Of a DNA stretch of 64,000 bases, positions 1-64,000 are shown piece after piece; within the stretch, counting starts at the first letter, position 1, and each line of letters starts with the position of its first letter. The DNA comes from Octopus sinensis (taxonomy: Eukaryota). The translations under genes were made by a program, and so were the position numbers. The notes beneath the pieces were generated by a model. The model ran no database searches. It was not told the origin of the DNA and was given only the letters and a program-made list of their open reading frames with translations. Location: assembly GCF_006345805.1 (NCBI RefSeq), contig NC_043004.1, positions 86,490,001 through 86,554,000 of the forward strand, given 5' to 3'.

Positions 1-469
1 TACAGTGGGACTGAACCCGCAACTGTGTGGTCGGTAAGCAAGCTACTTACCACACAGCCACTCTCAATTTTTAATACCAAGTTTTCTATTTTACCCAGTA
101 TAATATACAATTAAACAGAAATAATTTAATACTGTCCCTTTATGCAGAAGCTTTCGGTTTTGCAAAGGAGTATAATGTATCAAAGCTTTTGCTTTTGTGG
201 TGGGGTAGGATAGGATTCTCATTGTCCATTTTGATGTCTCTGTCTTTTTTTGTGTACATTTGAAGCCTACGTGGTATAACCAATTCTAGTAATAAATGGA
301 AGTCATTAGAAGGTGTCAGTTTCACAAAGAACTTCTTGTTGCAACACAATGTCTACCAAGAACAGTTTCCCCTCCTCATTTGGAAGCAATATCACTTATC
401 TTTAGAATTAGGATCCACACTGATAAGTATTAACTGAAGAAAACTTGTTTTGCTTTAATTTTATTAACC

Positions 470-1024
470 CTTTAGCATTCAGATTACTCTGTCAATTATA
501 ATGCTTACTAGCTGACCATGTTCCGTCAATAATGACAGCGAATTGTAGTATTTTAAATATAAGTAAGGTACATAATAATCTTGCATACAAACATTCACAT
601 ACTTCCCTTCTACACGCACACACATATATACTCGCACAGAGTTGAAACGCTGATTTTTTTTTCACCCCTTCCTTTTTGTCATTGCTACTACTTTCTCTCA
701 CTCCCTTTCCTTCACTGAAATACTATTTTCTCTGCGTCCAGCGTCATTCTGGACAAATATATATATATAAGGATAAGATCGTTAATTTAAATATCGATCT
801 TATCAAGTGTATATACACACACACATACATAAAATACACTCATTATTATATTAGGAGATTTAATCACATTATTTTGAATTAGCCATGCATTATCTTGGAG
901 TCTCAAGATTTTGATGATGTGATTATTTTTAGAATAACATTGTAAGGTATGTGTAAGAGGTCAGATCTGGCCAGTTTGAGCATAAAACAAGAAGAATGTT
1001 CGGGCCAGATATGTTCGAAGGGTT
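470..1024. mobile_element. piggyBac-type MITE (interrupted)
   Basis: TTAA-CCCTTTAGCATTCAGATTACTCTGTC...GAAGGG-TTAT; same family as 32896. Confidence 0.65.
508..858 (-). mobile_element. Non-autonomous Helitron-like element inserted in a piggyBac-type MITE
   Basis: The minus strand reads 5'-TC...CTAG-3' between host A and T, with a subterminal hairpin GTCA-ATAA-TGAC and no TSD. The host MITE resumes exactly after it. Confidence 0.6.
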
Positions 1025-1154
1025 ATGGCTGACTAAAGTTATTCTTTTTGTTTGTTTTTTTGAAGAATTGTCAGTTAATTTTATTCGTTCCTTAGAGATG
1101 AAGGCAAAAGTTAATCACATCTAGATATGAAAAGAAACTGGTCTTTAAATTTGT

Positions 1155-1525
1155 TTCAATCACTGGACTGTGGCCATGCTGAAGCGCACATTGAATAGTT
1201 TTAGTTGAACAAATCAATCCCAGTGCTTCCCCCCCCTATTTGTCTGGTACTTATTTCATTAGTCTCTTGCTGAACTGCTAAGTTAAGGTAACATAAACAA
1301 ACCAATACCTGTTGTTAGGTGGGTCAGAGAGGACACACATGCATAGATATATACACACACACAGCAGCAGGCTTCTACACAGTTTCTATGTACCAAATTC
1401 ACTCAGAAGGTATTGGTTAACTGAAAGTTATAGAAGAATCACTTACTCAAGATGCTGTTCAGTAGAACTGAACTTACAACCGTATGGTTGCAAAGCAAGC
1501 TTCTTAACCACACAGCCATGCCTGC
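1155..1525 (-). mobile_element. SINE family A (diverged)
   Basis: Reverse complement of the family A consensus. Confidence 0.75.
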
Positions 1526-2154
1526 GCAATGAAGATATTGGGTATTGTAAGACCAGTCCTGCTCTTTTAGTGGAACTAAATGAATGCAGAAGGAAAGAAG
1601 CACATCTTTTCTTGCTCATTCATTTTACTAAGGAAGCAGAACAATTGTGAGATATCATAATTTATAACTTTGACATTTTCATCCAAGCTAAATGATATAA
1701 CAAATTTGACTACTTAAACCATCTTATTTAATCCCATCGCCAAGATGTGATTATTTATTCACAAATTCTGATTCTCTTTTGCTGAAAAGGTCAGAATAAG
1801 GCCAAAACATGTAATCTTAGTCTGACAGTATTTTTCCCTTTTACTGCTTAATTGTGAAGGCACATGGCCTAATGGTTTGTGGTTGCACTCATGATCGCAA
1901 GATCCTGTTTTTGATTCTTGTTCTATCATCTTTGTCATAGCTCTATGAATCACATCTAGTTTTGTGATCAACAACCTGTGTACAAACAATAAGAGCATTG
2001 TTACATTTAGTTTAAAACTAAAGGTTCCTAGTTCAGCTACAATCTGATATGATGTACATATCTACGAGTAAAACACTTGAGGACAGTTGGGGATGAAACC
2101 TATTAAAATTATAAATATTGAGATATTGACAAAGATGTATATACTGCTAGATTC

Positions 2155-2538
2155 CTGTGGTAAGTAGCTTGCTCACCAACCACATGGTTCCGGGTTTAGT
2201 CCCACTGCATGGCACCTTGGGCAAGTGTCTTCTACTATAGCCTCAGGCCGACCAAAGCCTTGTGAGTGGATTTGGTAGACGGAAACTGAAAGAAGCCCAT
2301 CGTATATATATGTGTGTGTGTGTGTGTATATGTTTGTGTCTGTGATTGTCCCCCTTACATCGTTTGACAACCGATGCTGGTGTGTTTAGGTCCCCGTAAC
2401 TTAGCGGTTCGGCAAAAGAGACTGATATAAGTACCAGGCTTACAAAGAATAAGTCCTGGGGTCGATTTACTCGACTAAATGCGGTGCTCCAGCATGGCCA
2501 CAGTCATATGACTGAAACAAGTAAAAGAGTAAAAAGAG
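2155..2538 (+). mobile_element. SINE family A (tRNA-derived, CORE-like ccttgggcaagt motif)
   Basis: A-box-like gtggtaag, B-box ggtttagtccc, internal (TA/TG)n and tail gactgaaacaagtaaaagag. More than 15 full or partial copies in the window. Confidence 0.85.
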
Positions 2539-4253
2539 TCTATGATTCTGTGTCCAATCCCATTGCATGCTACTTTGGGCAAGTGCTTTCTACTGTAGTC
2601 CCAGGCCAATCAAAGCCATGTGAGTGGATTTGGTAGGTGGAAACTGAAAGAAGCCTGTTGTGTGTGTATGAATATTTGTACATATATTATCAAACATCCA
2701 TTTTCCATGCTGGCATGGATTGGACAGTTTGACAGGAGCTGGTAAGGCCAGGAGCCGCACCAGTTTCCATTGTCTGTTCTGGCATGGTTTCTACAGCTGC
2801 ATGCCCTTCCTAATGCCAACCATGAGTGTAGTGGGTGATTTTCATGTGGAACCAGCATGAAGAGTAACACCATTGTGTGTGTGTGTGTGTATAGTGATTG
2901 TGTTAATAAGTTCCTATTTCCCTTGTGCTCACTGGTTTGTAAACAATAACCTGCTGAAGGTGTCTTTTGCTTGCAGTCCACTGTGAAAGCGTGTCTAGGC
3001 TTCTTGACATGTTACACAACTTTTGTAAAACTAAAGGCTCGTTCAAACTGCCATTTCGTTTCCAGTTTTCCACATAAAATTATCTCCAGGCTGTGTTTAT
3101 TGTTCTATTGACTTGGAGATTATTATCCTACGTAGAAACAAGTGGGTATTGGCAATAAGAAGGGCATCTGGTAAAGGTGGCTGATTGTGGTGGTCATGGT
3201 TGTTGCCACTGCTGTCATCACCAAGCAATGTTGTTGATCATAGTTTAGTCCTGATTGAGCAGGTCTATGATCAAAGAAGTTCCAGGAATGAATATCCTAG
3301 ATTTTTTCCATGTATAATGTATCTAGGACTACATTATTCCAATGCTGCTTTCCTGTTTTTTAAGAAGTAGAATTTCAGTTGAGGGAAATTTGGTTATTAT
3401 TTCTGGTCAGTCAAACATCTACATAGTAGCTTGTTAGATATAGCTCTCATCTGTTTATTGTTAATATTGCTAGGCTACCAAATTAATTTCTTTATCAATC
3501 ACAAAAGTAACATTTTCTCGTAGCAGGGAAGAGTATAGTCAACTAAAAGAAGAAAAAAAATGAAATACCAATATGACAATGGAACTGGTTTCATCTTCTG
3601 CTGTGGGGTAAAAAAATATAATGAGCCACGTCAGGATTTTGAAGTCAAAACTAATAAACACTGAACATTATAAAGTGTTTCGTCTCACACTTTGCTAGCT
3701 CACCAACCATTCTTGTCTTTAACAATATTAATAGAATCCACAGATGTAGCAATCATTACTTGTGTTATCTGCAGCTGCAATCTAGAAAGAATTCATGAAA
3801 TGACAGCATAATTTCTTTATGTGTTGTTACCAGTCATCTGTATTTGTTCTGCAGGCAACACAATAAAAGTGCTGAATTTAATTGATTATGGTATTTAGTT
3901 TTATCTCATACATTCAAGTCTTCTATTATAATTTCATTTACATGTTGGATGTTTTATAGGAATATTATTAACTGAACCTGGTTCTTCGTGTGGCAGCTTT
4001 GACTGGTTCTTTGCGTGGCAGCTTGGACAAGTGTCTTCTGCTATAGCCTCAGGCCAACCAAAGCCTTGTGAGTGGATTTGGTACGAAAAAAACCCATTAT
4101 ATAAATATGTCATTATCACCATCATCATCATCATTTTTTTCTTTCCAATGCTGTCATGGGTTGGCTAGATCTTGTCACTCTTTGCAGTCTGCATCATCTG
4201 ATACCTACACCACAAGAAAAACAGGCCTTTTTCTTGTTATGTATGTCTTAGAG

Positions 4254-4535
4254 CAGTGGTTTCCAAGGTGGGCAGTATTGCCGCTCTGGGGGCGGTGAAA
4301 AGGTCCAAGGGAACATTGAAGAAAAGTTGGGTGATAATGGAGTAGCGATTCATATAACAATTGGGGCAATTCATGTAAAAACAACAAAATAATGGGTTCA
4401 TTAGGTTACGTTTTATTTGTGAAATACATTCGCTTTGAATTTGCTTCAGAAAGATATCTATGTTTGTGATGGTTAGTTGGGATGGGAGCGCTAGGTGTCA
4501 AGGGGGCGGCAGCCCGAAAAGTTTGGGAACCTAGT
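4254..4535. mobile_element. hAT-type MITE (degenerate)
   Basis: Starts CAGTGGTTTCCAAGGTGGG and ends AAAAGTTTGGGAACC; TSD not clear. Confidence 0.55.
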
Positions 4536-5362
4536 GCATTTTATTGTGCCTGGTGTGAAAAATAGTTTTATAATTATGATTTTGCTTCCAAAATATTCTT
4601 GCTGTTCTATTGCCTCAAGGCTGGGATGATTTCACTGTCAACTTTGATGTATCTATTTAGGATCTCTCTTCTCTTTGACCCTTGATGTGCAGTCTTGTTC
4701 TGTTATTTTAGACACACCTGTGTCTAATATTTCTTTTCACACTTACATAGGTTAATAAATAACTATGCTCATAATATGGAAATATTTAATATGATACTCC
4801 ACTCCACACACTCACTCATAGGTCATGGTGTGTACTAAATGACAGACGCAAAAACAATTCTCAACGAATCATTATTTACCTCTCAGTTGGAGAAAGTAAA
4901 CAAAACCTAATGGCGATTGTTTGCAACTCTCAAAGAAAAGAGGAGATAATTCCAATAAAGAAAGAAAGAATTTCTCAGTTAATTGAATTTCCACATTTAA
5001 GGTGAGAGTAGACCTGATCTTCGTTAGCATGCAAAGTGACAACTATAGACGTGTTCCAGATTTATTAGACCTCATCTGTAAATCATAATCATTTCAAATT
5101 TGCTCTAACCAGATGACAGAGATTTTCTGAGTAGGAAATGAGGATTGGTGAAGAATGTTGTTGTCCAGTATAATTTACCTAGTTACACAAAGTGATGTGA
5201 ACCAAGGTAAATTATTGAAATGGATCAATAACATAAATTTTAGCTAATTCCTGTAAAAGAAATTTAAATTTCGTTGACATTAATTCCTAATCCTTTGATA
5301 TTCTCTCCCCTTTTCGTTGGGAATCATTAACAAGTAGCATTAGGTTCCCTGCTCCAACGACG

Positions 5363-5700
5363 AAATGCTCAGCGGTATTTCGTCTTCTGCTATGTTCTGA
5401 GTTCAAATTCCGCCGAGGTCGACTTTGCTTTTCATCCTTTCAGGGTCGATTAAATAAGTACCAGTTACGCACTGGGGTCGATGTAATCGACTTAATCCCT
5501 TTGTCTGTCCTTGTTTGTCCTCTCTGTGTTTAGCCCCTTGTGGGTAGTAAAGAAATAGGTATTTCGTCTGTCTGAACGTTCTGAGTTCAAATTCCGCCGG
5601 GGTCGATAAATTAAGTACCAGTTACGCACTGGGAGGGGTCAATGTAATCGACTAGTCTCCTCCCACCAAATTTCAATTCTTGTACCTTTAGGAGAAAGGA
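5363..5700 (+). mobile_element. SINE family B (tRNA-derived, Deu/Nin-like central domain), dimer
   Basis: B-box gagttcaaattcc and central gc(c/t)tttcatcctttc(g/a)gggtcgat...aagtaccag. The tail agtaaagaaatag runs straight into a second copy. Confidence 0.85.
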
Positions 5701-6431
5701 AAAGGTTCCTCTCCCCCACTCTAAATTAAGTTGTATATTTTAGTTAACTTTCATTTCCCCTCCCCCTCCTTTTCTCATGATGTATTCAGTACATCATTGC
5801 TGGCTTGAATTTCTTGCCATTAGCCCATTTAAGTTATTTCCCTTATCTCGTTTTTGTAAACTCATCACACGTGTATTTATATATGTACACAGGTATATAA
5901 TGTGAAAGTGTGTGCATACATATATATATACATTTTATCTTTTACTTGTTTCAGTCTTTGTACTGTGGCCACGCTGGGACACCACCTTCAGGTTTTTAGT
6001 CAAATCGATCCCGGTGCTTATTTTTAACTTGGTACCTATTCTATTGCTCTGTTTTGCCGAGTCGATAGAATAAGTACTAGGCTTACAAAGAATAAGTCCT
6101 GTGGTCGATTTGCTCGACTAAAGGCGTTGCTCCAGCATGGCCACAGTCACATGACTGAAACAAGTAAAAGAGTAGGTGGACAGTAGCGAAAACAGTCTTG
6201 TTTGCACATTCTTAAACGCATTTACATTCGTATACTTAGAGGTTTAGTCATGTACGTTTAATATGTAAAAAAAAAAAAAAATGTCAATTTCCTATAAATA
6301 GTATTGTTTTAAATAGCTGACCAATTTTTTGGAACTCCTAATTTTTCATTTTGCAAACCTTATAACATTACAAGTATGCTACTGGCGTATGTCATAATGA
6401 GAGTATCAGATATTTTTTAGTGTGTTTAAAT

Positions 6432-6712
6432 CAGGCCTAGTCAACTCGAGTTAGATTGCGGGCCACTTTAATCACAGAAAGTGGGTGGGGGTGCTTGTAT
6501 ACTTTATGCACTAATAGTCAAATAATCAAATTACAGAATCAAGAATTTTTCAGACTTTTCGTTTGTTTAAAATTATAAAATTGTAGGCTATTGCTTTATT
6601 GCCACTTATGAATTTTTTATTTATTTTGAGACAAATGTTTTACACAATTTTATTTTGAAATTAAACAATACTTCAAAAAGGTATCAAGCGGTCCGCAGGT
6701 TTGCCAGCCCTG
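6432..6712. mobile_element. hAT-type MITE
   Basis: Ends CAGGCCTAGTCAAC / GTTTGCCAGCCCTG, with 8-bp TSD GTTTAAAT / GTCTAAAT. Confidence 0.75.
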
Positions 6713-6869
6713 GTCTAAATTGTTCAGATCTTGTTGACTAATATACATAAAACCGTACCAAGTGCAAATTACTTAAACTTGTAGGGGATCATTAAGTTTG
6801 TTTCCACTTCCATCAATCAGCAGCTGGTACGATTTTGTTTGGCAACCGGTGAAGATTATTATTACTGTT

Positions 6870-7320
6870 GAGGCTAATTGACAGAATCGTTAACGCTTCG
6901 GACAAAATGCTTTACGGTAATTCTTTTGGCTCTTAACGTTCTGAGTTCAGATCCCGCAGAGGTCGTCTTTGGCTTTCATCCTTTCAGGATCGATAAAATA
7001 AAGTACTAGTCAAGTAATGGTGTTAATGTAATCGACTTGTCCCCACCCCTCAAAGTTTCTGGCTTTGTGCCAAAATTAGAAATAATTATTGTTATAATTA
7101 AAGTGGCGAGCTGACAGAATCGTTAGCACCCCCAAACAAAATATATAGCAGCATTTCGTCTGCCTTTACGTTCTGAGTTCATATTCCGCTTAGGTCGATT
7201 TTGCCTATCATTCTTTTTGGATCGATAAAATAAGTACCAGTTGAGTACTAGAGTTGATGTATTCGATTCATCCCCTCCCTCGAATATGCTGGCCTTGTGC
7301 CAAAATTTGAAACCATTATT
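6870..7320 (+). mobile_element. SINE family B, two adjacent copies
   Basis: cagaatcgtta...gagttca...tcatcc...gtcgat occurs twice. Confidence 0.8.
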
Positions 7321-9632
7321 ATTATTATTATTATTTGGTTGGGATTGAGTATTTTGGCATGCAATAAAAACTGGTTAATGGCGATCTTTGAGTAAATTTG
7401 TTTTCTTTTGGGATTTAAAAAAAAAGTCATTTGCAAAACAACACAAAAGTGAAAGTGAAAGCAACAATATCTAACGATCTAACGTAATCACACTTTCCTA
7501 AGAGTTCATTTCACAAAAGGATATGTTGGATAATGTCTTAGATACACAATGCGCTTTAAAAACGTTGACGGGTTGGTTACAACTGGGCTAACATTTGATC
7601 GATCAGCGTATATTATTTAGAGTTCATTATTAGCGACGGAAGTGGTGTAGTTCGGAATTGGCAATCTGTATACCTACTTCAAGTGTATATACTATTGAAA
7701 ACCTTCTAAACTGCAGTTTTCGTTTTGAGCAAGTCTCTCTTATCAATAATTTTGAACTAATATTGCTTCTGTTGCCAATAATGACTATTATTTATTTATT
7801 GTAACCTGCCAGACAAATGCAACATCGGTGGCTTTACAATCACTATTTAACTTTATCAGCTGGCAGCTGAGGTTGCTTGGAAGATGGTGCCGTGGATATT
7901 TGCTACTGGTGAAGTTAACAAGCAGAATTCTAGATTTATCAATTCCAGCGCCGCTGCTAAGCAACCTTCCCTGCTCCTGATATTTTTCTGTGCTTTTAAC
8001 ACTACAAGTCTACATGAGAAACTCGCTCAAGATAAATACCGTAATTTAGAAGGCTTTTAATGGTACATACGCATTAAGTATGTATTCTGTTCATTGTTTA
8101 GAATTGCTTTTAAAGGCAGTTGTTCCATACTGAAATGTGACAAACAGTAGCCGCTGTAGTTTACAAACAACCCCCGCTTGCATAATTGACGAACTTTCCA
8201 AATAGCTGACCCACCAGAGCTGTCTTAGCAACATTACAGGTCTCTGAGACAATCAATGTACTGAGATCTGTAGTAGTTTTTTTCTTCTTTTTTTGACAGC
8301 TAACCACAGTATACATAGATCATAATTGGGCCCCTAGCAACTGCTCTGTGTGCTTATTTTTTAAGATGACCCTGTGTTCCATATATGTCGGAATTTCTCC
8401 ATCAGGGTCAAGATTTTTTCCACCACCCCCCTCCGTCTTTTTAGATCCTACGTTTCAAAACAACGGGGCCTTATTAATTGCCTGCAAACCCTCACCGTGC
8501 CTTTGCAGGCAGTAACCACCACTTTTTTTCTCTCCCCTCCCCCCGTAATTTTATTGTATTCCACGTTCTGAAACATTTGTAATTTGCATTTAATTTTTTT
8601 AAAAAAGAATATTTAATTCCATTCGCCTTCATCGCATAATTTTAATTAGTCATTAAATGAAACAATTGTTTTAGAGAGATAATTTATTCATATAACAATT
8701 ATTTGTGAATAGTAATAAATGCTGGACTGAATGAAATATTGAATTAATTCAAAAATACGTAGTTTAACAACGATAACACATTTTAAATTGCAAGCCAGAA
8801 TATCAAGAGAAAATTTAACAACTACATCGTAAATGGAAACTAAAGTATAACAAAAAAAAAAATAGAAAATAGATTTTTAAAAAATATATTTGTAAAAAGG
8901 TATCTTCATAGACGCAGATATGGCTGTGTGGGTAAAAAGTTCGCTTTGCAACCACGTGATTTCAAGTTCAATCCCACCGCGCGACACCGTGGCTTCTATA
9001 GTTCCGGGCCGACCAATGCCTTGTGGGTGAATTTGGTTGACGGAAAGTCTGTGGAAGTTCGTCGCATATGTGTGTACGCGTCTGTTTGTTTCACTACCCA
9101 CCGCTTAACAACCGGTGCTGGTTTGTTTACGTCCCCATAATTTAAATAGTATTTTAATTCATCCACCCCGGGCGGGATTTGAACTTAGAACATAATGAGT
9201 TCCATAAAATACCGCAATGTATTTTTATCCAGTGCTCTGCTGATTCTGCTAGCTCTCCGTCTTGGTGATATCATTAATAAAGGTTTCTAATTTAGGCACA
9301 GGGCCAACAATTTTGAAGGGACGAGATTAATGGATGCCATTGACACTAGTACTTAATTAGTTCTTTGTCTTATCGGCCGCGAAAGGCTAATACACCTCTG
9401 CAGGATTTGATCTTAGAACATAAAGAGCTGGGGGCAAATACCGCAAGGCACTTTTACCGACTCTCTAACGATTCTACCAATTTGCAGCCTTCATATCAAT
9501 AATAACGATGCTCTTAACGATAAAGAATTTTAAACGAATGAAGACTAATTTTGAACAAACGAAGGGCATGTTTGGTTTTAATGTCTGACCACCGTCATTT
9601 GGAGCAAATCGAAATAATTTTATTGTATTATG

Positions 9633-10024
9633 AAGTGGTTCTCAACCGACAGGGAAACGCGCGAAGAAGCGTTCGCGGAGCAAAAACGGTTTGCGATCCG
9701 ACTGCCGCACACCGGGCCGCTGCGGGTCGAAACGAAGAGGCCGATTTCGACCGGCGGCGGCGGACGGGAGACGAGGGGGGCAGCGAAGGGCGGGCCCCGC
9801 ATAAGATTTTGCTGTTAAAATTTATGTGCGGTAAATTGGTTATGCTTCTACAATGCGCAAAGTATTTCAACATCTTTTTCTTAAACAATTCATAATAATA
9901 TTTAATTATAAAAATATAATGGGATTTTTTTAAACATCGAATATCTGGGTGGGCGGGGTGAGTCCAGCCGAGTAAAATAGGAATCAGAAGGGTTTCATAG
10001 GCAAACAATGGTTGAGAACCACTG
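9633..10024. mobile_element. hAT-type MITE with GC-rich interior
   Basis: TIRs AGTGGTTCTCAACC / GGTTGAGAACCACTG. The right end matches the inverted fragment starting at 28621. Confidence 0.7.
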
Positions 10025-11014
10025 CTGTAGACTGTGGGTTCGGGAAATTTAAGCTTCTATTTCTAGCAATTTAGCGACTATGTAGATGGTTTCGTTGGTT
10101 CATGCACTGAAAGATCGTTTTTGTTGTCTAAGCACCACGCCAGCTTCCAACTGTGTCTGTTGGAGCATCGTGGAATACATTATACAACGTTCAAATTCCG
10201 CCGGGGTCGACTTTATCTTTCATCCTTTCGGGGTCGATTAAATAAGTACCAGTTGCGCACTGGTGTCGATATAATCGACTTAATCCGTTTGTCTGTTCTT
10301 ATTTGTCCTCTCTGTGTTTGGCACCTTGTGGGTAGCAAAGAAATAGGAATACATTATACAACGTGTCCTTTCTTTTAAGCAAATAGTAGGGGGTGGCTAC
10401 TATTTCTAGCTGGTCAAGCGATTGTGTAGATACTCCCTCGTTAAATCTTGATGGAATGGCTTCAGACTGTTATTATAGAGCTTACTACATCTAGATTAGT
10501 AATGGGCAAATTGCGGCCTGCGGGATTATCTGAATGGCACGCCTAACAAAAAAACTACCTTGGGTGGTGGGCGCTTCTCGAATAAGTTGCTCCCACGTGG
10601 TCTATTATTTGATTGAGGGATTATATGAAACATTTTTATAGGGTTGAGACAAAGTTCAGCTGTGTGATGATGTCGTAGTTGAAGTCACCAGCTGTTTCAG
10701 GCTGAAATGTGTCGATACATGATGAACTATAAACGTGGAACGGGGGGTGGCGTGGTCAAGTGACTTTCAGTACGGTATAACGTTAGAACAAAGGATGTAA
10801 GTTGGAACCGATATGTAGTTGACCTCCATGCAGTCACTTGATCTGTTAGAAATAGCAGCCAAATCTTTTATGCGTGTCCTTTTAAATTCTTTCCAACCAC
10901 CATTTCCCCCCACACACACACACACACACACACTGTTGTAGTTTTGTTTGCAAATGATGAAAATCACATTCATCCCCCTCCCCACTCTTGAAATTATTAA
11001 TAATAAAAGTTTTT

Positions 11015-11415
11015 GCAGGAGTGGCTGTGTAGTAAGAAGCTTGCTTACCAACCACATGGTTCCGGATTCAGTCCCACTGCGTGGCACCTTGGGCAAGAGT
11101 CTTCTACTATAACCTCGGGCCGACCAAAGCCTTGTGAGTGGATTTGGTAGACGGAAACTGAAAGAAGCCCGTCGTGTATATATATGTGTGTGTGTGTGTG
11201 TGTTTATGTGTCTGTGTTTGTCTCCCCAACATCGCTTGACAACCGATGCTGGTGTGTTTATGTCCCCCGTAACTCAGCGGTTCGGCAAAAGAGAACGATA
11301 GAATAAGTACTAGACTTAAAAAGAATAAGTCTTGGGATCGATTTGCTCGACTAAAGGCGGTGCTCCAGCATGGCCGCAGCCAAATGGCTGAAGCAAGTAA
11401 AAGAGTGAAAGAGTA
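11015..11415 (+). mobile_element. SINE family A, full length
   Basis: gcaggagtggctgtg...ggttccggattcagtccc...gcaagtaaaagag. Confidence 0.88.
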
Positions 11416-11501
11416 TCAATGTAGAAAACGTTTTTAAAAATCTAGTAAAATTTGGCAAATTCTGGTGGTTAGAAAGAATTTTAAAAGATCCGACTCTGAC
11501 A

Positions 11502-11773
11502 TCACGGTTGGAACGTCTCTGATCATACATCTTGCTAAATCAGGGCGGAGAGGCTAATCAACGACGGCAGTGGTGAATGAATGCTTTAAGACCGTTAAAT
11601 CCTGACACGTGTTACATGTCAATACAGATGCTGATGGTCACGGTTGGAACGTCTCTGATCATACATCTTGCTAAATCAGGGCGGAGAGGCTAATCAACGA
11701 CGACAGTGGTGATGAATGCTTTAAGACCGTTAAAAGCCTGACACGTGTTACATGTCAATACAGGTGCCGATGG
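11502..11773 (+). repeat. Tandem duplication, 136-bp unit x2
   Basis: tcacggttggaacgtctctgatc... starts at 11502 and again at 11638. Confidence 0.9.
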
Positions 11774-12247
11774 AGTTGGTTCTGGGATGTTTATTAAAAG
11801 CAGCAGCAGCGGCAACCAGCATTGGGGGTCCATTCCTTTTAACACCGTTTTGTAAGGAAGGGTGCTTTGAATAGTTGGAGGTGTGTAGGTGAAGGGGGTT
11901 CGGGTGGTTGGAGTAGATGACTGACAGGTAGTGTAAGTAGCACGGATGTTGTTTGGCAGGTCAGTCTAGGTACTGATGTTATGACTTGTGGAATGTATCG
12001 CTATTTTATTATTTTTATTAGTCTAAACTAGGTTGCTTAGTCAGAAATATTGGTGCGGTAAAAGGAGAAAGTATATTGCTTTTAAGTGTGTCGCGAAGAT
12101 GATTGATGCCTGCTGTGTAAATGGCCTTTTAAGGCAGACTAAGTGGAAGATTAGATATAATGATTATAGTAATAGGTATATGATAATTATGATAATCAAC
12201 GGTTGAGGAGACAGATAAGTACGAAATATATATTACATAATTTGAGG

Positions 12248-12681
12248 GTACTTTTTGGTTATCTCACCCCATTAAAAAATTGCCATTAAAAAATTGGGTT
12301 ACCTCCCCACTAAAACATCGAGTTCGGCGACAAGAGATTGGATTAAGAGTTAAATCCTTTTGATTCAATATTTCGACACATTGTTGGCGTTTGGCCTCCT
12401 CGATAGGCATGGTATGATTTGTTATAAAAAATATTATTAGATTCAGTAAGATGCTTAATTTTTTTCAGTTTTGTATTTGTTATAGAAAATATTATCAGAT
12501 TCAAAACGGTTTCATCTTTTCACTTTATATGTTTATTAATTTTTTTCAGTTTTTTTTTTTTTTTTATTGGCTGTTAAACAATATTTTAGTTAAAGGCGAT
12601 AACCAAAAGTTTCGATATTTTTCGGAAAACCTAGGGGAGATAACCCAATTTTTAATGGGGTTGAGATAACCAAAATGTACC
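12248..12681. mobile_element. Long-TIR MITE family (copy 1 of 3)
   Basis: TIR GGTACTTTTTGGTTATCTCACCCCATTAAAAA with a shared internal sequence. Other copies at about 17380-18005 and 28740-29085. Confidence 0.7.
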
Positions 12682-13175
12682 AATTTGAGGTGTAGGTTCT
12701 AAGAAGAAATTCTTTGCTAGAATGCGCAGTGGGTCGCAGACTTTCGTTAAAATACACCTAGGAACTGGTACTCCGTCGGTTACGAAGACAAGTGTCCCAG
12801 TTGCTCCGATTAACTGAACAGCTTGCTCATGAAATTAACGTTTAAGGAGCTGAGCACTTTACTGGCATGCGTGTTCTTAACGTAGTCCTGGTGGAGATTC
12901 AGCGTGATACAGGATGTGAGATGGCTGGCCTTTGGAATTACAGGTATAACTTATTTTTGCTAGCTGCGTAGACCGGAGCAATGTGAAGTAAAGTCTCTTG
13001 CTCAAGAACACAACGCACCGTCGGGAATCGAACTCACGACCTTACGATCATGAACGACTACCCTGACCACTAACCCACGCGATAAGGCAGAAATCACACA
13101 CCAGTGATATATTGATTTGTATAGAATTGGTATAAGGCCAGAAATTCTCTAGAAGGACACAACCAATTTAATAAA

Positions 13176-13340
13176 CCGTATTTACTTGTGCATGAGTTGC
13201 ACTTTTTTATGCTTGATTTTATTTTTATGAAAAACTGAGAGGTGTCTGATGCACAGGGCAATCTAAAACTGAATGGAAAATATTTTGTACAAAGATTCAA
13301 CACTAAATTAGGGCTGCAACTTATACACGAATAAATACGG
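13176..13340. mobile_element. Tc1/mariner (pogo-like) MITE
   Basis: CCGTATTTACTTGTGCATGAGTTGCA / TGCAACTTATACACGAATAAATACGG-TA. Confidence 0.6.
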
Positions 13341-13424
13341 TAGTACGCCGGAACCTGATTGGTACTTATTTATTAAGCATCTCAGAATGATTAAAAAATT
13401 TTTTTTTTTAATGTTGATTCTAAA

Positions 13425-13660
13425 TACCTATTTCTTTATTACCCACAAGGGGCTAAACATAGAGGGGACAAACAAGGACAGACATAGGTATTAAGTCGAT
13501 TACATCGACCCCAGTGCGTAACTGGTACTTAATTTATCGACCCCGAAAGGATGAAAGGCAAAGTCGACCTCAGCGGAATTTGAACTCACAACGTTGCACC
13601 AGACGAAATACCGCTAAGCATTTCGCCCGGCACGCTAACGTTTCTGCCAGCTCGCCGCCT
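13425..13660 (-). mobile_element. SINE family B, full length, young
   Basis: Close match to the consensus. Confidence 0.88.
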
Positions 13661-13776
13661 AAATACCGCAATGCATTTTGACCGTCCGATACTTTCTCTC
13701 TCTCTCTCTCCCTCTGGTCATTTATAATTAATCAATCTGTCAAGAGAAAAGACATACATACACATTGTACTGATGT

Positions 13777-13818
<42 letters not shown>

Positions 13819-14074
13819 GTTATTTAAAATCCTCTTTCGTTTCGTGTTTCCTCTACGTTACTCCCTTCCCACTTTTCTTTCTTTGTTAAATGACCTAATG
13901 ATTGGAATTTCCAACTCAGTTTTGACTTCTTTTGATATCTTTTTTCTTTCTTTCTTCCAGGAATGTTTACATCTGAAGAAATAGGATGGTTTGAAAACCA
14001 CCAACAGTACACTGCTGCCAATATGGATTTCTCCGAGCCCATAGGTAAATATTATTGTTGATTACTTTGAAATT

Positions 14075-14468
14075 GTGGCACAAGGCCAACAATTTTGGGG
14101 TTGCGGTAAGCCAATTATATCGGCCCCAGTGTTTCACTAATACTTAATTGAAGTATTAAAAATTACTTAAATTAATTCATTACTTAATTTATCGACTCCC
14201 GAAAAGATGAAAGGCAAAGTCGACCTCGACGGAATTTGAACTCACAACGTAAAGACCGATGAAATACCTATTTCTTTACTACCCACAAGGTGCTAAACAC
14301 AGAGAGAACAAACAAGGACAGACAAACGGATTAAGTCTCTTATATCGACCTAGAAAGGATGAAAGGCAAAGTCGACCTCGGCGGAATTTGAACTCAGAAC
14401 GTATTGGCAGATGAAATACCGCTAAGCATCTCGCCCGGCGTGCTAACGTTTCTGCCATCTCTCCGCCT
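14075..14468 (-). mobile_element. SINE family B multimer
   Basis: Two gatgaaaggcaaagtcgacctcg units. Confidence 0.82.
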
Positions 14469-14723
14469 TAGTTGTTGATTGTTATATTGCTTGTTGTGTG
14501 TGTAGAAGTTAAACAGGAATTAGAATATGTGTGTCAGCGAGGGTAAGAGCGATAGGTGAAAGTGGAGTTTATTGACATGACTAAATGTAAAATTGGAAGT
14601 AAGAATTTACGGGGAAGTCTTAAAATAAAAACTATGTAGTTTGAGATGATAGTAAAAATATCGAGCAAAGAGTGGTTAAATAAAAATCAGGGCTTTAGGA
14701 AACTAAATGGTGTTTCGTCAAAA

Positions 14724-15104
14724 GATCTTTTCGGTTTGAACGGCAGTTTTTAACATAATTTCTAGGTAACTAAAAAATGTTAAACTTCGTATACTGGTAG
14801 AATGTGTTTATAAAACATCTTTTTCTCTTGGCTTTACTGAAAAAATTCTATAGTTTGTAAGATATTTGTTGTTTTTTTCTTCAGTTTCTGAGGTTAAAAA
14901 AACATTCTGTGCCGTATGAATATGTCCCTCGTTTAAGAAACAGATTGAGTTTATTTACATTTGTGAAGAAAAAAAGATACCCTTCCCCCCACCCCGAACC
15001 CTAACCCAGATTGAAATGCAATAGATCGATACTAGGGTCATAATATGGGTGACAATTTCATATGACACCGCTAGAAAAAACTGCTGTTTAAACCGAAAAG
15101 ATCC
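14724..15104. mobile_element. MULE-like MITE
   Basis: TIRs GATCTTTTCGGTTTGAACGGCAGTTTTT / AAAAACTGCTGTTTAAACCGAAAAGATCC, with 9-bp TSD TCGTCAAAA (14715-14723 and 15105-15113). Confidence 0.75.
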
Positions 15105-15315
15105 TCGTCAAAAAAGAATAGTTTAATAAAATTGGTGTGGAGTTATTAAGAAGGCGTTGACGTTTCAGAAAAAATCCCTCTTCGGAAAAAAATAAAGATT
15201 ATTGAGAAAACTATATATGCAAAAACAGACATAAAAAAGCCAGGATTATGATAGGAAGAGATAAAGAAAAAGGAGAGAATGAATATTGTGTGTGAAAAGA
15301 GGGGGGAGGAGTGTG

Positions 15316-15700
15316 GTATGGTTGTGTGGTTAAGAAGTTAGCTTTCCTATCGCTGGTTTTGAGTTCAGTCCCATCGCAGGACACCTTGTGCAAGTGTCTC
15401 CTGCTATAGGCCTGGACTGACCAATACTTTAATAGTTAATCAAGTGGACGGAAACTGTGTAGAAGCCTGTCTTATACATATTTATGTGTGTGTGTGTACG
15501 TACCCTTTGTTGCCACATTCCTTGGCCACCGATGTTGGTTTGTTTACGCACCCATTAATTAGCGGTTCGGCAAAAAAGTCCGATTGTATGAGTATGGGAT
15601 TGTTTAAAAGAATAAGTACGGAGATCGGTCTTTTTTCGACTAAACCTTTCCAGTGAGTTGTCCCAGCATGGCCGCAGTCTAGTCACTGAAACAAGTAAAA
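15316..15700 (+). mobile_element. SINE family A (diverged)
   Basis: Same head, body and tail order. Confidence 0.75.
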
Positions 15701-16179
15701 AAATAAAATGAGAGAGAGAGAGAGAAAAGATAAATGAAATGCTATTAACATTTCTCGTCAAGTGTCTTTTGTCCTTCGACTGCTTTGAAATGAAAGAGTA
15801 TCTTTGTTGCTGCATTTACAAAAGATGCCGAAATCAAGTATCTTTTTTTTTTTCTTTTGTCTTATCTAAAAATACTACTACAAAATTACATAAACAGGAA
15901 GGAAAATAAAAAGTCCATCCTACTAAAAGTAACATGACCTTTTCTTCTTTCTTACAAGTTAAGACAGTAAGCCAATGCACAACGATAGAATAACAAAATA
16001 ATGCTACGTATTATCACTGTTCTGTTGTTTGGTGTAAATTTAATAAACGTCACTCTTTCGTTTATGTAACGATATTCATTTGTGTTGACTTGGTATATTA
16101 TTTACCAGAGGTTCTGCATTGGCACTGACTGAATACGTTACAAATTATTCTTGTTCCTATCTTGATGGGGAAAGGTTTA

Positions 16180-16556
16180 CAGTAATATCTCGACTAACGC
16201 GGGTGTTACGTTCCCCCAAAAAAACCAGCGATAGGTGAAAATCCGCGTAGAAATAGTAGTGTATTTTTTTTCTTTTTTATAATTTGTATATATTTGTTTT
16301 ATTATAAATACAAACCTACACCAGACACTTGCCTCCCAAGTTTCGTTTTCCATACAGTATGTGCGATTCTTTGTTTACTCATCTACGGTACACTACGTAT
16401 TTTCTTTTATTTAATGTGTTATACAGTGCAGTGCTGTACTGTATTTTTATCAACTTTTTTGGTGTGAAAATGCTTATTTTACCACAGAAATAATTAAAAT
16501 GTAAAAAAAATATACCTATCGGCCGCAGAAACCCGCGATATGGCGAGTGATTACTG
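16180..16556. mobile_element. Tc1/mariner (Tigger/pogo-like) MITE
   Basis: TA-CAGTAATATCTCG ... CGAGTGATTACTG-TA. Confidence 0.7.
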
Positions 16557-17379
16557 TAATATTACCTTTCAAAAGAAGTACAGTGGTTGGAAAGGGTTTA
16601 GGGTTTACTCAGCTAAATTTTAATGCGATATTATAGTTTAAAGTTAGGGCTAAGAAACAAATGTAACAATGTAAAGCAGATGTAAATCGTATTTTTTTTT
16701 TTTATCTCGGGTGGGTCATTATGCCAATGAGAAACGCGCGCTGATTCTATCGGCCATTTCAGTAATTGATTGTTTGATTAATCGTTCAGTCAATCAATCA
16801 GTCAGCTAGTCTTGTCAAAGTCCTTTCAACACCATTTTCGACTTCACCGATTACATGCTATTTCTATAGTCCAGGACTGCTGGATGATGAGGCTGTTCTT
16901 GATGAAGTCGCGAATGGTAACAAACTTTGTTGATTGATTGGCCGAACGATTAATCAAAAATATCGATTGGTTAAATGGTTAACCAATTATCAAATAAAGA
17001 AGTGAAATAGAACCAGTGCGTATGTTTATTATTGATATAATGACCTTCCCAAAATACAGCAAGATATGTTTCAACACACGAGTTCACATCAAGAATCTTA
17101 CAAACCAAATATAAAACAAAATGGTAAATGTTAGCGTGTATTTCGCATTCACTTAAATCTCTTGTTTATTTTTCATCAGTTCTACAGCAGTTGGCCATTA
17201 TTTTCTCAATTTTGATCGAGGAGATTATATGTTAATCCTATAGCCGCTCGTTTACTTAGCAACTCTTTCGGTTCTTCTTAGGTAATTACAGTGAACTCTA
17301 TGCTTTACTGATGAGACCAGAAAAGAGTGGAACTTGTCTGAATTTCTTTCCCAAACTAACCCAGAAAAAAGAAAAGACT

Positions 17380-18005
17380 GTACTTTTTGTCTATCTCACC
17401 CCCTTTAAAAAATTGCCATATCTCCCTACTAAAAAATCCAGTTAATGTGACGACAAGAGATTGGATTAAAAGTGGTCTTTTTGATTCAGTACTTCAACTC
17501 ATTGTTGGCGTTTGGCCTCCTTGATAGGCATGGTATGATTTGTTATAAAAAATGTTATCGGGAACATAAATACACCAGCATCAGTTGTCAAGCAATGCTA
17601 GGGGGACAAACACAGTCACACAAACATACACACACATATATACGACGGACTTCTTGGTAGTTTCCGCCTACCAAATCCACTCACAGGCTTTGGTCGGCCC
17701 GAGGTTATAGTAGAAGACAAGATGAACTCGGAACCGTGTGAATAAGTCCCGGGGTCGACTTGCTCCACTAAAGTCGGTGCTCCAGCATGGCCGCAGTCAA
17801 ATGACTGAAACAAGTAAAAGAGAGATTCAAAGCGATGTTTCATCTTTTCGCTTTTTATGTTTATTAATTTTTCTTTTTCTTTTTCTTTTTTTCTTTTGAC
17901 GGTTAAAGAATTTTTTTAGTTAGGGTAACCAAAAGTACCGATATTTCTCGCAAAACGGGGGTGGGGGAATAACCCAGTTTTTAATGGGGGTGAGATAACC
18001 AAAAA
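17380..18005. mobile_element. Long-TIR MITE family (copy 2), interrupted by a SINE
   Basis: Same TIR and interior as 12248; SINE-A insert at 17561-17824. Confidence 0.65.
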
Positions 18006-19749
18006 GAGATTATTACTCATTAACCGATATAGACTATCGGTTTGTTTTTCTTTTTTGAGGGTTTTTTTTTCTTCGCCGCATATTTATTTATAGTTAGCTA
18101 TTTTTAATGATCCCTGCATTAAATAAGCTAACACTGACTTACCCCTCATTCTCTTTTGTTGTCGTTTTTTTTTTATTCCCAACTATTTTCATACGTTCTG
18201 AGTAAATGAAGCATTCCTTTCATAAGTCCTATGTTGTTCTGGTGGTTGAAAAAAAGAAATCAGAGGGAAATGGCTGGCGTCTGTGAGTCATTGATTCTCT
18301 ATGCCCAATAACTGTTTCCTATTTCATCTCAGAGTGAGAAAAATTCTGAAAGTGAAGATTTAGAATATTTCCTCTCTACCCCTCTCTGTCCCTCCTTCCA
18401 TCTCCCTCTTTCATGCCTACCTCTCTCCCTCACCTTTTCCTTCCCTTTCTGAGTTTGAGGGGTCACCTGAAGTGTCAGAGGTCGACTTGAATCTATACAG
18501 AACAGAACAGTAACGGGCTATTATCATACCTACTTGTGATAACATTCAAGTACTTACAGTCTATCTAAGAAAGGCTAAAACTTCATAAATTTCAACGGAA
18601 CTATAAACGCTGAGGTGTCGAAGTCCACCAGTTGCGGTATTTGATACATAAATTTATCACCAGCCAAGTGCTCTCTCTCCGTCAAACAAAACTTCTCTTT
18701 CTATGAATTCAGTTTTGTTTGTTTTTTGCTCTGTGTGTGTGTGTGTGTGTGTGTGTGTACAATATATTAATACAATAGCAGCAGGTGGAGGTGGTCGTTT
18801 TTTTATATTTTTTAATCTCCGTGTCATCTTGATCGCGCATACCTACGATCAAAAGTACTCCAGCTGTGACCTGCTCATGTTTATTTACATGTGTAGTTCA
18901 GATATAGGCGTGGGCATGGCTGTGTGATTAAGAAATTCGCTTTGCAACCACGTGGTTTCGCGTTCGTTCCCACTCCTTGGCATTTTAGGCAAATGTCTTC
19001 TACAGTCCCGGGCCGACCAATGTCTTGTGAGCGAATTTAACGGAAACTGTGAAAGCTCATCGCGTTTGTGTGTGGATGGATGGATAGATAGATATGTATA
19101 CATTTACATATGTCTGTGCGTATGTAATGTATACATAATGCTGTCAATAAATACTATAGGACCCAATGCACTGATTTTCCCTCGGGCTTATAATGATACT
19201 AAGACAGCTGTCTAAGATACTGTTGTTGTTTAGCTCCAGCGCAGCCTTGATCTAGCAGACATGATTAGCACCTTGGACAAGAGTCATCTATTAGAGTCCC
19301 CGGTCGACGGAAACTGTATGGAAACTCATCGTATGTAACGCGTGTGTGTCTTTGTGTTTGTCCCTCTCCGCTGCTTGACAACCAGTGTTGGTTTATTTAT
19401 GTCCCAATTTAGCGTTTAGACAAAACAGCGATAGAATAAGAACCAGACTTCGGAAAATAAGTACTGTGATCGATTTATTCAACTGAACCCTTCAATGCGA
19501 TGTCCCAGCATGGCCGCTGTCCAATGACTAAGACCAGCATTTGGAGACAAAATCTCGTCTTCATAGTATCTATCTCCCACTCCTCGTCCTGATTATTGCA
19601 ACTTCATTGTTGTCTTTTTTTTATTGAATAGAAAGAAGATATCTGATTTAGAGTAGATTTGGCTGTTGCTTCTAGCAAACCGAACCGTACAGATGGTCAC
19701 TGTTACCAGCTTTTTATCCCGGTTAAGATTTTATTTCGCAGTAGCTTAA

Positions 19750-20070
19750 CACATAAAGCGCGACGGGCCACGATGGTGGCCGTTAGGCACGGGTCGACAG
19801 GGCACAATTGTGGCACCAGATAGGTGCATTTAATTTATGGGCGTTTGTTGGGGTCTAATGTCATTCAAACACTCCGATACCCCCTAGAATGCAAGAGGAC
19901 TACGAGTTCAACTAATGACTTTTCAGATGATGTAAAACTTGCCACCATTATATACTAAGAAGATATTTTAACTATTTTTTTAATTTTTTATGTGTGCATG
20001 GTAGTCTCATTTTCATAAAATGTGCTCAGCAGTTCATGCTATGTAAGTACAAATCCTAGCACTTTATGGG
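19750..20070. mobile_element. piggyBac-type MITE
   Basis: TTAA-CACATAAAGCGC ... GCACTTTATGGG-TTAA. Confidence 0.7.
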
Positions 20071-20746
20071 TTAATGACTAAAATATAAAAACAGTTAGTA
20101 AACACTAACTATAAGGACTTTTCTGGTTTGGCAAAAAAGATGACAACTTATCTATTTTTGTTGCCTAAGTTCATATTTGCGTGTGATGTGTGGGGAGTGT
20201 GGTTTAGTTTTGTTCAGCGAGCTTTACTTTCCTCGCTTTTCAACCTGGCTTTATAACCCTTACGTGACGACTGCGGCAAATTGACATGTGAGAAGGTAGA
20301 TCTTGTAGCATGAATGACGTTGGAATATGTTGAATGTATAGAGACGACGGACATCAACTTAGAAGCCAGACTGGCGTAAGACGTCCACCTTTTTTTAAAC
20401 AGGATTTCAGTTGTAGTTTTTACTTGCAGCGCAAATAAGGCAAGATGAAACGATTGGTGCTGGCTAGAGTAAAGACAAATAATAGTCACATATTTGACAT
20501 ATTTCTTCATTCACACTGTCACGTTTTTTTTTTTTTTTTGTTTTTGAACCTTCCCCTTGACACTTTTAGACATGCACGAGCGTTACAAAGACACCCTCGA
20601 TTAGATTTGAACTCCGAATGTAATGAGTCGGAACAAATACCGCAAGGCATTTTCTACCACTCTAAATGATTCTACCAGCTTGCCTCTTTTATAATAACAG
20701 TAGATAATGCTAATTATTATCAAGGCCTGCAATTTTGAGGGGACGA

Positions 20747-21075
20747 GGTTCTCATTCCTAAGGTATGTTGTTGTTATTATTATTATTATTCAGATCACTA
20801 CCTGGAATCTTGGGGTTAATAGCCCGCGCTCTTAAGCACTACGCCCATATTCCCGGGCATATGGCGTAGTGATTAAGAGCACGGGCTACTAACCCCAAGA
20901 TTCCGAGTTCGATTCCAGACAGTGAACTGAATAATATTAATAATAACAACATAGGAATGAGAACCCAGGCTCGAAATTTCCCCAAGACACCTGATAAAGG
21001 CTGGAGGGTATATCAGCCGAAACGTTGTGTTAACAACAAAGAGGAGGACAAATATCCGTCAAATGTGAATGGCAT
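20747..21075 (+). mobile_element. tRNA-headed, hammerhead-bearing repeat with inverted partial copy (Penelope pLTR-like / SINE-like)
   Basis: Palindrome 20747-20965. The right arm has an A-box (TGGCGTAGTG), an anticodon-like arm GGG-CTACTAA-CCC and a B-box GAGTTCGATTCC, followed by (AAT)n and the hammerhead. The 3' part recurs at 62216-62380. Confidence 0.65.
20986..21031 (+). ncRNA. Minimal type-I hammerhead ribozyme motif (G8>A variant)
   Basis: GACAC-CTGATAA-A-GGCTG[gagggtatat]CAGCC-GAAA-CGTT-GTGTT. Helix I is GACAC/GTGTT, helix II is 5 bp, helix III is the palindrome AACGTT, and the cleavage triplet is GUU. Confidence 0.6.
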
Positions 21076-21244
21076 TTGTTTAGACTTGTCACCGTTCAAA
21101 TATTACAAACAAATGATGAACCGTTTAAGAATCACAAGAATGACCGGTCTTGACTATCCTGTTTATATTTCAGTTTCCTCCAACTTATATGTACAAAGTT
21201 CGAAAAACCGCCAACGTTTAAAACCATCTCAAATTCAAGGTAAC

Positions 21245-21632
21245 GGGGTGGCAGGATCGTTAGCACTTCGTACAAAAATATTTAGTATCATTTCTTCCGG
21301 CTCTTTACATTCTGAGTTCAAATTCCGCCACGGTCGACCTTGCCTTTCACCCTTTCGACGTCTATATAATAAAGTACCGGTCAAATACCGAAATCGATCA
21401 GACCAACATAACCCCTTCCCTAAAATTACTGGACTTATGTCATAATTTGCAACTGAAGACGGCCAGCAGAATCGTTGGCGCGTCGGACAAAATGCTTAGC
21501 GACATTTCTTCCGGCTCTTTACGTTCTGAGTTTGAATCCCGTCTAGTTCGACTTTGCCTTTCATTCTTCCACGGTCAATAAAATAAGGTTATCAACGAAC
21601 TCCCCTAACATTGCTGGCTTTGTGCCAAATTG
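21245..21632 (+). mobile_element. SINE family B, two adjacent copies
   Basis: Consensus match. Confidence 0.78.
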
Positions 21633-21949
21633 TTATTGCTCCTTTTTCGTTGCCATTTGTTTCAATTAATTTTGAAAATAAAATTTTTTAAATCGGTAAA
21701 TTACGTAGTTATATTAATTAAGCTGGTATTAGGAACTTAAACTGACATGAAATTTAGATGAAATGTGCATCACGAGGGTTAAATATCCACACCCACCCAA
21801 TTTTTTTCCCTTTGTAAATCCACTCTTCACCCTATGAAAAACTACTACAAACAACAAACCAACTGAACATTCTTGTTATTCGATCTAGTCCAGAGCAAAT
21901 TATTCTCGTGGTCTAAGCTAAATTTTCTTTTCTCTCAAACAATAATAAT

Positions 21950-22500
21950 AATCCTTTCTGCTGGAAGCACAAGACCTCATATTTGGGGGAAGGGATTAAG
22001 TCGATTACATTGACCCCAGTATTTCACTGGTACTTAATTTATCAACTCCGAAAAGATGAAAAGCGAAGTCGACCTCAGCGGAATTTGAACTCAGAACGTA
22101 GCGACTGGCGAAATACCTATTTCTTTACTACCCACAAGGGGCTAAACAAACGGATTGAGTCGATTATATCGACGCCAGTGCGTAACTGGTACTGGAATCG
22201 ACCCCGGAAGGATGAAAGGCAAAGTCGACCTCGGCGGAATTTGAACTCAGAACGTGACGGCAGACGAAATACCGCTAAGCATGCTAACGATTCTGCCAGC
22301 TCGCCGCCTTTAACAACAATACTAATCCTTTCTATAATAGGCACATCGCTTGAAATTTGTGGGGAGGGGACTAGTCTTTTACATCGACGATGGTACTTAA
22401 TTTATCGACTCCGAAACGATGAAAGGCAAAGTCGACTTCGGCGGAATTTTAATTCAGAACTTAAAGACGTTTTTGCCCGGCGTGTTTACTATTCCGCCGG
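21950..22500 (-). mobile_element. SINE family B multimer (3 cores)
   Basis: Three gatgaaa(g)gc.aagtcgac.tc.gcggaattt units. Confidence 0.82.
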
Positions 22501-22979
22501 CTTGCGTCTTAAAAAATAATAATAATATAAACCTTCTCTTTGCTGCCACTCCTCGTTTCTCTCTTCTTTCCTTTCTTTTTCTATTGTGTCCATGACTATC
22601 CTCGCTGCTTTTCCTATTTAAAAAAAAAAAAAAAACCACAATAGCTATGATAAATATTGCTGCTTTCCCAGTTCGTGACCCCGTAACAAATAAAGAACAG
22701 AAACAATGTCAACTATCCATCTCGTTTTTATTTATATCATTACTCGTCCCTCTAGGACTATCACCGCCACCGCACCCCGTCTCGATAATCATAATACTTG
22801 ATTTTTTTTTTTTTTTGTGTGTGTGTAACAGTAGTAGTAGTAGTAAATTTAAAGTTGCAAATTAATCTCTTGTCCGTGACAATAACTTGACTGGGGCGAG
22901 ATCCCATATAGATTGTTTCACTCCTTGTTCAACGGTTCACATCTCTCTCTGCCTGTTTGTTTACACGCAACCGACACCA

Positions 22980-23022
22980 ATGGAATTTAACCGAAGAAGA
23001 GTCTCTAAATTTGCATCACTAT
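22980..23022 (+). CDS. Candidate first coding exon of the TGIF-like gene (MEFNRRRVSKFASL + 1 nt)
   Basis: ATG at 22980, then 14 codons + 1 nt and a GTATGT donor at 23023. Phase 1 matches the 31447 acceptor, giving ...FASLYNCSKRKRTRGNLP. It is preceded by a non-repetitive pyrimidine/CpG-containing tract. No homology support. Confidence 0.35.
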
Positions 23023-23355
23023 GTATGTATTTTTTCCCCCCTTTTTTAAATATTTTAGCTATTATTTTAGATATTTTCTTGACAGCATCGGTGGGGAAAT
23101 CACATTTTTACCTGCTTTTAAACATTCAAATTTGAAACAATTCATTGATGAATATCTGAAAAATCTTTATTTTTTTTAATGGTTCAAACCTTGAGACCAG
23201 TGCGACAATTTATTATATCATATTTATTTTGTTTTTTTTTTAAGTAGGAGAAGTACTTGAGGTTGAACTCATTCATACTGACATTTACATTGCTTATGAA
23301 CTTAAACGATTCGTTATTTTTGATTGGCGTGTATACTTTCGCAGATTCTTAATTA

Positions 23356-23457
23356 CCATATTTTAACGTGTATAAGGAACCCTCAAATTTGGGGGGCTTA
23401 AAATTTGGAAACCTAATTTTGATAGAAAAAGGGTTCCTCATACACGTTAAAATACGG
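23356..23457. mobile_element. Very short Tc1/mariner-type MITE
   Basis: TA-CCATATTTTAACGTGTATAAGGAACCCT / AGGGTTCCTCATACACGTTAAAATACGG-TA. Confidence 0.65.
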
Positions 23458-25091
23458 TATTTACAATTCACTCTCGTCTTAAGGGAATCGGCAGAGTTTT
23501 GGAACAGCTGTGCCTTCGTAGTCCCTTACCTCAGCGGAAAGGCTGGAAAGAAATGTATATAAAAAAAAATAAATAGATTGGGAGTGGGGGTCAGACTCAC
23601 AATTTCAATTTCTGTCGTATGAAACATGAGGATATTACAGAAGAAAACCGCTCTTTTAGCTATTCCAAAATTCCGCCAGAAATGTCCATCTGCTTTAGAA
23701 TGTACCACTAAATATCTTTACTTTCGGAGTGGCCATCCTTGCTTTTCATCCTTCTAGAATCGATAATTGTTCGCAGATAAATTTACAAGAGGTTTCAAAT
23801 AATTATCTGAGCATTGCTCTGCATATATTTAAAAGTTAAAGAAACTATATTAAATACTTCAAACAAACAAAAAAAAGTGAATTCCTGTATTTACCATTAC
23901 AGTTTATTTTGTTTACTATTTCGTTCGCTATTTTATATGTACAAAGATCGAAATTACGGTCTGTCTTAATTATACTCTTTCAAAATATGACATTGTGTTT
24001 CGATTAGAAATTAATATTTACTGTATTTCATAGACCTTTCGTGGCGTAGGAAAGGCATGGTTATATATTAATCTCATCTAACAGAAACTCAGTTAAACGG
24101 ATATTTTAATAACGAATGTGCTAGCGTCTTCACATAAACATTTCGTGCGATATTCGACCGGCTTCGACATGGTCACCACGTGGGTTAATTACTGTTAGAG
24201 GTTAGAAAGCAGTTTAGTGGTTTTCAAAATAAAACTGAAAGTAAATTGATTGAATGGGTTTGTTATTAACCGGCCTTGTCATAAACGTGAACTGACATAT
24301 AACTAAACAGTAAACAACGAATTTCGTTTTTGCCTGACATATATATAGTGGCGAAAATAAAGAATACGCACACCAGGGGTTAGGGTTTTGGGGCATTCCT
24401 TCGATATAGGTCGAAATGGTCGAGACATTTCACTTCGGGTATTTCCGTAGGTTGTGGAGTATAGCTATAATGAAATTATGCCAACAAGGCAATGTTTCAT
24501 GTATGTAAAATTCGCAAATTTCCATGCAGAAAACGGAATCGAACTCATTTACTTCCACGGAAATACCCATAATGAAGTGTTTTGATTTTGTCGAGCTATA
24601 TCGAAAGAATGCCGGTTTTTGTTACGTCGAAAACGGGTGGGGCGTACGTATTCTTTACCTTCGCACTCCCTGGTCTAAATTAAAACAACCTGTGAACATA
24701 AACCGTGGATGCCGTTAGGGATTTCTTTAAAAACCTAACCGAAAGTCACGGCTGTGAATTCTGATAAACAGTATAAAACGTGAATCGACAGGAACAATGC
24801 CATCACTTCCCGTCGGTTCTTTCTGTAAAAGTTTTCGTGAAAGGATTATTGCATTGCTCCCATGTAACAGTGCTGGCTATCATTCGTCGACATACAAGTC
24901 ACTGAATTACCTCTCAATGTTGTTCGTTGCTGGGTATAATAAGTACGTTGGAACGGTGTACCTCAGCTGTTATTTCTGAAGTACTACATGTATAGTACCT
25001 TCTCGTGATATTAGCAGTCACAAAAGGCCACTATGCATTTAGGTGTCTGGATGCGGTATAATGGAGTTGTTTAAAATTAAAACTATTTTAA

Positions 25092-25313
25092 CCCTTTTCT
25101 TACCAACCTGGCTAAAACCGCCTCTGGTTCTGTAGTACAAAATGTCTTATTTTCATAAGTTTTGAGTTAAAATCTTCCACCAAACCTTAGTTGCAATTTT
25201 TGTCCCTAACATTAGCTTAATGATAATTAAGTTATTTAATTAAATTCTTTGTTATATTTTAAATAATTGAAAGAAATACAGAACATCTCAAAATAAATAC
25301 AATAATGAAAAGG
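25092..25313. mobile_element. piggyBac-type MITE
   Basis: TTAA-CCCTTTT ... AAAAGG-TTAA. Confidence 0.6.
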
Positions 25314-28300
25314 TTAATGTTGTTATTTAATGAAGCTGTCTTAAAACCAAAGGTCACCTATCGTTTTTCTTTTCATTCCTTCATACTTTTGCCAGTTTGT
25401 AAAAACATTTTTCTGTCCAAAAAAAAATTGATCATTTTAGTGGTGGTTACTGTTGCGAAGACACGATGGGGTTTCCCCGACCCCTTTCCCCATTCTTTTG
25501 AAACGTAGGTACAAAAAAAATTGAGAAAATCCTAAACAGAAATTCCAACTTAAGTGGGATGGCTGTTCTGAAAGTTCGCCTACAATTGTTTACTTTGTTT
25601 TTATTATTCATACTTCTAAATAAAACTTTTTTTGTCACGACACTCAAGCATGAGAGTGTAAGATTTTAAAGCCCGCAGCGCACTTAGATACCCCTTGCGG
25701 TGCACCAGTGCATCGCAGTTCCCACTTTATTTACTATACTTACTACCACAACCTCCACTACTTGAGGTATGGTTCATCCTATATAAAAAAATTTGTCATT
25801 CCTTTCTCTTTTTCAGTGTCATTAAATTAAAAGCAGCTTATTTGTTTTTACTAACGTTTACTTAATAATATAATAGTGTGACGAAAAATGTGCTTTAATT
25901 TAGATTATATAGGTTAATCTCTAGCTTCTGTAATGCGATCGGCAGAGCGTTGACACTTGAAAACAAAAAGGTTTTCCCTTACCGTTCTGAATCACTTGTT
26001 CTCCAGGTCGAGATGACCTTATGGTTAAAGATGATCATACACAATCTACCTATGACAATCCCGTGGGTTTTTTCTTTCTTTCTTTAGTGTATGTTTTTTT
26101 TTCCGAACAGTTTATCCTTAGCATTATTGTATCTTCTTTCTACACTTGCTTTCATGATGTTAGTGGAACTCTTTTTAAGACACTGTCTCGAGCTGACCTA
26201 ATTTTCGTGAGTGGATTTGGTAGACAAACTGAAAGAAACTTGTCGCCTGTGTCTGTGTTAATGTTTTCTTCACTTCACAATGCGTCATATGCAGACAGTT
26301 GTCTTTCTTGGAAACGTGTCTTCATAGGAAAATATTGCCTTGGGTTGGTAACGGGAAAGGCATCAAGTCGTATAAAATCTTAGTGAATACCGTCCGGCCC
26401 TTGCGAACATGGAAAAGGGGTACTAAAACAATGATGATGTTTCGCTCTTTAATTTGTTCTTGTTGGCATTAACAGAGGCATAATTCATTGGAGGGGAGTT
26501 ATCCAGTTTTTTCATGAGGATTGAAAAGATGCGAGGGCAGGCAAATTGCTAGCTTGGTTTTAAATTTTTAGGGATGCAAACTCCACCTTGTCTTCTCATA
26601 AATAAGTGGAGACTAGGATGGGGATGAAAATAGTTCCAATGAGAACTTTAATCTTGTTTTTGATAGCTTTTGGGGTGGTTGAGTGAGGCTTTCGTAACTT
26701 CATTTTTCTTCCTCTGTGTAGTGTGTTTGTGTGTTAGTTTCTATAACCTCGGGTCGACCCATACCTTGTTGAGTGCAATCGGATAATCAGAAAATATATA
26801 GCTTTTATTTATTTATTTATTTCCAAGGGAAAGTTTGTAACTACGAAGTTTTAGGTTTACCAGCCATCATGGCACACATCGATGGTAGCTGGTCAGTCGA
26901 AACTTGTAAAGATTAGTAAATATGTATTATGCTAAAAACAAAACGAAAAACTATTGAATAATCTAGTTTAATGTTAAATAGTTTTTGTATATAACTTCAC
27001 ATGAAAGCAACAACACAATGTGTGTGTGTGTGTGTTTATATCGTTGCTATAATGCAAAAGTGTCGTAAGTCCAAAACGTTGCTTTTTCAGAAAACGAAAA
27101 AATAGTTTGACCATTCCATAGCAAAACCGTTGTACTACACTTCGACAATTTTTTATATCTTGGCATCTGAAGCAGCTGGAGATACGATAGTTTGGCCAAA
27201 AGAACCGGCTATTACAAGCAAAAATAAATATTGGAAAAACCGCATTTGGCCAAATTTGGACATACGACAGTATAACATATTGTTATTATGTATGACGTTC
27301 CTTGGGGTTATGGTGTTTGTGATGCTGCTGTTGTGGTCGATGTGTTTGCGTTGTCAGGTCATGCAGGTACTATTTCTATCAAAGCATATGACACGAGCGG
27401 AAATTAACTCACATCTTTCTCTACGACCACGCAACCACAATTCATAGCCCATCCTTTTTAGAAAGATGTATATGGTTAGTGCCTGTTAGTGTATTTAGTA
27501 AATTTGTGTACTTTTATATATAATAACATTTAATACGGTTTCTTTTGCCGTTGATCTCTAAAGTATTGTTTTTGTTTTTTATGATATAAACCACGTCTGT
27601 TTAAGTAAAACATTTACATGTCAAATAAACCATAACCAAGGAGGGGAATCCTTTCGTTGTCGTTTTAGTCTGCTAGAAATGATAGTCAAATCTTTCTCAA
27701 ATCACGTTACTGTATAATAAAGAGGGTAGACATTACATAAATGCTAAATTGAAATTATTTTAAAACAAATTTAGGGCGGCGAATTGGCTGAACCGTTAGA
27801 GCGTCGGAAAAATACTTTGTGGTATTTGTTCTGGCCTTTTTTTTTTTTTTATCATCATTATTATTACTTCACGTTCTGAGGTCAAATCCTGTCTTGGCCA
27901 ACTTTCTCTCAAATAAAATGCCAACATGTAATCGACTTGCCCCATCATCCCGCAAATTACAGGCCTTGTGTTAAAAACAAAATTTAAGAATATTGACGGA
28001 GTATTTATTGCTGTGACCGGGCACTCTGTACTGGGAGCAGAGTGAAATTTAATTTTAAATTCCTGTTAACGGTTTAAATGTAACGCTTTATAAAGATGGG
28101 ATGGTCGCAGCTGGAATGCTTTTAGTCACTTAGGTGCTCGGTTTGAACTAGTCTTTGACAGCCGAATGACAAATACTTCTCTATGTGGTCACTCAACCTG
28201 CTGAAAATAACAGCTAAAGATTCTTCAGATTACACCTTACCAGCTTAATAAAATAGAAAAAAATTATTCAGATTATGTATGGATCAATGTCTTATAGAAA

Positions 28301-28739
28301 AGACGATGAGTAGGGTTCGGACATTTTTTATCATACGTGTTTGCTTGATCAGTGCTTACCTGGGGCTAAACAATACTCTAATAGATTATACTTTCGGTAT
28401 AAGCTACAGATACCTACTTCGCCACCTGCGTCTTTGTTTTCGCAAAAATTGATAATTTTTTGATGGAATTTTTCTACTGATACATTTCAGATTGTGTAGA
28501 TTACAATGTTAAAAACAAGGGGAGGGTTTTTTTGTTTTTTTTATTCTACGATTGGTCAATGTATCATCAAAATGACACATGTGAATTGTCCAAAACTCTG
28601 ATATAATCGTTAATTTACATCAGTGTTTCTCAACAGTTTTTTTACCTATGGACCCCTTCGATTCCTATTTTCCTCGGATTGACCCTCATAGCAATTCGAT
28701 GTTTGAAAAAATCTTATAATTAAATATTAAGAATTGTCG

Positions 28740-29085
28740 ATACTTTTTGTTTATCTCACCCCCATTAAAAAAATGGGTTATCTCCCCATTGAAATATTGA
28801 GCTTATGTGGCGACAGATTGGATTAAGAGTTGACTCCTTTTGATTCAGTACTTCAACACATTGTTGACGTTTGGTCTCCTCAAAAGACATGGAATGATTT
28901 GTTATAAAAATATTATCAGATTTAGTAAGATGTTTCATCTTTTCACTTTTGTTCTTTTTTTTTTGTTTTATTGGGGGTTACACCATTTTTTAAGATGAGT
29001 GAGATAACCAAAAGTACTGCTATTTCTCATAAAACTTGGAGATAGCTCAACTTTTTAATGGGGGTGAGATAACCAAAAAGTACTG
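28740..29085. mobile_element. Long-TIR MITE family (copy 3)
   Basis: Same TIR and interior as 12248. Confidence 0.65.
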
Positions 29086-30422
29086 AATTGTCTTTTAAAA
29101 AACACTAAAATATTTTGTGTATTGTAGAAGTGTAACCAGCTTATTGCAGATAAATTTTCACAATAAAACAGACCACATTTGAGAACCTGATTTACACCAT
29201 CTGAAATGTATTTGCAGAAAACTTCATGAGAAAACAAAATGATTTTGAGGATAGGGACATACTAGTGTAGTAACGCTACACTTTCTTACATAGTTACAAA
29301 TCTTCGTGTTTATTGTACTGAGTTGTGTCGTTCTTTAGATTCTTTGATCCGATTCAAAACGATTGGATCAATTGGAAGCGATTGTCTTCATGTGTTGACC
29401 TGTTTAGTTGAATTTTCTTATTGATAATTTATCATTCTTATTTAGACTATCCCCCAAACTCTCTCTCTCTCTCTCTCTACCAAATTCATGCATCTCACAG
29501 TCAAGGAATGCTGTGGGCTGACTTGGCTTATATATATATATACAAAAACTTCAGGGTGAATACTTGATAATTGTAAGCACCTGTATATGACATTTAGTGG
29601 TGTAGGTGATAGAGTATATGTACCGTTAAATCCTTTGCATCATGTTTTTATTTTGATAATATATATATATAAATATATACATACACACACACACACAGTG
29701 ATACCTCACAGTATAAGTTTAATTTGTGCCATGACCGAGTTCAACTTACGTTTTACAAATCAATTTTCCCTATTAAAATTAACTAAAATATAATTAATCT
29801 GTTCCAGCTCCACAAAAACCACTCAAAAAGAATTTTTTATGGCTTTTAAAACAGAAAAGGTGTAATTACAAGTAAAGAGACAATTATAAAAAAGAGAATG
29901 CAAAAGAAATATGTAAACTGGTTTTATTAACTGAATTACCTTAAAGATGGGACAATGTGTGCTTCTACTGCAGATTTCCACACATACTTCATGGCAAATT
30001 ACTTGTACTGCAAGGTTGAAACAATGCTGTTAAATTCAATTTAAGTTTATCTCTAAAGGGAATTTAACAGCCTTTTAAGTCATTGAATAGCTCTTCCACT
30101 TCGGTCATTTAGTAGACAAATGCAACTCCAAAGTTTGGTGTTTGTGTGTTCCACAAAGTATCCTTTTGAAGGGAGAATGTGATTTTGATGAGTTTTAGCT
30201 GCTATTTCTAACTATTAATTTTTTTCTTGTGGGGACTACTCTACCCAGTTTAGACCCTTTTCTTAATTTATTTGCTTATTTTAAGTATCTTGTTTTTCAT
30301 CTGCATTGTTAAGTAACTATATAAAACTTTGTGACCATCTCTCTCACATGCTTACTTTTTCTCCTCCAACTGCCCCTCTCTCCTCTCACTGAATATGTGT
30401 GTGTGTGCATAATATATATATA

Positions 30423-30462
<40 letters not shown>

Positions 30463-30465
<3 letters not shown>

Positions 30466-30710
30466 CACAATGGCCCAGTGGATTCGCAGTCATAGGATTA
30501 TGGTTTCGATTCCCAGACCGGATGTTGTGAGTGTTTATTGAGTGAAAACAGCTAAAGCTCCACATGGCTCTAGCAGGGTGTGGTGGGAAACCCTGCTGTA
30601 TTCTTCCACCACAACTTTCCCTAACTCTTTCTTCCTGTTTCTGTAGCACTTGTATTTCAAAAGGCCAGCCTTGTCGCACTCTGTGTCACGCTGAATCTTC
30701 TCGAGCATAA
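30463..30710 (+). mobile_element. SINE family C (tRNA-derived)
   Basis: ggcacaatggcccagtgg...ggtttcgattcccagaccgg...gtgtttattgagtgaaaac. Confidence 0.8.
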
Positions 30711-30773
30711 TATTATAAATGGTACTGTTTACATTGCACTAGTAAATGTCCTGATTATCTGGAATACTTATTC

Positions 30774-31155
30774 CGGAGTGGCTGTGTAGTAAGTTGCTTG
30801 CTTACCAACCAAATGGTTCCGGGTTCAGTCCCACTGCGTGGCACATGGGGCAAGTGTCTTCTACTATAGCCTCGGGCTGACCAAAACCTTGTGAGTGGAT
30901 TTGATAGACAGAAAACTGAAGGAAGCCCGTCGTATATATGTATATGTTTGTGTGCCTGTGTTTGTCCCCCAACATCACTTGACAACCGTTGCTGGTGTGT
31001 TTAGGTCTCTGTAACTTAGTGGTTCAGCAAAACAGACCAATAGAATAAGTACTAGACTTACAAAGAATAAGTCCTGGGGCTGATTTGATTCCACTAAAGG
31101 TGGTGCTCCAGCATGGCCGCAGTCAAATGACTGAAACAAGTAAAAGAGTAAAAGA
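30774..31155 (+). mobile_element. SINE family A, full length
   Basis: Consensus match; lies about 290 bp upstream of the TGIF acceptor. Confidence 0.88.
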
Positions 31156-31446
31156 TATATATATCAGTGCTGGAGTCAGTTTGCAACCTCTGTTGCTTAA
31201 AAATAATTAAGCTTAATGTATTCCTATTGTGAATTCTATCTATCATGTTGGATCATGTCTGTTTGGCTTCAACTTTTCAATTTCTTCAATTTTTCAAACA
31301 AGTGATTTCCACAGGAGCAGCCAAACAGAAAAGATCCTTCTTGTTTATTCTACCAAACCTAAATGTAAATTCACTGATTGTTTCTTTTTTTTTTAATACA
31401 GATGTATTATTAATCCTTTCTCCCCCCCTTTTTTTTCTCTTTGTAG

Positions 31447-32216
31447 ATAACTGCTCAAAACGAAAGCGAACTCGTGGAAATCTACCGAAGGAGGCTGTTG
31501 ATTATCTTATGAAATGGCTGTATCAGAACAGATTTCGTGCCTACCCTTGTGAAGAAACAAAGCGAAAGATGGCCAAAGACACTGGTCTGACAATCCAGCA
31601 GGTCAATAACTGGTATATCAATGCTAGGCGTCGTATTCTACCAGCTCTTATATCAAGTGAAGGCAAAGAACCACGAGATTACCGAATCACACGAAGACGT
31701 CTGGCATCTTACTCCTCTGATCAAAGCCCATCTTCACCAGCACCATCATCTCCGGCATCAGCTTCTAGTGGCCTTCCAGCGACTCGTGCCGACAGCCCTG
31801 CACCTCCTTCCAATGCTTCGACTTCATCTTGCCGCCAGACACCAACCCCACCGTCTTCACTGACTCCCACTAGTCGATCGCATCTGGCTCAGCCGCCATA
31901 TTTACCTCTGCCACCCCCTTATTCCTTCAACAGCACCACACCGGATTGCCAAGTTGGTAATGATAATCACGACAGAACATCAGAATCGTTCCAGGACTAT
32001 CAATCAAACCTCTATCATCGTTATCCGCTTCATTTTCATTCTCGTCAGTACGAACCAACTACTGCTGATTACCCGTGCAACCTTATCTACAACAACAGCA
32101 ACCACAATCACAATGTTTTACAAATTGATCCCAACCAACCCACGGACCAGTTGTTACGTAACCGATATGGTAATACAGAGAGCCATTTCCGTGTTCTAGA
32201 ATTTAATATGATATAA
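31447..32216 (+). CDS. TGIF: TGIF-family TALE homeodomain transcription factor, main/terminal coding exon
   Basis: Translation KRKRTRGNLPKEAVDYLMKWLYQNRFRAYPCEETKRKMAKDTGLTIQQVNNWYINARRRILPALISSEGKEPRDYRITRR. It has the TGIF-type AYP three-residue loop and the TGIF-specific C-terminal extension. A polypyrimidine tract plus ttgtag acceptor ends at 31446 (phase 1). A Ser/Pro-rich tail follows, with TAA at 32214-32216. Confidence 0.88.
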
Positions 32217-32895
32217 GATATATTCATAATGTATTTATTTTTTTAAATATCTGCTTAGGGTTATGGTTGGTATATTTCTCTTCAAATGCTGAATACAAAA
32301 TATATTTCTTAAATTGAGAACCAAGAAGAAAATATATTTTCAATATTGATTTTTTTTTTTTCAAATAAAAGTTAAATTTAGATATTTTAAAAATATATTT
32401 TAATGTAGAATAATAATAAAAAAAAAAGTATGATAAAAAGAAATTATTTTTTTGGTAGCAAGACAGTTCCATATATAATTTTTATTTACTTTGGATATAA
32501 ATATGTGTATATATATATATTGATATATATATATATATACACCCACAGACACATTCTCACTTAGTCCTTCAGACTTCTATCACAAGACTCATATAATCTT
32601 ACCATCAACTTTGAGTCAAGATGTTTAAAAAAACAACACAAAGCGAATTACAATCACTAAAATTTGTATCTTTTTGATCCACTTATATTTTCCAGGTATA
32701 TTATATAATATATTCTTTGATGCCTTAAAGACAAACATTGTTTTAAAATTTTTTCCTATTGTTTTTTAATAATTTTGCTTTTTTTTTCCCTCCCCCACTT
32801 TTTAATGCAAAGTTGTTTTAATTAATTTTGCAAATACATATTCTTAAATACTTTTTTACAGCAGTATAGATTTTCTTAAAGCAATAGTCCCTTAA

Positions 32896-33319
32896 CCTTT
32901 TAGCATTTAGATTACTCTGTCAAACATAATGCTTTTTAATTCAGTTTTAAATCAGTGCTTCTCAACCAGGATCCATATAAGATTTTCTGGGGTCCATGCA
33001 AGCAAAGTAGTAAGTTGTGGGCACTTTGGTAGTATTTTAAGGGTCCGTGAATAAATTTTGCCTTAGATGTATTTATAGCATGAAACAGCTAGGTTTCTTT
33101 CTCTAATGTCTAACATAGTTCAGCATGGTTCCAGCCACTGAAACGTGTTCTCTCAGAGAATGCTATTGCAAACCTACACTAGTGAAGAAGTTTCTATAAA
33201 ACTAGGTTTTAAACATGGAGTGGCTATGGGGGTCCACCATGATGTGATTGTTTATTTTTAAAATTACATTGTAGGGTAGGTGTGAGAGGCCAGCTCTGAC
33301 CAGCTTAAATGTTAAAGGG
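32896..33319. mobile_element. piggyBac-type MITE carrying a truncated hAT-type MITE (from 32953)
   Basis: TTAA-CCTTTTAGCATT...TAAAGGG-TTAA, with internal CAGTGCTTCTCAACC start of an hAT element. Confidence 0.7.
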
Positions 33320-34480
33320 TTAACAGCTCTTATATCTTGTTTAATTGGTGAAGGCTATGCTTCGCTTATATAGTCATAATAAAACTAGATCAGGTCTACT
33401 TGCTGAAATGTTAGTGGATTAGGTTTAACTAATATAACCATTCAGACCACTAATCTTTGATAATAAAAAAAAAAAAAATACATTTCTATATTCACAAAAA
33501 TGAATTGGTGGTAGTGTTGTGCTGATTCTGTTACCATCCATGTTTATTTTATTCCTCTTGTGGAGTGAAAAGACTTAGCCCTTCTTAGTAAAATTTCAGG
33601 TTAAAATTGTTAGACTGCAGATCAGTTAGCAATTTCTCTCTGGTGGCAGTGAAAATAAGCACAGGCTCCTACACCTTGCCCCATTGCCGTCTACTATAGT
33701 CCCAGGCTGACCAAAACCTTGAGTGGATTTGGTTGGAGAAACTGAAAGGAGTGTGTATGTGCATGCTGAGTTGGTGGATCCTTGTTTTGACATCACATGA
33801 TTGTTGTAAACAATAACCACTGTCATACAAGCTGTTTCCTTCATTTCCAAGCTTCCATGAAAAACATGTCCAGCCATGGTGGGGGGGGGGGCTTTCTTGG
33901 AAATGGGTGAGACTTGGCGACAGGAAGGGCATCCAGCTGTAGAAAATCTCTCAACACATTTCATCTTATTCATTCAAGCATAGAAAAGTGGCTAAAAACA
34001 AACACTATACAATGCCAATGACTTCAGTGAAAGCCAAACAAGAACTAGTCAACCTAATTTTCAGCTTATTGTGTTAAGGAGTGTGAAGTAAAATGGTTTT
34101 CTTTGTCATTTTCTATTGAATATGAGAGACAACACCAAATAGGTTTTGGTTTAGTTCTAACCTCATCAGTTAAGCATAGCTTTTGCCATACTTTTTGAAG
34201 TAGTGTATCTTTCATCAGTGTATATTCACAAGATTATGCACTTATTGATATGGGATAAGTTCGCTCAGAATAAATTTTTAAATTCAGAGTCACCATCTGC
34301 ATGAAAAACCAACAGGTAAGTCTATGCATGTAATGAGGATCTATAAAGAATGATTGCATGGATAGTCATGCAGTTACATCTTCAACAACAAGGGAACTAC
34401 TACAACAAATAGAAAACCTCTTTAGTATCAAGATTGAGAAGTACAAGTATATAAACATTTGTGAGGTTACATCACTCTCG

Positions 34481-34628
34481 GAGTGGTTGGCGTTAGGAAG
34501 GGCATCCAGCTGTAGAAATTCTGCCAGATCAAGACTGGAGCCTGATGTAGCCATCTGGTTCACCAGCCCTCAGTCAAACCGTCCAACCCATGCTAACATG
34601 GAAAGCAGACGTTAAACGATGATGATGA
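34481..34628 (+). mobile_element. Retroposon 3' fragment, family D, ending in (GAT)n
   Basis: gagtggttggcgttaggaagggcatccagctgtag...acgttaaacgatgatgatg. Inverted copies at about 2695-2870 and 56922-57270. Confidence 0.7.
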
Positions 34629-35608
34629 TAGACATCTGTCCTGAAAAAAAAATGATGCATCTTAAATTTCAGAAATTTGTTAGTATGTGAATGAAATGAA
34701 CTGGTTTGAGCAACTTCTAATTTGAACGTATGTAAGGGCTTCCTCACCTCTGATTTATTTGGGTGTCCAATATGCTAGAAACAGCAACCAAATCACACCC
34801 TACCAACTTAAAAAATAATATTTATAGAGGAAAGACCATCAAGGGCTGCAGGAGGCCCTGGGAGCCACAGGTGGTTAATCCCAAGTCAGCCTTTATATAA
34901 TCCAGACCATACTATCTCTTTACTGGTATATAGGAATATACTAGCTTAAAAACTCCCCTGTCAAGCGGCTTTTAATCTAGCTCCTGTGGAGGGCTCTTCA
35001 TTGGGCCTTGGGCCCAACGATGACACTTCGTGCTTTGAGTACATATTAAACTTGACCAGTATTTTTCAAGCAATGAACAATTTTCATCGAAACAAGGATA
35101 TAATTTGTCAACTTATTGCAAAGCTGCATGATAACATTTTTTATCTTCCCATTCTGTGGGTCAGTACAATTTTTTTTTCTTTCTGTCTGACTGCTTTCTT
35201 TCTCTCCGTCTCTCTCTCTTTCTGTTGATTGTTTTCAACCATCACCAGTACCACCACAATTGTCATATGCACACCATTCAGACTTCTGACGCCGCCACCA
35301 TTAATGCCTTTGACTTTGCTGCCTTCCCCTCCACCACCATCATCACCATCGCCTCTGCCTCTATCACAACTACAGCTCATACTATTACTATCACCCCATT
35401 ACCATCACAACTGTCAATCTACTGCCGCCCTCCCCGTTTCTATGTCTACTATTACTCTCACCCCAGCAGGAGGCACAAATAGTTGAAGTGTCATTGAATA
35501 GTGAGAGGGGGTCAAAGTGTGACACACTGACACACAGTCGTTTGGCATTTATTATTATAGATCTAATCTTTCTCAATGTGTTATAATGTGAAATGAGATT
35601 TGGTGCTC

Positions 35609-35935
35609 CCACTGTGTGGCACCTTGGGCAAATGTCATCTACTAAAGCCTCGGGCCGACCAATGCCTTGTGAGTAGATTTGGTAGATGGAAACTGAAAAG
35701 AAACCCGTCGTATATTTATATATATGTATGTTTGTGTGTTTTTGTTTGTCACCCAATATCGCTTGACAACCGATGGTGGTGTGTCTACGTCCCCGTAACT
35801 AAGCGGTTCGGCAAAAGAGACTGATAGAATAAGTACTAGGCTTACAAAGAATAAGTTCTGGGTTCGATTTGCTTCCACTAAGGGCGGTGCTGCAGCATGG
35901 CCGCAGTCAAATGACTGAAACAAGTGAAAGAGTAA
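35609..35935 (+). mobile_element. SINE family A (5'-truncated)
   Basis: Consensus match. Confidence 0.85.
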
Positions 35936-36832
35936 GCCATGTGACCACATAGAGGCTCTGTTTTTGTTTTATAGTTTTGTATGACTATAAATTAACATTC
36001 AGCAAGATAGATGCATAAACAGGTTTGAGCTTTCTAGTCATAAGCAAACCACTTCTTTAATGTTGATGGAGCTGTTTAATTTCTTGTCAGCTCAATTTAA
36101 ACAAACGTTTTATCAAAGACATCTGGTCATGACAGTCCCATTGTTCTTCACCTACCCCATCCTCTGCCCACAGGGCATTATTATCCAATGCCATAAAGGC
36201 TCAAGCATGGCTCTGTGCTTGAGAAGTTTGCTTCCCAATTACATGGTCTTAGGTTCAGTTCCACCGTGTGGCACTTTAAACAAGTGCCTGTCGTGTGTGT
36301 ATGTGTACCTTTTTACTTGTTTAAGTCAAGACTGTGGCCATGCTAGGGCACTGCCCTGAAGAATTTTAGCTGAACAAATCTTTTTAACCTGGTACTTATT
36401 CCATCAGTCACTTATGCCGAACCGCTAAGTTAGAAGAATTTAAACACCGACACTGGTTGTCAAGTGGTGGTGGAAGACAAAGACAGGTCCACACACAGGC
36501 TTCTTTCAGCTTCCATCTTCCAAATTCACTCAACGCTATAGTGGAAGACACTTGCTCAAAGTGCCATGCAGTGGGGACTGAACTCGGAATCATAGGCGTG
36601 GGAAGCAAACTACTTACCACGTACGTGTGTATATATATATATGTGTGTGTGTGCCCATGTCTTAACACCCATGTGATGGCTGTGAATGACCATCACGGTC
36701 ATACACGCAATAGTCATTTCCAGTCTTCTGTGGAAAACGTGTCTGGCTATGGGGAAATATTACCCTATTTGGAATCAGAAAGAGCATCTGATTGTAGAAA
36801 ATGTGCCTCATTAGATTCCATCTGACCCATGT

Positions 36833-37210
36833 GCAGGAGTGGCTGTGTGGTATGTAGCTTGCTTACCAACCACATGGTTCCAGGTCCAGTCCCACTTGGG
36901 CAAGTGTCTTCTACTATAGCATCGGGTCGACCAAATCCTTGTGAGTGGATTTGGTAGACGGAAGCTGAAAGAAGCCCGTCGCATATATGTAGTATATATA
37001 TATGTTTGTGTGTCTGTGTTTGCCCCCCCCCCAACATCACTTGACTACCGATGCTGGCGTGTTTACGTTCCGTAACTTAGCGGTTTGGCAAAAGAGACCG
37101 ATAGAATAAGTACTAGGCTTACAAAGAATAAGTCTTGGGGTCGATTTGCTCGACTAAAGGCGGTGCTCCAGCATGGCCGCAGTCAAATGACTGAAACAAG
37201 TGAAAGAGTA
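36833..37210 (+). mobile_element. SINE family A, full length
   Basis: Consensus match; an inverted diverged copy lies at about 36310-36610. Confidence 0.88.
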
Positions 37211-37789
37211 TGCAAGCGTCGAAAAAGTGAATGTTAAATAATGGTGAGACAGTAATGTTTGATTTAAGAGGACGATTGGCTGCTATTTGTAGCCGACCGA
37301 TCGACCTTGTTACTTTGGTTTTGCTAAGATCAATGTAGAACGTATGAACTCCACAAACTTCCCTCTGAGGCCACATTGTCTTTGAGTGACGGGTATATTA
37401 TGAGATTGCTATCGTAGATACGTAGTTAAGAAGTCCAACCCACAGTTATGTGGTTTGGGGTTCAAATTCATTGTGACACCTGGGAATTGCTTAATGTCCC
37501 AACATTAGGACAACGAAAACCTCTTGAGTGGAATTAGGTAGACAGGATCTGTAGAAGTCCTTGTATATCTTCATATTTAAAACGTCACCTCGCACACTCT
37601 CTTTCATAACCAACACACACACAGACGTCAGTATGTTGGTTATGGATCTTCGCCATTCAACGACGAGGATTTTGTATTTTGAATATTGCTCTTGAATTTA
37701 TGTAAATGTGGTTGAGCATGCCACATAAACATGTCCCCATAAAATAGTTGTAATAAGAGCTTGTATATATATATATATATACACGCACA

Positions 37790-38092
37790 CTGTGGCACTC
37801 CGTTAGTTACGACAACGAGGGCTCCAGTTGATCCGATCAACGGAACAGCCTGCTCGTGAAATTAACGTGCAAGTGGAAGATTAAGCAGGACAGAGTGTGA
37901 CAAGGCTGGCCCTTTGAAATACAGGTACAACAGAAACAGGAAGAAAGTTGGGGTGAAAGAGTACAGCAGGGTTCGTCCCCTGTCGGAGCCTCGTGGAGAT
38001 TTTAGGTGATTTGCTTCATAAACACAACGCCCAGTCTGGGAATCGAAACCGCAAGTTTGCTGCCCTAACCACTAGGCCATTGCGCCTCCACA
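37790..38092 (-). mobile_element. SINE family C
   Basis: Reverse-complement head at about 38090, tail ...gtcgtaactaacggagtgcca. Confidence 0.8.
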
Positions 38093-38122
38093 TTATATAT
38101 ATATGACCATTCCAAAATATAA

Positions 38123-38173
<51 letters not shown>

Positions 38174-38189
38174 ATTAAGCATGCTACGA

Positions 38190-39395
38190 AAACGTCTCTT
38201 TGATGTGGGGATGGGAACCTTCGACCGCGCAGATGTCTACGACCTTATAGGATTCGTATATACTGGACACCTTTTGCTCTATACTGAGATGATGCTTTAG
38301 CCATCTCTGAAGAAGCTGACGGACATACCCGTGATAGGCTTAGGAAGGAACTAATTCGCACGCTTAGCTCAATTGGACCCATTCTCAACTTCTTAGACGT
38401 TACGTTGGACCCGAATACCTGTTCTTATAGGCCCTACCGCAAACCAAACGAAAAACTGTCGTTCATTGACACAGCCTCCTATCATCCACCTATCGTGTTC
38501 AAGAACCTAGTGAAGAGAATTTCGAACTTGTCTTCCAGACAAGAAATTTTCGACACCGTAACCTCCTATTACAACGAGGCTTTAGCGTCCCGTGAGTTCA
38601 AAGGACTGCATCTTCTTTATGCTGATCCCTAGCACCCACAAAAGGAAGCGCTACCGTAAAATCGCTTAGGTTGCCTCACCTTTCTCACTTAACGTCAAGA
38701 TTTGCGTGGGAAGGATATTCCTTAGATTAGTGGCCAAACACTTCACACAGATACGGGCGTTTTTTTTGCGCCCAGCGTTAAAAGAATATTAGTGAGTATC
38801 CCTAAGCCACGAACAGAGGCAGGATGCTCGTGTAGGGTTTCCAATGAATTCATAGTGGGGTGGGGTCGATGCAACTCCAAGGGTATAGTGTATGCGGCTA
38901 AGGTGGTAACTGGCGCTGGCGACCACAGCGGCAGCGTTAGCAACAACACATCCACCGATAAAAGCAGCATCAATACCAACTGTACCAGCAATGTGGTGGC
39001 AACTCTGACACCAAGATCGCGTCCAGTAATAACAGCAGCGGCTGTAGCACCGCCAGCACAGATACTCGAATATGTTGGTTCCAGAGGCGACTCGTTCAAG
39101 CAGCATCTGAATAACCACAGGTCCTCCTTTTGGATACCATAAAGGCGTAACATAACCTCTCTGACTAGCTACGTATGGCATTTAAAAGAGTAGGGTGTGC
39201 CATATATAATTAAATGGAGGCTCCGAGAACTACCGGACTTGTACCTCAACGGGAGCAAACGTTGTAAGCTTTACTTGGGCGAAAGAGCAAGAATCCTGAA
39301 AAACTCGACCTGGAAACCTTTTTAATCTAAAAAAGAGGTGTTTAATCAATGCCCTCACCAGAGGAAATTCTTGTTGCAAATATGGAATTTTCCAT
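38190..39395 (+). mobile_element. Decayed Penelope-like element (RT + GIY-YIG)
   Basis: FDVGMGTFDRAD, LY*DDALA, NFLDVTLDPNTCSYRPYRKPN...SYHPP, RISNLSS, PFSLNVK, then IVYAAKV...YVG...FKQHLNNHRSSF...SYVWHLKE, with stops and frameshifts. Confidence 0.85.
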
Positions 39396-40391
39396 ATACC
39401 AACTAGGATGACGCTATCATCTTCGAAGGTATCTGACACGGATGGAACCGATCCGCCTTACCCAGTAGTTGTGTTCTAGAAATTTTTTGTTTCCAAAATT
39501 CACTGACCATGATACCGCCCCCCCCCCCCAGTTGTAAAGAGGTTATGTACCTCCGGCCATTTGAGTCTGGCGAGTCGCCTATGCAGTAGAGAGTCTTATA
39601 GGTGCGAAGCCAATGATCACTCTGACCAGCTATAACAAGCAATCAGCTAAATATGTGTCTTTGTGTTTATGTTTGCTCCCCATCTCCGCTTGAAAAGCGG
39701 TCTTGGGATTTACGTTCCCGTCTTAAATTGAGAGCGATAAAATAAATACCATCATTTACATAACAAGCCCTGATGTTCGGTTGTTCTATGTGGTGCCCCT
39801 GTATGGCTGCAGTCTAATGACTGAAGCAAGTAAAAATTGGAAGATACACACATATACAAATCATCATGTGCAAGTTGAACAACGCGAATCAAAATGGTGA
39901 CGTCCATATTTATTCCTAATATATCCCAGCAGATTTGAACATATGCACATTGCTGTTGTATTTCGTCAGTGGGGAACAACTTCTTTCAGACGAGTGTGTT
40001 TTCATAACACGCTTGATTAATTAGCGTAAGAGGACTTTGGGACACTTGATGTTTTGACACCGTTGTGTCTCAGCCAAAGCTGATTACTAACAAATAATGA
40101 AACTCGTGAAAATTCCACATTCTTGATTTAAGTTTGATGCATATATTTATAGATATTCATAACCTTATGTTAGAGTTCGGTTGTCTTCGATTTCGTGCTA
40201 TAGTTTTAAGTTTCTTAAAAACGTAACACTCATATCTTGACAAACAGAATAATGCAAATATTTACATTTTCATTTAATCAACGATAAAATAAACGCATCC
40301 GGCTTCTAAATATTAATTGTAGAATATAATGCTATTAATATTTAAAACGGTACAAGGACTTTATGAGGACTAGAAATGCATATATATATAT

Positions 40392-41835
40392 AATTCTGAA
40401 ACGACTTCAGAAGCTAGCAGAAAGAGTGCTACCAGAGAGCCAGTGCGGTTTTAGATCTAACCGCTCAACAATGGATATGATCGTCTCCATTCGTCAACTG
40501 CAAGAAAAATGCCGGGAGCAGCAATTACCACTATAAAGAGCATTTGTCGATCTGACAAAGGCATTTGATACAGTCAGTAGATCAGGACTGCACATGGTGC
40601 TTGGAAAATGTGGCTGTCCCCCAATACTACTGCAGCTCATTGTTTCGTTCCATGATGACATGAAGGCCACCATTCAGTTTGATAGTTTAATATCAGATAG
40701 CTTCAACATCAACAGCGGAATAAAACAAGGTAATGTCCTAGCACCAATCTTTTTCAGCATTTACTTTGCTGTATTGCTGCAGTATGCATTTCAAGAGTTT
40801 CCGGGAGATGTCTGCCTTTGTTGGAGAACTGATGGGTCACACTTTGATCTTTCTAAACTTTGGCCCAATACTAAGATCAATAGAGCAACAATAAGAGACT
40901 TTCTCTTCGCCGACGATGCGGCACTTGTTGCTCACAGTGAATTAACTCTACAAATAATGATGGACCACCTATCATCAGCATGCAAAGCCTTCGGTTTGGT
41001 CATCAGTATAAAGAAGACAGTCATCCTCACTCAGGAGGGCGCAGTGAAAGGCCATATCAAGCTTGAGACAGTGGACAGATTCTACTATCTAGGGTCTATC
41101 ATTTCCTCTACTACTTCACTTGGTGATGAGATTAATGTCAGGATAGGGAAGGCAGCAACAACTGACAAAATGAGTATGGAAGAACAAGAGATTAGACATC
41201 AAGAAAAAGATCAGGATTTATGAAGCATGTGTTCTCAGCACACTTCTCTGTGGATCTGAAACATGAACCTTGTACAGCGGACAGGAAAAGTGCCTCGGTA
41301 TTTTCTGTCAGATACCTCCGCAAGATCTTAGGCCTAACATGGCGCGACAAGGTCACCAATGTTGAAGTGCTGGCGCAGGCGAATCTTCAATGCATGACAG
41401 TTATCTCGTGTACGAGAAGACTGAGGTGGCTGGGGCATGTCAGAATGGATGACCATCGAATCCTGAAGCAACTGTTTTATGGAGAACTGGCCCAGAGGAA
41501 GATCAAAACTGAGGTATAAGGACACTTGCAAAACTAGTTTGTCCAAGTGTGAGTTGGATGTCAGCACCTGGGAAGAGCAGGCTGAGGACAGAACAACATG
41601 GAAGACTGTGGTCAAGGAAGGAACTGCTAGAGAGCAGCTACAGAAACAAACAAGTTGAGAAGCGGCGAAAGGAAAACAACAGAAATGCAGAGCGCCGAGC
41701 CACCCTCTTGGTATGCAAGTACTGTGGCAGGAGCTGTGCTTCAATCATAGCAAGAAGCTGCAAGAGAGGGAGCCCCTGATATTTTCGGTTAAGTGACCTC
41801 TAAGCTAAATTGACCGTCTGCATAGACGAAAAGGG
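40392..41835 (+). mobile_element. 5'-truncated, frameshifted RTE-clade LINE (reverse transcriptase remnant)
   Basis: LAERVLPESQCGFR...FVDLTKAFDTVSR...GIKQGNVLAP...LFADDAALVAH...RRLRWLGHVRM, with frameshifts after about 41160. Confidence 0.92.
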
Positions 41836-42119
41836 CAAATTAAAATAATTACTTATATATATTTTCATTACGTTCTTGCGTCCAGGCATGGCCAAATGGT
41901 TGAGAAATTCCTTTCACCAGCATAAGGTCCCAGGATCGATCACACAACGTGGTATCAATTAAGAAAGGATTATCTATCCTGAAATTGCATTAGAGCTAAT
42001 TAGAATTAAAGTGCTTTTTCCTCGGTATTAACGGCCAGTAGCTCACAGTTCATAAACAGGACGTTTCTTTTATAGCAACCACACGATAGCTCACTATTCC
42101 TATGGATGAACACTGTAGA

Positions 42120-43020
42120 CTGTGTGATATAAGTAGTTTCTTGTGAAAGTAGGGTTAGTATTCACGAGCTCCAGGTGAATAAGGAGGGATCTCGCTTATG
42201 AGGTTTTATTTATTGTTGAGAAAATCGTTTTCTTGGTCCTGGAGCCTCTAGATGAAATAGAAGAAAGAAGGTGGAGTTTTCTCTATCCATGCATGTGTTG
42301 TGTAAGCTTTCCATTATACTCATTGGTTGTTAATCCTGTATAATTTCTCAGGAGGCCATCGGATGCTGTGAAGGCGGTTTAGATGGTGCAGGTCGTTATG
42401 AGCCACCTAATATGACTCTCAGAAGGCTGTAATTTCGCTGGTAGTAACCCGGATGAAAAACATACAAGCGAGGTTGCAACTTAAATATGTTTATTGTGGC
42501 CACACGTATATACACAATGGAATGATAAATAGAATGGTTGGGGTGTAAAGCCATGATCTTCAGAGCTGTGCTCCTATCTGCTAGCTGATGGTTGTTGAGA
42601 GAGACTAGACTACATCTTTACAGTTCGATGTTCCAGTGCAGAAAGAGGAAGAGATAAGGTCACTTGTCTCAACCTTAATGTTGTGTAACGTCCTCTATCT
42701 CAGTATAGCCAGCTTGTTTACCCGCCGTCAAGGGGGTAATGCGCCTACAGTGGTTATAGAGATATTTTTAGCCGACCTCTTCTACGATGACTATTAATTT
42801 CATTCGTGGAAAGAATCTGGCCCCAATGGATTGCATACAAAAGGGATTACGAAATATGTGATCAAACTTATAGTGTGCTTTTTCAACAAAATTAGTGGTA
42901 GGAGATTATTGGTGTAGACAAGTAGGCGGCAAAAATCATGATAGAAAATGAAAAATTAACCCCGAGGCTCATGACACTTGAAATACCAGATCTTAGACAT
43001 TTTTATGAGCGAATCTACTA
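42120..43020 (-). mobile_element. Highly decayed Penelope-like fragment
   Basis: Scattered motifs on the minus strand (PLGP; HWNIEL*R...LNN; YTGLTT...LTQH...NPT) with many stops. Confidence 0.35.
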
Positions 43021-44134
43021 CGTGATAAATGATAACTATTAATCTGCTTCAAAATAGCAACTAATAAAGCTAAAATAATTGTTGAGATAAACGATCGGTT
43101 TGTTAATTAACATGGAAAATAAAACAATTAAAATAATACTAGTTAGTGTCGGGGTTTTTTTAATGCTTCTTGTATTAAAATATGATAACTAGAAATAATA
43201 TATGCACGAGAAAATCATATTGGTAAAATTTTAATAGTTTTTTTTTACTTTCAATCAAGTACAGGGGAGACAACTCTAGATGTGAACGGGTCTTATTCTG
43301 ACTTCATCAGTGAAGCATAATTTCCTTCATACTTACCAAAATAGTGATGTAAGAATCAATAAGTATATTTATAAAATTGTACATTCGTTGGTGAGGAGAA
43401 ATAGAAAATTCTTTAGGCATTAAATCCTTCGAAGTTCTATCTGCAAGGAATTAAAAGTGTCCTGTCTATCACATGTGATACGCAGGACATATTTCCCTGG
43501 TGCATCATCTATGAGACACATTGTACCACCCCACTTTTTTTTTTTTTTCCTAACCAGAGTGAATTAGGATTTATGAAACGAAAGCCTTATATTATTCAGA
43601 ACACATTACACAAAGGCTAGCTAAAAGTCTGAAAACAAGTATGGACGTTTAGGACAAAATTATGAAAATGCTTTGTGAAGGCAAAAGATTAAAAAGAAAA
43701 ATGGGAAAAGAAAATATGCGGCGATGATAAAACGTTAATATTGCGTGTAAACGTATATGTCTTTTCTCAGCTCACAAGTGAAACATCAACATCTAGGACT
43801 GTGAAACTTAGAGGATTTATTCTGTTTACTTATAGTTACAGTAACGAGTTTGAAACATGAGACAATATTCTCCGTGTCTTTATGAAACTTCTAGTTAAAT
43901 ATTGAAAAGTAGGAGGGGAAAATAACCTTTAGCTGTTTATTACTCACCAACAACACGTACACAGTGTTTATGGAGAAGTATTAGATTTAGTCGCAGTTAT
44001 GCTATTTATCTCTTGGTTTCTTTTCTGAAATATTCTCTTAAGATGGTAGCTATTATTTGGGAGCGTATTTATTTATTTAATAATGCGAATGAATAATATT
44101 ATAACTTGGGCAATCTTTCGTCTCTAGTAGACCT

Positions 44135-44505
44135 TTCCGTCGATTTCCGTAAAAACTTTTTTTTTTTTACATATGGGCTTGCGGGAACTTTTGAAGTAAT
44201 GAGAGCGAAAGAGACTAAGAGAAAGCGATTGTATGACGAGGAAAGTTCTTTTGAAGTTACCGTGCATGTGAAGCATTGATGTACATGTGTGTGTGTGTGT
44301 GTGTTTGATGGGGTGTGGGAGACAGACAGTATGTTGTGTAAGTGAAGTGCTTCTGTTAGTGTGTGTGAAGAGACAGAGTAATGTGTGAAAGAAAGAGATA
44401 ACTGAATTTTTTTACTCGGTGTATGTGTATATGTATGTATATTACTTCAAAAGTTCCCGCAAGCCCATATGTAAAAAAAAAATTTTTTTTACGGAAATCG
44501 ACGAA
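44135..44505. mobile_element. Foldback MITE with ~65-bp TIRs
   Basis: ttccgtcgatttccgtaaaa...acatatgggcttgcgggaacttttgaagtaat is inverted at about 44441-44505. Confidence 0.7.
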
Positions 44506-44669
44506 ATAACTTGTTATCCAGCAGATTCTTTTTCATTTCACTCCCGAGTTTATTAAGTATAGATTATAAAATGTTTTCCCGTAAATGTGATTGCTTGCAT
44601 ATTATATAAAACATATGTACAGTTTTCATGTTACATTAAATATATGTAAATTTACGTATTAGTTACATA

Positions 44670-44858
44670 GTCTGGGGAGAGTCATTCTCTTTGGTGCCTT
44701 ATTATTTAACACTCACCGGTAAAATTTCCACTTGACTATTGAAAAGGTTGCATGACGCAACGAAAATTTTAGGAAAATAAAAAGACGAAATAAGTGGAAA
44801 TTTTACCGGTGAGTGTGTTAAATAATAAGGCACTAAAAGAGAATAACTCTCCCCAGAC
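44670..44858. mobile_element. Foldback MITE with ~65-bp TIRs
   Basis: gtctggggagag...caccggtaaaatttccactt versus aagtggaaattttaccggtg...ctctccccagac. Confidence 0.7.
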
Positions 44859-46589
44859 ACAACAGAATATGCTTCAACACACGAACTCATATAAAGAATC
44901 TTGCAAACCAAATCCAAAAACGAAATATTAGTTACATAGTGTTTATTTGAAATTACGGGATGTCTCTGTTGTCACTTCCGGTTTCTACCTGAAAGAACCA
45001 CTACATTATATCTATGATGGGGAACCTTTTCACATTCAGGGGCTAAAGAGAAAAAAAGGATAAGAATCTGCAGACCACTTTCATATTGGAAAGAAATAAT
45101 GAATCTTCAAATTTAGAAATCCACAGTATCACCTAATTATATAAGGCAGCATTAATTAAAATGTTATAATGCATTAATTAAGTAGATAACTATAAAGATT
45201 TCAAATTTTGGATCAAGATCAGCAATTTTAGTTAGAGAGGTTAGTTGATTATATGAATCCCGGTGTACAATTCATACTCATTTTATTGACTTGAAAGAAT
45301 GAAAGACAAAATTGGTCACAGTAGAATATGAATTCAGAACATAATGATACAGAAGAAATGCTGCTAAGTGTTTTGCTCAATGTACTAATAATTTTGTCAG
45401 CTCACCCTCTTAGATAATTATAATACTTTATTCTATAATGCATTAAGTATTCAGATTTTAAATACAAAATACCAAAGGTTTTACAAGGTATCATGTTGAA
45501 ATTTTAATGAAAACGTTTAGTGCTCCATGCAATATTTATGTGGTGTGATGGAAGAAAAGGACAACAGAAAAAGAAGTAAACGGGAGAAAGAAATACAAAA
45601 GGCCTTACCTGTTGACCTCAGCAGAATCAGTGGTCACTCTCACGACTTAAACACGTCTTGCCTCTCTGCCGTCTCTGCTTGAACTCCCTACACGTGCTTC
45701 CTGACCACGCATGCTTCCTGCCCATGCATGCCCCTTTCACTCTTCCACTGGCACCTGCAGTCTTCACTTCCCTTTTGCCTCATCTACCATCCTCTCCACC
45801 AACACCACATAGCTCATCACAGCCCATAACACTGCTAACACCACAATTTACTTATTTATTTATATTTAAAGTCTGAAGAGTCATGATTTGTCTTTATACT
45901 TCTCAACAACTCAAGGAGGCTCAATTTATTGGATTCCATATGAGAAGAAACGCCTTGAGCATATGGCGACAACAGAGAAACAGAAAGGACATAAACAGGG
46001 AGTGAGGGAGGATACTTGGAGGACTTTACCAGTGTCCTCCAGAAATAGATGGTATGGAGTTCCATGATTGCCATACATCTGTAGGTTTGCATGGCACATG
46101 AACAAAGAGAACAATTTAAACAGTTTGTAAAATTAAATTTATTTGATTTTATTTAGTGTACTTCCAGATTATGTCATCTAATGTGTTCTTATTTCTTTAA
46201 AAAAAAGTGAAAAAAAAATATTATTTGTGAAATTTTCTTAAAATTTGGAAGCTGAAAGATAATGGATTATATAGAGTAAAAATGTTTCATCTAAAATATT
46301 GATTTCAAATTTTGGTACAAGGCCAGCAATTTCAGGGGAGTGGATAAATCAATTACATTGACTCCCAGTGCTCAACTGGTACTTATTTTATCGACCCTAC
46401 AAAGTTGAAAGGCAAAGTCAACCCCAGCCACATCTAAAATATTAATATCATAAATATAGTCTGTGAACATGACATCAGCTGAATTCTTGTTAGGTCAAAA
46501 CACAGTCCAAAGTATTATAGAAGCAAAAGATGCTTATAAATGAAACAGGTGAGTTTTAAACCATTATGAAATATTTTGGATGGGGTATA

Positions 46590-47282
46590 GTAAATGAAAT
46601 ATTGTTTCTGGTTTAGATGCAAGGTTAGCAAATTTGAGAGAGGGGTTTAGACAATTACATTATTCCTTGTTCCTGAATTTATCAATTTTGAAGAGATGAA
46701 AGGTAAAGTTGACCTTGTCAGGATTTGAACTCAGAACATAAGGTGCTGGAAGAAATACCACAAGGACGTTTTTTTTTCCACCCAACACTAATGATTCTTA
46801 TTTCTTTACTGCCCACAAAGGGCTACACACAGAGGGGACAAACAAAAACAGACAAAGGGATTAAGTTGATTACATTGACCCCCAGTGAAACACTGGTACT
46901 TAATTTATCGACCCTGAAAGGATGAAAGGCAAAGTCAACCTCGGTGGAATTTGAACTCAAGAACGTATTAGCAGACAAAATACTGCTAAGCATTTCACCC
47001 GGCGTGCTAACGATTCCTCCAACACTAATGATTCTGCAGGTCACTGCCTAACAATAATGAAATACTGGTTTCAAATTTTGGCACAAGGCCAGAAATTTCG
47101 GGGGAGGGGTTAAGTCAATTACATCGATCCCTGTACTCAACTGGTACTTATTTTATTGACCCCAAAAGAATGAAAGGCAAAGTCAACCTCGGCAAAATTT
47201 GAACTCAGAATGTAAAGACGGATGAAATGCTCCTAAGCATTTTTCCCTGCATGCTAACAATTCTACCAGTTTACCACTTTAC
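46590..47282 (-). mobile_element. SINE family B multimer/cluster
   Basis: Three cores in the same orientation. Confidence 0.8.
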
Positions 47283-47285
47283 AAT

Positions 47286-47575
47286 GTGGAGGCGCAATTG
47301 GCCAGTGGTTAGGGCAACAGACTCGCGGTCGGAGGATTGCAGTTTCGATTTTCAGACCGGGTGTTGTGTGTTTATTGAGTGAAAACACCTAAAGCTCCAC
47401 GAGGCTCCGGCAGGGGAGGGGTGACCCCTGTTGTACTCTTTCGCCACATCTTTCTCTCACTCTCTCTTCCTGTTTCTTGAGTAATGCTGCGATGGACTGG
47501 CATCCTGTCCAGCTGGGGGGAACACATACACCACAGAAACTGGGCCCATGAACCTGACTAGGCTTGAAAAGAGTA
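47286..47575 (+). mobile_element. SINE family C
   Basis: gtggaggcgcaattggccagtggttaggg...tttcgattttcagaccgg. Confidence 0.8.
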
Positions 47576-48199
47576 ACAAACCACTTTAAAATGTGCTAAT
47601 GCAGTGTTTGTAATGTAGCAGGGGACAATCTCTCCCACACTAAGAGACACTGAGGATTGGAAAAGAGTGGTCAAATTACTTTATTTAATAATGTACATAC
47701 ATGTTATCAGTTGGCTGAGAATACATACCACTGACAATGCCATATGAGGAAGACATACACATCTAACATTCTCAGCTACTACTAGGACAATCTATGTCCA
47801 CCTCTGATATATATTGTGTTTTTAAACACTGTACGTCCATTATAGATATTATCTCCTGGATTTGCTTTTCACTGTGTATTTACATTAAGTATGATACATA
47901 CATATCTATTTTTATCCAATAGTGATTCTGTTGCATATAACAGGTTTTTATTCAGGCAGGAGAATATTTGCAACATCAGTGACTGTTTATTCACAGTTTT
48001 CCTGTATTTGTGGCAATAGATTTCATCTAAGCATGCAGTTGGCTTGAAGTACAAGCAGAAATGCCCATTTAGCATCTCACCAGTCACTGCTAGGATGATT
48101 TCTATCCCTTTCCTATATACATTCTTTTGAAATACACTTACTCCATAAAGGATAGCTCTGGATGACTACCAATGTACATTTGTTTTTCTTGATTTATTG

Positions 48200-48365
48200 A
48201 CATTCAGTATATATACATATGTATACATACATACATACATATATATTTATATATATGTGTGTGTATACACACATATTTTCATCTTTTACTTGTCTCAGTT
48301 ATCAGCCTGCGGCCATGCTAGAGTATATATATATATATGTGTGTGTGTGTGTATATATATGTATA

Positions 48366-48424
<59 letters not shown>

Positions 48425-48426
48425 AT

Positions 48427-48474
<48 letters not shown>

Positions 48475-48645
48475 GTAGGTAGGTAGGTAGATATGTGTAC
48501 ACACACATGTATATATATATATATATAGATATATAGATAGATAGATAGGTAGGTATGTAGGTAGGTAGGTAGATATGTGTACACACACATGTATATATAT
48601 ATATAGAGGTGTGTGGGTGTGTGTGTGTGTACGTGCATGTGTGTG
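48200..48645. repeat. Compound (TA)/(TAGA)/(TAGG)/(TG) microsatellite
   Basis: Directly visible. Confidence 0.95.
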
Positions 48646-48690
48646 TAATGGACAGTTATTCAAGTAGCAAATGTGTTAGGAATTCATTCA

Positions 48691-49155
48691 TTATCGAAAT
48701 GGTTTTGGATGATTTACAATTTTCTTGTGCTCTGCTAGATGATTAGTCTTGTTGAGTATCAGCGACTCGTTGGATGAATCAACGCTGAGCTTCTTCCTAA
48801 CCTGATACTGTATACTTTTCTTCAGTGCTATGTCTTCTTGTTGTGAATTCAACAAACGAGAGTGAAAGTGACTTGGTCGCACAAATATATCGGGACTGCC
48901 CAATGAATATCTACCAATCTCTGAAGAGAATGTTTGAATTCCACGAACCATTTGAGGGATGGTATTTGTCTTAATTGGTTTCAAGATTTCAAGGAGTTTC
49001 TGATCTGCCAAAATTTTCTCTTTGGTTTTAATTGCAGTATTATTTCGATTAGAACTCAGGAAGTTTGATTTAATCATGCTTTTCTTCCTTACAGAATATT
49101 TGGTGCTATTCGAATGCAAGTTTGGTAATTCTTTTGCCAAATGGTTTTGTTCGCC
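48691..49155 (-). CDS. NSUN7: NSUN7-like terminal coding exon (GEQNHLAKELP...LKPIK...HPKPFR*)
   Basis: Acceptor ttttacag at 49156, phase 0, compatible with the 52292 donor. Open frame of 465 nt in non-repetitive DNA, ending in TAA. LKPIK resembles the recalled human NSUN7 tail. Confidence 0.75.
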   Translation of the reverse strand, partial: GEQNHLAKELPNLHSNSTKYSVRKKSMIKSNFLSSNRNNTAIKTKEKILADQKLLEILKPIKTNTIPQMVRGIQTFSSEIGRYSLGSPDIFVRPSHFHSRLLNSQQEDIALKKSIQYQVRKKLSVDSSNESLILNKTNHLAEHKKIVNHPKPFR

Positions 49156-49304
49156 CTGTAAAACAATTATTTAAATATTGATATTATTTTTATAAAATGC
49201 ATACAACCATTCGTACATACATGCATGCATATCATAGCTTTCATTTATAAGTGAATATATGTACTATGCCTTCACTAATTACTCTAGGTGCCTTTGTATA
49301 TACC

Positions 49305-49516
49305 CTTTTACTCGTTTCAGTCATTTGACTGTGGCCATGCTGGAGCACCACCTTTTAGTTAAGCAAATCGACCCCAGGACTTATTCTTGGAAGCCTGGTA
49401 CTTATTCTATCGGTCTCTTTTGCCGAACTACTAAGTTACGGGTACATAAACACACCACCATCAGTTGTCAAGCGATGCTGGGGGACAAACAAAGACACAC
49501 AAACATATACACACAC

Positions 49517-49575
<59 letters not shown>

Positions 49576-49745
49576 CATATATACAACAGGCTTCTTTCCG
49601 TTTCCATCTACCAAATCCACTCATAAGGGTTTGGTCGGCCCGAGGCTATAGTAGAAGACACTTGCTCAGGGTGCCACACAGTGGGAATGAACCTAGAACT
49701 ATGTGGTTGGTAAGCAATCTACTTACCACATAGCCACCCCTGTGC
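49305..49745 (-). mobile_element. SINE family A
   Basis: Reverse complement of the consensus. Confidence 0.88.
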
Positions 49746-49753
49746 CCAATATT

Positions 49754-49806
<53 letters not shown>

Positions 49807-49834
49807 AGAGTGAGAGACAGACAGTCAGATAGGT

Positions 49835-50228
49835 GCAAGCATGGCTGTGTGGTAAGAAGTTTGCGTCTCAACCACATGATTCAGAGTTCAGTTTCATTGC
49901 ATGGTACCTTGGGCAAGTGTCTTATACTATAACCTCGAGATGACTAAAGCCTTGTGAGGGGATTTGGTCGACAGAAACTGAAGGAAGCCCATCACACACA
50001 TACGTGTGTATGTGTATATCTGTGTATCTGTGTTTTGCCCCCGCCATCACTTAACTACTGGTGTTGGGGAATTTATATTTCTGTAACTTAGTGGTTTAGC
50101 AAAAGAGACTGACAGAATAAGTACTAGGCTTAAAAAAAATAAGCACTAGGATCAATTTTTTCCACTAAAATTCTTCAAGGTGGTTCTCCAGTATAGCCAC
50201 AGTCTAATGACTGAAACAAGTAAAAGAT
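49835..50228 (+). mobile_element. SINE family A (diverged)
   Basis: Consensus match; head-to-head with the 49305 copy. Confidence 0.8.
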
Positions 50229-50293
50229 AGAAGATATAACCGCCTGACCCTCCTACTTCTTCACCCAACCAAAATCATGGACATAGTTAATTA

Positions 50294-50958
50294 AGGTGGC
50301 GAGCTGGCAGAATCGTTAGCATGCCGGGCAAAATGCTTAGCGGTATTTCGTCTGTCGCTACATTCTGAGTTCAAATTCCCCTGAGGTTGACTTTGTCTTT
50401 CATCCTTTCAGGGTCGATTAAATAAGTACCAGTTACGCACCGGGGTCGATGTAATCGACTTAATCCCTTTGTCTGTCCTTGTTTGTCCCCTCTGTGTGTA
50501 GCCCCATTTGGGCAGAAAGAAATAAGAAACATTAGCACACCGGGCGGAATGTTTAGTGGTATTTCGTCTGTCGCTACGTTCTGAGTTCAAATTCCGCCGA
50601 GGTTGACTTTGTCTTTCATCTTTTCAGGGTCGATTAAATAAGTACCAGTTAGGCACTGGGGTCAATGTAATCAACTTAATTCGTTTGTCTGTCTTGTTTG
50701 TCCCCTCTGTGTGTAGCCCCATTTGGGCAGAAAGAAATAAGAAACATTAGCACACCGGGCGGAATGTTTAGTGGTATTTCGTCTGTCGCTACGTTCTGAG
50801 TTCAAATTCCGCCGAGGTTGACTTTGTCTTTCATCTTTTCAGGGTCGATTAAATAAGTACCAGTTAGGCACTGGGGTCAATGTAATCAACTTAATTCGTT
50901 TGTCTGTCCTTGTTTGCCTCCTCTGTGTGTAGCCCCTTGTTGGCAGTAAAGAAATAAA
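50294..50958 (+). mobile_element. SINE family B head-to-tail trimer, 215-bp period
   Basis: cattagcacaccgggcggaatg at 50530 and 50745; units 2 and 3 are almost identical. Confidence 0.9.
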
Positions 50959-51514
50959 AACCATGGACATGGCGGCTGAAGAGAGAAAAGGCTGGTAGTC
51001 ACAGTCAGCTTAGTAGACTGGAGCAAGGTCAAATAAAGCGAGTGTCTTGCTCAAGGACATAATGTGCCACCTGGTTCAGTTTCTGTCTGCTCAGTTTTAT
51101 TCACAAGACTTGGGCCAACATGAAACTTCGGTTAAAGGCACGTACACAAGAGTCTTCTCTGAAGAAATGAAAGTTGTAACATATAAGAAGTAAATTTTTG
51201 TTCAGATGTTATCAGTTCAGGTTTTCTGCATCTGAACAAAAACTAACTCCCTTCTCCTTATAGCTTGTGAAATCATTAATGTAGCACCCTGCTGAGGTTG
51301 AGGTTAAATCAAATGCTCAGTGTTCCCCCCTTGAAGGGTATATACACTAAAATCAAAGCAAAGGAATTCATTAACATCTTTCCCTTCTCTCATATTATTT
51401 CTTTCTTTTTTCTTCTTCCTCTCCACACACATCCATCCTAGTACAAATCTAAATGCAAAGTAACATGCTACCTCTAGCATCCCTCACGTTTTATTTCTAT
51501 ATATCTATCTGTAG

Positions 51515-51912
51515 GCACAGGAGTGGCTGAGTGGTACGTAGATTGCTTACCAACCACATGGTCCTGGGTTCAGTCCCACTGTGTGGCACCTTGGGCAAGT
51601 ATCCTCTACTATAGCCTCGGGCCAACCAAAGCCTTGTGAGTGGATTTGGTAGACAGAAACTGAAAGAAGCCCGTCGTATATATGTGTGTGTGTGTGTGTA
51701 TGTTTGTGTACCTATGTTTGTCACCCCGACATCGCTTGACAACCGATGCTGGTGTGTTTATGTCCCCGTAACTTAGCAATTCGGCAAAAGAGACCGATAG
51801 AATAAGTACAGGCTTACAAAGAATAAGCTCTGAGGACAATATGTTTAACTATAAAGGTGGTGCTCCAGCATGGCCGCAGTCAAATGACTGAAACAAGTAA
51901 AAGAGTAAAGAG
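51515..51912 (+). mobile_element. SINE family A, full length
   Basis: Consensus match. Confidence 0.88.
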
Positions 51913-52291
51913 AGTGTATGATAAGTCAAAATATTCACAGGAATTGCTCATATACCTCACAGAACCTTCTGAATACTACAAATTGGTAAATATCCCTTAA
52001 CTAAACATTTGATACAACCAAAACGCTAATACAATTTTTGTCTCAAGAAACAAACTCATGTATTAATGATTCCCTTAAAAATCCATGGATATTGCAAATC
52101 ATATTTGTAATGTCCTATGGATAGTACATATTATACTGGAAGTACATATAATACTATTACTAGATAGAAGAGGATGAAATCTGAAGGCAAATGAGCACAC
52201 ACACACACACACACACACAAAACCATGTCTAATGAATTCTTAAGAGCATCATGACAAACAAATAAATAAATTATAAACTATATCCACTCAC

Positions 52292-52545
52292 CCCTCGAGC
52301 AATGATTGCTAAGAAGCAACCATTCATGGTAGCTGATGGTTTGAACTTGATGTATTTATCTTGAAGGCCAATCTTATTTTGAATGTCATCTCTGTTGAAT
52401 GGTAAAACAGGAGGAACCACTTTGTAAAGGGAATGACTGGAGTGGACAAATGAGTTGACGTATTCCACAGTCTTTGATACAGCCACTTCATTTTCTAGGT
52501 CATGGATAGATCTGGTCAAGTAGACCACACCTTTCACGTTAGGGA
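52292..52545 (-). CDS. NSUN7: NSUN7-like exon (FPNVKGVVYLTRSIHDLENE...PPVLP...KPSATMNGCFLAIIARG), motif VI region
   Basis: Matches recalled NSUN7 VVYCTCSVFPEENE...SPPVLP...EPSEITNGCFLSILTRE. Acceptor tatttcag (phase 1), donor GGG|GTGAGT (phase 0), 254 nt. Confidence 0.92.
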
Positions 52546-52894
52546 CTGAAATATACAAGAATTTCCAATAGGAACATATGGTGTGTATGTATGTGGGCAT
52601 ATGTATATATATATATAGATATATATACCATAAATCCTCGAGTATAATCTGCATTTTTCCCCCCAAATTTAAAGGTCAAAATCCCTAGTGCGTACTATAT
52701 ACGGGGTTAAAAATGAAAAATACATTCTAGGCAATGTCCAAGTCTCTATTTGCTGTCCGGCAATTTTTATTCAGACGCATTTTGTGATGTCAGGTGCGAA
52801 AACACCTTAAGTTAAGCCTGAAAGCAATGAAGTCATAAAAGAATCATCTGTAGGGTTATTGACTAACTAGCTATCATTGAAACCCACTGTCAAT

Positions 52895-53135
52895 GGAGCT
52901 TCATGGCTTAGTGGTTAGAGTATTGGACTCATGATCATAAGATTGTGGTTTCAGTTCCTGGACCAGGCAACGCATTGTGTCCTTGTGCAAAACACTTCAT
53001 TTCATATTGCTCCAGTCCACTCAGATGGCGAAAATGAGTAACACTGTGACAGACCAGCGTCCCATCCAGGTGGGGACTATATATCCCATGGGAACCAGGA
53101 AGCCGGCCCTTGTAAGTCAGCATAACTTAAGAAGG
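52895..53135 (+). mobile_element. SINE family E (tRNA head, Meta-domain-like gtg(t/c)cttg.gcaa.acacttt motif)
   Basis: tggcttagtggttagag...gtttcagttcctggacc...tgtgtccttgtgcaaaacacttc. Related copies at 56225-56490 (+) and 12765-13080 (-). Confidence 0.65.
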
Positions 53136-53301
53136 CAGCTCTACATTTACTGTCAGCTGAGTGGATCAAAGCAACATGAAATACTTTGTTTATTGTGTGT
53201 GTGTGCATGCACACGCATGTGTTATACGTGTTCTTTTTTTTTGACTCTATGATGGCTGATGATTATCATGCAAAATCAGAAACATCGTCGTGTCTACTCA
53301 C

Positions 53302-53403
53302 AGAGAAGCGAATGCTTGAGGTATTCCATTTCCTCTTTACACAGACCTTCCAGCTGTTCCCTGCTGACACCACCACGTGATAAGGTTTTCAGGACACTGA
53401 TAT
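53302..53403 (-). CDS. NSUN7: NSUN7-like exon (DISVLKTLSRGGVSREQLEGLCKEEMEYLKHSLL)
   Basis: Matches recalled NSUN7 DTEFLKDHSQGGISVDKLHVLAQQQYEQLTHAM. Acceptor cttttcttcag, donor T|GTGAGT, phase 1-1, 102 nt. Too short for the ORF track. Confidence 0.88.
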
Positions 53404-53662
53404 CTGAAGAAAAGAAAGAAGAAATACTACTAGCCTGAAGTGGGTGAGAACAAGATGTCACCAAATGCAGTATTTGTACTTCATTTTTTCGAGCCCAATG
53501 AAATATAAAGCAGAGTTAAATGCAATGGGGTTTGAACTCAGAATATAAAGACCTGGAAGAAATACAGCAATTGTTAAAGTGTTAAACAAAATTTCTTAAT
53601 TTTCTTCTATCTTTTCACATTTTGTACACACTGTCTAACATTGTACTGATTATGCCAGTCCA

Positions 53663-53719
<57 letters not shown>

Positions 53720-53720
<1 letters not shown>

Positions 53721-53920
53721 TTTCAAATTTTACCACAAGGGCAGCAGTTTTGGAGAAGGAGATGAGTCGATTACATCGACCTCAGTGTTCAATAGGTACT
53801 TATTTTATCAACCATGTAAGGATGAAAGGCAAAGTTGACCTCAGCGGAATTTGAACTCAGAACTTAGCGACGGGTGAAATACCGCAAGACATTTCATCCA
53901 GTGTGCTAATGACTCTGCTA
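53720..53920 (-). mobile_element. SINE family B
   Basis: Consensus match. Confidence 0.8.
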
Positions 53921-53924
53921 TAGT

Positions 53925-54044
53925 AATAATGATGATGATGATGATGATGACGATGACGACGACGACGACAATAACAACAACACCACCACCAACAACAACA
54001 ACAACAATAATAATAATGAATGATAATAATAATAATAATAATAA

Positions 54045-54075
<31 letters not shown>

Positions 54076-54083
54076 AAGAAGAA
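53925..54083. repeat. Compound trinucleotide array (GAT/GAC/CAA/AAT/AAG) abutting an NSUN7 donor
   Basis: Directly visible; it ends at the GTGAGT donor (54084-54089). Confidence 0.95.
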
Positions 54084-54089
54084 ACTCAC

Positions 54090-54233
54090 CTTCGCCTTCA
54101 TTAATCACAAAATCAACTGGGCTGTTTAAAGCAGACTTACTACACTTGGCTGTCAACAAGATTATTCTAACAGCTTTAAACTTCTGATCATCTGGAGACA
54201 AATCTAAGAATGATTCTGTCAAGAGTTTTACAT
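54090..54233 (-). CDS. NSUN7: NSUN7-like exon (NVKLLTESFLDLSPDDQKFKAVRIILLTAKCSKSALNSPVDFVINEGE), motif IV region
   Basis: Matches recalled NSUN7 KVKVILLLPRCSGLGVSNPVEFILNEHE. Acceptor ctttctacag, donor G|GTGAGT, phase 1-1, 144 nt. Confidence 0.9.
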
Positions 54234-54278
54234 CTGTAGAAAGGTTAAGGTTTCAGAATATATATAAGTATATACATG

Positions 54279-54313
<35 letters not shown>

Positions 54314-54363
54314 GTATTTACATATAAGAGAACAAAATGTACGTACACCGCTATATATATATA

Positions 54364-54448
<85 letters not shown>

Positions 54449-54450
54449 AA

Positions 54451-54691
54451 TACAAAATGGGACAAGAACGCAAAACATCCAGCAGATGATACAAAAAACA
54501 TGGACGGGTCATTCAAAGTCTTTAATCTTCAGTCAAGAACCGGATCATCCTCGCAATTTCGGCTGATTAATCTTGATAATCGAAATTGCGAGGATGATCC
54601 GGTTCTTGACTGATGATTAAAGGCTTTGAATGACCCGTCCATGATTTTTGTATTATCTTTTGGATGTTTTGTGTTCTTGTCCCATTTTGTA
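54451..54691. repeat. Near-perfect ~240-bp palindrome (111-bp arms, ~19-nt spacer) between (TA)n tracts
   Basis: The arm at 54451-54561 reads as the reverse complement of 54581-54691, with few mismatches. Confidence 0.9.
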
Positions 54692-54697
54692 GTTTTA

Positions 54698-54734
<37 letters not shown>

Positions 54735-55236
54735 TATTGCGTATCTCCATTGGTGGATTATTTATAGGTCTCTGTTCATGGAATCTGTGAAGGATAGAGG
54801 TGTGGTGGCAAAACTGTGAGTGGCTGAAGAATGCTTGGGGAATGTCAGGAAGGAACGAAGAATAGTGTCATCTGCATAAGAATAGGCATTGTAGGATGTG
54901 GGGGTAAGTCATTAGGAGAGTGCAAGACAAAACCCTAATTGTTGGGTGTGTTAGAATCAATTCAAAATTAATTGAAAGAGCTCCATCAACATACATGCCG
55001 AGAGTGTGATCTGAATGGAAAGTTAGCAAACCAAGATATTATATATTTTAAAATGTCTCATAATTATTAATAACTTACAAAGTAATTAGTGAAAACTGAA
55101 AACATTTTTGGTAATTAAAATTTAAACAAAAACATTAAATGCAATTAGTATTCAATGATTAATATTTTTCATTAGTTTGGTTTTTTTTTTTTTAGTAATC
55201 AACATAAAGAGATTTTTTTTTTTTGCAAATGGATAC

Positions 55237-55441
55237 TTTTGATGTCCAGAAATTCTAGATTTTTCTGAGCAGATTTAAGATGGTTTGGGTCCACCAGGCC
55301 CCAAATACGACATTTGATGGAGCAGAGCAGACTGGCCATATGAGCTGTAGCTAGGGCTGAACCTATGTTGACATGCATCACTTCATCATCCTCTTGAATC
55401 AAAGGTGCCACAGACAGTGGCGCAATGCAACTTGACTTGTC
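55237..55441 (-). CDS. NSUN7: NSUN7-like exon (DKSSCIAPLSVAPLIQEDDEVMHVNIGSALATAHMASLL...FLDIK)
   Basis: Matches recalled human NSUN7 QDKSRSLAVHSVKALLNMDDDVLMVNTGS. Acceptor cattgtcag (phase 0), donor A|GTATCC (phase 1), 205 nt. Confidence 0.85.
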
Positions 55442-55489
55442 CTGACAATGAAACAAAATGAAAGTTATGGGGCAAAAAGATGCATAAAT

Positions 55490-55595
55490 GCATGGACACT
55501 TACACACACACACATACATATATACACATACACATCACACACATACATGACACATACAATACACACACACACACACAGAGACATACATATATATA

Positions 55596-55630
<35 letters not shown>

Positions 55631-56069
55631 TGCACAACACACACACACATACACATCAAAGACATGTGCAATACATACACATCACACATACACACACACA
55701 CATGCAAATATAGATGAATTTGCAGACACAAGATACACACACATATATATACATACACACTGCACAGAAGTACATATACACAATACACTTACGCATGCTA
55801 CTCACACACACACACAAACACATACACACACATGCAACATATAGGCACATATGCAAAATATACACACATAACATACACAACACACATGCATACAACATTC
55901 ACACACATTGTACACACACATACAAATTACGTTCATATACTTGCAAACACATAGAATAACTTTAGCCATTGTCTGCACGTGCAGAGACAAATTATATTGC
56001 AAAAACTGCACATGTTGCATGTTCACACACACACAATATGCACACACATACACACACCTATAATACTAT

Positions 56070-56106
<37 letters not shown>

Positions 56107-56110
56107 TTCA
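55490..56110. repeat. Degenerate (CA)/(TA) microsatellite tract
   Basis: Directly visible. Confidence 0.95.
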
Positions 56111-56520
56111 CAAAAGTTATATCATACACTTCCTCACAAATACTGACAGAAGATGGAACAGGGTCTGCACACACAAACACAAATGCACAATCATACCTAC
56201 ATGTACATATGCACATATGTGAAGGGCACGGCTCAGTGGTTAGAGCATTGGGCTTACAACCATGATGTTGTGAGTTCGATTCCCAGACCAGTCTGTGTGT
56301 TGTGTTCTTGAGCAAGACACTTTATTTCACATTGTTCCAGTTCACTAAGCAGTAGAAATGAGTTGCAACATCCCTGATGCCAAGCTGTGTCAAACTTTGC
56401 CTTTCCCTTGGATAACATCAGTGGCGTTGAGAGGGGAGGCTGGTATGCATTGGCGATTGCTGGTCTTCCATAAGCAACCTTTCATGACCAAAGGTGGTCT
56501 TTACCCTTCCCCTTACCTTT

Positions 56521-56553
<33 letters not shown>

Positions 56554-56582
56554 ATGCATATATATTTGTGTGTGTGTGTATA

Positions 56583-56638
<56 letters not shown>

Positions 56639-56773
56639 GTGTATGTGTATGTATGTATGTATGTATAAAGTTAGATAAAGCCAGTTTATGGAATCACCCT
56701 GGGTTTCACGTCCATAAAGGCCATGCTTATACATATTTACGGTTTTTGTTATATATGCATGTGTATATATACA

Positions 56774-56823
<50 letters not shown>

Positions 56824-56828
56824 CCTAC

Positions 56829-56896
<68 letters not shown>

Positions 56897-58399
56897 ATGC
56901 ATATATATATATATATATATATCATCATCATCATCGTTTAATGTCTGTTTTCCATGCTAGCATGGGTTGGACGGTTCGACTGGGGTCTGGGAAGCCAGGA
57001 GGCCACACCAGGCTCCAGTCTGATCTGGCAGTGTTTCTACAGCTGGGTGCCCTTCCTAACGCCAACCACTCCGTGAGTGTAGTGGGTGCTTTTTACATGC
57101 CACCGGCACAGGTGCCAGGGGAGGCTGGCAATGGCCACGCTCGGTTGGTGCTTTTCATGTGCCACCAGCATGGAAGCCAGTCAAGGCAATGCTGACATCA
57201 GCCACATACGGATGGCACATGTGCCAGGGTAGGCTGGCAATGGCCACAAACGGTTGGTGCTTTTTACATGCCAGAGAGAGAGAGAGAGAAAAAAAAAGAA
57301 AAGAAATGGAGCAACAATTAACAATGAGAAGTTGACCATTGGTATTAAATGGTCATAGATTAATTATATTCAAAATAACATTTACTGTTAACCTTATAGC
57401 AAGGCCTGTATATAAGTTAGGTAATACACCAGTAGTGCCTACAGATACATTTATTTCTTAGACGGTTGCATAACCTCTAACTCATAATCTAAACATATAA
57501 ATTTGACATGGGCGATTCTTTCTTGTCTTTGGGATTCACAGTCAAATGGCTGGGTGGAATTGCGCGAAAACTTACACAGATGTGTAGAATGATCCGGTGG
57601 TGATGCTGGGCTTTGTATGTTTTTCATAGCTCCCATGCTTACTGAGATAATCTACTATAATACTCTTGTGTTTATGAATGAGAAAGGAAGGGTTGATAGA
57701 TGAATAAGGAAGGAAGGGGTGATGTCATGCTTGGTAATGTATGCTGAAAAAATAAATCAAACAGCATTTCAACTCTGTGTGAATATGTGTGTGTATGTAA
57801 AAGGGGAGGTATGTGAATGTGTGTGTGTCTGTGTGCATGTGTGCATGCATGTGCGCAATGGAAGTGGGATGGTTCATCTTTGTTCACTTAGTATTTGGGT
57901 TTATTTTTTTGATTTGGTTGAATCTTAGTTGGTTTTTTTTTGTTGGTCAGTTATTTTTAGCGTTTTGACAGAAAAAAAGTCATTCTAAAATTGTTTTTTA
58001 ACGTAAGCATGCCCAAACAAGTCGAATGCTTACACAGAGCAGGTTTTACAACCACATCATATTTTTTAAAGACAATTCTAATCCTGCATTAATCACCTAG
58101 AAACCAAGATCTAAAGCAATGACGGCTTTCAATTTATATTTATCGTATCTAACATCTCTTGCTAGCAACACCAGACAATATCTAATGATGCAAGTAAACC
58201 CCCGTGCTCAATGATATAGACGTACTGTATGCATGTATGCATGCACACCCAAATACATGTACACACATGCAAAATGCATGCATATACATGCACAGACTTC
58301 GTGCACAAAGGAAATGGTGAACGAGGGAGGAAAAGAAAGTATAGTGTATGCATATACGCATGCACTCATGTGCAGACACACACACACATGTACAAAAGG

Positions 58400-58575
58400 G
58401 GAGGGGAGAAGAAGAAGAAGAAGAAGAAGAAGAAGAAGAAGAAGAAGAAGAAGAAGAAGAAGAAAGAGGTGGAGAAGAAATAAGAAAGATAGACACACAC
58501 ACACATACACAAAGAAAGAGGGAAGAAGAAGAAGAAGAAGAAGAAGAAGAAGAAGAAGAAGAAGGAGAAGTGAGG
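58400..58575. repeat. (GAA)n tracts
   Basis: Directly visible. Confidence 0.95.
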
Positions 58576-58885
58576 AGGAAGAGGTATATCATTGACCCAC
58601 ACCCACACAAACACATACATGGAAGAATAGCTACATCCTATACCTATTCACACAAACACACACACCTATAGGAGAATGGCTACATACCACACATAATGCT
58701 GTCTTGTACAATCACTATCACATCTTTCAACCCATATACTACAGCACACGTACACATAGTTTCTACCAAGTACACATACATGCATTATACCCCCTGTGCA
58801 CATACACACACACACACACACAAACACTCTGTTATACAAAATACACTACATTGGCACAGTATGTTGTCAATATATAGTCTCTCAA

Positions 58886-59075
58886 AGGCAGTGAGCTGGC
58901 AGAAATGTTAGCACGCCAGGTGAAATGCTTGGCAGTATTTCGTCTGTCTTTACGTTCTGATTTCAAATTCCACCAAGGTCGACTTTGCCTTTCATCCTTT
59001 TGGAGTCGATAAATTAAGTACCAGTTGCGTACTGGGGTCGATCAAATCGACTGCCCGCCCCCCCTCTCCAAACAT
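58886..59075 (+). mobile_element. SINE family B
   Basis: Consensus match. Confidence 0.85.
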
Positions 59076-59093
59076 TTCAGAGATACCACCACG

Positions 59094-59315
59094 CTGGAAA
59101 TAGCAGCCATAACTTGACTCTAAAACCACATTAAATGTTTATACAGCACCAGGAGAGAAGACACTGATGAAGGCAGAGCATTTCTTATGCAAAGCCAGAA
59201 ATCCAGGATCTGGAATTATCCAGTAATTTTTTTGCTAGTTTATTTTGTCTTCCCTCTTGGTGCTGTATAAACATTTAGTGTGGTTTTAGAGTCAAGTTAC
59301 AGCCGCTATTTCCAG
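59094..59315. repeat. Inverted repeat with ~70-bp arms enclosing a CTGATGA...GAAA motif
   Basis: Arms at 59094-59163 and 59246-59315. Confidence 0.85.
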
Positions 59316-59449
59316 TGATACCCTAAATTCCGCTATTTCTTAGATACCCTAAATTATAATTTTAATAATAATTATTACCTTTGAAGGATTTTATTCCCAT
59401 GCTGGCCACCTGATAAGATTGGTATTCAAATTAACGATATTACCTTATT

Positions 59450-59520
<71 letters not shown>

Positions 59521-60187
59521 CAAGAAAGTTGGTTTTGAATCCAACCAACTAAGGGATAATATCTATCCAATATACTGCTGGCAGAATACCCAATTATTAA
59601 TACACAAGTGTTTTTCTATTGCATTGCAATTACATTACCGAGTGTAATAAATGGGTGAGGTTAAAGAGTTATTTTACCCTTAATTTATAGAGCAATAAGA
59701 AAATGGAGGGGACCAATAGGTGGTTCATCAACTTTTAGACATTATATTATATCATTTTATTTATTTATTTACTAAAATGACAATTACAACAATATACATA
59801 CATGTATAACATATTATATTATTCATATTAGATAAAATATAAACAGAGGTATGAGAAAGTTACAAGAGGAGTTATATTGTAATTTATAAAATCAATATAT
59901 TTTAGTTATGTAAGAACGAAACTGCATATACATGAGGAACATACATATATATATACATACTCATATGTACATACATATTAGATGTGTTTAGAAGGGAGTA
60001 CTGGTATCTTTATATATTATAAATGTAAAGCAGAATGTTATACATGTATGTATATTGTTGTAATTGTCATTTTAGTAAATAAATAAATAAATTGACATAA
60101 TATAATGTCTAAAAGTTGATGAACCACCTATTGATCCCCTCCATTTTCTTATTGCTCTCCCCACCTCTCTCTCTCTCTCTCTCTCTC

Positions 60188-60236
<49 letters not shown>

Positions 60237-60391
60237 TTAAAGGTATGATTGATTACTCATTGTAACTCGTTTCATTTCAATATGAGAATCCTCATCATCC
60301 AGTTCAATAATTATTATCACTCACTACCGTGAACAACTATCAATACTGTAACCAATACCACCTTTGTCCTACCATTCATCATTATACTCTT

Positions 60392-60430
<39 letters not shown>

Positions 60431-60777
60431 AACATTACTACCAGAATGACTGTAGCACTTACCACCATGCCTTAACAAAGACCACCACTTTCACTACCAC
60501 CATCACCACCACATACCTGTAGTACTATGTTTCCATCTTTAAAGAGTTGGTGTTGCCTCAGATACATTTTAAAAGCAGGTGGGAAGACAAGAACATCGGA
60601 ACAATGACGATCTCTGGCAAATACTTTGCCTCGTTCTGTGTTGTCAGTTGTCAGTACGAAGCCCTCTTCCGAGAAGATATCTATTACTTTCTCTATACTG
60701 AAAAATAAAAAGTAAAAGAAAAAAACTATGTAATGAATGTATATTAGTATGTGTATACATGCATGTATATATATATA

Positions 60778-61160
60778 CTAGCAGTATCGCCCGGCGTTGC
60801 TCAGGTTTGTAAGGGAAGTAACTATAAAGCATTTTTAGAGAGTTATAGCCAAAAAATAGCAAAAAAATGGAAAAAAATGATGGTAAATTTTTTTTTGAGA
60901 TTTAAAAAAGGTAGAGTTGCGTCCCCTAGACAGTTTGTGGTTCGTATTCCTGATTCTCGACCCCATGTCGAATTTATCGATTTTTTTCAGAACTGGGGGA
61001 ACTTTTCAAAATTTTCGCTGCGTTAGTTTTGAATTATGACATTGGGCTATGTGTGTGTCAAGTTTCATCAGAATCGGTTGAAAGCCGTGGTCAGGGTGAG
61101 GGTACAAGCAAACAGACACACAGAAACACGCACAGACAAACTGCCGTTTATATAGAGAGA

Positions 61161-61162
<2 letters not shown>
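60778..61162 (-). mobile_element. Non-autonomous Helitron-like element
   Basis: CTAG end with adjacent GC-rich gcccggcgttgc hairpin-like motif, TC start, A|T insertion context and an acag/acac microsatellite near the 5' end. Confidence 0.65.
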
Positions 61163-61229
<67 letters not shown>

Positions 61230-61569
61230 TATATGAGTGTCCTTGTGGTTTAATTATTCAACTGTCTTGCCAATAGATAAAGAGTCAGTCTTCAACCCCC
61301 AAAAAGGTCCTTTCATTGGAATTTAGACATCAACCTGGAAGTCATGTAGATATGCATGTATTCATGTATGTATGTATATATGTGCATATGTATTTATGTA
61401 TTATGTATTCATGCATGCTTGTAATAAATATATATTTGTCTCCAAGATATACATACATACATACATACATACATACTAGGGTGAAGGGTCAATGTGTGCA
61501 ACGCATACACTGCATGCCTTACTATTGTTCCACAATAAATAATTTTTATGTAATATATAATTGATTATA

Positions 61570-61795
61570 GGGTGGCAAGCTGGCAGAATTGTTAGCACAC
61601 TGGGTGAAATGTTTAGCGGTATTTCATCTGCCGTTATGTTCTGAGTTCAAATTCCGCTGAAGTCGACTTTGCCTTTCATCCTTTCGGGGTCGATTAACTA
61701 GGTACCAGTTATGCCCTGGTGTTGATGTAATCGACTTAATCCCTTTGTTTGTCCCCTCTATGTTTAGCTCCCTGTGGATAATAAAGAAATAAATA
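61570..61795 (+). mobile_element. SINE family B
   Basis: Consensus match. Confidence 0.85.
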
Positions 61796-62215
61796 CATAA
61801 TTGATTATTGATACTTTACTGCTTGCCTTTCAGTGGTGTTGTCAACAGAAACATTGGGAAGGGAAAGCAAATTTTTTACTGCTTGTATTCCATCATAGTA
61901 AGAGCAGTGATGTTATTTTCTTTGCATTCTATTATTTTCGAGAAGGGAAACAAAAGTGAGTGCTCAAGAAAGAGAAAGCAGATATTTTACTGCTTGTTTT
62001 TCAGTCTTGTTAATCCAGTAGACAGGTTGTCAACATTTCTTTTCTCTTGAAGTGCTGATGTTTATACTGTCCTTTGCAGCAGAGATCAAAAACTTACCTA
62101 TTCAGAGGATTTTCCTGAGGCTTTCCTCATAGTCAGACAGATTTAGACAAGAAATGCACATTTAGTCAATTTATAAGTTTGTTTTTATTGCTTTCTGATA
62201 TATTTCGTATGATGA

Positions 62216-62380
62216 CAATGAGAACCCAGGTTTGAAATTTCCCGAAGACACCTGATGAAGGCTGGAGGGTTTATCAGCTGAAATGTTGTGTTAACAACAA
62301 ATAAGAATAGGACGAATATCTGTCAAATGTAAATAATGTAAATAATGTACATAATTCCTCATCTCTTAAATATAGAACTG
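62216..62380 (+). mobile_element. 5'-truncated copy of the hammerhead-bearing repeat
   Basis: aatgagaacccagg...gaaatttccc..aagacacctgatgaaggctgg...gtcaaatgt aligns with 20956-21075. Confidence 0.7.
62247..62292 (+). ncRNA. Minimal type-I hammerhead ribozyme motif, second copy
   Basis: GACAC-CTGATGA-A-GGCTG[gagggtttat]CAGCT-GAAA-TGTT-GTGTT. The CUGAUGA/GAAA core is intact; two C>T changes lie in helices II and III. Confidence 0.62.
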
Positions 62381-62759
62381 TATCCTTTCTTATCCCAAAT
62401 ATATGTTAATCAAGCCTTTCAAAACCAAATTAGAAATAATTAACAAGCATATTCTCAGCCATATCAACCTCGAAATTAGAAGCAACATGAATGTAAAATG
62501 GTAGAACTGCAGTGTTATTATTGTTAATTCATTCCATGGCATTGGAAATGAAGTAGCCAGCAAATACATCCACCTTGATATTGTGAACATTTACCCATAT
62601 ATACATTTCTTCCCTTGGAAATTTTGGATTTTGCTTGAGTTTTCAATACAATTAATAATCAAGACACAAGGTTAATACTTACTTGTAACATAGGTAAAAG
62701 ATCAGAAATCTGAAGAGGGACGTTAGATTATAACACTTCCAGTTCTTGATAAGCACCTT

Positions 62760-63140
62760 ATTTTATCAACTAAGGAAGGATGACTGACAAAGTTGGCCCA
62801 TGAAGCTGATTTCTCATATATATATGTAGTGCTGCATGTTTGCAATGCACAGGCCAGTAAAATCTTTATACTTGAACCAGGAGACCATCCTGAGGGTGTA
62901 TATTGGAAGTGAAGGGCCATTTAAAAGATGGTTTCATAATATCACCTCTTATGTCAGAGACATTGAGAAAGATGCTGCATTACTATCAAATCACATATGG
63001 TTATTAAGAGAAAAGCCTGTAAACTGTGTCATTAGCTAGAGAATTGTTGATATGTATAAGTCTTATGTGAATGGCAGCAACAATGTAACCACCGTACACC
63101 TGAAAAAAGATTAATTCTGAACAATAAAAATGTCAAATTG
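62760..63140 (+). mobile_element. Penelope-like GIY-YIG remnant
   Basis: VYIGSEGPFKRWFHNITSY...LLSNHIWLLREK...IS*RIVD matches the C-terminus of the element at 38190. Confidence 0.7.
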
Positions 63141-63149
63141 ATGGTGTTC

Positions 63150-63470
63150 AATGGTATCAGACATGATGTTTGTTCCTTCTCAAGCCATGCCTGGCTCATA
63201 AGGGCCGGTTTCCCAGTTTCCTTGGCATATAGGTTCCCCACCTGGACAGGATGCCAGTCCATCGCAGGTGAGCTGCAAGATGCAGGAGGAAAGAGTGAGA
63301 GAAAGTTGTGGCAAAAGAGTCAGCAGAAGTTTCGCCATTACCTTCTGCCAGAGCCACGTGGAGCTTAGATGTTTCGCTCATAAACACACACATCGCCCAA
63401 TCTGAGATTCGAACCTACGATCCAACCACGAGTCCGCTGCTCTAACCGCTAGGCCATGTGTCTCCACATC
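63150..63470 (-). mobile_element. SINE family C
   Basis: Reverse complement of the head and body. Confidence 0.78.
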
Positions 63471-64000
63471 AGACATGATTGTATTTACAAAACTGGTCAC
63501 AACCACCCTAAATGAGACGTATTTACTCAGATCAGAGTAACAAGAATTGAAGTAGAAAACCTTTATTTAATAATTTATTTATTTATTACTTTCCTTCAGC
63601 TCCCTAAGTTTTCTTTCATCTTTCATGTCCTTTTCTATTTTCTTCTTTTTTTTTCTATCTTACTGTTCACTTCTCCTTTCTGTGCTGAGACACGATTATA
63701 AACCTCTATATCAAAACAATTGTTCATCTTCAGCATTTATAAGTATTTCAGAAAAGGTTTTGTAATTGCAATTCAGCTAACTAAGGATCTGCGGAATGAG
63801 TTATTTTTTTATTTTGTTCACAAGTAATCTCCCCTGCATCATATTTATGATTAGGTTTCAAACTATGATAATCATAATATAATGAACATAGTGGCTACCT
63901 TTTTGGTACTTTTTGGTTATGAAGTTCATTATATAACATTTATTATTTCCGGTGTCATCTCTTTGTTTCTGTTACCACTCTATGCTCATCTAACATTGTG

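Follow-up and report, generated by a model that had tools for sequence, protein, structure and literature searches.

RESULTS

The NSUN7 locus of Octopus sinensis

Between 60697 and 48691, the minus strand of the window (the whole 64,000-nucleotide stretch of DNA analysed here) carries six AG/GT-bounded exons that correspond to residues 321–769 of the octopus ortholog of NSUN7. AG acceptors precede all six in-window coding exons, GT donors are present at the five internal junctions, and the joined exons give a single open frame of 449 codons followed by TAA. This agrees with the intact frame and splice sites described in the initial annotation, which counted five exons where six are found; the span which that annotation covered, 52292-54233, runs exactly from exon B through exon D. 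The in-window part represents the 3' 58% of the NSUN7 coding sequence, and a further four coding exons at the 5' end fall past coordinate 64000. The gene model is collinear with the NSUN7 locus of O. bimaculoides, a near relative but a different species, with the same exon lengths in the two species and a per-exon amino-acid identity of 88-100% (tblastn of P0001), which in exon C is 100% across 31 aligned residues. The introns are rich in microsatellites and SINE-like repeats. The coding features of the locus are as follows.

60517..60697, minus strand: exon Z, 181 nt; its first base finishes a Ser codon begun upstream, outside the window; codes for a ferredoxin-like domain of NSUN5 type that contains ...IEKVIDIFSEEGF...KDGNIVLQ and spans aa ~321-380, numbered as in O. 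bimaculoides (tblastn of P0001, AG/GT sites)
55237..55441, minus strand: exon A, start of the Rossmann core, with degenerate motif I and the motif II region
55346-55378, minus strand: motif I loop MHVNIGSALAT (exon A); the equivalent of NSUN6 Lys248 is Ala (GCT, 55349-55351)
55274-55303, minus strand: motif II region WGLVDPNHLK (exon A)
54090..54233, minus strand: exon B, motif III region and motif IV
54202-54216, minus strand: motif III region ESFLD (exon B); Ser against the Asp/Glu of active enzymes, in a register that is not secure
54139-54159, minus strand: motif IV LLTAKCS (exon B); Thr (ACA, 54151-54153) at the position of the SAM/cytosine-binding Asp
54142-54144, minus strand: motif IV Cys (TGT, exon B), kept; Cys479
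53302..53403, minus strand: exon C, helical insert between motifs IV and VI (ISVLKTLSRGGVSREQLEGLCKEEMEYLKHSLL)
52292..52545, minus strand: exon D, with motif VI, ENE and NGCF; the methyltransferase-like domain ends here
52508-52528, minus strand: motif VI VVYLTRS (exon D); the nucleophile position is Arg542 (AGA, 52511-52513)
52487-52495, minus strand: ENE (exon D), invariant
52313-52324, minus strand: NGCF (exon D), NSUN7-specific, with Cys607 at 52316-52318
48691..49155, minus strand: final coding exon; it encodes a 154-aa tail with predicted disorder and has the TAA stop at 48691-48693

The protein is composed of an NSUN5-type helical N-domain, a ferredoxin-like domain, an RsmB/F Rossmann core and a long disordered C-terminal tail, the N-domain being seen in the O. 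bimaculoides protein only because its exons fall outside the window. The ferredoxin-like domain of exon Z is recognized by Pfam as PF21148 (E=4.6e-14 for aa 311-380 of P0001). The tail finishes in the family-conserved ...EHKKIVNHPKPFR, immediately before the TAA, and cephalopod NSUN7 does not have the KDVLARAAAKGLL segment which trails the domain in other NSUN7 proteins.

Relationship to NSUN7 and NSUN5

The designation of the gene as an NSUN7 homolog in the initial annotation held up, and sequence comparison supports its assignment as an NSUN7 ortholog. The O. bimaculoides protein, which is 96% identical, is named NSUN7 by NCBI, as are other mollusc matches, and BLASTP gave 170-185 bits to vertebrate NSUN7 versus 116 bits to one NSUN5-type enzyme. 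The octopus and vertebrate proteins also have in common the derived states of motifs I and IV, apparently that of motif II, and the C-terminal HPxPF/W, and the replacement of the motif IV Asp by Thr in octopus matches the non-acidic replacement of the NSUN7 group; in vertebrate NSUN7 this residue is Leu, Val or Thr, which has been published as the cause of lost SAM binding (PMC12804707). Retention of both the motif IV and the motif VI cysteines has been stated for vertebrate NSUN7 orthologs (PMC12804707), and in octopus the motif IV Cys is kept while motif VI has Arg. We do not regard this trait as a criterion of orthology since it was described in vertebrates only and Arg is present in 66/89 family sequences. 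The spliced 235-aa peptide matched nothing in a word-indexed protein search, and the exhaustive protein search for relatives used exon D alone as query.

Beyond these features, octopus and vertebrate NSUN7 are alike in domain order and fold, in a degenerate motif I without Lys, in the motif IV Cys, in T-x-S and ENE of motif VI, in NGCF and in the disordered C-terminal tail. They differ in motif VI (Cys in vertebrates, Arg in octopus) and around the motif IV Cys (L-P-R-C-S in vertebrates, T-A-K-C-S in octopus), and, unlike vertebrate NSUN7, the octopus protein falls below the Pfam RsmB/F threshold (E=0.14 on the spliced core).

NSUN5 and yeast Rcm1 (the Ynl022c family) are active 25S/28S rRNA m5C methyltransferases, and NSUN5 (2b9e) is the closest solved structure to octopus NSUN7. 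In the PDB search with the window peptide it was alone below E=0.1 (E=6e-6), and the family profile reached E=1e-46. NSUN5 shares the PF21148 domain with octopus NSUN7 and keeps IDACAAPGNK, FDLD, DPSCS and TCS; of these catalytic and SAM-binding residues octopus has the motif IV Cys only.

Loss of catalytic and SAM-binding residues

In active RsmB/NSUN enzymes the Asp of motif IV binds SAM and cytosine, and the motif IV Cys acts as the general base. The D-[AP]-x-C signature of these enzymes is absent from octopus NSUN7, which reads T-A-K-C; compared with the DAPCS form, Asp is replaced by Thr and Pro by Lys (Ser in NSUN5 DPSCS), and the Cys alone is kept, as had been noted before. The SAM-binding loop was likewise correctly described as degenerate: instead of D-x-C-A-A-P-G-x-K, motif I reads H-V-N-I-G-S-A-L-A, without AAPG and with Ala in place of Lys. 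The Thr-Cys nucleophile of motif VI is also absent, with T-R-S in octopus. By pairwise alignment the motif III position is Ser in octopus and Asp in human NSUN5, in a register that is not secure; Asp/Glu is retained there by some other NSUN7 proteins in the MAFFT block, and one NSUN5-type reference reads Ser.

The mechanistic reference for the family is NSUN6 (5WWS/5WWR), whose key residues are K248, D266, K271, D293, D323, C326 and C373 (PMC5499824). Octopus NSUN7 shares its Rossmann core (Foldseek E about 1e-9) and, unlike NSUN6, has no PUA domain. Of the NSUN6 residues that mutagenesis showed to be needed for binding SAM or for activity, at least four have a different residue in the octopus alignment: K248, D323 and C373 align with Ala, Thr and Arg, respectively, and D293, in the insecure register of motif III, with Ser. 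The Asp of motif II is gone throughout the family, other NSUN7 proteins having Gly there; octopus has a gapped VD in an uncertain register, and its D266 equivalent is likewise uncertain.

Since most of the residues needed by active m5C enzymes are lost, the alignment shows a protein that, judged by its residues, would be unable to methylate RNA by the known mechanism. Octopus NSUN7 is further predicted neither to bind SAM nor to contribute to m5C, because the equivalents of K248, D293 and D323 are lost. The initial annotation had proposed a pseudo-enzyme from the missing motif VI Cys. The Lys and AAPG loop of motif I and the Asp of motif IV are gone too, apparently with the acid of motif III, and the domain is under strong purifying selection and confidently modelled, which makes the case stronger than was then argued. 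The loss of the Cys stands; its role as the cause of inactivity does not, as these SAM- and cytosine-binding residues of motifs I and IV are missing in every NSUN7 aligned, vertebrate or invertebrate, including the vertebrate proteins that keep the Cys. Other positions are conserved: among 33 NSUN7 sequences the Cys of motif IV (C479) never varies and that of NGCF (C607) hardly does, and T-x-S and ENE of motif VI are invariant across NSUN7.

Purifying selection and predicted fold

The suggestion that the gene is maintained and not decaying was examined by comparison with O. bimaculoides. The domain has 10 nonsynonymous and 23 synonymous differences (dN/dS 0.116; Fisher p=3.7e-9), and dS, at 0.13-0.16, is near the intron divergence of 0.118; the tail is less constrained, with a dN/dS of 0.35 versus 0.12 for the domain. 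The codon comparison shows strong purifying selection on the domain, which is thus maintained as a folded protein. In the AlphaFold2 (AF2) model, pLDDT is 85-97 over aa ~145-620, both ends are disordered, and values are <50 for aa 625-766 of the C-terminal tail. The top Foldseek match is human NSUN5 2b9e (TM 0.84 on target, rmsd 3.5 A), with Fmu/RsmB, NOP2, NSUN6 and NSUN4 next. Model and Foldseek matches together place a class I Rossmann methyltransferase fold in the protein, and the octopus domain is confidently modelled as NSUN5-like.

Arg at the nucleophile position

Minus-strand 52511-52513, read directly, is AGA within VVYLTRS, as first reported. The residue was assigned to the nucleophile position by three independent alignments: phmmer to human NSUN5 2b9e (VVYLTRSIHDLENE versus LVYSTCSLCQEENE), the family profile against the same structure (E=1e-46) and MAFFT over 36 species, in which the Thr and Ser on either side of it and the ENE never vary. 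The statement that human NSUN7 retains YCTCS agrees with primate and other mammalian sequences, which read VVYCTCS. Sequencing error or chance was rejected because the identical AGA codon occurs in O. bimaculoides and Argonauta, and is therefore shared by three cephalopods. Rescue by RNA editing was likewise rejected, in line with the original argument: A-to-I editing of AGA can yield Gly or Arg codons only, never Cys.

T-R-S is the majority state of the family (66/89 sequences). NSUN7 proteins with Arg are found in molluscs, annelids, a nemertean, amphioxus, Ciona and smelts (for Osmerus, NSUN7 was taken as isoform P0097), and Cys is almost always kept in jawed vertebrates. The Arg codon differs by lineage, being AGA, CGC or CGG, and Logan contigs of 2.2-3.3 kb encode full-length T-R-S proteins (P0003, P0090, P0027), indicating spliced transcripts in relatives. 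NSUN7-annotated proteins form a graded series from molluscs through annelids, amphioxus and Ciona to vertebrates, and the divergent family members that carry names are from sturgeon, Capitella, Bradybaena and Aplysia; among the family sequences found, none is a named non-bilaterian or ecdysozoan NSUN7. In these sequences Arg in motif VI is the normal state of invertebrate NSUN7 and is not specific to octopus. The caveat raised at the outset, that a widespread and already described TR motif would lower the novelty, applies in that the motif is widespread. Searches of the NSUN7 literature gave no description of the conserved invertebrate Arg, and we consider it modestly new.

DISCUSSION

An experimental study of December 2025 showed that vertebrate NSUN7 has no catalytic activity, as it is unable to bind SAM: no binding was seen by ITC, and the knockout alters no m5C site (PMC12804707). 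The mouse protein cross-links by CLIP to specific mRNA sites with a C-containing consensus (PMC12001970). Mouse NSUN7 binds U-rich, C-containing mRNA sites, alters spermatid transcript abundance and is needed for sperm-tail assembly, without m5C. The direction of the effect on mRNA is in conflict, since cilium-related mRNAs drop in the knockout (PMC12804707) whereas bound targets are stabilised on inactivation (PMC12001970). A presumed catalytic-dead knock-in mouse is fertile, and mouse proteomics, with proteome changes uncorrelated with the CLIP signal, points to a non-enzymatic scaffold function (PMC12785897). Among molluscs, the sole support for a role in sperm is a pearl-oyster (Pinctada) nsun7 contig in a spermiogenesis expression cluster (PMC4082630).

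We consider it quite probable that the octopus gene encodes an NSUN7 ortholog that is a selected-for, folded pseudo-enzyme, that catalysis was lost once before the protostome–deuterostome split, and that the protein most likely has a non-catalytic part in spermiogenesis, binding RNA or acting as a scaffold. The NSUN5/RsmB-type fold, with its helical N-domain, ferredoxin-like domain and Rossmann core, is retained while the active-site residues have disappeared (motif VI Cys to Arg, motif IV Asp to Thr, the AAPG-x-K of motif I, and apparently the motif III acid to Ser), and purifying selection keeps the folded protein without the chemistry. As all NSUN7 proteins share the degenerate SAM site, parsimony on the alignment suggests that catalysis was most likely lost a single time, before the protostome–deuterostome split. 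The role in spermiogenesis is suggested by analogy with mouse. The strictly conserved Arg probably adds a non-covalent RNA contact or stabilises the empty cofactor pocket, though this is speculative.

A more specific history can be put forward tentatively, and we hold it as possible but doubtful. After the pseudo-enzyme arose ahead of that split, selection may have fixed Arg in most animal lineages, so that a site of covalent attack on cytosine became a pocket in which cytosine or phosphate is read non-covalently. In that case the Cys of jawed vertebrates, on which the published work has all been based, would be a minority state, either retained or regained. Regain of Cys from Arg is possible by a single CGC-to-TGC transition.

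NSUN7 might instead be a pure protein–protein scaffold in flagellar assembly that does not bind RNA, with the former active site, including the Arg, serving structure only. The mouse proteomic data and their lack of correlation with CLIP (PMC12785897) lean in this direction, and Arg could merely fill and stabilise an empty cofactor pocket; however, mouse NSUN7 does cross-link to specific mRNA sites (PMC12001970), and the invariance of the RNA/cytosine-pocket motifs (T-x-S, ENE and the motif IV Cys) over >500 million years goes beyond what pocket filling needs. We judge this reading unlikely.

The invariance of Cys479 and near invariance of Cys607 across the 33 NSUN7 sequences could also be taken to mean that NSUN7 is still a methyltransferase, of RNA or of another substrate, which works in a non-canonical manner with one of these cysteines as nucleophile and a remodelled cofactor site. 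Where active enzymes have the first Phe of their GFF motif, NSUN7 has Cys607, and NSUN6 Phe458, near the C-terminus, which might correspond to that Phe, contacts the target cytosine (PMC5499824); the strong constraint on the domain also implies that the pocket region matters. Nevertheless, such chemistry would have to proceed with the K248, D323, C373 and apparently D293 equivalents replaced and in a protein below the Pfam RsmB/F threshold. The SAM site of vertebrate NSUN7 is degenerate in the same way, and that protein shows no SAM binding by ITC and leaves m5C unchanged when knocked out (PMC12804707). Residual catalysis of this kind seems very improbable to us.

We give as little credence to the view that the gene is a lineage-specific degenerate NSUN5 paralog and no ortholog of vertebrate NSUN7, to which mouse and human NSUN7 biology could not be transferred. 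Both the closest solved structure and the sole Pfam domain found are NSUN5-type, and older classifications put NSUN7 within the Ynl022c/NSUN5 family, but the BLASTP scores favour vertebrate NSUN7 (170-185 bits) over the NSUN5-type enzyme (116 bits). Moreover, octopus and vertebrate NSUN7 share states that NSUN5 lacks (motif I h-V-N-x-G-S-G-L-T-x-A-H, an Asp lost from motif IV and apparently from motif II, NGCF and HPxPF/W), and the NSUN7-annotated series bridges molluscs to vertebrates via annelids, amphioxus and Ciona.

Lastly, a decaying pseudogene or annotation artefact, in which Cys-to-Arg would be one lesion, might be suspected from the very weak Pfam match to the catalytic domain (E=0.14) and the repeat-filled introns, yet it is refuted by the selection analysis (dN/dS 0.12-0.21 with dS close to the neutral intron rate) and stands against an uninterrupted frame of six exons with canonical splice sites and equal lengths in two species, an Arg conserved across phyla and full-length spliced transcripts in relatives, and can be regarded as wholly implausible.

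The novelty of the NSUN7 pseudo-enzyme is lowered, as vertebrate NSUN7 inactivity is already published (PMC12804707) and Arg is the family majority; in the octopus genome the gene is an ordinary NSUN7 ortholog annotation and no anomaly. The published case for a dead enzyme rests on the mouse and human proteins and is framed as a vertebrate feature. The family sequences suggest that molluscs, annelids and chordates inherited a degenerate SAM site from their common ancestor, that the nucleophile Cys is dispensable, which fits the fertile, presumed catalytic-dead knock-in mouse, and that Arg is held under selection at the nucleophile position in most lineages. NSUN7 may thereby offer a natural experiment on the role of a pseudo-methyltransferase's former active site, for example in reading RNA instead of writing on it.

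Results

Six coding exons of octopus NSUN7 lie on the minus strand of the window, with junctions that were read from the sequence and checked by script.

Coding exons and sequence motifs of octopus NSUN7 in the window
60697-60517, minus strand, exon Z
55441-55237, minus strand, exon A
55346-55378, minus strand, motif I loop MHVNIGSALAT
54233-54090, minus strand, exon B
54139-54159, minus strand, motif IV LLTAKCS
53403-53302, minus strand, exon C
52545-52292, minus strand, exon D
52508-52528, minus strand, motif VI VVYLTRS
49155-48691, minus strand, last coding exon

All acceptors are AG, all internal donors are GT, the phases match, and the joined exons give 449 codons followed by TAA. The initial annotation, whose span (52292-54233) is exactly that of exons B to D, was right to call the frame and splice sites intact, and the codons it had read are present: AGA (Arg) in motif VI at 52511-52513 and TGT, the retained Cys of motif IV, at 54142-54144 (both minus strand). 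At 53930-54085 and 54300-54470 are very long, compound microsatellites of trinucleotide runs (CTT, ATT, GTT, GTC, and ATC), beginning at most about ten bases from the exon B donor; immediately upstream of the exon B acceptor there is also a (TA)n/(TG)n tract. The splicing signals are intact despite these repeats.

The dN/dS comparison suggested by the initial annotation, run against O. bimaculoides over 449 codons (Nei-Gojobori), gave dN 0.029, dS 0.138, and a ratio of 0.21, falling to 0.116 in the methyltransferase-like domain (295 codons; 10 nonsynonymous and 23 synonymous differences; Fisher p=3.7e-9) and reaching 0.35 in the C-terminal tail. Divergence from the O. bimaculoides locus is 0.118 over 6,012 aligned noncoding bases, which is close to dS and makes dS a fair neutral yardstick. 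These divergences place the source in Octopus, close to O. bimaculoides but as a separate species. Exon lengths are equal in the two species. Octopus NSUN7 is selectively maintained; these ratios, together with the intact gene structure, refute the reading of the locus as a pseudogene.

With exon D as query, an exhaustive HMMER search recovered 86 relatives, headed by a 769-aa protein with 96% identity over that exon, named 'putative methyltransferase NSUN7 [Octopus bimaculoides]' by NCBI. In tblastn its residues 321-769 map onto the six exons at 88-100% identity per exon, and residues 1-320 have no match in the window, which is collinear with the O. bimaculoides NSUN7 locus (ten tblastn segments, 22 kb) and, relative to it, starts in the intron that precedes exon Z. 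Exon Z carries an NSUN5-type ferredoxin-like domain (Pfam), older classifications already assigned NSUN7 to the NSUN5/Ynl022c family, and the Pfam RsmB/F model scores below threshold for the octopus protein and above it for coelacanth NSUN7. It is nevertheless unlikely that the protein is an NSUN5 paralog, a reading contradicted by BLASTP (NSUN7 of coelacanth, shark, rodent, and primate scores 170-185 bits, an NSUN5-type enzyme 116 bits) and by derived states common to octopus and vertebrate NSUN7 and absent from NSUN5, namely the motif I pattern, the loss of Asp from motif IV and, with a less secure register in octopus, from motif II, NGCF, and the C-terminal HPxPF/W. By eye, cephalopod NSUN7 (P0001, P0003, P0004; in the window, from 49155 downstream) keeps the extreme C-terminal HPKPFR motif and lacks the segment KDVLARAAAKGLL, which adjoins the domain directly in other molluscs, annelids, and vertebrates.

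About 16 kb past the NSUN7 3' end lies its neighbor on the opposite strand, a 323-aa ORF (31245-32216, plus) with a TALE-class homeobox (Pfam Homeobox_KN, E=1.6e-15) and a Ser/Pro-rich tail. Between the two genes is a probable LINE remnant, a 209-aa ORF (40594-41223, plus) with a match to reverse transcriptase (PF00078, E=3.7e-9). A SINE-like repeat of ~150-165 bp forms three tandem copies at 50290-50891 and recurs at 61572-61736, 58893-59056, 46864-47016, 21944-22468, 13494-13665, 7093-7335, and 5361-5492, as well as in introns of the O. bimaculoides NSUN7 locus (72-90% identity).

Searched against PDB with phmmer, the spliced core matched human NSUN5 (2b9e, E=6e-6), pairing ILLTAKCSKSA with ILLDPSCSGSG and, in the motif VI region, VVYLTRSIHDLENE with LVYSTCSLCQEENE. 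A 33-sequence NSUN7 profile matched 2b9e (E=1e-46) in an unchanged register, and in a MAFFT alignment of 36 species the Thr, Ser, and ENE flanking the nucleophile site are invariant, the residue between Thr and Ser being the sole variable. The three independent alignments concur in placing the motif VI Arg at the nucleophile position.

Equivalents in octopus NSUN7 of NSUN6 residues on which SAM binding or catalysis depends (five positions; D266, also needed, has no secure register in octopus)
K248, contacts SAM carboxyl and cytosine O2: Ala, in a loop without AAPG
D293, contacts SAM adenine: Ser in the pairwise alignment with human NSUN5, register less secure
D323, contacts SAM and cytosine: Thr
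C326, general base: Cys, kept
C373, nucleophile: Arg

In the NSUN6 structure paper, the residues named as needed are K248, D266, K271, D293, D323, C326, and C373. Because the equivalents of K248, D323, and C373, and apparently that of D293, are replaced, canonical m5C chemistry by octopus NSUN7 is excluded on sequence grounds. The SAM-binding loop is degenerate, as claimed, and the D-x-P of motif IV is lost, DPSCS of NSUN5 aligning with TAKCS. An AlphaFold2 model built from the family alignment has pLDDT 85-97 over residues ~145-620 and disordered termini; its top structural match is NSUN5 (TM 0.84 on target, rmsd 3.5 Å), followed by RsmB/Fmu, NOP2, NSUN6, and NSUN4, so that the NSUN fold is predicted to be retained.

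Residue at the nucleophile site of NSUN7
Arg: cephalopods Octopus, Argonauta
Arg: gastropods Lottia, Lymnaea, Aplysia, Babylonia, Bulinus, Batillaria, Bradybaena, Gigantopelta
Arg: bivalves Mytilus, Dreissena and others
Arg: annelids Owenia, Capitella; nemertean Tubulanus
Arg: amphioxus; Ciona; smelts
His: Lingula, Saccoglossus
Asn: sea star Patiria
Cys: jawed vertebrates, sharks to mammals (109/112)
Ser: ratite birds, some frogs

The main correction concerns the missing Cys, which the initial annotation had treated as notable while allowing that a widespread and already described TR motif would lower the novelty. T-R-S is found in 66 of the 89 sequences with a recognizable motif VI, a set in which the protein of the window itself and some isoforms are counted, and T-C-S in only eight, two of which are NSUN5-type enzymes whose motif IV is DPSCS. 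Absence of this Cys is the normal state of invertebrate NSUN7. The Arg codon is AGA in octopods and Mytilus, CGG in Lymnaea, and CGC in Owenia, amphioxus, and Osmerus; the amino acid is conserved and its codon is not. CGC is one transition away from TGC, and Arg/Cys switches are therefore easy both ways. The smelts Osmerus and Hypomesus (P0097-P0099; Arg, CGC) show a recent Cys-to-Arg change within vertebrates. The Cys is also lost, to Ser, in the ratites Apteryx and Dromaius (P0169, P0213) and the frogs Pelodytes and Leptobrachium (P0148, P0085), and Patiria (P0048) combines its Asn with Asp instead of the motif IV Cys.

Discussion

We show that the octopus protein is a folded, selectively maintained NSUN7 ortholog without the residues that nucleophilic attack and the binding of SAM require. 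The initial annotation is confirmed in what it observed and supported in its pseudo-enzyme interpretation. A noncanonical enzyme using Cys479 (motif IV) or Cys607 (NGCF) is unlikely, being opposed by the ruined SAM site and by the biochemistry of vertebrate NSUN7. Cys607 (codon 52316-52318, minus strand) is NSUN7-specific and near-invariant; at its position, active NSUN enzymes have the first Phe of their GFF motif (SGFFVA in NSUN5).

The pseudo-enzyme idea has already been published for this family. Neither mouse nor human NSUN7 binds SAM, and Nsun7 knockout left every m5C site unchanged (Li et al., Nat Commun, December 2025; PMC12804707); these authors blame motif IV, which reads LPRCS instead of DAPCS (Leu, or in some cases Val or Thr, in place of Asp), and call NSUN7 conserved 'in vertebrates' with both motifs retained. 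Our literature search yielded nothing published on the motifs of invertebrate NSUN7 or on the conserved Arg. The novelty is modest: a dead SAM site that is shared and probably ancient, and conservation of Arg at the nucleophile site outside jawed vertebrates.

Since degenerate motifs I and IV and, with a less secure register in octopus, motif II are common to every NSUN7 examined, catalysis was, by parsimony, probably lost once, before the protostome/deuterostome divergence. The nucleophile residue would then have been free to change, and Arg may have been fixed there repeatedly or anciently.

CLIP showed mouse NSUN7 bound to mRNAs at a U-rich consensus that contains C, and transcripts bound by it are stabilized when it is inactivated (Guseva et al., PMC12001970). 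Mice with a knock-in of a presumed catalytic-dead variant are fertile, according to a citation in PMC12785897, a later paper that argues for a scaffold role, and a pearl oyster nsun7 contig belongs to a spermiogenesis expression cluster (PMC4082630). A pure protein scaffold without RNA binding is possible. By analogy, octopus NSUN7 probably has a noncatalytic RNA-binding or scaffold role in spermiogenesis. Arg542, at the nucleophile site, might, speculatively, make a noncovalent RNA contact or fill the empty cofactor pocket.
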